A DNA stretch of 64,000 nucleotides from positions 101,436,687-101,500,686 of the forward strand of contig NC_092372.1 of assembly GCF_030028105.1 (NCBI RefSeq). The letters run 5' to 3'. The notes under the pieces are model-generated. The model made no database searches, was not told where the DNA came from, and saw nothing but the letters and a program-made list of their open reading frames with translations. Shown here in pieces: positions 1-64,000 of the stretch. The stretch is from Mobula birostris (Eukaryota). Numbering within the stretch: position 1 is the stretch's first letter; every line of letters starts with the position of its first letter. A program made the position numbers and the translations under genes.

Positions 1-2334
1 TTATTTCAATAGTTTAAGATCAGTGCTCCTAGAAAAAATGCAATGCTGAGTAATCTTTCGCAATTTCTTTACTTACCTCTAATATTGCTTTTGATGATAT
101 ATTTTCCTGTAGTTATTGACACCACGGAACTGAAATTCATAATTTCAAAGATGTGGGTGATTGCCAGAGAACTGGAAGTGTGGAGGTATGCAGAAGCAGA
201 GGCTAATACTGTCAGTCAGGTTTGGTGCCTGCAACAGGCATATTTTCTAGCTTCACTTCACACAAGCTGTTTAAGAGATGTGCCCTCCAACAGTGTTAAG
301 GAAGGACCTTTCAGTGTTGAAGACAATCCTCAGGTAAATAATATAATCAAACCTCCCCAAGGTATGGACAACTGCTCCATATGTAGCATGGCCACTTCAT
401 TTATTAAGGGCAACTATCCCAGATAATCTTACTTTCTCTGAAGCTTTAGTTCTTGAGAAGTAGTGATGATGATTTTTCCATTCAGAGAAATACATCAGAA
501 TCAGTAAATTTCTTGCAGAAATATCAACAACCCACTATCATACATACTTCTATAAAACCAGTTTCAACACCAAACTAGAACATTGGCCAAATCAGGAAAA
601 TGAAGTCTAATGGGTATTTTGTTTGTATTTCTGCATGATCGGACAACCTGGTTATTTTTGTTCACACTATTGAAAACTTTGTTGGGAAAAAGCCAGCTAA
701 CATTAAGGTTTCCAAGTGTATAGCCAAGGCAAAGTTTTACAGTTTGATCAAAAGTAGACAAAATGGTGGTGAAGAATGTAAAGTGTTCAATATGTAATCC
801 TCCAGCAGTTTTTAGTCACTCAAGAGCAGATAACAAAATGATGTCATTTGCTTAAGGTAGAAACTGATTAAATTATCTCTACAAACTATAACTTGCTGCC
901 ATTTTAGTTAAGCAATTGTTAGTAGAAGCATTTACAACAGTGATGCTATCATGGACACAGACCTTTAACTACCACATGACATAATTCTCTCAGAAACCAT
1001 AATCTGTCCTCAGAATCCTATTACAAATCAGTAAGCTGCAGTGCTGCCATGTTGCTATTGATCTCCTTTGTATTACAGATTTTATGCATTTAAATTATCT
1101 TGGCCCAAATCTTTTTCAGGTTTTCCTACAGAAACCTGGATCCATAAAGCTCTGTGAATAGTGCTCTGTTATTAATCATTTCCTCGGTAAGAAGTATCAG
1201 CTTCTATTAGATTAAATACCTTGGAGTACAGATGCTACCTTGTACTCACACAGTTATTCACATGTAGTCTTTAAATCACCAAGTCAACTATAATCCATTA
1301 TCCAATAAGATTTAGTAGAAAACTTATTTAAGGTACCTATCGAAGCACACATGTGACAGACGCAATCCTTTAGTATATTGTAAAGTGACAGATATCCGTG
1401 CAGGGAATTTCAGGTAAATCAAACAGAAGCTAAAGAGATTAAAAACAAGCAAATTGTAAAGTTCAAGATAAAGTAAAAGCAGCTTTTGGACTAAACGTAG
1501 CAAATCCTTCCTGATGTGCAGAACAAAACCAGACTCCAAAACTAATTTATTGCTTCCATTCCCCTTATATTCTAATGCAGAAATTTGACATAATCTCCAA
1601 AGGTACTTTCTTAGAACAAATCATTCAATCAAATAATCATGCTGGAAAGAAATCTGCAGCAGGATGATAAAAGCACTTGTTGTAAAGTATTTATTTTTTT
1701 CCAGATAAAAATATATTTTAGGTTAATCTATTTTCTTCTGCACCTTTTCCTGAGATGCTTTAGTTGTCATTGATCTTCAAGCCAACTCACTTAATAAAGT
1801 TGTTTCAGGCTGTGATTCCCTACAATCGTGCAGTTATCCAATCCAATCATTTTGGATTGCCTAGCAGGACACATGTCTCTGTTACAGGAAAGTTGGATGA
1901 AATTGTATAGTTCTAAGTGCAGCATACTGTACTTCAACTATCAGCATGGTCTGGTTCAGGTATTTCCTTTCCTTATAAGAACAGAGAACAATCATTTCAT
2001 ATCACATTTATTCTAATAATGTCTTGACACATTGTTTTTTCTCTCCATAAATTATACTGGAAAATCTAACCCTTACATATCAGTGCATAAGTTTTCATTT
2101 ACTTATGTTTCCCCTCTCTGCTTCTTTCCATAATGCTGTCTCCCAGTCTAATATTTTATCCACAAATGCCACTGAATTGGGGAATGGAGAGGGTCAGGTT
2201 GGACCTGTTACAGAAATAAAATGGTAATTAAATGTATTAGCAGACCACATAGTTTTAATGGATCTTGCTGTAGTTCATGGCAGTAATGGAGAAATATTGC
2301 CAAGAAGTTCATCCTCTGTCAAACTGGAGTCATG

Positions 2335-2620
2335 GCCTGAGAATATGTTATTAGATGAATGATCCGGAAACCAGAACTCAAATCTTATTACAGCATTGGC
2401 GGAACTTAAATTCAATGAAAAAAATCAACAACAATGAGTAATGATTAGTAATGATTACAGCAAACACTATCAGATTTTCATAAAAACTTATCCAGTTCAT
2501 CAATGTCATTCAGGAAAGGAACTCTGCTCTCCTTACCTGGATAGGAGACAACAGTCCCATGTTGTTGATTCCTAAATAGCCTAGCGAGTGCACAGTGTAT
2601 CATCACTGTTACATTTGAAC
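2335..2620 (+). mobile_element. Old, degenerate chondrichthyan-type SINE remnant
   Basis: Blocks such as AAAAACTTATCCAGTTCATCAATGTCATTCAGGAAAGGAACTCTGC..CCTTACCTGG resemble an abundant shark/ray SINE body; recognised from memory only. Confidence 0.4.
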
Positions 2621-2804
2621 AAAGATCTGTGCCACAAGTTCAAGACGTTGCATCCATTCAAAGACAACACTGGATAAACAATAAGTTCTGCTCTAACCAT
2701 TGATGGCCACCCTGAAAGATGAATAAAGACACAATACAATTGCATCTTAATGAATTTTAGAAGCAGAATACAACACACACATTAGTGTTTGCAAATCAAC
2801 AAAC

Positions 2805-2980
2805 TACAGAAGCTGGAAATCTACCATATTAATGGAAATTACGGGAAACATTCAGCCAGCAGCTATAAAGTATTAAACAAAATTAATGTTTCAGGCTGAA
2901 GACCATCCAGTTTAGGTTGTTTCTCTTTCCACAGATGCTGTCTGTTCTTCTGAGTGTTTCCTGCACTTTCTGGTTTTCTG
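2805..2980. mobile_element. Degenerate fold-back copy of Penelope-like terminal repeat
   Basis: Left arm GGAAATTACGGGAAACATTCAGCCAGCAGC and right arm TCCACAGATGCTGTCTG..CTGAGTGTTTCCTGCACTTTCTG are imperfect inverted copies of the motif in 13920-14005. Confidence 0.5.
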
Positions 2981-4336
2981 AACTATTAATTATCTTCAGT
3001 ACCTCAAAATTTCCAGGCTGAAAGTGCTAGATGGATACTGGAGCACTGACTGTCAGTTGTAATCTTTGCTATTTTCTAAGTTTAGAGTCAAATTTTGTCC
3101 TCGTTATTTCTGAATCCAGCCTACAATTAATTAAAAGTGTTTCTGTTTCACAAGAATAGGACAATCCAATACTTTCAATCCCATTCCTTGCTCGAAGAAA
3201 TGGATACTACTAAAGTGACTTGACAAAATAAGAATTTGAGAATAGAATGAAGCTAGTTTTCAAAGGGCTTCAGTCAATGAAGATGTAATATTGCTGTCTT
3301 CAACAAACTTTGATGAACTCGCATGAAGTCTGACTCTGCAGGTGCAGCAACTGAGGCTGAAACATATGATGTGATAACAGAAATCAGCTGTTAAATAGTT
3401 AACACATGGTAGAGTTTGTCAAACTTTCTACCTAATCCCATAAGCTTCCATCTAAAGCCAATTTACAGTTCATTCAGGCTCTTCTGAATCTGCACCCTGA
3501 ATTCCTAAGACACCTGTTTATTCCAATTACAAAATTCTTGAACTCCATAATTTAATTTTTGCAAGTCCAAATTAATTGTTTTTCCTGAAATTGAGACTTT
3601 AATCCTGAGTGCTCATTTGTTCAAAAAAGATGTTTCATGCTGGCCTTTTCTTTACTAAACAAAATGCTACATTCTAATTTAATTGCTGATGTACAACATT
3701 TACATGCCAATTTGGTACATAAAAAAACTCTGGATAAATATGTAACATTTATGTTGTTCTCTGCAAAATCACGTGGAAATACAGTAGTCTCAGACTATCT
3801 GAATTTCTCACAGTCTGAATTCTCCTGTTCTTTGTCTTCCCACACAAGAATAGACCTCAACTATTCATTGATCCAAATATCTGTAGGAAATGCTTTGGTT
3901 GAAATATCAACCTTGCTGAGTAGAAAATGAAGTGTAAATGATTATTCCCCAAAACAAATGCTCGTCTGAAATTGGCATTATTATTAATCATTCCTTCTGT
4001 TACTTATGAATAACTTACCAACCGAAAGAGCTGGCTCATTTATTTCTGAGAATTAAAACATTTTCTTCTTTTTTTTAAAAGGTTGTTATTTTTAGTTTTA
4101 TAGCAAAGGTTGTTTTTAACTAACAGTCAGTTTTCAGGTAATGGAAAAAATTGCCTGCAGTGTTCTGACTTGTTACAGAATTCAGGCAATGGGATAGAAC
4201 CTGAACCATTCTTGTATGTGTTCAATGCACCTGTAGTAACATATGCCATTCCAAATTAATCTACAACACTTTCACCACATTAACTATATTTGTTCAGTGT
4301 CATGAATGAAGTGTGCTTTCCTTAGAAGGCCACAAA

Positions 4337-5215
4337 CCAGAGAAATTGGTCAGAACTGATTCAACGTGGTAGAATTCTCTTCCTTCGGAATGTATACTCC
4401 TTCAGCCTCACTCCATGACAAAGGAACAACACCTTGTCTCCACACCACCTTTAACAATCTCCACAAACATTTCCTCAGCTGTTCACACTTCTTGAACACC
4501 TTATACGGCACTCCATTAGGTCCTGGCACTGAACCTGACCTTGCCTTTCTGATGAACCGTTCGACTTCTGCCAGTTTGGGTCCTGACAGATCGAAATTCA
4601 CTCCCGGCTCAGTAGGCTTCGCAAGCCCTGAAATGTCAAGCAAAGGAGCCTCCCGCTGTTTGTTAGAGTAAGTGCTTGCCAGGTGATCCTCAAGTTCTTG
4701 ATGAGAGATGTTAAGCTGCCCGCTCTTACTTTGTTCAAACAATTTCTTTGTGAACTGGTGAGGGTTCTCGAAGAACAACTTTCTCACCTTCTCCCTCTTC
4801 TTTCTCTTTTTACGTTGTGACTCTGCACGACGGAGTAATACTAACTTTAATCAAAAATGCTCTTGGAGATCAACAAGCCCTGGCTTGTCACCCTCACTTC
4901 CTACCTTCCACTTATGTCTCAACAATCAAGTTCTCTCCTCAACCTACTAATTTTCCTTCTGGCACCTGCTTGGTGTTTGTGTAGGCTTTGCTTTCTTCAA
5001 CTCAACCAAACCAAACTGGCACTTTCCAACATTGTAAATCGTATCGCCCATCACTTCCAACTTTCTCTTTTATGTTCCCATGAGAGTGTCCTCCAACATC
5101 ATACACAACATCAGCAAACACACGCCAAGCCTTCTAATCTGCCACTGCTGGCCACTTGACCTTCCCCTTCTTCTCTACTTCCTCACCACCGGCATCATGC
5201 GAAGGATCTACACAA
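4337..5215 (-). mobile_element. HERO/R2-superfamily non-LTR retrotransposon, internal fragment (pre-RT region and RT N-terminus)
   Basis: ORF 4350-4787: FFENPHQFTKKLF, KARSGSVPGPNGVPYKVFKKC, LWRLLKVVW, EAEGVYIPKEENSTTLNQF*PISL, typical of HERO-clade RT domains 0-2; frameshifted upstream continuation (VKWPAVAD). Confidence 0.72.
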
Positions 5216-5359
5216 AAACTTGCTTAGCTACAATGTATCTTTCCTGAATTTGTCTGCTGCGGCTATGTTGCATTTGGCAATTCCTTGTTCCTTACACAAG
5301 CATCACTCTAAACAGGTACACTTCTAAGGATCTAACTCCTTGGCCAAAGGCAACATAAG

Positions 5360-5635
5360 TAAAATACCAATTGGTCCATGCCGACATGATTTCTCATCTA
5401 AGCTGGCCCCATTTGCCTGTGTTTGCCTCATAAGCTTTTCCTATCAATAACTCTAAGTGCCTTTAATAATGTTAGTGTACTTGCCTCAGCTATTTCCTTT
5501 GGCAGCTTATACCATATATTGTCCACTCTCTAGATGAAAAGTTTTCCCTCCAGGTTCCTATTAAATATTCCCCCTTTCACCCTAAACTTATGCTCACTAG
5601 ATCTTGATTCCTCAATCATGACAGAAAGACTGTAT
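5360..5635 (-). mobile_element. CR1 LINE 3' fragment
   Basis: Reverse complement matches the 3' ORF2/UTR of other CR1 copies in the window (e.g. 58920-59110). Confidence 0.7.
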
Positions 5636-7620
5636 TGTCTTCAGTGTATCACTGGACTGGACTGTATTCAGGGATTCATCTTCAAATCTGTTCGTATGCC
5701 ACAGTTGCTACCGACTTCATTAAAACCTGTGTAGATGAGTATGTGCTGACGAAAATTTGATGTACTTTCCCAAACCAAAAGCTTTGGATGAACCAGGAGG
5801 TAACATCAACTGCTGAGGCTGGATCTGTGGCATTTAAGTCTGGCAGCTCAGGTCTGTACAAGAAAACAAGTTATGACTTGCAGAGGGCTATTTCAAAAGT
5901 GAAGAAATAATTCTGAGTGAGGTTCGAGGCAACATCAGGTGCACATCAACTCTGGCAGGGTTTGCAAGACACTACTTCCTACAAAGCAAAACCCAATAGC
6001 ATGAATGACAGTGAAGCTTCACTGCCAGATGATCTCAACTCTTCTAATGCCCACTTTGAAAGGGAGAATATAACTACAGCTGTGAAGATCCCTGCTGCAC
6101 CTGGTATCCCTGTGATTTCTGTCTCAGAGGCTGATGTCAGGCTGTCTCTCAGGAGGGTGAACCCTCACAGGGGGCAGAAGTACAGGGGGATGGAGTACTT
6201 GCTAAGGTTCCGAATACTTGTGCCAACCAACTGGTGGGTGTACTCAAAAACACTTTCAACCTCTCACTGCTACGGTTGGAAGTTCCCACTGCTTCAAAAC
6301 GGCAACAATTATACCAGTGCCTAAGAAGAGTAGTTTGAGCTTCCTTAATGACTATTGTCCAGTAGCACACTCATGTATGGTGATGAAATGCTTTGAGAGG
6401 TTGGTCATGGCTAGAATCAACTCCTGCCTCAGCAAGTAGCTGGACGGCAGATGCAATCTCAATGGTTCTTTTTATGGACAATGCAAACACCTATGTCAGG
6501 ATGCTGTTCATTGACTATAGCTCAACATTTAACACCATCATTCCTACAGTCCTGATCAATATGCTACAGAACCTGAGCCTCTGTATCTCCCTCTACAATT
6601 AGATCCTTGACTTCCTAACCGGAAGACTACAATCTGTAATGACATCTCCTCCTCGCTGACTATCAAAACTGGCGCTATACCCATTACTGCGTGGCTAGGT
6701 ACAGTTCAAATACCATCTATAATTTGCTGATGGTACAACTATTGTTGGCAGAAACTCAGATGGAGACGAGAGGGCATGCAGGAACGAGATATACCGACTA
6801 GTGGAGTGGTGTCGCAGCAACACCCTTGCACTCAACATCAGTAAGACTAAAGAGCTGATTGTGGACTTCAGGAAGGGTAGGTCAATGGAACTTGAACCAA
6901 TCCTCACAGCGGGATCAGAGTGAGCCATTTCTAAGCTCCTGGGTGTTAAGATCTCTGAGGATCTAACCTGGTCCCAACATATTAATGCAGTTATAAACAA
7001 GGCAAGACAGCTGCTATACCTCTTGAGGAGTTTGAGGAGTTTGAAGAGATTCGGTTTGTCACCTAAAACACTCAAACACTTCTAAAGATGTATCCTGGAC
7101 AGCATTCTGACAGACTGCATCACTGTCTGGTATGGAGGGGAGGGTAGGGGTGGCTACTGCATAGGATCAAAAGAAGCTACAGAAAGTTGTAAAATTAGTT
7201 AGCTCCATCTTGGGTACTAGCCTCCATAGTACCCAAGACATCTTCAAGGAACAGCGCCTCAGAAAGGTGATGTCCATTATTAAGGACACCCAGGACATGC
7301 CCTCTTTTCATTGTTATCATCAGGAAGGAGGTACCGAAGCCTAAAGGCACACTCTCAGCAATTCAGGAACAGCTTCTTCCCCTCTGCCATACAGTTACTA
7401 AATGGATAATGAACTCATGAACACTACCTCACTTTTTTAATTTCTGTTTTTGCACTGCACTATTTTAAATTTAACTATTTAATATACATATATCTATATA
7501 CTTACTGAAATTGATTTCCTTGTTTTTCTATATTATCATGTTTTGCAATGTACTGCTGTCATGAAGTTAACAAATTTCATGACCTATGCCAGTGATATTA
7601 AACCTGATTCTGATTCTGAA
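5636..7620 (+). mobile_element. Rex1/Babar-like LINE, 5'-truncated, disrupted RT
   Basis: [71 protein letters not shown]; ends in CCTGATTCTGATTCTGA tail (~7603-7619). Confidence 0.85.
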
Positions 7621-7739
7621 GACTAGGTCGGCTCGTCTGGACAAAGGACTGGAACTTGAAGGCCTGATATCTGCGAGTCTGAGTTTCCAAGGCCAAGGAC
7701 TGGTCAAAGGCTCAAAGGCAGCCTGTCCTGGGTTTGGAG

Positions 7740-7995
7740 GCCTGTCTCTGTGTCACTGGATGGGAAAAGTGTTTGCTTTGTTTTTTTTGTTGTTTTGTAT
7801 TATTGTTGCTGCTTGTGTTGTTCCTGCTAAGCATTATGGGCATGCTATGATGGCATCAGAATGTGTTGTGTCACTTGCAAGCTGCCCCAGGTCATCCTTA
7901 GGTTGTGCTGATTGTTAATGCAAAGGCATATTCACTGTATGTTTCATTGTTCATATGAAAAATAAACAAATAAATAAATCTCAATCTTAATCTTA
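7740..7995 (+). repeat. Unclassified retroposon 3' end
   Basis: TTCACTGTATGTTTCA..AATAAA..(AATCTT)n-like tail; related tail at ~55740-55795. Confidence 0.4.
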
Positions 7996-7996
7996 A

Positions 7997-8320
7997 AGAC
8001 CGAAAGAAGCTACAGAAAGTTATAAAATTTGTCAGCTCCATCTTGGGTACTAGCCTATGTAGTACCCAAGACATCTTCAAGGAGCAGTGTCTCAGAAAGG
8101 CAACGCCCATTATTAAGGACCTTCAATACCAGGAACAACCCTCTTCACACTGTTACCATCAGGAAGGAAGTACGAAAGCCTGAAGGCACACAGTCAGCGA
8201 TTCAGGAACAGCTTCTTCCTCTCTGCCATCCGATTCATAAATGGACATGGAACCTGTGAACACTACCTCACTTTTTTAAAATATATATTATTCCTGTTTT
8301 TGCACTATCTTTGATCTATT

Positions 8321-8324
<4 letters not shown>
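7997..8324 (+). mobile_element. Rex1-like LINE 3' fragment (same subfamily as 7165-7500)
   Basis: Near-identical to 7170-7480 (AAGAAGCTACAGAAAGTT..TTCAGGAACAGCTTCTTCC..AACACTACCTCACTTTTTTAA). Confidence 0.8.

Positions 8325-8349
<25 letters not shown>
8325..8349. repeat. (AT)n microsatellite, TA target of the Tc1
   Basis: 25-nt AT run directly abutting the CAGTGG terminus. Confidence 0.9.
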
Positions 8350-8351
<2 letters not shown>

Positions 8352-9190
8352 GTGGCATACAAAAGTTTGGGCACCCCTGGGCAAAATTTCAGTTTTACTG
8401 TGAATAGCTAAGCGAGTAAAAGATGACCTGATTTCCAAAAGGCATAAAGTTAAAGATGACACATTTCTTTAATATTTTAAGCAAGAAAACTTTTTTATTT
8501 CCATCTTTTACAGTTTCAAAATAACAAAAAAGGAAAAGGTCCGGAAGCAGAAGTTTGGGCACTCTGCATGATCAGTACTTAGTAACACCCCCTTTGGCAA
8601 GTATCACAGCTTGTAAATGCTTTTTGTAGCCAGCTAAGAGTCTTTCAATTCTTGTTTGGGGGATTTTTGCCCATTCTTCCTTGCAAACGGCTTCTAGTTC
8701 AGTGAAACTCTTGGGCCATCTTGCATGCACTGCTCTTTTGAGGTCTATCCACGGATTCTCAATGATGTTTAGGTCAGGGGACTGTGAGGGCCATGGCAAA
8801 ACCTTCAGCTTGCACCTCTTGAGGTAGTCCATTGTGGATTTTGAGGTGTGTTTAGGTTCATTATCCTGTTATAGAAACCATCCTCTTTTCATCTTCAGCT
8901 TTTTTACAGACGGTGTGATATTTGCTTCCAGAATTTGCTGGTATTTAATTGATTTCAGTCTTCTCTCTACCAGTAAATGTTCTCCGTGCTACTGGCTGCA
9001 ACACAAGCCCAAAGCATGATCGATCCACCCCCATGCTTAACAGTTGGAGAGGTGTTCTTTTCATGAAATTCTGCACCCTTTTTTCTCCAAACATACCTTT
9101 GCTCATTGCAGCCAAAAAGCTCTATTTTAACTTCATCAGTCCACAGCACTTGTTTCCAAAATGCATCAGGCTTATTTAGATGTTCCTTTG
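8350..9190 (-). mobile_element. Tc1-family (DD34E) DNA transposon, IR/DR type; only the 3' half and one TIR remain
   Basis: TA|CAGTGGCATACAAAAGTTTGGGCACCCC terminus; direct repeat AAGTTTGGGCAC near 8363 and 8551; transposase follows. Confidence 0.92.
8572..9190 (-). pseudogene. Tc1 transposase catalytic domain, with a premature stop and frameshift
   Basis: VLWTDEVKIELFG, TVKHGGGSIMLW, WFL*QDNEPKH, WPSQSPDLNIIEN (34 residues between D and E), LQAVILAKGGVTKY*. Confidence 0.92.
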
Positions 9191-9280
9191 AACCTTTTGA
9201 ATAGAACTTTTTGGCTGCAATGAGCAAATTTATCCCACTCCATTTCATTGATTAGAAGGAAGATATATACATTGAAATCC

Positions 9281-9575
9281 TCTTCTCTCTCATTAGACAG
9301 AAGGAAGCACATACTACTAGGCTTATAGATAGCTTCTATCTATTGCAAAACAACTGAATAAACAAGATGGACTCTTGACCTCACAGCCTAATCTATTGTG
9401 GCTTTGCACTTTATAGTTTGCCTGCATTGCACTTTCTCTGTAACTGCAACACACAATTCTGCATTCTGTTTTTGTTTTCCCTTGTACTACCTCAATGAAC
9501 TAATCTGTGTGGATGGATTGCAGATCAAACTTGTTCAGCATACCTCGGCACATGCAACAATAATGAACCAAATTT
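9281..9575 (+). mobile_element. Rex1-like LINE 3' UTR remnant
   Basis: AGATAGCTTCTATC..GATGGACTCTTGACCTCACA..TGCACTTTCTCTGTAACTG..ACATGCAACAATAATGAACCA tail pattern. Confidence 0.5.
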
Positions 9576-10134
9576 GCCAACTTATTAATAATTTAGTTCA
9601 CAACTACTTAATTTTAATTTGAATTCATTGATTTACATAGTCATGAACCTTTTGATCCTTCACAAACTTCAAAAATTTGTGAATGCACACCTCCAATCCT
9701 TTTCCTTAGCACCTTTTATTTAATGTTGATCAACCTTCCTAAGTGAGTAATTTCCTCCGTCTCTGAGTTAAACTCAGTCAGCCATGTGTCTGTCCATTTC
9801 CCCATCCAATTTACATCATGCAGAAATGTATTACTGTTCACTTCACTCTTTATCATACTGAATTATGCGTCATCTGTGGACTTTAAAATAATACCATATA
9901 TAAGCAAGCTCCTGTTATTAATTATATATCATAAAGATCACTGTAAGTGTTCCTCTAGTTTGTAAGATAAGCATTTACCAGTTTTTCCTCTTTCATTCTT
10001 TGATGTGGTGCATACATCCTGGTACTGCCCTTTTCAGCACATGGTTTTAAATTTAATTTAATTTTGTAATTTATTTAGAGAAACAATGCAGAACCGATGG
10101 TTTCTACAATTCAGAATATGATAGCATGAAAAAT

Positions 10135-10400
10135 AGTGTAGAGGAGGTTTATAAGGATGTTGCCAAAACTAGAGAATTTTAGTCATAAGGAGAGAGGTTG
10201 TTTCCTTCAGAATTAACAATTCAATTAGCATTCAATTAAGTTGCAGAAATTTTAATTTTATGCAAACAACTTTATGAGAACCAATTTATATTTGTTGAGA
10301 CATCAAAAATGGGATATGGATGTGAGGTCATTGGTCAAAGAACTAAGAGAGAGTTGAGTGTCAAATGATTCATTAAAGTAGCAGTGGAGGTTTGGAATCA
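10135..10400 (+). mobile_element. Old CR1 ORF2 3' remnant
   Basis: GAGGAGGTTTATAAGGATGTTGCCAAAACTAGAGAATTTTAGTCATAAGGAGAG resembles the CR1 'QRRFTRMLPGL..SYEER' region. Confidence 0.5.
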
Positions 10401-10679
10401 CTGGAATTTGGAACCCTTGCAACACTGCCCTCCAGTTTCAAATCAAGTTCTGCATAAGAACACTTTCTTCATGAACACAATGGTCCACATTCTTCATAAA
10501 ATCCATTCTGTTGTGACTTATTTAATTTTATCTGTCTTTAAAATTTTGTTCACCACAAATGGAAAACTGATTACCCTCTGGTTCATAGTTATCCCACTCC
10601 ATTTCATTGATTAGAAGGAAGGTATATACACTGAAATCCAACAGTGAACTGCACCAGATATTTGATAGATCAGATGAAA

Positions 10680-10765
10680 TAAAGATAGGAAATGATTTAG
10701 ATACTCAGCAGGTGCAATAATTTCTGGAGAGTTCACATTTTAAATCAATGACTTCCATCAGAATG
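10680..10765 (-). mobile_element. Highly degenerate Penelope terminal-repeat relic
   Basis: ATACTCAGCAGG..CTGGAGAGTTCACATTTTAAATCAATGACTTCCATCAGAA; reverse strand begins TTCTGATGGAAGTC. Confidence 0.35.
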
Positions 10766-11149
10766 GGTCCTTATTCCTCAGAAACAAATCCAACACTTTG
10801 CATCAAATTATCAATGGGTTAACAATTTAACCATGTTTTCTTTCTTACAGGCACTACATAATGTACTAAGCTTGCACAATATTTCTTGCTTTTAATTTCC
10901 TGAATTCCTCCATCCCTTTCTCTGATAAAGTGGCAGGCACCGGCAAGGTGAGATTTCCTGCCAGTTGCCCTGGGAAGACAATGGAGTGAACCCTGCCTAC
11001 TGAACTGTGAGCTATTACTACGTAGTGAGCAGATAGGGAGAAGGCTGCAAGGCCTGACAAAATCCTCATCTATACAGTACCCAATCGATAGCTTCTTGTG
11101 GACCAACCTCAGATATCCTTCTTGAACTAAAAAAGTGCAGTAAAGTACA

Positions 11150-11810
11150 ACTTCAAGTTCAAGTTTAATTGTCAGTCAACCATACACATGAATTCAGCCA
11201 AATGAAATGACTTTCTTCTACAACTAAGGTGCAAAGCACAGAACCAACCATTACACACAAAACATAAACCACATATAATTCTGATAGCAGAAAACATAGC
11301 TACAAAGAAAATAAAAATTAAATAAAATAATTTAGCCCAAGTCCCTTTAGATTAGTGGTGAATGGGTGTTGTCCTGGAGCCATATTTTAAAGGTTTCAAT
11401 ATGTACATTTAATGTCAGAGAAATGTGTACAATATACATCCTGAAATTCTTTTTCTTCACAACCATCCATGAAAATAAAGGAGTGCCCCAAAGAATGAAT
11501 GACAGTTAAATGTTAGAACCCCAAAGCTCCCCCAACTCCTCCCTCGCACTCATAAGCAGTAGCAAAGCAAAGATCCACCCTCCCCCACCAGCAAAATTAA
11601 AGCATCAGCACCCCCCAACGAGCACTCAAGCATGCAGCAAAGCATAAATAAAATTGTAGTACCCCAAACACTGCTCGTTTACCCAATAATATGACACACC
11701 ACAGGCTCTCTTGCTCCATAATAAGGGAAAAAGAAATGTCTCCATTTCACAGCGAGAGGGGAGACGTAATAAACAATTTGCTGATTTACGATCACAACAA
11801 AAGCATAACC
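11150..11810 (-). repeat. Two adjacent unclassified retroposon 3' segments (about 11150-11330 and 11390-11810)
   Basis: Reverse-strand tails (TAAACTTGAACTTG; ATTAAATGTAC) and repeat-like composition; no coding motif. Confidence 0.4.
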
Positions 11811-12078
11811 ACAACTACCCCCACTGATCACTGGGCCACGCTCCATGCACTGCCTCTGACCCTTCTTCACTAGGTGGCTGAGGCAGGCTGCAACATGATG
11901 TGCAACAGGCCCTGCTCCTCCCCTGTCTAGCAGACAGCTAGTGAGGCAGACCTGGTGCTCTGGATAACCAGCAGTGCCTTGTAATCATGAAAAAGACTCT
12001 TGATTGGGCTCAGAGAGGCCACTGCATCAGAGTGCACCGCCATCCTACCAGAAGTAAAAGGTGAATGGACAACATGAG

Positions 12079-12332
12079 TGTTGTGTATTTAATATCTGAG
12101 TAATATTGTAGATATATTGTTTGATGGAACATTTTGAATTGCATGTAAAATTACATAACTAGCATATATCATTACACCACCAAGTCATATGTGCATGTCA
12201 TTTTGCCACCTCATCACATGAGGGTGCCTCACTAAAGTAAAGAAATATAACTAAATGTACAAACGTATATCAGTTATCCCTGGTTCTCCTGTGTTTTTCT
12301 TATGAATAGTTTTAGGGTTACAAAACATAACA
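12079..12332 (+). repeat. 5' LTR
   Basis: TGTTGTGTATTTAATAT...GTTACAAAACATAACA. Confidence 0.9.
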
Positions 12333-12333
12333 G

Positions 12334-12345
12334 TGGCAGCAAGAT
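12334..12345 (+). promoter_or_regulatory. Degenerate primer-binding site (tRNA-Ser-like, canonical TGGCGACGAGGAT)
   Basis: TGGCAGCAAGAT one base after the 5' LTR. Confidence 0.6.
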
Positions 12346-12544
12346 AGTTTTTAAATCAACCTGAAACCTACCTGTTGAAGCATAGTGAGACATTTGAGTT
12401 AAAAAACACTGCAATTCTTTTTTTTTGCTTCTGCAAGGGGAAAAGATGGTTCAGTTAAAAAAAGGTAGAGAATAAACAAAATTCACAGATTCATAAACAG
12501 TGAGCACCGCGTGATAACAACAATAAATAAAAAAAGTAGTATTG

Positions 12545-13600
12545 GCTGGCTATGTCAGAAAGATAGACCCATTCAATTGTACAACAGACAACTGGTTCAT
12601 GTATACTAAGTGAATTAAGCAGTACTTTGAAGCAAATAAAATAGCCAATGAAAAGCATCTGCCAGTTTTGCTGAGTGCATTGGCTGAAAAAGCACACAAT
12701 TTGCTTACATATTTAACTGCTCCAACCAAACCAGCTGAAATAAACTTTGCTGATATGATAAAATTAATTCAAGAGATTTAGATTCAAAACCATTATTGAT
12801 TGCAGAATGTCTTAGGTTTCATAAATGGAATCAAAAGACAAAACATCAATTTCAGCATGTGAGCCTGAATTGAAGAGATTCTCTGAGCATGGCCAGTTCA
12901 GTAATGGACTCAATGATGCACTGAAAGATCATTTAGGACTAACAAGGAACATTTACAATCTTACAAGAGAGCGTTCAAAAACAGTTCCTAACTGAAGCAC
13001 TACTTACATCACAAGTGGGCACGTGGCCAAGTGGTAAAGGCACTCAACTAGCGACCTGAAGGTTGTGAGTTCAAGCCCCAGCTGAGGCAACGTGTTGTGT
13101 CCTTGAGTAAGGCACTTAACCACATATTGCTCTGCGATGATACTAGTGCCAAGCTGTATGGGTCCTAATGCCCTTTCCTTGGACAACATTGGTGTCGTGG
13201 AGAGGGGAGACTTGTAGCATGGGTAACTGCCGGTCTTCCATACAACCTTGCCCAGGGTTGCGCCCTGGAGAGTGAAGACTTTCCAGGTGCAGATCCATGG
13301 TTTTGCAAGACTAACGGATGGTTTTATGATTATACTTACAAACATTTGTGCATCTAAAAGAGTGGTTGAAATCACTGTATCAATGGAAACAACAAACACA
13401 GAGACAATTGATTTGCAGTCATAAATGAAAGTGAGCATGAATAAGTTTTCAATGTCTAAACAGAAACTTGCCTAGCTGAACAAATAGTGTTACTGTTATG
13501 GCAGGGTCTCACATACACCTGACCACTCCAGGTTTAGAAATGAAACCTGCAGAGAATGCAATAACATAGGACACAGGAAAGAGAAAATCAAGTTGCAGTT
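12545..13600 (+). pseudogene. Gypsy gag relic, interrupted by a SINE at 13015-13325
   Basis: IKQYFEANKI, LLTYLTAPTKPAEINFADMIKL, KPLLIAECLRFHKWNQ, QFSNGLNDALKDHL, ILQESVQKQFLTE; many stops. Confidence 0.75.
13015..13325 (+). mobile_element. tRNA-derived CORE-type SINE, nested in gag
   Basis: A box TGGCCAAGTGG, B box GAGTTCAAGCC, CORE-like TGTGTCCTTGAGTAAGGCACTTAACC; possible TSD TACTTACA (13001-13008, 13333-13340); sister copy at 57027. Confidence 0.85.
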
Positions 13601-13875
13601 CCAAAAGGAGCACTAATCTATATGTTGTTGATAAAAAAAAATCTGATAATGATGAGAGACTGGTAAAATTGAGATTTACAATGTGAAAGCTAACAATGGA
13701 CAAACAATATGGCTTACACCAAAAGTGAGCAGGAAATTAATTATAATGTAATTGTACACTGGCTCAGCTGTTCCAGTCACTTCATGAAATGTGTTTGAAT
13801 GACATTTCAAGGATACTGAACTGAAACCCAGTGATATCCCACTAATAATTTGTCTGGAGGAAAGATAACCCATGT

Positions 13876-13913
13876 TAGTCCTGACGAAGGGTCTCGGCCT
13901 GAAACGTCGACTG
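13876..13913 (+). ncRNA. Minimal type-I hammerhead ribozyme with intact core
   Basis: Stem I AGTC(13877-80)/GACT(13909-12); CTGACGA 13881-87; stem II AGG/CCT (13888-90/13898-900); GAAA 13901-04; loopless palindromic stem III ACGT; GTC cleavage triplet ending at 13908. Confidence 0.85.
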
Positions 13914-14010
13914 CACCTCTTCCTAGAGATGCTGCCTGGCCTGCTGCGTTCACCAGCAACTTTGATGTGTGTTGCTTGAATTTCCAGCATCTGCAGAATT
14001 CCTGTTGTTT
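13876..14010 (+). mobile_element. 135-bp Penelope-derived insertion carrying a hammerhead, nested in Gypsy pol
   Basis: TSD CCATGT at 13870-13875 and 14011-14016; homologous to the terminal repeat of the GIY-YIG element at 24137-24230 (minus strand). Confidence 0.88.
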
Positions 14011-16854
14011 CCATGTGTGAATGACATTTGTAATAGTGAAATACGATAACCTTGACTGGCTAAGACAATTAAAACTTGATTGGAGATCCATCCACCATTT
14101 GCATGTCTCACATCCTGCAACAGAGTCAACTGACAGTGAATTAAGGGCAGTGATAGATAATGTCACAGCAGTGTTCAAAGATGGAATTGGAAAACACAGC
14201 ATACCAAGGGTAAAATAGTGTTAAATGAAAATGCCACACCCAAGTTTTACAAAAACCCATCCAGTTCCTTATACTATCTATCATAAAGAAATCAGTAACC
14301 TAGAATGCATGGAGGCTGAAGGAATTCTTTCCGAGGCCACCTGAGCCCATGAGCAACACCAGTGTTCCCAGTAACCAAGGTAAATGTGTCTATCAGGATC
14401 TATGTTGATTTTAAGGTCACTATCAACCCAGTACTAAAAGTTGATCAATACCCCTTGCCCAGGATAGAGGATATCTTTGCAAACCTTTCTGGTGGGAAAC
14501 ATCTCAGCAAAGTGGACTTAGCTGAGGTCTGCTTACAGAATGAGATTGAAGAAGAGTCCAAAGTGTTTCTCACAAAGGACTTTACCACTATAACAGGTTT
14601 ATTTTTGGAGTACTGTCTGGCAGAAAGCTATGGACCAGCTGCTGCAAGGCTGCACAGGTTCTCAGTGTTACTGGTAAGGATGACGAGGAACATCTCCGAT
14701 ATCTCAAGATAGCGTTAAAAAGATTAGATTATAGGCTCAGAGTACAATACAACGAGTATGAATTCGTTAAACCAAGCATCACTTACTGTGGTCACACCAT
14801 TGACGCACAGGCATTACACAAGTGTATAAAGCCCCAAGGCCAAATATCGTGTCCTTTTTTGCAGTCCTTTTTCAGATTTGTCAATTACTACAATAGCTTT
14901 CTGCCAAACCTTGCTCCTGTGCTCCGCCCCTTGAACTTATTACTACAGGAGTGGCAGTGGACAAAGCAGTGTGAGGTTGTTTTCCAAAGGGCAAAGAAAA
15001 GGATGATGGCAGACTCTGTTCTCACACATTACGACCCACATCATCCAGTGAAGCTTGCTTGTGATGCCTCATCTTATGATATATATGCAGTAATGTCACA
15101 TGTCATGAGTGATGAATGTGAACATCTCATAGTCTTTGTAGCATGGTCCCTTAACACTGCACAGAAAAATTACACACAGATTTACAGAGAGGTCTTGAGT
15201 CTGGTTTGGGGTGTAAAACATTTCAACCAGTATTTGTATGGGATTGAGCTAACTCTCATTACTGGTCACCCATCTCTAGTGTGTATTTTCAATCCACAGG
15301 AGGGTGTTCCACTAACAGCAGAGATGAGCTCTGTTTCCTGGAGGACACAATTACAGCTAATCATGGAAATGATGATTGATTCTCCCATTTACTCATGGAA
15401 AAGGAAATACCAGAAAATTTACAAGAAACAATACTCTTCTTAACATATCCTCCCTAATGCAAACCAGAAGTCTCCCTATTACAGCAGAGATGATACAAAG
15501 GGAAACCAGAAAAGACCCCACATTGTTTCAGGTCTATGTGGCCACCTAAAATGGCTGGAGTGTGCAGCAGAAATTCCATTTCCTCCATTTTCACCAGTGC
15601 TGGGATAAACTTGCCATTGATGGGGGTGGGGGGGGGGGGGTTCCTTATGTAGGGATTGAAAGTTGTTGTACAATCCAATCTGAGAGCTATAGTGTTGGAG
15701 GAGCCACGTGTCGGTCATCTAGGTGTGGTCAGAATGAAAGCATTAGTTCAAAGCTTTGTCTGGAGGCCTGGGATAGATCAGTAGATCAGGCTGTTGTTAT
15801 GTACTGTTTGGGATGCCTACATGTCCAGAAGATGCTTAGAACTCTCCATCACTGGGAATGGCTGCATTGCCCTAGCAGAGGACTCATGTGGATTCTGCTG
15901 GAGCATTCACGGCAAATTTCTTGGTAGTAGTGGATGCAGCTACAAAGTAGCCAGAAGTGTTCCCAACAGCCTCCACTACAGCCTCGCATACTATTGATGT
16001 GTTGAGAAGCCTCTCTCAAGGACCAGTGTTCCAGAACACTTAACCATTCACAATGGACTACAGTTTGTTGTGGAACTGTTTCCGTCATTCCTGCGAATGA
16101 ATGGAATAAGACATATTGCATCTGCACCATACCATTCAGCTACAATTGGCTTGGCAGAAAGATTTACCCAGAGTCTAAAGAATGCACTGCGAGGAATGTC
16201 AGCAGAACACACTACACTAACACTGAATCAGAAGCTCACCATTTTTCTCCTTGCAATTCTCAATGCAGCATGCTAAACAACCAACAATTCACCAGCCATG
16301 TTGTTCCTGGTTCATTCCTTAAGCTCACACTTGGATGTCATCAAGCCCAGTCTCAGAGGGAGCATGCAGGACAACCAGCTGAGACAAATTAAGGTCACCT
16401 TAGACAAGGAGGATCGATGTTTCACGTCTGGATAAGCAATTCTGGCGAAGCATTACGGAGACGATCAAAAGTGGGTGCTCCAAAAGATTAAGGACAGAAC
16501 TGGACCAATCTCCTACCCAGTAGAGGTTGGGTCTGTTGTCATTTAGAGATAACACATCGATAATCGTGAAAAATATAGCCTGGAGCTGTCAGAGCCTTCT
16601 CCTGTAGTGCTAGAGTCAACTCTTACAACCACTACAGAGGAGGCCCCAGAACTTGCGGTTGCTTCACAGACACATTTCTCCTTCCAAGCAGACTTGTCAG
16701 GAAAGATGTTATCCTACAAGAGTAAGAAATCCTCCACAGTGATTAAATTTTTAGGCTTGAATGGTACAATTTAACAGTTAAAATGCTGTAGAAGACCATC
16801 GTAATATAGTTGATATAGTTGAGATGCATTCTATATTCAGTTGCAGTATCCGTC

Positions 16855-16868
16855 TAAGCAAGGAGGAG
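16855..16868 (+). other. Polypurine tract
   Basis: TAAGCAAGGAGGAG immediately before the TG of the 3' LTR. Confidence 0.75.
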
Positions 16869-17126
16869 TGTTATGTATTTAATATTTCAGTCGTATTGTA
16901 AATATATTGTTTGATTAAGCATTCTTAGTTGTTTACATAATTCATTATGGGTTAAATATAAAAGTATGTGAATGGTATACGTCATTACTCCATCTTGCCA
17001 TATGTGAGCATCTTTATACCAACACGTTCTTCACTATAGAAAAGAAATGGAACTAAATGTACATGAGTTATCCCTAGCTCTCAAGTGTTTTTCTTTCAAT
17101 TAGTATTGTAGTTACAAAACGTAACA
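16869..17126 (+). repeat. 3' LTR
   Basis: TGTTATGTATTTAATAT...GTTACAAAACGTAACA followed by TSD ATGAG. Confidence 0.9.
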
Positions 17127-17200
17127 ATGAGGATTTTGGTGTTGCAGGGTGAACAATCAAAAGGAAAGTTCTGGCTGCCAATGAACTATATTGTCCACAG

Positions 17201-17487
17201 GGGTGGCACAATAGCATAGCGTTTAGCACAATGCTTTATAATACTAACAATCTGGTTCAATTCCGAACCCTGCCTGCAAGGAGTTTGTACGTTCTCCCCA
17301 TGACAACATGGGTTTCCTCCGGGTGCTCCAGTTTCCTCCCACAGTTCAAAGATGTAGTGGTTGGTGAGTTAATTGGGCATTGTAAATTGTCTCGTAATTC
17401 AACTAGGATTAAAAGTGGGGAATTGCTGGGCGGCGTGGCTCAAAGGGCTAGAAGGGCCTATTCTGTGCTGTATCTCAATAAATAAAT
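17201..17487 (+). mobile_element. V-SINE (HE1/MER6-like) with CR1-type tail
   Basis: tRNA-like head GGTTCAATTCC; V-domain GGAGTTTGTACGTTCTCCCC..TGGGTTTCCTCCGGGTGCTCCAGTTTCCTCCCACA; tail GAAGGGCCTATTCTGTGCTGTATCTCAATAAATAAA. Confidence 0.88.
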
Positions 17488-17589
17488 ATTTTAACCTTGA
17501 GTATCTCTGAAAAACTTAACTTTTTAATCACATTGATGGTCCAGCCATTATACCAGAGAATTAAGACACGTTTATGCCTCCTGCTCCAA

Positions 17590-17790
17590 CATACTTTTGC
17601 AGAGGGAGTTGACTCTCTGGAATTCTCTATCCTGTAAGGTTTCAGAGACTCAAGCTTTGGAGGTATTTAAGGAGGAGGCAGATAATTTTTTGAAAGATCA
17701 GGGAATTAAGGGCTCTGGGGTACCAGGGCATGGGGAGGTGAGGTTCGGGGCTGATTAGCCATGAATGGTAAATAGAGTAGACTTAAGCAA
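17590..17790 (+). mobile_element. CR1 3' remnant
   Basis: GCAGAGGGAGTTGACTCTCTGGAATTCTCT..GTATTTAAGGAGGAGGCAGATAATTTTTTG..GGGAATTAAGGG. Confidence 0.65.
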
Positions 17791-17869
17791 TTTAACCAGC
17801 TCCTCCTCTGTATCAGAGGGAAATGAGGGATTACTGCGTTCTCAGTTTCACAGAAACATAGCTCAATCT

Positions 17870-20263
17870 CTACACTCCCAGCACTGAGATATAGCCGGAG
17901 GTGGTTCTCAATCCACAGGATGGATTAGGCAGCAGCATCAAGAAAGGGCAAAGGTGGTGTCTGCTTCACAATACACTCAACGTGGTACTTGGAATTATCC
18001 TTGCTGAAGACTTTAATGCGGCTAGCTTGTAGAAATCCCTGCACAGAAATACAATCAGAACCATTAGTGCACTACAATCAAGAATACCTACCATTCAATC
18101 TCTTGGCTGCATTTCAGAAAATATGATCATCTGGCAGACCTCTTCTTACCTCAAAATGGACAAAGACTAAAGATAAAGGCACCAATGTAAGGTCATCAAA
18201 GAGGAGGTCACCTGAGAGAGAGGAACAGCTACAGGACTGCTTTGAGGCAATGGATTGGGCCTTTTCAAAGACTCTTCAGAGGACCAGAATGAACACACCA
18301 CAAGACTTTATAAAGACACTCATGGACAAGTGTGTACCCAGAAAATCATTCAGATCTTCCCCAACTAGAAGCCCTGGATGGTCTAAGAGATCCAAGGTCT
18401 GCTGAGGGCTAGATCGGAGGTATTCAGAGCTGGCGAACCAGGGAAGTACAAGAGGTCCAGGTATGACCTCTAGAAGGTCACCTCACATGCAAAGTGGCAA
18501 TTCCAGACTAAGCTTGAATCACAGAAGTATGTTCAACAGCTGCGGCATCATCTCCTACGAAGCCAAACCAAACCATATAAAAGACATCAAGGTTTCGCTC
18601 CCAGATGATCTCAATGACTTTTATGCCTTTCTGTCATTCTCTTTGACCAGCAGAATATGGACCCACCTCATAAATCCACCGCCCCTGACGACATTGTGAT
18701 TTCCGTCTCTGAGGCCAATGAGAAAGCATCCTTCAGGAGGGTAAATTCACAGAAAGTATCTGGTCAAGGTGGCATACTGGCTGAGTACAGAAGACCTGTA
18801 CTAATCAACTGCTGGAGTGTTTATAGATATCTTCAACCTCTTGCTTCGGCAGTCACGTGTACCCACCTACGTCAAGCAGACTTCAATCATACCAGTGCCC
18901 AAGAAGAATTAGGTTAGCTGCCTCAATGACTATTGTCCAGTGACAAATACATCCGCTGTGATGAAGAGCTTTGAGAGGTTGGTCATGAAGTATATCAACT
19001 CCTACCTGAGCAATAACATGGATCCATTCAAACTTGCCTAGTGTGACAACAGAAAAACTGCAGATGCCACTTCATTGCTCTTCATTCAGTTCTGGAACTC
19101 CTGGACAATGAAGATATAGCGCATACATCCTGATGCTCTTCATTCAACACTACCACCCCCTCAAAACTAATCATTAAGCTCCAAGACCTGGGCCTCGATA
19201 CTCCTTGTATGACTGGATCATTGATTTTCTCACTTGCAGACTCCAGTCAATACAGACTGACAACAACTTCAGTACGGGTGCACCACAAGGTTGAATGTTT
19301 AGCCTCCTCCTCCACTCACTTTAGACCTATAATTGTGTGGCCTAGTACAGTTCAAATGTCATACTTAAGTTTGCTGATGACAACCACCGTTGCCAGCCAG
19401 ATCAAAGCTGCTGACGAGATGGCTTGCAGAAGGGAGATTGAAAATCTGGCTGAGTGGTGCCACAACAACAACCTCTCACTCAACATCAGCAAAAACAAAG
19501 AGCTGATTATGAACTGCAGGAAGAGAAAGGCAAAGGTCTATCAGCCACGGAGGTGGAGAGAGTCAGTAACTTTGAATTCCTTGGCATTACTGTATCAGAG
19601 GGTTTTTCCTGCGACCAACATATAAGTGGCTTCACAAAGAAGGCTCAGCAGCACCTCTGCTTAGAAGTTTGCATAGATTCAGCATGTTAGCTAAAACTTT
19701 GACAAAGTTCTATGGATGTACAGTGGAGTGTGTCACAACTGGTTGTATCACAGCCTGGTATGGAAACACCAATGCCCAGGAACAGAGAAGTCTACAGAAA
19801 GTGGTAGATACAGTCCAGTACATCACAGGAAACGCCTCCTCACTATTGACCACATCGAGCAGAAGCGCTGCCGCAAGAAACGACTCCCACCATCCAGGCC
19901 ATTGTCTTTCTTGCTATTACCATTAGGAAGGAGGTACAGGAGCCCTAAGTGCCACACCTCTAGGCTCTGGAACAGTTATTACACTACAACTGTCAGGGTC
20001 CTGAACTCATCACAATTCTCATTCCACAATCTACAAACTCACATTCAAGGACTCTACAACTCATGTTCTCAGTATTATTTATTTATATATAACTTTTATT
20101 GCAAAATTTGTCTTGCACATTGGTTGATTGTCAATCTTTATTTATGTATAGTTTTCATAAGTTCAATTATATTTCTTTATTTTCCCACAAATGCCTGTGA
20201 GAAAATGAATCTCAAGGTAGCATATGGTGATATATATGTACTTCACTAAAAAATGTACTTTGA
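17870..20263 (+). mobile_element. Rex1/Babar-like LINE (endonuclease remnant, RT, 3' UTR)
   Basis: CLNDYCPV, VMKSFERLV, KFADD, EIENLAEWCHNNNLSLNISKNKEL, GCITAWYGN; 3' tail AATCTCAAGGTAG..ATGTACTTTGA. Confidence 0.85.
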
Positions 20264-23059
20264 ATTATTCATTCAATCTGTTGGTCAATGATAGCACGGG
20301 CCAGAGGTTATACTTGACCTCCAAATAGTGAAAATCATTTTTAACTGTAGAACCTTATGTACACTAGTATCTTAAACCCCAGCCAGATGCCCAGTCTGTT
20401 GAGCAAAAACCAATTTCAAGTCCGGTCTCTAAAATCAGAAGTAGTGTACATCCTTAGTAGGTATATCAGATGCACTGATATCTGTTTAGGGTGACCTCAA
20501 CTGCTCCTGAATCTATACAGTACCAGCCGTTTGAACATGTTAGGCTGGCTGCTTTTATCTACTCATGTTCTGACCAGACTTTCACTTTCAATTCCACATA
20601 GCCACTGCTGTTGATCTGAGATCTTTCACACCTTTCAAACTAAAAGTAACAATTCATCCTGTACATTCATGGTAGGAATTCCAGCCTGATCTCTTGGTTA
20701 CATTACAATTATACTGACCTTCACATCATTCATTGTGATAGTTTGGTCCCACTGTTAATAAGACTTCCAATTAGATTTCACTTTCCCTATGTTTAGATAG
20801 AACTCCCAACTCCCAATATGACGTATTGAGCTTAAATTTATCTCAAGAAGAATCCTATTTAATCGACGTAAACAGGTAGCTCATAGAAGAGTGAGTAATG
20901 CCTCCAAAGAAAGACAAGAGAAAATGTATTTAACATCTAGGTTTTCACACCTGCCATTGAGTCCAAATTTGTTTTCACAGATGGCTTTTCCATGGTTCAG
21001 GAATCAAAATGTTTGATGCACTGATGACCTTTGACTGTTTAGGAGTTTAAAATCTTAAGTCCAATGCTTGCATTCCCTTTTAGAGAGCTTGTTTTTGCCA
21101 AGTATCTGTCAAAAAAAAATAGAGACTGAAATGAGTTTGTCAACCTTGGTCTTATCATTAGAGCTCACACCCTCTACAATTCAGTGCACAGAACTAGAAG
21201 TTAAGAAAATCTGATCACATCAATTCTTATGCATGCTTTCCAGCAATGCTAAACAGAAGAGTCAGCAACATTTATTGGACACTAATAATAGTCATGTGGA
21301 ATAGAACAGTATCTCTTTGGTAAAAACATAAATACAATGATGCATGGCACTATTACTATGCTATAGTGCACAGTTCTAGTGATTTATTTTATTATTATAC
21401 CGAGGTAGTGACAAACAAGTTAACAGTGATCCATTGTGACAAATGCCATCAGTATCTTTTCCTATATTATTCCTCAGCATTCCACCACTAATACAGTGTC
21501 TCCAACATACCGACAAAATCTGGTGTTATATTTGCAAATGAGAAGAAAATTGTAAATATATACTCATGGCTATCTGGGATGGAACCCAAATAACATATAG
21601 GCCATTTTGTCCAGTTTTTCTCATTTTCCCTTAACAATATTAGATACCAGAAAGGGTTTTAAAACACTGGGAGTAGCTCTTACATTCCTTACAACCTCTC
21701 CAGCATAATAACGGCAGTGGCAGTTCTAATGACTAATAGGAGTACTTGAAATATTCTTCTTATAATACATAATTTTGGAACACTCTGTCAAATAAAATAA
21801 CATTTTAGTGCCGTAGTGCTGCGAGTCTTTATCACTTAAACCATTAGCTGCACGGCACATAGTGAAAATAAAATGATGGCCTGATATGGACTGAAATAAA
21901 AATGTTAGGAAGAAAGATCATTTAAACTGCTCTCATCATTTGTTGCAGAGCTAATTTCATTCACCCGGTGTAGCTCTTTCAGGGATTAGTCAAGCATATA
22001 TGTTCATCAGGATAAACACAAAAGTATTTTAAGTGCAACGTGTCTCACTGAGATAAATGGTGGTGCAGTGGTAAAGTATTTATTTCACACAGGCTGCCAC
22101 GCCAAGGAGAAATTATGAACTCTGCCATCTTATCAGGGTTATATTGCATCCAGCAAAGATCTTCTTTTTTCTCACAGTCTGAAGGAGAAACCAACCAGTA
22201 TTCTAGTTACCACACAATGAACCCATTGATTCTAAACAAGCTATAAACAGTATCATAAGTGGTGCTTCCTGTTCTGTTCTCAAACAGCAGAATTTCAGAC
22301 CATTATCCACTTCCACTTGGCATCATGAGATAAGAAAAGGAAGAACAGACCTTTGAGGTCACTCCCACATTCAGAAGGCAAGACTGATGCTCCATACAGT
22401 CCACTTTCTCACTCAATCCCTATATCCCCAGTTTAACCCTGTTAATCTTCATCTTCACTCAATCCTCCAGAAAAGAGAATCTCAAAGATCCATGGCCCAG
22501 TGAGCCAAGGATGTTCACCTCATCTCAATTCAAAAACAGTGAATATTTATTTTGAACTGTGTCTCCTAATTCCAGACACTCTGGCCAGATGAAATAGCAC
22601 AAATCATCAAAATGCCCTTTGCTTTTAACTTCCTATTTTTAATGCCCCAACATCAAGTTTCTATTAGTGATTGGTCAATATTTTTCTTTTATTTTCTTTC
22701 TGTCTATTCTGATTAGTCAAATGCTTCAAATCAGAGCATATCAGGGTGAGCAAGTTCTGCCTGGATAAAGTGGTAAAATCTAAAGCAGTTGACAGAATAG
22801 AATGAACTCATTAATTATGTAGCCCTCTCACCAGGGCTTGTATGCCAGCTTGGTTCATCAGCGAACTCTGCCAACAGTCATGTGATTCAGTGGTGAGAAG
22901 GCCATCTTTCTGAACAATATGTGTCTAGGATCAGTATGGTTCAGGGTTCAACCAAAACGGAATGTTGGGAATTAAATGCTAAAATAAAATAACTCATAGC
23001 ATAGCAGTAGAAATTTTAACCAGAATGTAATGTTCTATTACATCAGAACATCTAGATAG

Positions 23060-24000
23060 GCGTGTGATGAATTGGAGTTGCAACAGCTGGAACTGATGAA
23101 GATCATTGTGTGAACTGTACTGTTTCCACAGCAAGTGCTGGCTTCTTCAGGAACTTCAGCTCAGGATCAATGTGCAGAAGTCAGAGCTCCAAACTCTTTG
23201 ATGCATCAGGGAGAAGAGAATTACCTGGGAACAGTATTCCAGCAGCCATACCCGTTAGAATAACTATCTCCAAAATGGTGGATGATTAGTGACAGGATGG
23301 TATGACTGTAAAAGGGGCATTTGTAGGACACAGATGATAGTTCCAGAGGAGCCTCTATCCTTATCTTTGTTTAACTAGGTTCTTGCTCTCTTGATGAGTT
23401 GGATGAGGTTGGGGTGAAGATGGCTGGAGGATGTTTAAAATGTCCATGGCACCATGCTGCAGGGGCCATTCAAGTGGGGGAAGGCAAGAGAAATGTGATA
23501 GTCTTAGAGAACAGCACAGATAGGGAAAGAGACACTGTTCTCTCCTGTAATGCCAGAGTTCTGAAAACCAAGTCATCTGTCTGCTGCCAGATTTAAAACA
23601 TCTCCTCAGAGCTGGACAAGAACTTGGACTGGGAAGGAGAGCCTCCAGATATCATGGCTCATGTAGACATTGGTGGCTCCAGTCCAGATCAAGTATCCTA
23701 ACTCAAGACATTGACTATTCATTTTCCTCCATAGGTGCTGCCTGGTCCACTGAGTATATCCAGTGCTTTTTGTGTGTTGAGTGACATAGCTGGGATTAGG
23801 AAGGACTGTGAGGAGCTTGGGGCAAAAATGAAAAGCAGTAACACAAGAGTATAAATCTCTGGATTATTACTTGAGCCATGTGCAGATTGACAAAGGGTAA
23901 ATAGGATTAAAAAGTTAAATACATGGCACCATGCCTGCTATAGGAGAAATGGGTTCAACCCACAGCTATGGCAGTACACAGGGTTTTAAACAAATAGAAG
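23060..24000 (+). pseudogene. Old CR1 ORF1 relic (Zn-finger/coiled-coil plus SGNH esterase), with no ORF2
   Basis: SKCWLLQELQLRI; ELQTL*CIRE; LDKNLDWEGEPPDIMAHV; EELGAKMKSSNTRV*ISGLLLEP; parallels ORF1 at 40480-40984. Confidence 0.65.
23678..23778 (+). mobile_element. Degenerate Penelope terminal-repeat insertion within the CR1 ORF1 relic
   Basis: CAGTC-CAGATCAAG..AAGACATT-GACTA (decayed hammerhead) then CCATAGGTGCTGCCTGG..CTGAGTATATCCAGTGCTTTTTGTGTGTT. Confidence 0.6.
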
Positions 24001-24136
24001 GGGCCGCAGCCTCCAAAAATAGGATGTTCACTAAATAAGGAGGAAAAGGGAGAGTTATGGCACAGAATAGTGAGGGAGAAGATGAGAAGAAAAATAGATG
24101 AGTTAACAATACAGTACCAATTACAATATCTGAGTA

Positions 24137-24860
24137 ACAGACACAAAATGCTGGAGGAACTCTGCAGGCCAAGCAGCAACCAGGAAAAGAGTACAGTCAA
24201 CGTTTTGGACCAAAACCCTTCAGCAAGACTGGAAAAAAAAAGCTGGGAGTAGATTTAAAAGGTGGGTGAAGGGGAGAGAGAAACACAAGGTGATAGATGA
24301 AACCTAAAGGGGGGAGTGGATGAAGTAAAGAACTGGGAAGTAAATAGGTAAAAGAGACAGAAGGCCATGGAGGAAAGAAAGGGGGGGGGGGAGAACACCA
24401 GAGGGAGGCATGGGTAGGCCAGGAAATAAGGTGAGAGAGGGAAAAGGGGATGGAAAACAGTGAAGGAGAAGGAGTGGGGGGGCATTACCGGAAGTTTGAG
24501 AAATCAATGTTCATACCATCAGGTTGGAGGCTACCCAAGTGGAATATAAGGTGTTGTTCCTCCAACCTAAGTGTGGCCTCATCACAACAGTGGAGGAGGG
24601 GCCATGGATAGACATATTGGAATGGGAATGGGAGGCAGAGTTAAAATGGGTGACCACTGGGAGATCCCACTTCCTTTGGCGGACAGAGCGTAGATGCTCG
24701 GCAAAGCGGTCTCCCAATCTACGTTGGGTCTCACTGATATCCAGGAAGCCACACCAAGAGCACCCGACACAGTATATGACCCCAACAGACTCACAGATGA
24801 AGGTGTCACCTCATATTCCATTTGGGTAGCCTCCAACCTGATAGCATACAACAATTTCTA
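24137..24860 (-). mobile_element. Penelope-like element 3' end: GIY-YIG endonuclease plus terminal repeat with mutated hammerhead
   Basis: LGDRFAEHLRSVRQRKWDLPVVTHFNSASHSHSNMSIHG..LRLEEQHLIFHLGSLQPDGMNIDFSNF; pyrimidine-rich UTR; CAGTC-TTGCTGA-AGGGTTTTGGTCC-AAAACGTT-GACTG (~24194-24231). Confidence 0.88.
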
Positions 24861-25199
24861 TTTACAAATTGTAGGGTATTTTGCTTCTGACACAGAAATA
24901 TATTTGTCTTGATTGTACAAAGTACTATAATGAAGATGAGTGGTTCTGCCACTCCTCTGCATCATTTAGTTAAGATATGTAATTATAATTTAGCATCCAT
25001 ATTTATATTATGCATGCAATCTGGTCAACAGAAAAGCAGATAAATACTTAATGATTTCATTCAAACATCAAGAGACACCTAGAAAGCAAAATATCCCTTG
25101 AGCCAAAACATTGAAAAAATGAGATAATAAATTATTGTATAATCATACATTGTTTTTCTGCAAGGCAACCATTATGGCAGAATCTTGATGCATCCTTTC

Positions 25200-26767
25200 T
25201 CTCAAAAGGAGAGCAATCCAATAAATGGTCATATCTTTCACAAAGGAAGGTAATTGTTGTTGCATGTCAATCATTTCAATCCTAGGACATGACTACAGCA
25301 GTTCTTCAGGGTGGTGTTTTAGATCCATCAATCTTCAGTTGCTAGGCAATAATTATCTCCAATAAGATGTAGGCTAATCACCTACCTTTGACAATACCAT
25401 GGTATTGGCGATGTATATATACTGTTTTTATAAAAGCAGTCGTATACGAATGTGTCCCCACAAAATCATTCAGATTCTTCCCCAACCAGAGCCTCTGGAT
25501 GAACCATGAGATTCACAGTCAGCTGAGGGTCAGATCAACTAACTCATGTGAGAAACGTGAATGACTGAAGTGTGTTTGACAGCTGTGGCAGGGCTTCAAT
25601 GCTTTCACCTCCTACGAAGTGAAATCAAGCAACATCGGTGACAACAAGGCTTCGTTTCCAGATGAGTGCAATGCCTTTATGCTTGCTTTTACTGACAAAA
25701 CATGAAGGAAACTTCACAAACACCCACAGTGCCCAAAGACCCTGTGGTTTCTGCCTCTGGGACCTACAGGAGAGCTTCCTTCAGGAGGGTGAACCCATGG
25801 AAAGCATCCAGCCCAGACAGGGTACATCCCTGAGTACTGGTCTACATGTTGATCAACAAGCCCGAGTGTTCACCTCATTAACCTCTTGCTTCAACAGTCT
25901 GAGGTACCCACCTGCTTCAAGCAGGTTCTAATTATACCAGTGCCTAATAAAAATGTGGTAACACACCTCGATGATGATCATCCAGTAGCACTTACATCCA
26001 CTGTGATGAAGAGCCTTGAGAGGTTGGTGATTAGACATATATCAACTGCATGATAAGTGACTTGGATCAGCTCCAATTTACCTACTGGCACAACAGGTTA
26101 ACAGCAGCTGCCATTTCATTGGTTCGTCACTCAACCCCGGAATATTTGGACAGTGAAGATGCAGACATCAGGATACTTTTCATTGAGTGCAGCTCAGCAT
26201 TCAATACTATCATCCCTTCAAAAGTAATCAATCAACTTCAAGACCTTGGCCTTAATACCTACATGTGTAACTGGATCTTTGATTTTCTCACTTGCAGACA
26301 CTAGTTGCTTTGGGACTGGCAACAACGTCTCCTCAATAATATCTATAACAACTCACAAGAAGCTTAACATCTTTCAGGACAAAAATGCCTTCCAGCTAGC
26401 TAAACAATCATTTACTCCTCCTATGACAGTGGCTGCAATTTGTACCATTCACAAAATGTACCATAATTACTTGCCTAGACTATTCTGACAGCACATCCCA
26501 AAACTACAATCTCTACCACCAAGAAAGACAAGGGTAGCTGGTGCTTAGGACACCACCACTTGCAGCTTCTTTCCAAGTGACACGTTGTAATTTGGAGAAA
26601 TATTAGTAATCCATTGTAGACACTGAGTCTAATCCCTGGGAATCTCCTACCAAAATCAAATAGAGATTTTTTTTTAGAAGGATCATGGTGGTTTCACAAA
26701 TTAGCTCACCACCACCTTCTAAAAGGCAATTAGGGATGGGCAATAAATGTTGATCTTGCTAGTGATG
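25200..26767 (+). mobile_element. Old CR1/L2-group LINE in two pieces (about 25200-25370 and 26430-26767), split by a Rex1-like insertion
   Basis: GCAGTTCTTCAGGGTGGTGTTTTAGATCCATCAATCTTCAG (GVPQGSVLGPTIF-like); 3' end GCTCACCACCACCTTCTAAAAGGCAATTAGGGATGGGCAATAAATG. Confidence 0.6.
25430..26350 (+). mobile_element. Rex1-like LINE internal RT fragment
   Basis: PVALTSTVMKSLERLV, LDQLQFTYWHNR, IRILFIECSSAFNTIIP, CNWIFDFLTCR. Confidence 0.8.
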
Positions 26768-27356
26768 TAAAGTCAGATTGCCCATCGTCAGTTAGAAGTG
26801 GATATGTAGGGTGACAGAGCCTTTTCTATCCATTTGTTTTGGGATGACTTACTGGACTAAACACTCTGGCACACAGGCCCCATCCTAAGTAACATCAAAT
26901 TTTGCTCCTGGCACACTTTTCCATGATCCCTATTGATCCCACGTTGGTTTCTTGGCTTAATAACGATAAGTACATTAACTCACAGGATGTGGTGATACAG
27001 AAATTGGTTGCTGCTGATGGCCCTCAAGCATCTGTTGGTAGCTAGGTCTATATAACTGGAGCTGACTTGAGTTGATTCTACAGCATGTTGAGAGTGCCAT
27101 GGCTCACTGGCACACCCTGCCCTTAATTGCAAACACTCTGTTACAACTTTCATTTCCTTGACTTATATTCCCAAAGAGGTTATTCTGAGTTAATTGCGTT
27201 GGCTGTCTCACTTGTGGTTTATTTAGAGGCTATGACGTGACAGGAAATCAGACCATGGTGTTCCAATAAATGATCTTGTCATTGTGGATCATGCTATGTT
27301 GGCATAACCTCAGCAGAAGTGAGATAAACTAGTCATAGTAACAGAGCTCCCATAAA

Positions 27357-27491
27357 ATCAAAGTTTATGGGGATAAGGCAGGAACTGGATACTGATAGTA
27401 GATGATCAGCGATGATCACAGTGAATGGCGGTGCTGGCTCGAAGGGCCGAATGGCCTACTCCTGCACCTATTGTCTATTGTCTATTGTCTA
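27357..27491 (+). mobile_element. CR1 3' UTR with tandem tail
   Basis: GGCTCGAAGGGCCGAATGGCCTACTCCTGCACCTATT(GTCTATT)n. Confidence 0.85.
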
Positions 27492-27724
27492 AAATCTCTG
27501 GTGAAGCTGAGTTGGCCATACAAGAGCAGATCTAATGAAATTCCAGAATGTCATGTCAGGGATAAAAGTTGCAATTATAACAGAAGGAAAAAAAGCAAAG
27601 GAAGAAAAATGACAAGAAACTAATAAATGGCAAACACTATTAAGTGCTGTTATAATCTTGAACATTACAGTACATCAGGCAACAATTCAAAAGTGTAATG
27701 CTCTCCATATAGAACTATGGAAAG

Positions 27725-28968
27725 ATGCTCCATAGAACATGGTTTTATAAAGGGCAGGTCATGTCTTACCAACTTGATTGGGTTTTTAGAGAAGGTGATG
27801 AGGGTCAGGCATTGGATGTTCGCTACATGGTTTTTAGTAAGGTGTCTGACAAAGTCCCTCATGCGAAGCTAATCCAGAAGATTAAAATGCATGGGGTCCA
27901 TGGCAAGTTGGCTGTTTGCGCATAGAAGACAGAGGGTAGTAGTTGAAGGAACTTATTCGAGCTGGAGGTCTGAAATTAGTGATGTTCTGTAGGGATCTGT
28001 ACTGGGACTTCTGCTGTTGGTAACATATATAAATGACCTGGATGAAAATATAGATGGTTGGCTTGGTAATTTGTGAATAATACCAAGATTGGTGGAGTTA
28101 TGGATAGTGTAGAAGACTGGCAAAAAATACAGCGCGATATAGTTCCGTTGCAGATATGGGCATAGAAATGGCAGATGGAGTTTAACCCAGATAAATATGA
28201 GGTGTTGCACCTTGGTAGAGAAAATGCAAGGGCAAATACACTGCTAAGGACAATTTTCATAACTGTATTGCTGAGCAGAGAGATCTTGGAATCCAAGTTC
28301 ATAGCTCCTTGAAAGTGGCTACACAGGTTGATAAGGTGGTTAAGGAGGCTTATGGAATGCTTGCTTTTATTAGTTGAGGCACAGAGTTCCAAAGTCAAGA
28401 GGTTGTGTTGAAACTTTATAAGACTCTGGTTAGACCACATCTGGAGTATTTCATATATTGCTGGTTGCCCCACTATAGGAAGGATGTTGAGGCTTTGGAG
28501 AGGGTGCAAATCAAAAACACCCAAAAGGTTTAGCAGGATGCTGCCTGGTTAAGAGGGTGTGTGCTATCATGACAGGCTTGGTAAACTTAGGTTGTTTTCT
28601 CTGGAATGGCAGAGGCTGAGGAGAGATCTGACAGAGGTTTATAAGAGGCATAGATAGGCAGTATTTGGTCCCAGGGTTGAAATGTTTAATATCAGAGAAC
28701 ATGCATTGAAGGTGAGGGGGGCATTTTCAGGGGGTAATTTTTTACTCTGAGAGTGGTGGATAACTGGAATCCACTGCCTGGCACGATGATAGAGGAAAAT
28801 ACATTAGAGGCTTTTAAGAGCTGTTTGGATAGGCACATGAATGTGAGGAAGATGAAGGGATGTAGACATTGTGTAGGTAGGAGGCATTAGTGTTTGGGTG
28901 TTTTAGCTGTAATGGCACAACCTTATGGGCCAGATGGCCTATTCCTGTGTTGTACTGTTCTATGTTCT
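27725..28968 (+). mobile_element. CR1 LINE, 5'-truncated (RT to 3' UTR)
   Basis: KGRSCLTNLI, YMVFSKVSDKVPH, WQMEFNPDKYEVLHLG, LYKTLVRPHLEY; tail GGCCTATTCCTGTGTTGTACTGTTCTATGTTCT. Confidence 0.88.
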
Positions 28969-31394
28969 CACTGAAAAAGAATAGTCTGAAGGATTGAATG
29001 TTTGGGAGAATAGATGCAAAGCATTTTCAGAGATGGTGCCAGAACAGAAGAAAAGCTCAATGAAGATGTCCAGAATGTTTGTACTTAAGCAGTGAGGGTG
29101 TAAGGCTATAGGAATTACTTAGGTTAGATCCACACCTAAACATAAAACATGGCAGAAAAATCAGCTAGAGGGAATTATATAATTGTGCAAATGCTTATTT
29201 AGATACACGTTTAAAAAGACCTTGAGTTCCCGACGCAAATTCCACAATGTGTCAGAACACTATGGCTAGGTACAAAAGCAGATAAAATACTGTCCTAATG
29301 TAGTAAGATCATGAGAGCACTGAAAAAGACAAATATTGCATTAGCAATTTCTGAGAAAACAATCTGCTGTGGATTATGATTGGCAAATGATTAATTGTTA
29401 ATAAAATATGTAATTATGGCACTGCACTGCTATAGGTTTTAGGTGTGTTAATCAAAATCACCCATTGTTCTTCACAGTTCACTACTAACCATCAGGCCAG
29501 AATGTGCACTGAATTATCAGCCTGCTGCTGATGATGTCATTTTTTCCCAGTGGCACTTGGGAGCAGTGAGGATTGCAGACATCATTCACAGCCAAGAGTA
29601 CAGATGTTTCTAATTGCTTTCCATTACCAAGAATAACAGCTGTTTATATCTATCAGCAAATAATTCACAAGAGCTCCAGACTGTTAGGATAACACTTCCC
29701 ACCTGGTCATCATCATACACTGTCAGGACAGAAGCCGTTCCCCCATCCCACACTCCCCGCCCCCTGTCCACAAGTATTATGCCTATACATATATGCTCAG
29801 CATCATCTTCAAGAATGTAAAAGATAGTTGTCCAAGGCGAACGTTTCATAGGTGCTTTATGCTTACGGACTATGGTTATAAATGAGGTTCAGAGGTCTTT
29901 TAGTCTCCAAAGGCAGCTTGTGATAACTGATCTACATTTCACCTTTACATCACTTTATTCATAAGATGACTTCCTGCCTCTTTGACTTTGTGCAGAAATA
30001 ATTGCATTTCAAGAAAAAGTAAATATACCAAAACTAAACTTGTAGTAATTATTATATTAGATTAAAAATTCTAGTTCTTTTAAACTGGGACCAGCCCAAT
30101 GGAAAATGGCATCACTGGGAAATAGATGAAAATCTTAATTTTCTGGTAAGTGATTTATCCATAACTATATAACTGTAGGTCAGCAGAGCTTCCCTTTGTG
30201 CTGATTTATTCTATTTGGCATCACATGATGGCTAGTGTTATAAATTGTGGAGAGTCCAATTGTTCCTTTAAACCAGGGTTCACTTAACATACTTTTTTCT
30301 AAATATTCAAGAAATTAGGGAGGTTAAATTAAAAGCAAATACTGAGTTAGTGAAGGGATAACCAAATCCTCCTGGTGGAAGATCCTGCCCAATATGCCCT
30401 TGTTGCCACAGGGACTTGTCAGCAAGAAGTGCACCTTTAACCAAAGGCATAAATGATGATGCCAAACTCATCCAGTTCTGTACAATAATAAGGGCAGCCT
30501 GTCACTCCTTCCGTGGCTTCAACCTGTTCCTTAACAGTAAGGAATCATGCTTTGGATAAACCCAGATTTTTTAAGACTTGTGAATTCTACTTGCTTTAAC
30601 ATTTTTCTAGAAATTTCACTGATGCTTAGAATGTCTTAATTTCTTAAGATTCAGTGCTTTTCGCTCTCCCATCCTGCTCCTTGTTATCGAAAATAAAAGT
30701 ACCTTTATTTGCAACTCAAGTACAAAGGCAGCAGCTTTCTTCCTGGATGGCAAGGCTGATGTGGAGCTCTGCCAACATGAGCAGAATGTCATTATGAGAA
30801 GAGGCTGCTGTGGGCTGCCATAATCAGGACAAATATATCACCATAAATGATGATAATAGACTTCATGGCAGATGACTCTGCATGAGCAGAAATTGGCCAA
30901 CCAAAGCAATATCTACAGAAAAATGTGAAATGATATACAACTGAAAGAGGGAGCAACATGTCACAGCTTAATCCGAGGCCTAAAGGTATAATGAGCAACA
31001 TGATGCCACATGATACACCATGATTTCACTTGGAAACAAATAATCAATATTTTTCAAAATTGTTTGCAGCATGAAGGGAAAAAATAACACCAGAAACAAT
31101 GAAGAAATTGAGGATATGGAATAGCAAACAATGGGTATAATTTCTACCCATAGGAGGATACTCTGATTGCTTAGAGTAACAAGGTGCTGAGCAAATAATT
31201 GTGCCACAAGTCGGATAGAAATTGTATCCCAGAGACCCTTCATTATTTCTTCTCTTAATACCACTCTTTGGTTTCCAAAATACAAATATGAGGACATTTG
31301 CAAATTGAAATGACCTAAACGTGTTATCCAGACCCAGTGAAACCATTGCTCACTGATCAGTGTCAACAGAGAGAAAAGTAATAGACACATTATT

Positions 31395-31720
31395 TATTAC
31401 TCATTTTTCTTGGGCCCTTAACTTCCAGTGGAGCAGAGATCATTGATGACCTCCCGTCTCCATCGTCCAAAGTTGATGGTTTGGTTGAAGTTCATCAATG
31501 TTCTGTAAATCATTGTATTCACTGTACAGGGGATTGGCCCAATTGGCCATCCTTACCCATTTCCACCCGTCACGACAGGGACATAGGATTGGACTCAAAG
31601 ATGCATTATTTGTTACTATGGCTCCAAAAATCTATAGTGGTGCACTATGGGCTGAGATACTTCCCTCTAGGAAGTTCACTGCTAACCCCATCCATGTCTA
31701 GTGCTCCAAGAGAATTTTCA
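31395..31720 (-). repeat. Possible RTE-related short element
   Basis: CCCTTAACTTCCAGTGGAGCA..GATGACC resembles a reversed RTE-type 3' end; weak. Confidence 0.3.
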
Positions 31721-32162
31721 GTGATTAACAATCTGCAGAGAATACATGCCACAGGACACCATCTTGGATACCTGAATAAAAAGTGAAATAGAGGAGAGCT
31801 GGACTATATTAGGAAAGGGGAGGGATGAAGGAAGAGGAAATCTCCATGACAGTTAAGTCACTTCGATATTCTTTTGCCAGACTCTAATATAACAACAATG
31901 GCATCTAATTTGTTAATTTGGCAACATTGTGCAAGATGAAATAAAAAGCTATTTTTCATTAGATATAATAACTATTCGTTGAAATGGTGTTTGTAATAGT
32001 GAATGGCAATTATTGTGCCTTTGGCAAGTTTTGTCTTGCAATGATCCTTAGCAACACCAAGCCTATTGATACGTGGTTGGTAAGTGCCTTTCCAAATTCA
32101 ACAATGTTTAATTTTAATCTTTAAAATAAAAAACCTTTAAGAAAACCTCTTAATGTATAAAG

Positions 32163-32241
32163 CAGGGTTCCCAACCTTTTTAATGCCATGGATCAACACC
32201 ATTAAGCAAGCAGTTTGTGGACCCCAGGTTGGGAATCCCTG
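32163..32241. mobile_element. 79-bp hAT/Charlie-like MITE
   Basis: TIRs CAGGGTTCCCAACCT / AGGTTGGGAATCCCTG; TA-centred 8-bp flanks (GTATAAAG / CTTTAAAT), imperfect TSD. Confidence 0.75.
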
Positions 32242-32484
32242 CTTTAAATATTCTTCTCTATATTGTCTCCAGAACTGACAATGGAAGGGCACTTATCAAC
32301 CATATAAGTTTGATGTTGCTGAGGAGCATTATAAGACTAAAATCGCCAAAGGCATGATCATTGGCATTAGAAATAAAATGAGTTTCATTGATCAGAGCCA
32401 TGGCATTAAGCAAACTCTTCCCCACAATATAGAACAGGCAATTGTTTCTTTGAAGACCCAGCTCTTTGCCTGCTTATATTGATG

Positions 32485-32803
32485 ATAAGCAGAAGGGTAA
32501 TGGTGCAAGTCTCTCAGAATAGATGCTGCTGAGGACCGATGTACTGAAGAGTTCAGTAATGGGACTCTGGTTATTTATTATTTATATCAATGGTTTGGAT
32601 GTGAATGCACAAGCCATGATCAGTAAGTGTGTAGATGACACAGAGTTAAGAAGTGCTGTTGATAGTGAAGAAGGTAATCATAGATTACAAACTGATATTG
32701 ATCAGTTATCGAAGTGGGCCAAGGTGTGGCAAATGAATTTCAATACAGATAAGCGTGAGGTGATACATTTTGGAAAGTTAAACCAGCATAGGACATACAC
32801 CAT
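32485..32803 (+). mobile_element. CR1 RT internal fragment
   Basis: LFIIYINGLD, ISKCVDDTEL, WAKVWQMNFNTDKREVIHFG. Confidence 0.8.
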
Positions 32804-32811
32804 GTCTTAGC

Positions 32812-34134
32812 ATAAGACATAAAAATTAAGATTATAGGAGCAGGTTTAGGCAATTCAACTCATTGAGTCTGCTCTACCAAATCATCATAACTAATTTATT
32901 ATCCCTCTCAACCCCATTCTCCTGCCTTCTTCCTGAAACCTTTGATGCCTTGACTAATGAAGACAATGTCAATTACCTATTTAAATGACTTGGCCTCCAC
33001 AGCCACCTGTAGCAATGAATTCCACAAATTCACTACTCTCTGGCTAATGAAATTCCTCCACATCTCTGTTCTAAAGGGACGTCTGTCTATTCTGAGGCTG
33101 CGCTCTCTGGTCCTAGTCTCCCTCACTATCGGAAAGATCCTCTCCACATTAACTCTATCTAGACCTTTCAATATTTGACAGGTTTAAATGAGAACCCACC
33201 TCATTTTTGTAAACTCCAGGAGACACAGGCACAGGACCATCAAATGCCCCTCATGTGTTAACCCTTTCACTTCTGAAATCATTCTCATGAACCTCCTTCT
33301 TTTCCAATGCCAGCACATCTTTTCTTGGATAAGAGGGCCAAAAACTGATCACCATACTGCAAGTGTGGTCTGACCACTCCCTTATAGAGTCTCAGCATTA
33401 CATCCTTGTTTTTATATTCTAGTCTTCTCAAAATGAATGCTAATATTGCACTTGCCTTCCTTACAACTGACTCAACCTGCAAGCTAACCTTTAGGAAATC
33501 CTGCACAAGGACTCCCAGGTCCCTTGGCACCACTGACTTCAGAATTTTCAGCCCAATTAAAAATTAGTCATGCCTTTATTCCTTCAACCACAGTACACAA
33601 CCACACAGTTCCCTACGTTATATTTTATCTGCCACTTCCTTGCCCATTCTCCCAATCTGTCTAAGTCCTGTTGTAGACACCCTGCTTCCTCAACACTACC
33701 TGTTCCTTCACCTATCTCATATCATCCACAAACTTGGCTACAAACCCAACAATTCTGTCATCCGAATCATTGACATATAACATGAAAAGAAGTGGTCCCA
33801 CTACCAACCCCTGCAGAACATCTTTAGTTACCAGCAGCCAACTAGAAAAGTCCCCCTTTATTCCCACTCTTTGTTTCCTGCCAGTCAGCCAATCTGCTAT
33901 CCATGTTAGTATCTTTCCTGTAACATCAGGGACTCTTACCTTCTTAGGCAGCCTCTTTCGCAGCACCTTGTCAAAGGCCTGAAATCCAAGTAAGCAACAT
34001 CCACTGACTCTCCTTTGTCTATCCTGCTTGTTATTTCCTCAAAAAATTCCAATCATTTTTGTCAGCCAATATTTCCCCTGAAGAAAATCCATGCTGACTT
34101 TGGCCTATTTTATCATGTGCCTCCAAGTACTCCA
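32812..34134 (-). mobile_element. CR1 LINE 3' portion (continues at 36427-36530 beyond a nested CR1)
   Basis: WIADWLTGRKQRV, VAKFVDD, RDLGVLV, MWRNFISQRVVNLWNSL; continuation EDWKIANVTSLFKK..NYRPV. Confidence 0.85.
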
Positions 34135-36426
34135 AACCATAGAAAACCTACAGCACAATACAGGCCCTTCGGCCCACAGAGTTGTGCCGAACACGTCACT
34201 ATCTTAGAAATTACTGGACTTACCTATAGCTCTCTATTTTTCTAAGCTCCATGTACCTATCCAAAAGCCTCTTAAAAGACCCTAACATATCTGCCTCCAC
34301 CACCATTGCCGGCAGCCCATTCCACGCACTCACCGCTCTCAGAGTAAAAAACTTACCCCTCCCATCTCCTCTGTACCTACTCCTCAGCACCTTAAGCCTG
34401 TGTCCTCTTGTGGCAACCATTTCAGCCCTGGGGAAAAACCTCTGACTATCCACATGATCAATCATCTTATACACCTCTATCAGGTCACCTCTCATCTTCC
34501 TTTGCTTCAAGGAGAAAAGGCTGAGTTCACTCAACCTGTTTTCATAAGGCATGCTCCCAATCCAGCCAACATCCTTGTAAATCTCCTCTGCACCCTTCCA
34601 CATCCTTCCTGTAGCGAGGCAACCAGAACTAAGCACACTACTCCAAGTGGGGTCTGACCAGGGTCCTATATAGCTGCAACACTCCCTCTCAGCTCCTAAA
34701 TTCAATTCCACAACTGATGAAGGCCAATACACAGTATGCCTTCTTAACCAGAGTCAACCTGTGCAGCTGCTTTGAGTGTCCTATGGACTGGGACCCCAAG
34801 ATCCCTCTGATTCTCCACACTGCCAAGAGTCTTACCATTAATACTATATTCTGCCATCATATTTGACCTAACAAAATGAACCACCTCACACTTATTTGGG
34901 TTGAACTCCATCTGCCACTTCTCAGCCCAGTTTTGCAACCTATCGATGTCCCACTGTAACCTCTGACAGCCCTCCACACTATCCACAACACCCCAACCTT
35001 TGTGTTATCAGCAAATTTACTAACCCATTCCCCCCACTTCCTCATCCAGGTCATTTATAAAAAGCACGAAGAGAAGGAGTCCCAGAACAGATCTCTGAAG
35101 CACACCACTGGTCACCAACCTCCATGCAGAATATGTAATATGTCCGATCTACAACCACTCTTTGCCTTCTGTGAGCAAGCCAATTCTGGATCCACAAAGC
35201 AAGGTCCCCTTGGATCCCATGCCTCCTGACTTTCTCAATAAGTCTTGCATGGGGTGCCTTGCTGACATCCATATACACTACATCTATGGCCCTACCTTCA
35301 TCAATGTGTTTAGTCACATCCTCAAAGAATTCTATCAGGCTTGTAAGGCATGACCTGCCCTTGACAGCCATGCTGGCTATTCTTAATCATATTATACCTC
35401 TCCAAACGTTCATAAGTCCTGCCTCTCAGAATCTTCTCCATCATCTTACCAACCACTGAAATACGACTCACTGGTCTATAATTTCCTGAGCTACCTTTAC
35501 TCCCTTTCTTGAATAAAAGGACAACATCCGCAACCCTCCAATCCTCCGGAACCTCTCTCGTCCCCATTGATGAATCAAAGATCATCGCCAGAGGCTCAGC
35601 AATCTACTCTCTTGCCTCCCACAGTAGCCTGGGGTACATCTCATCCGGTCCCAGCGACCTATCCAATTTGATGCTTTCCAAAAGCTCCAGCACATCCTCT
35701 TTCTTGATATCTATATGCTCAAGCTTTTCAGTCTGCTACAAGTCATCAGTACAATCACCAAGATCCTTCTCCATAGTGAATACTGAAGTAAAGTATTCAT
35801 TAAGTACCTCTGCTATTTCCTCCGGTTCCATACACACTTTCCCACTATCACACTTGATAGGTCCTATTCTTTCATGTCTTATCCTCTTGCTCTTCACATA
35901 CTTGTAGAACGCCTTGGGGTTTTCCTTAACCCTGCCCGCCAAGGCCTTCTCATGGCCCCTTCTGGCTCTCCTAATTTCCTTCTTAAGCTCCTTCCTGTTA
36001 GCCTTATAATCTTCTTGATCTCTAACATTACCTAGCTCTCTGAACCTTTTGTAAGCTTTTCTTTTCTTCTTGACTAGATTTATTACAGCCTTTGTACACC
36101 ACAGTTCCTGTACCCTACCATAACTCCCCAGTCTCATTGGAACCATGCAGAACTCCACACAAATATCCCCTGAACATTTGCCACATTTCTTCCGTGCTTT
36201 TCCCTGAGAACATCTGTTCCCAATTTAAGCCTCCAATTTTCTGTATGATAGCCTCATAATTCCCCTTACTCCAATTAAACGCTTTTCTAACTTGTCTGTT
36301 CCTATCTCTCTCCAATGCTATTGTAAAGGAGATAGAATTATGTTCACTACATCCAAAATGCTCTCCCACTGAGAGATCGGACAACTGACCAGTTTCATTT
36401 CTCAATACCAAATCAAGTACAGTCTC
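34135..36426 (-). mobile_element. Younger CR1 LINE (end of endonuclease, RT, 3' UTR), nested in an older CR1
   Basis: LDLVLRNETG, NYRPVSRISVVGK, VYMDVSKA, KFADNTK, WQMEFNP; same subfamily as 41650-43960. Confidence 0.92.
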
Positions 36427-36789
36427 TGACTGGCCTATAATTTCTAGACTTCTGCCTTCCTTGCTTCTTAAAAAGTGAAGTGACGTTTGCAATTTTCCAG
36501 TCCTCCAAAACCATTCCAGGATCTAGTGACCTAGGATAGGGGAGACCAAAACACAGAAATAAGCATTTGGAATGAGGGGAGAAAGATTTAAAAGGGATCT
36601 GAGGGGTCAAAGTACAACATGAGTGCTATCTCTTCTTCCTCTTCACTCACCATTCTACAAACAGTCTTCATTCCCTAGTAACACTTCACTTCCTGATCAG
36701 TGCGTTTCTCAAGATATCTTCATGATTTTCATTCCTCAGTTCATGTATAGGACAACCACCAGAAAGCATGTGACATACCTGCCTTCCTC

Positions 36790-37200
36790 AGTTTGGGCAT
36801 TCAGTATAGACATTCAGGAGTCATGTTGCAGTTGTATAAAGCTTTGGTTGGGCTACATTTGGTGTAAACTTCTGATCACTTCATTTTCGGAAGGAGATGG
36901 TGGGTTTGGGGAAGGTGCAGCAGAGGCTCACCAGAATATGATCTGAATTAAAGAACATTAATGATAAGGAAAGGTCGGGCAAAGTTAGTTTATTTTCTCT
37001 GGAGCATCCAAGGCTGAGGAGAAGCCTGATAGAAATATATAAAATAAGGGCAGAGGGTTAAGTTACAGGGACATAAATTTGAAGTAATTGATGGACAGAT
37101 TAAAAATAAGATGAGGAAAGACATTACCTTGAGATTGGTAGCGGTCTGGAACACCACCCGAAAGAGGCAACGCATTTGAAAAGAGTTGGATGTTTACATG
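36790..37200 (+). mobile_element. Old CR1 3' remnant
   Basis: MLQLYKALVGLHL, GCAGCAGAGGCTCACCAGAATATG, TTTTCTCTGGAGCATCCAAGGCTGAGG. Confidence 0.65.
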
Positions 37201-39824
37201 AAGAGTCACGACCTTCAGGTTTATGAAACTATGCTGAATTATTGCTTCAATGTATTCTATCAATGATTTGTTGAAATGTATTTGTTTCAATGATTAAATA
37301 AATCTGCAGTGTTGATGAGAAGAGAGAAGGTGTTCATGGAGTATGGTGGGAAATGAACTGCTGGAATTATTCACTCTATTAAGAGCTTACAGAACACAGC
37401 CGAAGCCTCAGCAAGACCTTTGTCAAACCATTAGGAATTACTTTCAAATTATATTTACTGATGACAAAAAATACAACATATGTTATTGATTGTTATACAA
37501 ATACTACAAGGTTTCATTTCATGAACTAAACAATTTCCAATCAGTAAATACTACTGATTTATTCTACGCTGGTTGTGACTATCTTTCCAGATGCTTTTTC
37601 CCTCTCTTCATGTGAAAGTACATTTCATGGTAGGGCAGGAACCTTTCAGTTCCACTGCAGGCATGTGCTCACTAGTTTTAATCTGTCTACACAAGTTTGA
37701 GATTAAATCTAAGGCCTGTTAGAATAACAAATTTCATTAAGAGCAGAAATGACTGGGAATCTGTATTCCCACAATCAAATGGTACCATTTGAATTTAAGA
37801 ACACCCTCTAAATGATATGGTCTGGATAACGGAATGATTGTAAATATGTTTAACACATAGGAAATTGTATTCAGCATAACATTTACGGTAAACCATATAT
37901 GAAGAAGTTGTTAAAAGTGGAGATGTATAGTGATTACAGCAGATGCTATCCAGTTAATTCCACATCAATGCACCTTTACCTGTAGATTTCTGTATCCAGC
38001 TCTTCAAATCAAGATGTATTTAATAATGAATAATGAATTTTCTGTTCCTACCTCAGAACTAATTTAAGGCCAAAAATGCCTTACCTGTAATGACTAAAGA
38101 AACCAGTTGATGATGGGCTAGATTCATTCACATTTTTGAAAATGAAGATTTGTATCTTTATATGGTGTCTGTCAGCTTCAGCCAAACACACTGTCAATTC
38201 TGATTTTATCAACATTTAGTAAATAGATTAAAATGATATAGGAGTAAAGAGGGGAAGCAGAAATGTGTTTCCATAAAATGCAACTACCAGAGAGTGCAAG
38301 GAATAACCCCTTCATAAAAGTCTGATTAAAACTCTGCTTTATACAGCCTCTCTGGGTGCTTTAAATTCTTATTTAATTAACTTATTATAAAAGCTTTTTA
38401 CTACCTTTGGAAGAGAAAATTATAATTTTAAAACTTTTTTGTAAGATTAAAAATTCAATATTTTTTCTTCCCTTTATTTAAAAAATAATTGAATTTAAGT
38501 GAAGAAAATACCGAATATCTGTGCTATTGATTTACTGCAATACTTAATAAGCAGTTCCTATTATATGTAGTATGAAGTACCTTGAAGATCTTAATTTGAA
38601 AGAAAGATAGCAATAAATTGAAGAAATGTTATTACTCTTTTATAGGTGCTAGATATGTCAAAAAAATGATCAAAATATTCATATTTGTTTTATTAAAGGA
38701 ATAATATACCAACAAATTTGTTTTTTCCGCACCAATTTTTTCATAAGCATTTCTTTTTAAGAAATAAAATGCTATACAATCATAAATATCAAAGAACCTA
38801 GAAAAATACCTGTGACAGAAATAGTAATCAAATAAAGGAAATTTCAAACTCAGACAATAAAATTCTATTTTAATATTTCTATTTTAAGCATTAAGTGAAA
38901 TCCCTTTTTTTCAGAAGAATTCTGTTTAGTACTGGCAGATTAAAATTCCAATTCTATGCTTGGTTCTGTACACAGAAGCAATTTGGTAGAATTTCCAGTT
39001 TAGTCAGCTACTGAATTGTGATTCAAGCCACAAAGGTCATTTGACATTTCAGGAAATCCATTAGTCCATATGCTACTTGTCAAAAACACCATAATTCTAA
39101 ATTTCTGTTTACATCCAAGTCAAGTTCTTCACCCATTTGAAATTCTAAGGACATTTCACTTTCTGCTGTTGCATTATGTGTGATCTCAATTAAAATATGA
39201 ATATTTACATCAGAAGTAGGAAAAGGGAGACCAGGTTAATACTTTTCTTGGGTGTAATGCATCAATCACAACCTCATCCATTTATCATCCATTGCTCGCA
39301 ATGAGCTTCATCAGGTTTTCACTGTGGGAGAGATGACATAGTTTCAAATATTCATAGGACAGTGACTCAGGCAATTATTTATTTGGTTATATGAACAGAA
39401 AGGATACAAGCTTAGTTTTCTCCATGTCAAGGAAATTAAGCTTGTACTCATCTCCTTTTATATTATATATAATTGAAATCAGGTGAAGATGGTTAATGAA
39501 GGAAAATTCCCTTTTTCAAATAAAATGAAAGCTTTATTGTTAGTCTAACATTTTACTAATACTTTGAAACTGGAATCATGGACTATTAGATTATAAGATT
39601 TGAGAGCAACAACATCTTGTGATTAAATTTATGAAACTTCAGGTCACTAAGCAAAGACAGATTTAGCTTAATGAAGAATCAGATACTAATATGGAAAACC
39701 AACAGATTTATGACAAAGTTGAAGATCAAGTCTGATTAAAGCAATAGACTTTCAATGTTCTGACCTGCTCAATACCTCTGAAAATCAGCATCAAATGTTC
39801 AATATTATATCATAAAAATCAAAA

Positions 39825-40022
39825 CCTGAGATGCTGGAAATTTTTAAGACAAGCAGGAAATTCAGGAACACTCAAAATTTCAAGCTGCATCTATAGAAAG
39901 AGAAATAGTTAACAGGTACATTATTTCTGTTCTGACAAAGGGTCCAAGAACTGAAACTTTAAGATTTTATCTTTCCACAGATGTCACCTGAAGTAATGAA
40001 GTTTCCTGTATTTTCTGATTTC
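39825..40022. mobile_element. Fold-back Penelope terminal-repeat relic with decayed hammerhead
   Basis: GATGCTGGAAA..GCATCTATAGAAAGAGAAATAGTTAAC, then CTGACAAAGGGTCCAAGAACTGAAACTTTAA..TCCACAGATGTCACCTGA. Confidence 0.55.
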
Positions 40023-40479
40023 ATGCTGCTAAATTGCCTCTATTGAAAGATCCAGCAAGGACGAAGTTTGGAACTTCTCCCTGTACAGTGTCATTTAAAC
40101 AGGTAAATGCTTGATTGGACCTGGTCACTTTGGACCCACAATATATGTTTTAGGATTACAGAAACGTACTACATATCCATGGCTCTGCCCTTTTGGCAAC
40201 ACGATTTCAACAGTAATAGTAGCAAAAAAAAATCCAATGCTTAGGGCACAGCTAGCCAAGTCATGGCAGTGAAAGATGGAATTGGAAGTTAAGAAAGAGG
40301 ACAGGATTGGAGTTGTGTGGAGATCTCATGAAGCTGTAGGAGTGGAGAATATTTCAGAACCAAGAGTGTGTGAGAACATACAGTGATTAGAGTGTGAGGC
40401 CATGAATCCTTTATTCCAGGTGTTGCCAAGTCAATGACAAACAAAATCAGAAAAGCAGGGGATTGGGCTGAATGAGAGG

Positions 40480-40984
40480 ATGTTGGAGGATGTCTATAGT
40501 TAGGGGGGTCAGACAGGCGATTCTGTGGATGCAGGAAAGAAACTCGGATGATAGTTTGCCTCCCAGGTGCCAGGATCTGGGATGTTTCAGATCGCTTCCA
40601 AGGTATCCTGCAGTGGGAGGGAGAACAACCAGAGGCCGTGGTACATATTGGTACCAATGACATAGGTAGGAAAAGGGAAGAGGTCCTGAAAAAAGAGTAC
40701 AGGGAGTTAGGAAGGAAGTTGAGAAACAGGACTGCAAAGGTAGTAATCTCAGGATTACTGCCTGTGCCACGCGACAGTGAGTATAGGAATAGAATGAGGT
40801 GGAGAATAAATGCGTGGCTGAGGGATTGGAGCGGCGGGGGCAGAGATTCAGATTTCTGGATCATTGGGACCTCTTTTGGGGCAGGTGTGACCTGTACAAA
40901 AAGGACAAGTTGCACTTGAATCCCAGGGAGACTAATATCCTGGCGGGGAGGTTTGCTAAGGCTACTGGGGAGAGTTTAAAATAG
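40480..40984 (+). pseudogene. CR1 ORF1 SGNH/GDSL esterase domain
   Basis: SIVRG..DRRFCG, CLPGARIWDV, VVHIGTNDI, VISGLLPVP, DKLHLNPRETNIL. Confidence 0.88.
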
Positions 40985-41109
40985 AATTGTTGGGGGGTGA
41001 GAACCGAACTGAAGAGACTGGAGAAGAGGTAGTTGGCTCACAAATAGACAAAGCTTGTAGACAGTGCGAGAGGGAGGATAGGCAGGTGATAGAGAAGGGA
41101 CGCGCTCAG

Positions 41110-43875
41110 ACCGAAGGTTTAAAGTGCAGCTATTTTAACGCAAGGAATGTTGTGAACAAAGCGGATGAACTCAGAGCATGGATCAGTACTTGGAGATATA
41201 ATGTGGTGGCCATTACAGAGACTTGCATAGCTCAGGGACAGGAATGGTTACTTTAAGTGCTGGGTTTCAGATGTTTCAGATAGGATAGGGAGGGAGGCAA
41301 AAGAGGTGGGGGCGAGGCACTGTTGATCAGAGATAGTGTCACGACTGCAGAATAGGTGGATGCCATGGAGGGATTGTTTACGGTGTCTCTGTGGGTGGAG
41401 GTTAGGAACAGGAAGGGATCAATAACTTTACTGGGTGTTTTTTATAGGCCTCAATAGTAAAAGGGATATCGAGGAGCAGATAGGGAAACAGATCCTGGAA
41501 AGGTGTAATAACAGCAGAGTTGCTGTGATGGGAGATTTTAATTTCCCAAATATCGATTGGCATCTCCCTAGATCAAAGGGATTAGACGGTTTGTTTGGTG
41601 TGTTCAGGAAAGGTTCTTGACACAATATGTGGATAAGCCTACAAGAGGAGAGGCTGTACTTGATCTGGTATTGGGAAATGAACCTGGTCAAGTGTCAGAT
41701 CTCTCAGTGGGAGAGCATTTTGGAGATAGTGATCATAATTCTGTCTCCTTTACATTAGCATTGGAGAGAGATAGGAACAGACAAGTTAGAAAAGTGTTTA
41801 ATTGGAGTAAGGGGAATAATGAGGCTATCGGGCAGGAAATTGGAAGCTTAAACTGGAAACCGATGTTCTCAGGGCAAAGTACGGAAGAAATGTGGCAAAT
41901 GTCCAGGGGATGTTTGTGTGGAGTTCTGTATAGGTACATTCCAATGAGACAGGGAAGTTATGGTAGGGAACAGGAACTGTGGTGTACAAAGGCTGTAATA
42001 AATCTAGTCAAGAAGAAAAGAAAAACTTACAAAAGGTTCAGAGAGCTAGGTAAAGTTAGAGATCAAGAAGATTATAAGGCTAACAGGAAGGAGCTTAAGA
42101 AGGAAATTAGGAGAGCCAGAAGCGGCCATGAGAAGGCCTTGGTGGGCAGGATTAAGGAAAACCCCAAGGCATTCTACAAGTATGTGAAGGGCAAGAGGAT
42201 AAGATGTAAAAGAATAGGGCCTATCAAGTGTGACAGTGGGAAAGTGTGTATGGAACCGGAGGAAATAGCAGGTTTACTTAATGAATACTTTACTTCAGTA
42301 TTCACGATGGAAAAGGATCTTGGTGATTGTAGTGATGACTTGTAGCAGACTGAAAAGCTAGAGCATATAGATATTAAGAAAGAGGATATGCTGGAGCTTT
42401 TGAAAAGTGTTAAGTTGGATAAGTCACCGGGACTGGATGAGATGTACCCCAGGCTACTGTGGGAGGTGAGGGAAGAGATTGCTGAGCCTCTGGCGATGAT
42501 CTTTGCATCATCAGTGAGGTCGGGAGAGGTTCCGGAGGATTGGAGGGTTGCGGATGTTTTTCCTTTATTCAAGAAAGTGAGTAGAGATAGCCCAGGAAAT
42601 TATAGGCCACTGAGTCTTACTTCAGTGGTTGGTAAGTTGATGGAGAAGATCCTAAGAGGCAGAATTTATGAGCATTTGGAGAGGCATAATATGATTAGAA
42701 ATAGTCAGTATGGCTTTACCAAATGCAGGTCATACCTAACAAGCCTGATAGAATTTTTTGAGGATATGACTAAACACATTGATGAAGGAAGAGCAGTAGA
42801 TGTAGTGTATATGGATTTCAGCAAGGCATTTGATAAGGTACCCTATGCAAGGCTATTGAGAAAGTAAGGAGGCATGGGATCCAAGGGGAAATTGCTTTGT
42901 GGATCCAGAACTGACTTGCCCACAGAAGGTTGTAGACGAGTCACTTTCTGCATGGAGGTCGGTCACCAATGGAGTGCCTCAGGGATCTGTTCTGGGACCC
43001 TTTCTCTTTGTGATTTTTATAAATGACCTGGATGAGGAAGTGGAGGGATGGGTTAGAAAGTTTGCTGATGACACAGAGGTTGGAGGTGTTGTGGATAGTG
43101 TGGAGGGCTATCAGAGGTTACAGTGGGACATTGATAGGATGCACAACTGGGCTGAGAAGTGTCAGATGGAGTTCAACCCAGATAAGTGTGAAATGGTTCA
43201 TTTTGGTAGGTCAAATATGATGGCAGAATATAATATTAATGGTAAGACTCTTGGCAGTGTGGAGGATCAGAGGGATCTTGGGGTCCAAGTCCACAGGACA
43301 CTCAAAGCAGCTGAGTGGGTTGACTCTGTGGTTAAGAAGGTGTACGGTGTATTGGCCTTCATCAATCATGGGATTGAGTTTAGGAGCCAAGAGGTAATGT
43401 TGCAGCTATATAGGACCCTGGTCAGACCCCACTTGGAGTACTGTGCTTAGTTCTGGTCGCCTCACTACAAGAAGGATGTGGAAGCCATAGAAAGGGTGAA
43501 GAGATTTACAAGGATGTTGCCTGGATTGGGAGCATGCCTTATGAGAATAGGTTGAGTGAACTTGGCCTTTTCTCTTTGGAGCGACGGAACATGAGAGGTG
43601 ACTTGATAGAGGTGTACAAGATGATGAGAGGCATTGATCGTGTGGATAGTCAGAGGCTTTTTCCCAGGGCTGAAATGGTTGCCACAAGAGCACACAGGTT
43701 TAAGGTGCTGGGGAGTAGCTATGGAGGAGATGTCAGGGGTAAGTTTTTTACGCAGAGAGTAGTGAGTGCGTGGAATGGGCTGCTGGCAACAGTGGTGGAG
43801 GTGGGTACGATAGGGTCTTTTAAGAGACTTTTGGATAGGTACATGGAGCTTAGAAAAATAGAGGGCTATAGGTAA
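41110..43875 (+). pseudogene. CR1 ORF2 (APE endonuclease and reverse transcriptase)
   Basis: YFNARNVVNK, VAITET, MGDFNFPNIDW, GDSDHNS; NYRPLSLTSVVGK, YMDFSKAFDKVP, GVPQGSVLGP, KFADDT. Confidence 0.95.
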
Positions 43876-44375
43876 GCCTAGTAATTTCAAAGGTAGGGGC
43901 ATGTTCAGCACAACTTTGTGGGCTAAATGGCCTGTATTTTGCTGTAGATTTTCTATGCTTCTGTGTGAGAAAGGATACAAGTCCTGGATAATTTTGAAGA
44001 ATTTATCTCCTTGTGGTTATATATGGTACTGTGTTTAGCAAATTTGTTTACCAATGTATTTTGCCAAAGTGGAGATAGTTAAGTGACAAAACATTGCCAA
44101 ACATCCCTGAAATCAGCTCCCATAATTCCAGCATCCACGTCAACAATACTACATCATTATAAATCTGCCCTTTGATGGGCTTTACTCATTTTCCCCAATT
44201 AAAACCTCATGCCATCCAGAATATTTTGGGTATCAGGAGCAGGTGGATAACTCCTCTACCTAATCCTTAGACTTCTTTGAGGATTTGTAGAGTAGTAAAG
44301 AACATTAGGAATATTAAAAATATATTAGTAACTCTCACTGTGCATATGTTTTTCATACTTGGCCCTGATCCCTCA

Positions 44376-46020
44376 CCATAAGGCCATAAGACATAGGAGC
44401 AGAATTAGGCCATTCAGCTCATTCCATCATGGCTGATCCCAGATCCCACCCAACCCCATACACCTGCCTTCTCACCTTATCCTTTGATGCCCTGACCAAT
44501 CAGGAAACTATGAACTTCCTCCTTAAAAATACCCACTGAGTAGGCCTCCACCTCAATCTGTAGCAGGGCATTCCACAGATTCACTACTCTCTGGCTAAAA
44601 ATAATCCTCCTTACCTCTGTTCTAAAAAGCTGCCCCTCAATTTTGAGGCTGTGCCCTCAGGTTCTGGATACCCCCACCACAGGAAACATTCTCTCCACAT
44701 CCACTTCATCTAGTCCTTTCAACATTTAGTAGGTTTCAACGAGATCCCCACGCATTCTTCTAAATTCCAGTGAGTACAGGCTCAAAGCTGCCAAATGCTC
44801 CTCATATGTTAACCCCTTCATTCCTGGAATCATCCTCATGAACCTGCTCTGGACACTCTCCAATGACAATACTTTCTGAGATTAGGGGCCCAAAACTGTT
44901 GACAATACTGAAAGTGCAGCCTGACTAGTGTCTTATAAAGCTCCAGTATTATCTCCTTCTTTTTATGTTCTATTCCCCTTGAAATAAACGCTAACATTGC
45001 ATTTTCCTTCTTTACCACCGACTCAACCTGTGAATTATCCTTCTGGGAGTCTTGCACGAGGACTCCTAAATCCCTCTGCACTTTTGATGTTTGAATTTTC
45101 TTCCCATTTAGATAATAGTCTGCACTATTGTTCCTTTTACCAAAATGCATTATCATACTGGCTTTGGAGGCAGTGCAGAGGAGGTTTACCAGGTTGATTC
45201 CAGAGATGAAGGGGTTAACTTATGAGGCGAGATAGAGTCGTCTGGAATTCAGAAGAATGAGAGGGGATCTTATAGAAACATACAAAATTTTGAAAGGGAC
45301 AGATAAAATAGAAGTAGGAAAGTTGTTTCCATAGGTAGCTGAGACTAGAACTAGGGGACATTGCCTCAAGATTCACGGGGGAAGATTTAGGACGGAAATG
45401 AGGAGAATCTGTTTTTCCCAGAGAGTGGTGAATCTGTGGAATTCTCTGCCCAGGGAAGCAGTTGAGGCTTCTTCACTAAATATATTTAAGATACAGTTAG
45501 CTAGATTTTTACATAGTAGGGAAATTAGGGGTTATGGGGAAAAGGCAGGTACAGTAGATGGAGCTGAGTTTGGGACAGATCAGCCATGATCCTATTGAAT
45601 GGCAGGGAAGGCTCAATGGGCCGGATGGCCTACTCCTGCTCCTATTTCTTATGTTCTTATGTTCTTATACATTTCCCAACACTGTATTCCATTTGCCTCT
45701 TTTTTGCCCATTCTTCCAATTTGTCGAAGTCCTGTTGCAATCGTATTGTTTCCTCAGCACTACCTACCCCCCACCTATCTTTGTATCATCTGCAATCTTT
45801 GTCACAAAGCCATCAATTCCATTAACTAAATCATTGACAAACAATGTGATAAGCAGCGGTCCCAATACTGACCCCTGAGGAACACTACTAGTCACTGGCA
45901 GCCAACCAAAAAAGACCACTTTTATTCCCACTCACTGCCTCCTGCCTGTCAGCCATTCCTCTATCCATGCCAGTATCTTTCCTGTAACGCCACAGGATTT
46001 TATCTTGTTAAGCAGCCTCA
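44376..46020 (-). mobile_element. CR1 LINE (RT to 3' end) split by an opposite-strand CR1 at 45159-45666
   Basis: IMHFGKRN, QRDLGVLV, LYKTLVRLHFQYC; the sequence rejoins as AAAATGCATTATCATAC|ATTTCCC. Confidence 0.88.
45159..45666 (+). mobile_element. CR1 3' fragment nested in another CR1
   Basis: ALEAVQRRFTRLIP, FSQRVVNLWNSLP; tail (TTCTTATG)n; ATAC duplicated at both junctions. Confidence 0.88.
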
Positions 46021-47034
46021 CTACATACTTTGGTAAAATCTTTACTGTTTCTAAAGTATGTCATGGAAATAAAAATAGCTCTCCAACATTTAATTTTGCA
46101 TTCATAGGAATGTGAATATATTTTGTATTTAAATGGAGTCAATCAAATATTATATGGATAAAGAACCTTATTCATAAGCTACATTAGTTGTGAATGCTGT
46201 GCATGCAGTCTATTAACAACATGTCATTTCACATCCCCTTGGTTCCTGGGTTCAAGGATCAACAATTTAATTAATTGCAGTACACGGGCAGTCTAATTAT
46301 TTATTTAGAGTAGTGGCATTGTCTAAACTATTAGCCAGATTTTTTTGGATTTCATATAAAAATCATATTTTTCACCACCAATATTTTTATGCTTAAGTTT
46401 CTGAACTCATTGCAAAGGCAAATGTCCCGTACTTAATATCCCAGCTCTGTCAACCACTACCCAGTTGTGTTTTGCTCCAGGATTTCACAATTAGGAGGCT
46501 CTTGACCTAATTTAAGAAATTAAGTGCTAAATTTACCAAATCCACTCTGCCAGAGGAATGTCATGATTAAAGGAAAGAAGGGTCAAAGTTTCAAACTTCT
46601 CTTTGACTTGTGTACCTATTGACCAGTCTACCAGAGGACCTTTTCTCAAAAGGTGCTACACAATTCTGGCTTATGCTCATAATAGGGTTCCCACTACATT
46701 TTCAAGGTGATAATAGAGGCTGAAAGAGAGCAAATCTGTTGAAATTTCTAGCAACTTGATTTCAGTTTAATTGGCTTAGTGTCATGACCGAAACCTGAAT
46801 TTACAATTCCCAAAATTGAAAACAAAAATATTGCAGTAGTACTGCAAAACAAAATAAAGGATTTGGGAGGATTTGATCCACGAAGAAAGAAGCTTCTCAG
46901 TAAATATGTATTCCGAAAAATTCACAGTTCCATTATCAAAGTGATTGTGAATATAATCACATAGCTGTCAGTCAAAAATGTATCTAGGAATAATTTGCCC
47001 CCCCCCAAATATTCAATTATTATGAGTGATTCTA

Positions 47035-47395
47035 CAGTGTGGGTGGCAGGGTGAAGATACATCTCTACCAAAGGAGGTGTAAGGCACACCTTCCCTCCGC
47101 AGAGCCTGCAAGTCACCCTTAGGCCACCCTTAGGCAAGGTGTAGCACCTCGGTCAGGATCATCTGAAGCCATGGGAACAGGTGGTGGATGGTTGTACAAG
47201 CAACTGGTGCATATCACAAGTACTGGTTATGTGACCATTGACATCAAGCAGACAATCCCTGAAGAGCATTGATAATGGCTGGGGTCACCCATGTTGTAAA
47301 GACATTGCCCAGAAGAAGGTAATGGTAAACCATTTCTGTAGAAAAGTTTGCCAAGAACAATCATGATCATGGAAAGACACATAAAGAACAAATGA
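47035..47395 (+). mobile_element. Non-autonomous element with RTE/BovB-like 3' tail
   Basis: AGAAGAAGGTAATGGTAAACCATTTCTGTAGAAAAGTTTGCCAAGAAC resembles the BovB/Sauria-SINE type terminus. Confidence 0.55.
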
Positions 47396-47815
47396 ACACT
47401 TCAGTGTAATTATAAGAAATATATCTTACAGGAGCAGGAAAGTTCTTTGAATTTCTCATTAGTTATGCTTCCTCCTCCTTGTTAAACCTCAAAAGAACTT
47501 GTGTAATAACTTGCTAGTAGTTCAATCCAACAGTGGCATGAGAATGGGAAAACACATCGGACCTCAAATACTGGCAAGAAAATAGGAACACCTCCTCCAC
47601 CCAATTGCATTTATAGATTGAGAAAGGACCAAGGGAATAATGGACAAGAAAGGTGAATTGGAGTCAAATAATCTACAAAAAAAAAGGGAGAAAAAGTTAT
47701 ACTGCAGATGTATGTGGATGTTCTTGTGAGAGCAAGAAAGAAAAAGAGAATGGGAATGAAAAGCTTTTTTTTAAGTAGAAAACTAAAACGATCTAGTGCT
47801 TTCCTGGTGTAAATG

Positions 47816-47917
47816 ATGAATAAACTCTTCTCAGGCCTCCAGCCAGGTACAGGTATTGAAATGTCAGTTATAATCAATACCTGTACCTGTCTGGAAGCAT
47901 AAGAAGAACTTATTCAT
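47816..47917. repeat. Hairpin with 44-bp arms and 14-nt loop; likely head-to-head Penelope terminal repeats
   Basis: Arms 47816-47859 and 47874-47917 match at 38/44 positions; GAAATGTC at the apex resembles the hammerhead 3' GAAACGTC. Confidence 0.75.
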
Positions 47918-48367
47918 TAGAAAACTAAAAGTTTGAAATAGTTAAAATCTCTAAGAAATACTTGGCACCTGCAGATTGAGATGGAAAAGATTAAGGTATT
48001 CCACTTCTAGGCCAGAATGACTAATTAAGGTGTTCTAATTTGTATCCAGAATGATTGACTTGTGTTAAATTGATATGTGTATACCATTAGACGGGTATTA
48101 GCACTCTCAGTTGCTAACCCTTATTTTGCAGTGTTTAAGAGGCAACCAATGTGAAAATCCCATTCGTTCTGAAAATTAAAGAGAAGTTGAAGAGAGGAGT
48201 TAAGTTCGACTGAGCTTACTAGCCAAATTGTGAATAAATAATTAATATCATAACAATTGACAACATTCTATTAATATGCTGCTGAGAATCTGTTTAATCA
48301 TTTGGAAATTGTGTTCCTCCCAGTACAGGAGTAACCTTGATCAATTAGTTGCATTGTTTCTACTATG

Positions 48368-49279
48368 AGTAGAGTGGTAAGCCTTATCAATGGCGATGAT
48401 GAGTCAGAGTACAGAGAGGAAGTAGAGTGACTGGTGGGCTGGTATGAGAAGAACAACTTAAGTCTGAACGTGAAGAAGACCAAGGAAATGATAGTGGACT
48501 TTAGGAAGGTGCAGATGAACCACCCCTGTCTGTGCATACACGGTTCCTCTGTAGAGGGAGTTACGTGCACCAAGTTCCTGGAGCTCACATCATGGACAAC
48601 CTTACCTGGTCCCTCAATATCACCTCCCTGAATAAGACGGCACAGCAGCCCCTCACTTCCTGAGGAGATTGAGGCAAGCGAGGCTCCCTCCCCCCACCCA
48701 CCCACACATCTTGACTGAATTTTATATGAGCATCATTGAGACCGTCCTGAAGAGCTGTCTCCATCAGGTACGGGAGCAACAGAGCATTGGATCAGAAGTC
48801 CCTACAAAGGACTATCAGAATGGCTGAGAGGATCATGGAGTCTCCCTGCCATTCATCAGGGTCATTTATCAGGAGTGCTGTGTATGCAGGGTCCTTTGTA
48901 TTATCAAGAATCCCACCCATCCATCCAGCATCCTCTTTGACTTCCTACCATCAGGCAGGAGATTCAGTTGCATAAAGGCAAGGTTGAGAAACAGTTTCTT
49001 CCCTCAACTCATTGGGCTTCTGAACTCCCAGCTGCATCACATTTGAAGTGTCACCTGATGATTTGTTCTGTACCTGACAATATTTAATTTATGCACTTTA
49101 TTTTGTTTACTTATGCATAATTCATTTATAGATTTAATTCTTACTTTCCTAAGTTATTGTGTGTTATATGTATGCTATGTGTACTACTGTGCTTCATACC
49201 CTAGTCTGGAGAAATGTTGTCTCTTTTGGGGGTATACATGTACAGTATATAGTTAACTGACAATAAACTTGACTTGACT
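48368..49279 (+). mobile_element. Rex1-like LINE 3' portion
   Basis: WYEKNNLSLNVKKTKEMIVDFRK, TKFL, KSLQRTIRMAERI; tail AATAAACTTGACTTGACT. Confidence 0.85.
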
Positions 49280-49991
49280 ATTAATCTTTCCTCGAGGCTT
49301 TTTTCTCAGTTTGAGCATGTAAAATTACTGAGTGTGCAAGATAATATAAGGATGTTGGCTAATGAAGTAGAAATGAAATGAACATAAAGTATTTTTCATA
49401 GCCAGCTACTATAACCTAAAAGTGTTAGAAGAATTTTGAACAATGACTTACAGGAAGGAATTGGATAACCACAGCAATGCAAAAAAAAAATGCATGGCAA
49501 TGAAGGAAGTACATTAATTAGTCCAATGGGCTTAATGTCTTCCTTTGTACTTTGATTCAATGATTCAACGCAGGCAAAAATGTTAATCTGATCTCAGACG
49601 AATTTTAATGTTAATATTTTCAGAATTACATGTCATAGAATCATAGCAACAAACAGGAGGAAGGCAATCTATTCAGCCTACCATAGACCCTTTAGTATCT
49701 AAGCACAGGTATCAAAAGCATAAAATCCATCAGAATTACACTCAGATCTCACTGTTGAATCAAGTACTTGAATGGAGTTTTTTTCTGAATGTTGAGTTCA
49801 TTGAAAAGACCAGCACTTACTATTGATCACAAATTATTTTTTATATGTGGTGATGAACAACCTTCTTGAACTGATAAATTCCTCTAGTGAAGTTGCTCCC
49901 AGTGTTATTGTTCCCATGCACCTGTTTCCCAGGTGCTTCTTGACGGTAAAAGTTGTGCATATGGAAGATGCTGTCAGAGCAATCTACCATG

Positions 49992-50514
49992 AGACCATAA
50001 GGCCATAATACCATAAGACTTAGGAGCAGAATTATGGCCACCTGGCCCATTGAGTCTGCTTTGTCATTCAATCATGGCTGATCCTTTTTTTCTGCTCCTC
50101 AACCCCAGTTCCTGGCACTTCTGTCCGTAATCTTTGATGCCATGTCCAATCAAGAACTTATCGATCTCTGCCTTAAATACACCAACAAACTGGCCTCCAC
50201 TGCTACATGTAGCAACGAATTCCACAAATTCACCACCCTTTGGCTAAAGAAATTTCTCCGCATCTCTGTTTTGAAAGGGCGTCCCTCTATCCTGAGGCTG
50301 TACCCTCTTGTCCTAGACTCTCCCACTATTGGAAACATCCCTTCCACATCTACTCTGTCGAGGCCATTCAATATTCGAAAGGTTTCAATGAGATCCCCCC
50401 TCATCCTTCTGAATTACAGCAAGTATAGACCCAGAGCCATCAAACGTTCCTCGGATGATAACCCTTTCATTCCTGGAATCATCCTTGTGAACCTCCTCTG
50501 AACCCTCTCCAATG
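49992..50514 (-). mobile_element. CR1 3' fragment
   Basis: MRGDLIETFRILNGLDRV, RRNFFSQRVVNLWNSL; tandem (ACCATAAG)-type tail. Confidence 0.9.
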
Positions 50515-50719
50515 CGAAGAGTAACTACAGTGCAGTACGTAGATGACAGATGCTACAGCCAGAGTGTAATGTCTATGATGGTGGATGGACTGTCATCAAT
50601 CCATCAAGGGGGATGTTTCATCTTGAATGGTTTGAAGTTTCTAGAGTGTCTCTGGAGCTGTGATCATCCCTGCAAATGAAGATTACTCCATCATGCTCTT
50701 GACTTCTCAGATCCACTTA

Positions 50720-50860
50720 AATGTCAACCCGAGGTAACTTGAAAAATACATACCAAAGAGAGCAACAGAGGTAGCTTTGTCAACATTGTTAATTACTCAT
50801 TAACCTTGCTGTGCATAAATTGGTTCAATGTATATGTCTATAATGACATAGTGAGTGAGT
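50720..50860 (+). repeat. Possible ancient DeuSINE-like remnant
   Basis: CTTGCTGTGCATAAATTGG resembles the AmnSINE/SacSINE 3' region; short and degenerate. Confidence 0.25.
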
Positions 50861-53800
50861 TTTATTTTCAGCAGTGACAGGAGGTTGCGTTTGTGTGTTT
50901 CACCTCATGGGTTTTACCTTTTCACCCACGTTGTACAAATGGAAAGCAATTTCTGCTGGGGTTGGGGGGTGGGAGGTCTAGTGGGTAACTGATAAATGAC
51001 TACCAAGCTAAGAAGCGTTTTGGAATGTCTTGAGCAGAGAAGTGCAATGATGTCAGTGCAAATCCTTCTTTAAAGCAGACAACACCACAACTAGCAATTG
51101 GCAAATAACCACTGCTCAGCAAGTCTCATCTTAATTTTGCATGTTAGATTGTCAGCAGTTAATTAATGGGGAATACGGATCAGAAACAGTAAGGATAAAA
51201 GAGTGACCCAGAGAATGGGGTTGTTTTGGCAATAGTGATATGATGGTCAGGATTTTATTGCATTCAATCAGTAAGCTGTCAGTCACAAATATTTCACTTC
51301 TCATATGCCTTTCCTTCTATCTTTTACATTAACTACCAAACATTTTGAAGTGTAACTATTTACAAAACATTGCACTTGTCTATCAGATTTAGCTATTGTG
51401 ACCATGTGGCATAATTTAATCCTATATTATCTGCCAATTAGAGTGCAAGTAAAAGCTGTCTACTTTTCATCAGTGTAATTGCACTTATTCATGTGATAAA
51501 ATTATATATTGTGGTCATCTAACAAACAGCAAACTGGCAGAACTTATACCATTAACAAGTCTAATACCTCGTAGAACAGATAGGTTGTTGTCTACTAATA
51601 ACCTGATGGATGTAAACAGAAATTATAAGTAATTACCTTTCACAAACCTAAATATCTCATGTCATTAATGTGCATTTTTTCCACCTCATTAGAGATGCAG
51701 CTATAGTAGGTTATGTCAGGAAAAGTAATCAATTAAAATTTCAGCAGCTTGATATGCTGGAACACAAAAGCAAAGGTTGTAGTTGAATTATTTTTTAGGC
51801 CACATCTGTCTCTGGATCAGTTTCAGGAAGCAACACTTGATTTTCTCTAATTAACTGTAAGTTTTTAGTTTGTTTTTTTTGTAATGTAAATGGCCATCGC
51901 AATCAGGTTGCTCCACTGAAATGTGCATCGTGGGGTGAAATAAGCAAGATGTTAACTAATTTTTTTTAATCTCTCTCCACTGCTGAGCATGTCACTCAGG
52001 CATCACATCTTCTGAAATTTCCTCGCCTTGTTCATGGAAACATATTGGAGCAGTGTTTGCCAGCTGTCGGCTTCCTGTGCCTTCTGCTGCCATTATCCTG
52101 AGGCACCACCCCACCTTCTGGCCTGCCAGGCTGCAAAGAGATCATAGCAAAGGGGAGGGAAGAAAGAGAGTGCCTCTTTGTAGATCAGGCTGTCTTCCCA
52201 TGATCTGTAAGCATTCATGAATGAGCCTGTTTGCCTTAAAGCTCAGTGGTGCAAAGAGAAAAGAATAATTCCAAAGTCTTGTGCCTAGTTCTCCTGTGAA
52301 GTGCTAATGTTCAGTGCTAATGAGTCGATGAAGCAAACTGTTCTCCTTTATTATGTAATTAGGTAATTTTTCCTCTTCTTAAAGTTCATTACAAGTAACC
52401 CATAACTTTAATCCAGGACATCACTGTTGATCACAGTTAAACAAATATCTGTTAGTTGATTTTTACACTGACTCAGTTACGACCAAAGGAATCATTTTTC
52501 TAGCTCTAATTATGAATACTTACAGGTATAGGCTTCTTAATAATAATCTGCAAAAAAAATTTGATTGTTTGAGATTCACTTTAATGTAACAGTGCTGGTT
52601 GAGAGATAAGATTGTCACCAAAACTTTGAGCACTTTTAAGTGAGAGATCTGGAACCATCTTGAGTAGAGTGTCTCATGGTTATGGAGTTCAGACTGGCCA
52701 CAACATGCTGGAGCCTGCTACAACACACCTTGTTCAAAGTATTCAAGCAATCCAGAGCCATCTACAGGGACATAATTAATATTCTTTATTATGTCTTTAA
52801 TCCTAAGAGACAGTCATACTCATGCTTCTGTTCCTCATATGTAAAATATAATATTTATATCAAGCTCTACTTTTCTGCCTAAACATTCACCCACCGAGCA
52901 TCCTAAAGAATGACATGAGAAGATTATATTTTTGGTAAGCTGGCAAGGAGCTTTACTATCAACAGTATATGGGTAGGAATGTTGGCACAATGTTCTGTCC
53001 ATTATGGCTGAGGAATCTTGGGGAATACTGATATGTACTCCAAGCATTTAGGCTCCCTGGTGGCAGAAAGGCCTTAAGAAATCGGTTGTGTTATTACTGA
53101 CAACCATACTATTTATAATAAGCAGCATCACAGAGAAAATTAAAAGCAAATTGAGAAAATGACCTTGGTCTCAGACCATGTCAGTGGTGTATTTGTCCTC
53201 AGAATTATCTATTTCCAGCATTAATAATTTTGTAAACTGCACATTAAAATATATTGCATTTTTATTAAGTGGTTTCCCAGTGGAAAGAATCAAAAATCAA
53301 GCAGCCTGCTAGGAAAAAGATCCTGCTTTACAGCTGATTGCTTCATCATATCTACAATGTCTGAAATTAATGAACAAGCACAACCTCGTGTACAAATGGG
53401 TGAGTTTATTATTAGCTTCTTTATTTATGCTAAAATTAATACAAAAAAAGTCTAATTAACAGCACTAACAACAGCAGTTTCTCCTCACTGGTGCTCATTT
53501 ATTATATCCTTTGCCTAATTTTACCTGCAGAGCTTTCCCAGAGATTCAGTAGGTCTTCTGCCTGTGTATGGATGGGAATTAAGGGAGCCACAGGGATTCA
53601 GTCACACTACAGTTACAGGAGACAGGGAGAAGGCCAACAGCAGTTCCAGCCTAAGTAATTCCTTTCATAGCTTATGTTGCCAATCAATTCCTTAATCTAT
53701 GGCTTTCCAATTGCAAGTAATTTTATCTGCATTAGTCAGTCCAATGAAGAGTATCAAAATAACAATCATTTATTGACAATTTACTTCAACTATTTTGCTG

Positions 53801-55115
53801 CCTCACTGATTTCCTGTTGTCTCAGTTCTGCCACACACAACTCATTATTGATTTCCCATAGTAACTCCAATAATTGCATTTTCCGCAACATCTAAAGTAA
53901 ACATAAAGTCTGAGCAGTATACCAAATTTCTTACAATTCCTCAGAATTGAAAGCAAATAATTAATTTAGTGATGATTAAATTATTGTTCATTAGTTTTCT
54001 TTCCAATGTCTTTGAATAGCAAATTTATAACTCCTGTGAAAGTTACTATTATATTGTCAATAAAGAGATTAGTATCTTCATTTGTGCTTCTATAAGCATT
54101 GGAGAGAAGCTAGAGTGCTTATGGAATTTAATCTCAGAAATAAGATTGTGTTTTTATTTATACCTATACAATAATTTAAATGCATTTTGATTTATTTAAT
54201 TATATCTCTTCAGCACTCAAGGCCTATGAAAGTATCAGTTTGGCGTTTTAGCTATAAGCTGCTTTGAAGTGGGAATAGATTTTTAATTGGTTACAGAAGG
54301 TTCACTATGCTCCAACTGACAATACTTTTCTGTGACAAGTGAGCTGTTTAGTTAAGGACATTTTTCATCAACTGCAAATTGGCAAAAAAAAAGGAAAGGA
54401 AGAAAATCGTAAGGAGATGAGAACATTTGAGATTCTAAGAACAGCTGGGTTTCACAGTGCAATAGGTGACACTTAAATCTGCCAAAACTGTTAGTGGGTC
54501 AGAAACATAATATAACACGCCAACTATACAATTGAACCTCGGCACATCAAACAGAAATAGAGAACCCTCTGTAGGAATCAAACAAAATTACAGGATTGAA
54601 TCAGACCATATCCATGACGGTCAAAAATGAGCATCTTGTGCTCATCCCATGACTCAGTGTATCAGTCTTCAGTGCAGTAGATTAGCACACCAAATGTACT
54701 CTCCAACTGAAATGAAAGTGTCTACTTCCATCATCCTTCCTGCTCATCTCTTTACCCAGGGCCTTAACTCTCTGCCACCCTCCCCCCGCCCCATGACTTC
54801 TTGCCCATTCAATGTTTCAGCATCTTTTAAGCTTCCGTAAACTTCCTTCATTTCAAGGTGGACTTCCTGAGTCTGAACAACTCTTCCTTATAGATAAGAT
54901 TTTGGGTCTTACATTCACTATATTTCTCTTCTGTATCTCCCCGTTCTCACATTCTATGCCTGCATATAAAGGAGATCTATGTTAATTACTTATTAAGAGT
55001 TTCATTCACTGCAATTTTAGAATTGAACAAGAGACTATACATTTCCCAAATTCTCCGAAACTTCCCAGCGAAACTCTGGTGAGAGTTAGACTGAGGATGA
55101 AACAATGCAGTTTAG

Positions 55116-55478
55116 CAAGCACAGTGGTTAGCATAAGATTTTACAGTCCAACGACCCGGGTTCAATTCCCGCCACTGTCTGAAATGAGTTGTGTGTTCTC
55201 TCTATGAAATGTGTGGGTTTTCTCCAGGTGCTCTGATTTCCACCCATGTACTGGTTAGTAGTTTAATTTGTCATTGTAAATTGTCCCGTGATTAGGCTAG
55301 GGTTAAATTGGGAGTTGTCAGGGTTTGCTGGGGGGCTCGATTCAAAGGGATGGAAGGGCCTTTTACATACCGTATTTCTAAATAAATAAAATAAATTAGA
55401 CTTGGATTAAATCAGGGGTTTCTGGGCAGCATGGCTTTAAGAGCCGGAAGGGCCTATTCCGCAATGTATCTCTGAATA
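55116..55478 (+). mobile_element. V-SINE (55116-55395) plus a second 5'-truncated tail (about 55400-55478)
   Basis: GGGTTCAATTCCCGCC B box; GTGGGTTTTCTCCAGGTGCTCTGATTTCC; two GAAGGGCC..TATCTC/TATTTC tails. Confidence 0.85.
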
Positions 55479-57026
55479 ACTTTCCGGTATGAGACTACAC
55501 CAAAAGAGTTGCTTTTATTCATCCCTCAGCAAAACAAGATAATCATGTTGAATGGTCGATGCTAATTTTGTTTGACAGTGATCAAATAATGCTTCCAAAG
55601 CAAAATCTGACACATAAAAACTCTGGTTTATCCTGAGAACTCACCCTGATCTTCTATCACTTGTAGATCTACCAGAACTGCTATCAAACTTCCTCCATGA
55701 ATTCCATTTACAATATCCTCACTGATCTGATTTGACGTAAATGACACACTTCACTGTACATGTGACAAATGAAGCTGATCTTTAATTTTTATCTTTACAG
55801 TGGTAGGATATTTCTGAGGAAATCTTGTGGCATTGATACCAGAGACTGGAAATGTTTGCTTGGCTGGGAATTGGAAGGAGGGCCGTGGTGCTGGGCTGGG
55901 GAGGGAAGGGAAGGGAGGGTTGTTAGTTAGAAACCCAGGAAGGGTTTTTGAACACAACTGTTTTATTCAGATTTAATTGACACTATCTGCTAACGGCTGT
56001 CAAAGTGCTCAAAAGACACCCAAGGATTGCTCAGCTTTTGGAAGCAAGCTATTCAGGCAAACACCATTTACCTTGACTATGGGGGCTCCCTTCTACCAGG
56101 GCTGATTCCACCCATACTCAGAGGGTACTCAAACTTGGTACTCCAGCTGGATCCCTACAGCTGCCCAAGGAAATAGACTGCACTCCGATGGCCATCAAGA
56201 CACCTCCAAAGCAGCCAGGAAGAATTTCACTTTATCGGCATCCAACTGATCTAAACAAAAGAAATATACTTCATTGAGTCTGTGCAAGACATCGAGACAG
56301 CTGCCCTGATTCCTTCATTCCAAGGCAACCAGCCCTTTTCTAACTTTCTCAGACCTCAGGTAGCTGAGGAGAATGTCTGGCGGAGATAGGGGTTTCCACC
56401 TCTTGAGCCAGTGAGAATGCCAACAAGCAAATCACGGCAACACTCCAACTGAAGTCACCCCCTGCTGATAAAGAGTGCCGAGGTGTGGTTGCCTGTGCTG
56501 GTAGAGAGAGACCCTGGCTGTGATGCTCTGAGCATGGACCCTCTTTCGACATTGCCCTTGTCGCACATCTTGCTGAATGAGTGAAAGCCCAGAGGGTGAC
56601 TGAAAACATGAATTAGAGCTTTGAAGGTAGAAATATTTGAGGTTTACTTGCACATACGATCACTTTACACCCATTCCTGATTTTCAGTCCAGTGTTAAAT
56701 TCAAAATGACTTGATAGGATGCAATTCTGTCACCAGGAAGCTATGAGGCCCACATCCCCCATGGTTACTGGGCCATCCTCACAGCAGAAGTCAACTATTT
56801 ACTGGCTGGAGAGCCACCTGTGGAACTACCCTGCACCCTGAGAGTGTCTGTTAGTCCCTTGCTTCTCCGTGGTGCTTTGTGTTCTCTTCGTTTTAGTGAA
56901 AGAAAGGAGAAAACCAAACCAATCATGAAACAGCATCAAGAAAACTAAGAGGCTTACTCCTTTTCCAGAATTTGAGGCATAAGCTGCAAGAGAGTATCAA
57001 TATTATAGCCAGTGGATGCCTTGTGT

Positions 57027-57333
57027 TGGCACATGGTCAAGTGGTTAAGGCGTCAGTCTAGTGATCTGACGGTCACTAGTTCGAGCCTCAGCTGAGGCAG
57101 CGTGTTGTGTCCTTGAGCAAGACACTTAACCACACATTGCTCTGCGACGACACTGGTGCCAAGCTGTATCGGCCCTAGTGCCCTTCCCTTGGACAATATC
57201 GGTGCGTGGAGAGGGGAGATTTGCAGCATGGGCAACTGCTGATCTTCCATACTACCTTGTCCAGGCCTGTGCCCAGGAAACCTTCCAAGGTGCAAATCCA
57301 TAGTCTCATGAGACTAACGGATGCCTAAAAAAA
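57027..57333 (+). mobile_element. tRNA-derived CORE-type SINE
   Basis: Same family as 13015-13325; A box TGGTCAAGTGG, B box AGTTCGAGCC; ends GACTAACGGATGCCT-A7; probable TSD GTGGATGC (57012-57019, 57335-57342). Confidence 0.88.
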
Positions 57334-58734
57334 GGTGGATGCTTCATTTTTCCGACCCTGAAGCAAACAAGGAGGTGCTGTAGCAAGCAACATCGCAGTT
57401 ACAGCAGTGGGTCTATTTTAAAACAAAATGCAGACGTGTGAAATTTCACCATGTTCAGATACTGTTATTTTGCACGGTCCAATTCAGAAATACTTTGCAA
57501 ACTGAGTAATAAACCCAGTGCAAATAAAACAACTATTAAAAAATGATCTTAGACTAATATAGCAGTAGACTGAGGCATGCTGATCTGCACTCATAATGCA
57601 AATTCAGCAGAATGGATCAGGCTTGCACAGCACATCCTCATTAGGATATTGGTTAGCCTCATTTTGCTGCTGTCAAAGATGATCTTTGTTACTTTATTCC
57701 AATCAAGCCTCAAGAAAGAATTCATAAAGTGGAATCCCTGAAGGATTTGTGTTCCTGTGCCACTTCCAAAATCATCCCTATTGACAACATAGTGGGAATG
57801 ATAAGGCCGAAAGAAATAACTGTAAAAATTAAGTAATGCAACTATTATCGATATATAAGTTATATATATCAAATGTTATCACTGTGTGTAGAATACTATT
57901 GACATGCTCATTAATGATGTTAAACTTGCCAACAGTGAGTCATCACCCCTCAGGCTTGAGTTCACTCATTTCCTGCTTTGAGTTTTGCTCTTTGTTGCCT
58001 TTCTTGGTCTTTATTTTAAAGTTGAAAATAGTTTAACAAATCCAACTGTTCTGTGGAAGCCAGGTTGGTTCACAAATTGCAACCAATTGTAGAGCGACTT
58101 CTGTATTTTTCACTATTTTTAAACAACATTTTCAAGATATTCAAGATTTTACTGATGTGTTACTTCCATTTCAGAAGTGACACACTGAGAAGAAGATGCC
58201 AGCATTACACTGGCTATCATATAAGGTGAGTCTAGATGAGGGAGGGAGAAATAAATGCCAGTGTCAATAGGGTAATATGAGCTTCATGATCTTAAGACTC
58301 CTCAAATCACTTTGCATCCAATTTAAGGCTGTAATTTCTTGAAAAATATTATGTTTTAATTATATTGATTACAGCATACGTTTGGTGGGGTTAATTTTAC
58401 TAGTCTTCAAAAGAAGAGTAATGGGGTCTCCAGGGGCTACTGAGAAGATCTTGTTTTATCTGAAAAAGTGAAGAAAACAACAATGCATTCAATCACTATT
58501 GCATAAAGGTATCACCCAGGATTTCTGGCTCAGATATCTGGCTTTTCAACAAATACCCTTCTGACTTGGAATGGGACTGTACCAGCTGAGGACTGGCTGA
58601 CAGCTGATAGGTGAATAGAAAAAGCAGCCAATTGGAAAATATTTTAGGAAGTTAACCTCTGAGATAAGGGAGACAAAACTGAAGAAAAGATTCAAAATTG
58701 TCTTGAAAACTGGCGAACATTGACTGAATCAAGG

Positions 58735-58845
58735 ATAAAACAAAAACAGAGAATTCTCATAATATTCAACAGGTCAACCACATCTGTGGGAAGGGAAGCA
58801 GAGTTAACGATTCAGATTGGAGACCCTTTGTCAGAACTGAAAAAA
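58735..58845 (-). mobile_element. Penelope terminal-repeat relic with decayed hammerhead
   Basis: Reverse strand CAGTT-CTGACAA-AGGGTCTCCAATCT-GAATCGTT-AACTCTG..CCCACAGATG. Confidence 0.65.
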
Positions 58846-58855
58846 CCAAGAGACA

Positions 58856-58913
58856 GAAAGGAAAAGGAAAAGGAAAAAGAAAAGGAAAAAGAAATGAAAA
58901 GGAAAAGAAAAAA
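58856..58913 (+). repeat. (GAAAAG)n-like purine microsatellite
   Basis: Direct reading. Confidence 0.9.
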
Positions 58914-58919
58914 GTAGTA

Positions 58920-59240
58920 GTCATGGAGTCAATAGCATAGAAACTGGCCCCTCAGCCCAATTGGTCATGCCAAACAAGATTCCCACCTAAGCAGGTCCAA
59001 TTTGCCCACATTTGGCCTATATCCATCTATGTATTTCCTATTCATGTACAGTACCTGTCCAAGTGCCTTTTAAATGTTGTTAATGTACCCACCTCTACCT
59101 CCTCCTCTGGCAATGACCTGTCTGATGAAGGCCAGAGTGAAAAAGAAACTCATTGTCTACCTGCAAAGCCTCTTTCAGGGAACTCCTAGGTCCCTTTGTT
59201 CTACAACATTCCCCAGGGTCACAATTAGGTTTGAAGTGAG
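58920..59240 (-). mobile_element. CR1 3' fragments
   Basis: AGCATAGAAACTGGCCCCTCAGCCC..TACCTGTCCAAGTGCCTTTTAAATG..CCTCTGGCA; GGAACTCCTAGGTCCCTTTGTTC. Confidence 0.7.
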
Positions 59241-59329
59241 CCTGGAAGCAACATCACTTGTTGGCCCAAAGTTAGGTCAGGTTTGTTACATTCAAATGTT
59301 GAAACTTCTTTCAGACTTTTAAAAGATAG

Positions 59330-61300
59330 ACTTCTTGGAAAACACAGTTGTTATTCACAAATTAAAAGGCCGTTTGCTAGAGTTGGCAATTCTGAAGTGT
59401 TGATCACAGATAATTGGCCAAGTTCTCTGAAAAATCTTGGCCAATTCTCAAATTGGTGATGTTCTCAAACATTTGGCAGTTTGGGCACCAGACAATATCA
59501 TTTCACTTCCCAAAGAGTATTGGAAAGGTAGAAGATACTGTAAATGTTGTGAAGAAGCTACAGAAGAAGACTAAAATCATCACAGTCAGATCCCTACTTG
59601 AGCATATCATACTTAGGTAGTTTCAGAACAATTATGCTTTCATCTCTCGTGATCAGATTATCAAGAATGCCCAGTTCCTCTTTCACATGTTAACATGGCC
59701 CAGCTTTGTGCCATGTTCTTTTATACCCTGTCTAAATCAGTCATTTGATGTTACATTATTTTTGAATTTATTGGTAGCTTTTACAATAGCCTGTGGCAGT
59801 GACTGAGAGATTGGAATCTGTGCCTTGCCATGTTGATTAGCTCAAGCGTCCAAAACGTCCACGAAACAAACTTGGGCATGTGTGTTGGCAAATCATCGTC
59901 CAGAGGGTCCCTAATCCTATCATCCACACCTTCACAAGCATTCCCTGCAACCTCCCTGTTTTCTGTGGAGGGTCTTAATCAAAATGATCTTGAGAAACAT
60001 ATGCTAATGATGTATACATACCATCTTCTATATATGTAGTAATTCTGTCCCGTCCAAAGGTCATAACAAGTAGCTCCTCCTCGCTTGCTGAGGCACTCAC
60101 TTGTAGTGTCAGCTCTGTTTTATCATCAAGATACAGCAGAGCTGTTTCTGCAGTGACTGTTTTCCTTAATTTATTTGACTATTTGCTCTTGAGTATCCAA
60201 CATAGTTCTACTTCCTCCAAGTGGGTCACACATCGCACTCAGACAGAAACTTGCTCTGGTGGTTGACAAACCTAAGAATCCGGAGCAATTCTGTTACTGC
60301 ATTGAGTTTCACTAGATACAACTTTCAGGAAATCTCTGGAGATTGTGTTGAAATTTCTTTGCTTGTTTAACTTCAGTTATTTCTCCTTGTATCTTTCTTT
60401 TGAGGCAAGCAATTTTCATTCATGACTAGTTTTGCCTCTTCTGCTGTTGCTCTTTCTCCAATGACTGATCTATAATCAGTTACAAAGGTACCTTCAAGTG
60501 AAGCATCAAATGTCACTCAAATCCCTCTGTTACCCTGTTGATTCCAGATTGCATTCAATGATATCCAGTGAACAGTGCCTGGAAAGATAAACAGGAGCTT
60601 TCCTTGTTTAGCTCCACATACCGTTTTTGTATCCAGCACCAAATTACCCTTCTTATTTTTTATAGAGTAGTAACTTCTCTTAAGAGCACCATGAAAAATT
60701 CTTAGGCAAATCTTCAACTAACCAAATGATCTCTCAACACACAAAAAGTGGGCATATACTTTGAGCTATTATCCCTGCTTTAGTCAGTTTCTTCAACAGA
60801 ACTTTAAATTTGTTATCAATTATCACTAGAACATGCCTTATTACTTCCTCTCATATGGGACAAAGTTGTGTTTTCCTTCTAGTTTCTCTGTTCAATGAAA
60901 AAATACACAAATCCATCTGTGACTTGCACTGTTAACGTAATTTCTTCTTTTGAAACAGTCTTTGTGATCTCGCTTGATGTATCTTTATTAGTCCCTACTT
61001 GTTGCACTGGCTCCTTCCAGATATAGGTGTCAATCCTTCTGGTCTGCATTATAGATGCACATGAAATGCACATCATAGATCTCTTGTCTCTTTCAGTTCA
61101 TAACTATCAGAGAGCACCTCACAGGGAGTTCAGAGTGACCCTGTTGAATATCAATAACACACACCTTGCTAGTTTTAATTACCGCATGATCATTGGCTTG
61201 TCTCAAGACAGTATTCCACATTGCTCTAAGGTGAAGCTGAAATGTCATTGGCTGTTCTTGCAGATATATATAGTGGGTGTCCCTTTCACAATATGACCTT
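59330..61300 (-). mobile_element. Very old Ty3/Gypsy (Mag-like) pol relic; no LTRs seen
   Basis: Collinear on the minus strand: KICL..ALKRSYY..VLDTK (RT), LRILRFVNH..LSAMCDPL, KLRKTVTAETALLYLDDKTELTLQVSAS (RNase H), KEELGILDNLITRDESIIV (pre-integrase). Confidence 0.7.
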
Positions 61301-62384
61301 TTTGGAAATATTTATGTTACATTTCTAATCCTGCCTCTGTGGCAGCATGTCTCACTTCATCCATCATAGATTCTTGGTGTTTTCTTCATTATGCACTGTA
61401 GAAATTATTTTCCAGGCTCCATTGTCAACACTTTTACCCACAGTGCCTCTTTTCCATATTACCACTGATAATACCAGCGCAGTTTGAGCCACAGTGGAAG
61501 TTGCAGCAAGGCAAGAATTAAGGTAATGTTAGGCAAGGGTAATTTACTGATAGTGTGCAGTCAACCCAGGAAAGAGAGACCTTTGCAGAAAGGTCTTTGA
61601 GGAGCATAGCTTCCCTTAGCACAGCAGTAGATTGGAGCCATTTCCCATACTGAGTCAAGATAAGGGTATATGTAATCAAAGGAGGCAAGGCACACACACC
61701 AGCTAGGACACTTACTTTAGTAACTTTGAAGTATCATCTATTATTAACTTGCAGTTTTGATAAATTTTTAACAGCTGCATTGTGAATGGTGATTGTTCAT
61801 GCAAATAAGGTATATGAAAATACACAGTCTACCAAACGATCAATATCGATAATTGCTAATCAATTCTGTATAAAAATGGCATTTCTTTGTTCGGACTTCA
61901 GAACTGCTTGGTGACAGGATCTATGCTGTTTTCCTTGTGCACATGCGACTGAGGAACGAGTGAGGGTTTTCAGGCTCAAGTTGATCAGCGAAGGCACCAC
62001 CCTTGCTGTATTTTCCCTGTTTTTGGATAACTTCGCAGCCTTGCATTTCCATAGTCATATTTCTTATGTTAATTCTGTCATACAGTAGCCTTTCTTTCAG
62101 AGTGGGTTCCTAGAATCCACAAGTAATTCAATCACTGACGAGTGAGTTTTTCAAATTGGCTATATAGTAATTGTAAACCGATTGAAATTTATTGAGAAAG
62201 TATCAGTGGATCCTCCCTGCACCTGGTTACAAAAAAAGCACTGGTTACAGCCAACAGTGTTACTTCTAGTTGTGTTGTGATGCATGCACCCAATACATTC
62301 ACCAGGGCTTCATTTGTGGCTTTTGTGGATTGAAATAATTTCTTCTCTTACAGCAATGAGATATATTAGCAACTGTTGTCTGTT

Positions 62385-64000
62385 TTGGAATATCTTAAAC
62401 AGACAAATCAATAAATCCAAACTCGTGGCACAACTAGAGATTGGTCGGTATAATGTTGTAGACATCATCTAGTCGTGGCTGAAAGGTTATAGTTGGGAGT
62501 TTAACATCAAAGGATTATCAAGAGGACAGGCAGGAAGGCACGAGCAGTGGTGTGGCTTTATTGGTAAGAGATGGAATTACATCTTTTGAAAGAGTTAACA
62601 TAGGGTCTGAGAATGTCAAATCTTTGTAGGGGGGAAGGGGAGTATAGAAACTGCAAGAGTGAAACAAAAACATTATCAGAATAACACATAGGCTTCCAAA
62701 TTGTAGCCAAGATGTGAGGTTGGGGTTGAGATTGCAAAGGGAGCTGGTAAAGGCATGTAGTAAGGGTAATATCACAATTGTAATGGTGGACTTCAATAGG
62801 CAAGGGGATTGGGAAAATCAGGTTGGTGTCAGATCACAAGAGATAGAATTTGTTGAATGCTTACGAGATGAATTTTTAGAGAGCTTGTGCTTGAGCCTGT
62901 TAGAGGAAAGGCTATCTTAGATTGGATGTTGTGTAATAACACAGATTTTATTAGTCGACTTAAATTAAAGGAACACTTAGGAGACAGTGAACATAGTATG
63001 ATTGAATTCATACTGCAATTTGAGAGGGAGAATCATTACTCACATATATCAGTATTACAATGGAATAAAGGGAATTACAAAGGCATCAGAGAGGAACTTT
63101 CCCAGGTGGATTGGAGGAGGATATTGGTGGGGATGATGGCAGAGCAGGGATGGCTGAAGTTTCTGGGAATAGTTTACAAAGCGCAGGATAGGTATGTCCC
63201 ATAGAAGAAGAAGTCCTCAAATGGCAGTGGTAGGCAACTTTGACTGACAACGGAAGTTAAAGACTGCATAAAAGCCAAGGAAAGGGCATATAAGGGAGCA
63301 AAAGTGAGTGGGAAGTTGGATGAATGGGAAGCTTTTAAAATCCAACTAAAGGCAACTAAAAAAGATATGAGAAAAGATGAAATATGAGGGCAAACTAGCT
63401 GATAATATAAAGCAAGATACAAAAAGTATTTTCAGTTGTATAAAGTATAAAAGGGAGGTGAGAGTTGATATTAGATCACTGGAAAATGATGCTGATTAGG
63501 TAGTAATGGGAGACAAAGAAATGGAAAATGAATTTAATAGGTTCTTTGCATCTGTCTTCACTGTGGAAGACACCAGAAGTGTGGCAGAGGTCTGTGAGTG
63601 TCAGCAAGCAGGAGTGAATGCCATTGCTATTACAAAGGAAAAGGTGCTAGTCAAGCTAAAAGGTCTTAAGATGGATAAGTCACCCAGATGGACTACGTTT
63701 CAGAGTCCTGTAAGAGTTTACTGAAGAGATAACAGATGCGTTAGTCATAATTTTTCAAGGACCGCTTAATTCTGGCATGGTCCCGGAAGACTGGAAAACT
63801 GCAAATGTCACTCCACTCCTTAAGAAGGGAGGAAGACAAAAGAGGAAATTATAGGCCAGTGAGCCTAACCTCAGTGGTTGGGAAAGTGTTGGAGTCCATT
63901 ATTAAGGTCGAGGTTTCGAGGTGCTTAGAGACTAATGATAAAATAAGTCAAATTCAGCATGGTTTCTGTGAAGAGAAATCTTGCCTGGCAAATCTGTTAG
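62385..64000 (+). mobile_element. CR1 ORF2 (endonuclease into RT), runs off the window end
   Basis: QLEIGRYNVVDI, MVDFNRQGDW, ILDWMLCN, LGDSEHSMIEF, FFASVFT, EDWKTANVTPL, NYRPVSLTSVVGKVLE. Confidence 0.9.

Follow-up and report, generated by a model that had tools for sequence, protein, structure and literature searches.

A 135-bp hammerhead-bearing insertion in Mobula birostris, assigned by sequence to a Penelope-like terminal repeat and likely a run-off product of reverse transcription

Insertion site and parent element

The 64-kb window analysed here (the whole stretch of DNA, 64,000 nucleotides) contains a 135-bp insert that, on sequence comparison, is the terminal-repeat end, comprising pseudo-LTR (pLTR) end and tail, of an autonomous Neptune-type Penelope-like element (PLE). 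The insert was likely made by a reverse transcriptase (RT) that started internally on a PLE transcript, ~135 nt short of its 5′ end, and ran off at that end, itself likely the start site of transcription, at the opening base of stem I.

The insert is bracketed by a 6-bp duplication, CCATGT, within a Gypsy pol (Table 1), as the earlier note had described. Gypsy relatives (~80% identity) contain CCATGT once and thus represent the empty site; a single 140-nt gap at 13869/70–14008/9 is present in 6 of 11 relatives and an equivalent gap, of 130 nt or split, in three of the 11, and the alignment does not span the site in two. The final two bases of the left duplication, GT, are also the element's own upstream bases, so that the 5′ end of the insert lies between unit −1 and +1, where unit position n is window position 13875 + n. 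The host pol is heavily decayed, with numerous stops and frame changes, and has an RT-RNaseH Pfam match at 14550–15440. The insert differs from the 3′ repeat of the intact element L152 at 2 of 135 bases and retains all five CpGs; by these two measures the copy looks young, in agreement with the proposal of a recent insertion.

Table 1. Features of the insertion and its surroundings, in window positions
Feature	Position	Strand	Basis or remark
Host, old decayed Gypsy-type pol, same orientation as insert	13600..16600 (approximate)	+	relatives 78–82% identical
Left target-site duplication, CCATGT	13870..13875	+	single copy at empty site in Gypsy relatives
135-bp insertion, pLTR end plus tail of autonomous Neptune-type PLE	13876..14010	+	
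Stem I 5′ strand, AGTC	13877..13880	+	A13877 is unit A2, where short copies have their fixed 5′ boundary
Catalytic core CUGACGA (C3–A9) and unpaired A ahead of stem II	13881..13888	+	sequence, fold
Stem-loop II, GGGU/GCCU with CUCG loop	13889..13900	+	fold prediction, copy comparison
GAAA, loopless palindromic stem III (ACGU) and GUC triplet	13901..13908	+	sequence, hammerhead numbering
Stem I 3′ strand, GACU	13909..13912	+	some head-to-head inverted copies fold back here as well
Two 3′ end classes, unit 95–108 and 134–144	13970..14010	+	41 and 44 of 100 copies
Right target-site duplication, CCATGT	14011..14016	+	repeat seen in sequence; empty site in relatives

The unit is 98–99% identical to both terminal repeats of the intact elements L151 and L152, whose open frames span 1116 and 1114 codons, which bears out the suggestion that a Penelope element with its own type of hammerhead mobilized the insertion. 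Copies were located by exact-pattern searches of the genome, which gave 5,270 matches for a 55-mer and 55,762 for a 33-mer; the window's exact 55-mer heads copies extending at least 1.45 kb into RT/endonuclease sequence. The encoded protein P0001 (1089 aa) matches RVT_1 (E 2.8e-5) and GIY-YIG (E 1.1e-3), both below the curated Pfam cut-offs, and carries YIDD and LYIGET within one frame, the single-ORF order of RT then GIY-YIG that marks EN+ PLEs; hundreds of relatives share this architecture. Its CKRNRCYTC linker fits the CX2-5CxxC motif between RT and endonuclease that defines Neptune/Nematis (PMC8557442), and the clade is assigned here by this motif and not by a tree. Partial-tandem pLTRs, inverted 5′ arms, and an optional tail are seen in L151, L152, L122, and L123. 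The long frame has its first ATG ~40 nt beyond the tail.

The hammerhead motif

The insert begins with a complete minimal type-I hammerhead core whose letters are as previously described: CTGACGA at 13881–87, GAAA at 13901–04, palindromic ACGT at 13904–07, and a GTC that terminates at 13908. Cleavage is predicted after C13908, which is C17 and unit 33, the position that the earlier note had given. A minimal-hammerhead descriptor finds only this site in the 64-kb window, compared with 0.01 matches per shuffled window (100 shuffles). The motif has the traits of published PLE minimal hammerheads, with a CUGANGA/GAAA/UH core, helices I and II, a loopless palindromic helix III, and an unpaired base ahead of helix II. 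For stem II, the AGG/CCT pairing drawn in the earlier note has a pair probability of 0.02 and gives way to a register with G13889 paired with U13900 and A13888 unpaired (0.87–0.97). This register reproduces the published layout except that G10.1 is paired with U; the G10.1–C11.1 pair is thus lacking in the window copy, and position 11.1 is U in 71 and C in 23 of 100 anchor copies. The core and palindrome are intact in 48 of the 75 anchors that span them, and related families keep the same stems with hardly any paired changes in a covariation comparison.

The monomer is predicted to misfold, GACG at 13883–86 pairing with CGUC at 13905–08 (p ~0.98), and its folding energy is no better than that of shuffles (z −0.44 and −0.74). 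The Rfam covariance models proposed as a check returned no hammerhead match in 13000–15000, even at E ≤ 5. In the accessible text of PMC4209133 a single minimal motif is reported without cleavage in vitro; dimer-cleavage work by Lunse et al. is described in PMC6765202. With a defunct Gypsy as host, a predicted misfold of the monomer, and a lone motif that was uncleaved in vitro (PMC4209133), the self-cleavage site that the earlier note expected in the host RNA, if the insert is transcribed, is unlikely to be of consequence.

Ends and haplotypes of related copies

Among the first 100 anchors listed, drawn from the first 5.4 Mb of contig 1 and with both arms of inverted pairs counted, 5′ ends fall at unit 1–5 in 21, at 6–22 in 17, at 23–32 in none, and at 33–55 in 4, and the other 58 run upstream into the element. 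The pile-up at unit 1–5 has a hard upstream edge and stands ~50-fold over a background of 0.09/nt (Poisson p ~4e-28); among non-inverted copies alone, 8 of 52 start there. Within the pile-up, 16 of the 21 still have G3 or more, and no copy begins at unit 0. This fixed boundary falls on the stem I 5′ strand and precedes the cut site by 31 nt; a second 5′ boundary, at A−2, is not at a stem end. Genome-wide, 3,770 exact cores carry a base other than T ahead of A2 (of 87 that were examined, 74 proved to be true junctions), a count that argues against the first 5.4 Mb being unrepresentative. The context of A2 (13877), YYANWYY, is one that we take to be initiator-like. An untemplated G adjoins A2 in five of nine informative solo junctions, at most a suggestive sign of a cap. 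In X7, 41 loose ends at unit 2 come from a related family whose upstream sequence differs, and they are kept out of these counts.

The 3′ ends of the same 100 anchors are bimodal, at the end of the pLTR or of the tail (Table 1), and by analogy with the anole element (PMC11167929) the two classes would mark start sites of reverse transcription. Head-to-head pairs are frequent, with an inverted partner for 48 of the 100 anchors, and 17 of 52 non-inverted copies have target duplications of 8–16 nt. The haplotype spectrum at four columns, unit 25, 39, 51, and 89, is common to 38 short and 50 long copies. Of the near-full-length copies extending as far as the 5′ hammerhead, 5 of 31 stop at unit 1–22, a smaller share than the 38 of 96 found for the 3′ repeat (Fisher p 0.017); this weaker stop means that a model in which all RNAs start at A2 fails and that two classes of template are needed.

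Junctions at the predicted cleavage site

A genome-wide junction search, with a pattern that left out joins to T4 and leaves the C17-to-base-6 and C17-to-base-4 classes uncounted, gave 55 matches, 21 of which (19 loci) join C17 directly to A2. Donor ends lie at C17 in 33 of the 55 and at unit 32–33 in 41, with 12 others at unit 30–31 or 34–38. For this search, a binomial test against 10% gives p 3e-8. In all 41 cases with a unit 32–33 donor, the upstream duplicate is at most 35 nt long and starts between −2 and 21; none extends beyond base −2, compared with 58 of 96 ordinary copies that pass upstream. C17 is also the commonest donor in a wider control (9 of 43, other donors making up 34) and the donor in three of eight rows from loci not picked for the junction. 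The C17-to-A2 joins lack microhomology, and other C donors (24, 30, and 36) occur once or twice each. Exact joins occur on at least six haplotypes and in one diverged family, so that they represent independent events, and a single founder is ruled out. A 73-bp tandem in L119 is a further case with another donor.

The 3′ side of the cut shows no pile-up: 5′ ends coincide with G34, where the 3′ cleavage product would begin, in 0 of 100 anchors, in ~3 clean cases among 30 targeted loci, and in 2 of 70 ORF-continuing copies. Two other candidate traces were rejected. Indels at the 33/34 step, the sign of nick-jumping, are absent from ~307 copies. An excess of C17-to-G changes, considered as a mark of jumping or of a sublineage with a dead ribozyme, reflects a general CpG bias, since a control CpG has the same G bias with more matches (736 vs 500). 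Contigs of four runs over L152:4900-5900, which may be DNA and do not resolve RNA ends, have no C17-to-A2 joint among the joints listed and one of 36-to-2. Heterogeneous loose ends at unit 3 are seen in contigs of two runs, which again may be DNA.

Proposed origin of the short copies

From the distribution of copy ends we infer that the 5′ end of the element RNA would be A2, with A−2 as a minor start, in the upstream pLTR, and that short copies would be run-off cDNAs from transcripts starting at this initiator-like site. In such a scheme the GIY-YIG domain would cut the target and the RT would prime at either unit ~100 or unit ~135, in many cases from both ends of the cut target. On RNA beginning at the start site, cDNA would run off at A2 and leave solo copies of 100–135 bp, which would be dead ends. 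In a fraction of RNAs the hammerhead, probably dimeric or aided by protein, would cut after C17 and release a 32–36-nt leader onto which the RT could occasionally jump end-to-end, giving the C17-to-A2 duplicates. Long copies would come mostly from templates without an end at A2, either read-through or circularized monomer RNA. The C17-to-A2 duplicates may thus be captured 5′ cleavage products and evidence of hammerhead cutting in the germ line. More tentatively, and with less confidence than we place in the run-off origin of the insert, the genome as a whole could be read as preserving the Penelope RNA cycle in fossil form, with starts at A2, germ-line cuts at C17, captured capped leaders, thousands of run-off copies of 100–135 bp from uncut start-site RNAs, and full-length or partial-tandem copies from circularized monomers.

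Comparable steps occur elsewhere: retroviral minus-strand strong-stop DNA is primed near the RNA 5′ end and runs off there, and R2-type RTs make end-to-end template jumps onto a free RNA 3′ end. The Mobula PLE differs from the retroviral case in being target-primed rather than tRNA-primed, and an RNase H domain was not seen.

Alternative explanations

The A2 boundary might instead be made at the cDNA or DNA level, by fold-back or repair after stem I has been copied, so that the RT would stop there on templates that in fact extend further upstream, with the C17 joins as repair or template-switch by-products of the GTCGAC palindrome. The boundary does equal the end of stem I, the palindrome is centred between unit 33 and 34, fold-back products with their turning point at GACU are observed in the head-to-head copies L200, L274, L282, and L289, 26 of the 38 short arms belong to inverted pairs, and the letter preceding A2 is most often C (46 of 100 listed), as a one-base fold-back extension predicts. 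A probabilistic stop of this kind, however, predicts that ~60% of duplicates continue upstream, and 0 of 41 do; it should be just as effective in the 5′ repeat of long copies, where the stop is weaker (5/31 vs 38/96); and it leaves aside the lack of microhomology at C17-to-A2, the rarity of other C donors, and a second boundary at A−2 that lies off any stem end. We therefore regard this explanation as unlikely. A chance end at the hammerhead in an ordinary, randomly 5′-truncated Penelope fragment, the outcome by which the earlier note would have been refuted, is scarcely tenable: variable truncation describes the 58 of 100 copies that end upstream, but not the ~50-fold enrichment at unit 1–5 (21 of 100) with its hard upstream edge.

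The earlier note suggested, as a possibility, a non-autonomous SINE- or retrozyme-like family, itself transcribed and re-mobilized by the Penelope protein. A fixed 5′ boundary with target duplications (17 of 52 non-inverted copies) is what such a family would have, thousands of copies begin at A2, and animal retrozymes are reported to be pLTR-derived (bioRxiv 10.64898/2026.07.22.740005). Yet 58 of 100 copies run on upstream into the element, no short-specific haplotype exists at the four variable columns (38 short, 50 long), the unit is nearly identical to intact elements, the cut falls within the unit and not at its ends, and tandem arrays of the 135-bp unit are absent from the window and from the loci examined, which hold only rare partial tandems of 32–73 bp. 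Solo copies would also lack the downstream template sequence needed, by analogy, in the anole element (PMC11167929). An independent family is thus very unlikely. Still less probable is a boundary set by a 3′ splice site upstream of helix I, short copies then deriving from spliced RNA or RNA with a broken splice site, as might be drawn from D. virilis Penelope, whose intron terminates at the helix I 5′ end (PMC4209133). Long copies do have acceptor-like upstream sequence, with a pyrimidine tract and CAG at unit −3 to −1, a second AG lies at unit 2–3, and a few junctions use unit 0. Against splicing, no common upstream exon appears at the junctions, which adjoin target duplications or inverted arms directly; G3 or more is kept in 16 of 21 pile-up copies and none starts from 0; and the precise joins are at A2 and A−2 rather than T0 (joins to T4 being outside the search pattern). 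Run-off at the RNA 5′ end is the reading that we prefer.

Significance

The element and ribozyme are of known kinds, and a single insertion in a dead Gypsy is unlikely to act. The role of the hammerhead in PLEs is stated to be unclear (PMC8557442), and regeneration of the pseudo-LTR has been called unexplained (PMC2377424). If the genome is indeed a fossil record of the RNA cycle, it would contain a trace of PLE hammerheads at work in vivo, the first in the literature searched, and would offer a mechanism for pseudo-LTR regeneration. Young copies in the tens of thousands lead to nucleotide-precise predictions, namely capped ends at A2 and A−2, cyclic-phosphate ends at C17, and possibly a 3.7-kb circle, all accessible by ordinary RNA methods. 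The case also carries a warning: ribozyme units with a fixed boundary and flanking target duplications may resemble SINEs and yet are likely by-products of a parent element.

Comparison with known systems

The Mobula element resembles the Neptune/Nematis EN+ PLEs of Craig et al. 2021 (PMC8557442) in its single long ORF in which RT precedes GIY-YIG, a CX4CxxC linker ahead of the nuclease, partial-tandem pLTRs with a hammerhead, inverted 5′-truncated arms, and an optional 30–40-bp tail. It differs in its long ORF (1089 aa) with a duplicated Pro/Ser-rich segment, and no description of a fixed 5′ boundary at stem I was found in the accessible text of that study. Like the minimal hammerheads of metazoan PLEs (Cervera and de la Pena 2014, PMC4209133), the motif is of type I with a loopless helix III, palindromic 15.2–16.2, and an unpaired base before stem II, and it occurs mostly as dispersed single motifs, there ascribed to truncated PLEs; it departs from them in its short stem II (4 bp) and in G10.1–U11.1 in the major haplotype. 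Evidence of in vivo cleavage is absent according to the available part of that paper.

Animal non-LTR retrozymes (Cervera and de la Pena 2020, PMC7229834; Li, Clavereau, Pollet 2026) are likewise pLTR-related and non-coding, with a type I hammerhead and many monomeric copies. As presented in the accessible portions of PMC7229834 and the 2026 preprint, they are tandem 150–450-bp monomers with canonical hammerheads and circular RNA. The Mobula unit, in contrast, is a single copy in the window, its anchors are solo, inverted, or long, and it is dispersed as solo or head-to-head copies unseparated from an autonomous parent.

In the Anolis Poseidon element PAc (Frangieh et al. 2024, PMC11167929), the one PLE studied biochemically, activity requires template sequence downstream of the start sites. 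RNA-seq of PAc gave no reads that terminate at the cut, and no description of 5′-end pile-ups was found in the accessible main text; a supplementary genomic-coverage figure may already show one in Anolis. The PAc ORF begins inside the hammerhead, whereas the first ATG of the Mobula element is ~40 nt past the tail. The two elements agree in having two internal RT starts that bracket the tail, priming on both target strands, and a hammerhead 5′ of the start sites, and in PAc uncleaved RNA is the main template, as it would be in the scheme proposed here.

The insertion and its parent element

The 135-bp insert lies in a decayed Gypsy element, and its CCATGT target duplication is visible in the window sequence. 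Relatives of the host (78–82% identical) retain the empty site with a single CCATGT, which bears out the claim of the earlier note that a duplication-flanked unit had entered Gypsy. A single 140-nt gap falls exactly at the insert in 6 of the 11 relatives aligned; the gap is shorter or in pieces in 3, and 2 have no alignment here. At about 14050, just 3′ of the insertion, the host copy is missing approximately 36–62 bp found in aligned relatives.

The insert, hereafter the unit (unit position n is window 13875 + n), is the end of the pseudo-LTR (pLTR, the terminal repeat) plus the tail of a Penelope-like element. Exact matches in the 4.0-Gb genome number 5,270 for a 55-mer of the unit and 55,762 for a 33-mer (unit 56–88); the common sequence 5′ of many copies codes for reverse transcriptase (RT) and GIY-YIG motifs, and a protein search with the N-terminal part of the element protein gives 8,788 candidates. 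In the set of 20 retrieved long-frame loci, L151 and L152 hold uninterrupted reading frames (1116 and 1114 codons) and carry the unit at both ends, with 98–99% identity. The family protein P0001 (1089 aa) has weak RT and GIY-YIG matches and contains the CX4CxxC linker, listed in PMC8557442 as a hallmark of the Neptune and Nematis elements; relatives of the protein are many, the closest named being a bamboo-shark protein (71%), which points to a cartilaginous fish as the probable host. Its ORF also contains a direct Pro/Ser-rich duplication of ~210 bp before the RT (N-terminal region of locus L065; residues ~215–355).

Elements in the window
Feature	Position	Strand	Remarks
CCATGT target duplication	13870-13875, 14011-14016
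135-bp unit	13876-14010
Related Penelope family copy, 5′-truncated, ~0.7 kb	24133-24813	-	older, 71% identical, hammerhead core decayed
LINE-type reverse transcriptase, broken, several frames	41572-43875	+	RVT_1 at 42346-42864, 42860-43447

Elsewhere in the window, GC skews are strong and opposite at 34–36 kb and 40–44 kb, which suggests two LINE-type elements facing opposite ways.

The hammerhead motif

All core bases of a minimal type-I hammerhead are present at the 5′ start of the insert, as the earlier note had read there, and the insert is the sole match to a minimal-hammerhead descriptor in the 64-kb window (0.01 per shuffle). The Rfam scan proposed in that note leaves the hammerhead in the insert undetected. 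For stem II, folding favors a G13889·U13900 pair with A13888 unpaired over the claimed AGG/CCT register. In the predicted monomer fold, core bases pair with one another to form an inactive helix (p about 0.98).

5′ and 3′ ends of the copies

Copies found through the exact 33-mer serve as anchors; ends were mapped for the first 100 of these 55,762 (contig 1, 0.1–5.4 Mb) by alignment to the natural copy L152. The 3′ ends fall into two classes, unit 95–108 in 41 anchors and unit 134–144 in 44, in agreement with the pair of internal start sites for RT shown in an anole element (PMC11167929). With both arms of inverted pairs taken in (48 of the 100 anchors have a partner), 21 5′ ends lie at unit 1–5, 17 at 6–22, none at 23–32, and 4 at 33–55; the other 58 lie upstream of the unit, just one of them at −10 to 0. 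The pile-up at unit 1–5 is about 50-fold over a background of 0.09 per nt, so in these 100 anchors 5′ ends are enriched at the hammerhead boundary, contrary to the random truncation named earlier as a refutation. Among non-inverted copies, 8 of 52 begin at unit 1–5 and 17 of 52 have an 8–16-nt target duplication. Exact cores with a base other than T preceding A2 (window 13877) number 3,770 genome-wide; 87 were inspected, comprising 74 true junctions, 6 long copies altered at a single base, and 7 members of other families. At four variable columns the haplotypes of short copies are also those of long ones, evidence against a distinct short-copy family and, with it, against the non-autonomous SINE- or retrozyme-like family envisaged previously.

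Head-to-head pairs (L070, L094, L109, L111, L113, and others) usually have one arm ending at unit ~100 and the other at ~135, and both arms often reach unit 2–6, as expected if the two target ends are each primed, at the two start sites.

Junction duplicates ending at C17

A direct repeat of unit 2–33 right before A2, first seen in two copies, ends at C17, the cleavage nucleotide (unit 33, window 13908). A genome-wide pattern search in which the donor, the last base of the upstream duplicate, could lie at 30–39 gives 55 matches: 21, at 19 loci, join C17 straight to A2; in another 12 the duplicate ends at C17 and is followed by a few extra bases or joined to −1 to −3; 8 have G replacing C17; and 14 are of other kinds. 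In all 41 of the first three kinds the duplicate starts within −2 to 21, never further upstream, whereas 58 of 96 ordinary copies extend upstream. Exact joins are spread over six or more haplotypes plus a diverged family, and are repeated at three loci (two in tandem, one on both arms). Across donors 19–35, C17 is the most frequent (9 of 43); runner-up classes have 4 matches each, with 1-nt microhomology, and 4 matches resemble an unrelated repeat. Loci picked without regard to the junction pattern have donor 33 in 3 of 8 rows.

Because the exact join has no microhomology, the simplest source of the duplicates would be a free RNA of ~32–36 nt running from A2 or A−2 (5′ end) to C17 (3′ end). 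Such a leader would most simply be what hammerhead cleavage leaves 5′ of the cut in a transcript that begins at A2/A−2. The base before both A2 and A−2 is a pyrimidine, a context that we take to be an initiator-like motif. In Drosophila virilis Penelope, promoter and start are located inside the pLTR (PMC2377424).

Haplotypes bearing C at unit 39 account for 11 of 13 joins to A−2 or C−3 (L238, L245, L250, L253, L257, L259, L303, L307, L315, and L316), which suggests that different source elements favor different start bases; a non-native G precedes A−2 in 6 of these joins.

Proposed mechanism and alternatives

Parentage, copy number, end distributions, and duplicates are established here, and a model can be built on them in which transcription would start at A2/A−2, RT would prime at about unit 100 or 135, and run-off of the cDNA at the RNA 5′ end would give the present insert. 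The hammerhead would occasionally cut after C17, probably in dimers formed through its ACGU palindrome or assisted by protein, as reported for related motifs, and so release the leader, onto which end-to-end jumps could occur. The anole element requires downstream template sequence (PMC11167929), and by that analogy solo copies are probably dead ends.

Several results weigh against this model. No 5′-end pile-up is found at G34, the first base 3′ of the cut; of 1,021 pattern matches, the 30 inspected comprise 19 point changes and 11 junctions, most of the latter accounted for by inverted-arm overlap, with about 3 clean. Indels at the cut site are absent from about 307 copies. The unit runs into the ORF in 70 of 98 copies, continuing at least 800 nt further in 41; 31 of these 41 reach the hammerhead, where 26 pass upstream and only 5 stop at 1–22, a stop that the 3′ repeat shows more often (p 0.017). 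This argues that the templates of most long copies had no end at A2; they would be read-through RNA or the circular monomer proposed in PMC4209133. The boundary at stem I may instead arise at the DNA level, and fold-back at stem I does happen in some copies.

Substitution of CpG cytosines in the family favors G over A about fourfold, at each of the two sites tested; an excess of G at C17 was rejected as a special signal, since a control CpG equals it.

Comparison with known systems

Hammerheads in Penelope pLTRs, as well as tails, inverted arms, and single motifs that lie dispersed, have all been described before. The fixed stem-I boundary and C17-ended duplicates were not found in the literature searched, which took in few subscription papers and PMC11167929 without its supplementary coverage figure. 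The family-level pattern of ends and duplicates makes an open question directly testable. Retrozymes are tandem, whereas the 135-bp unit is not. At two loci, L119 (G000:C1:59379275-59379402) and L342, part of the unit is repeated head to tail over a short stretch, with periods of 73 bp and about 39 bp; such tandems could seed retrozyme-like arrays.
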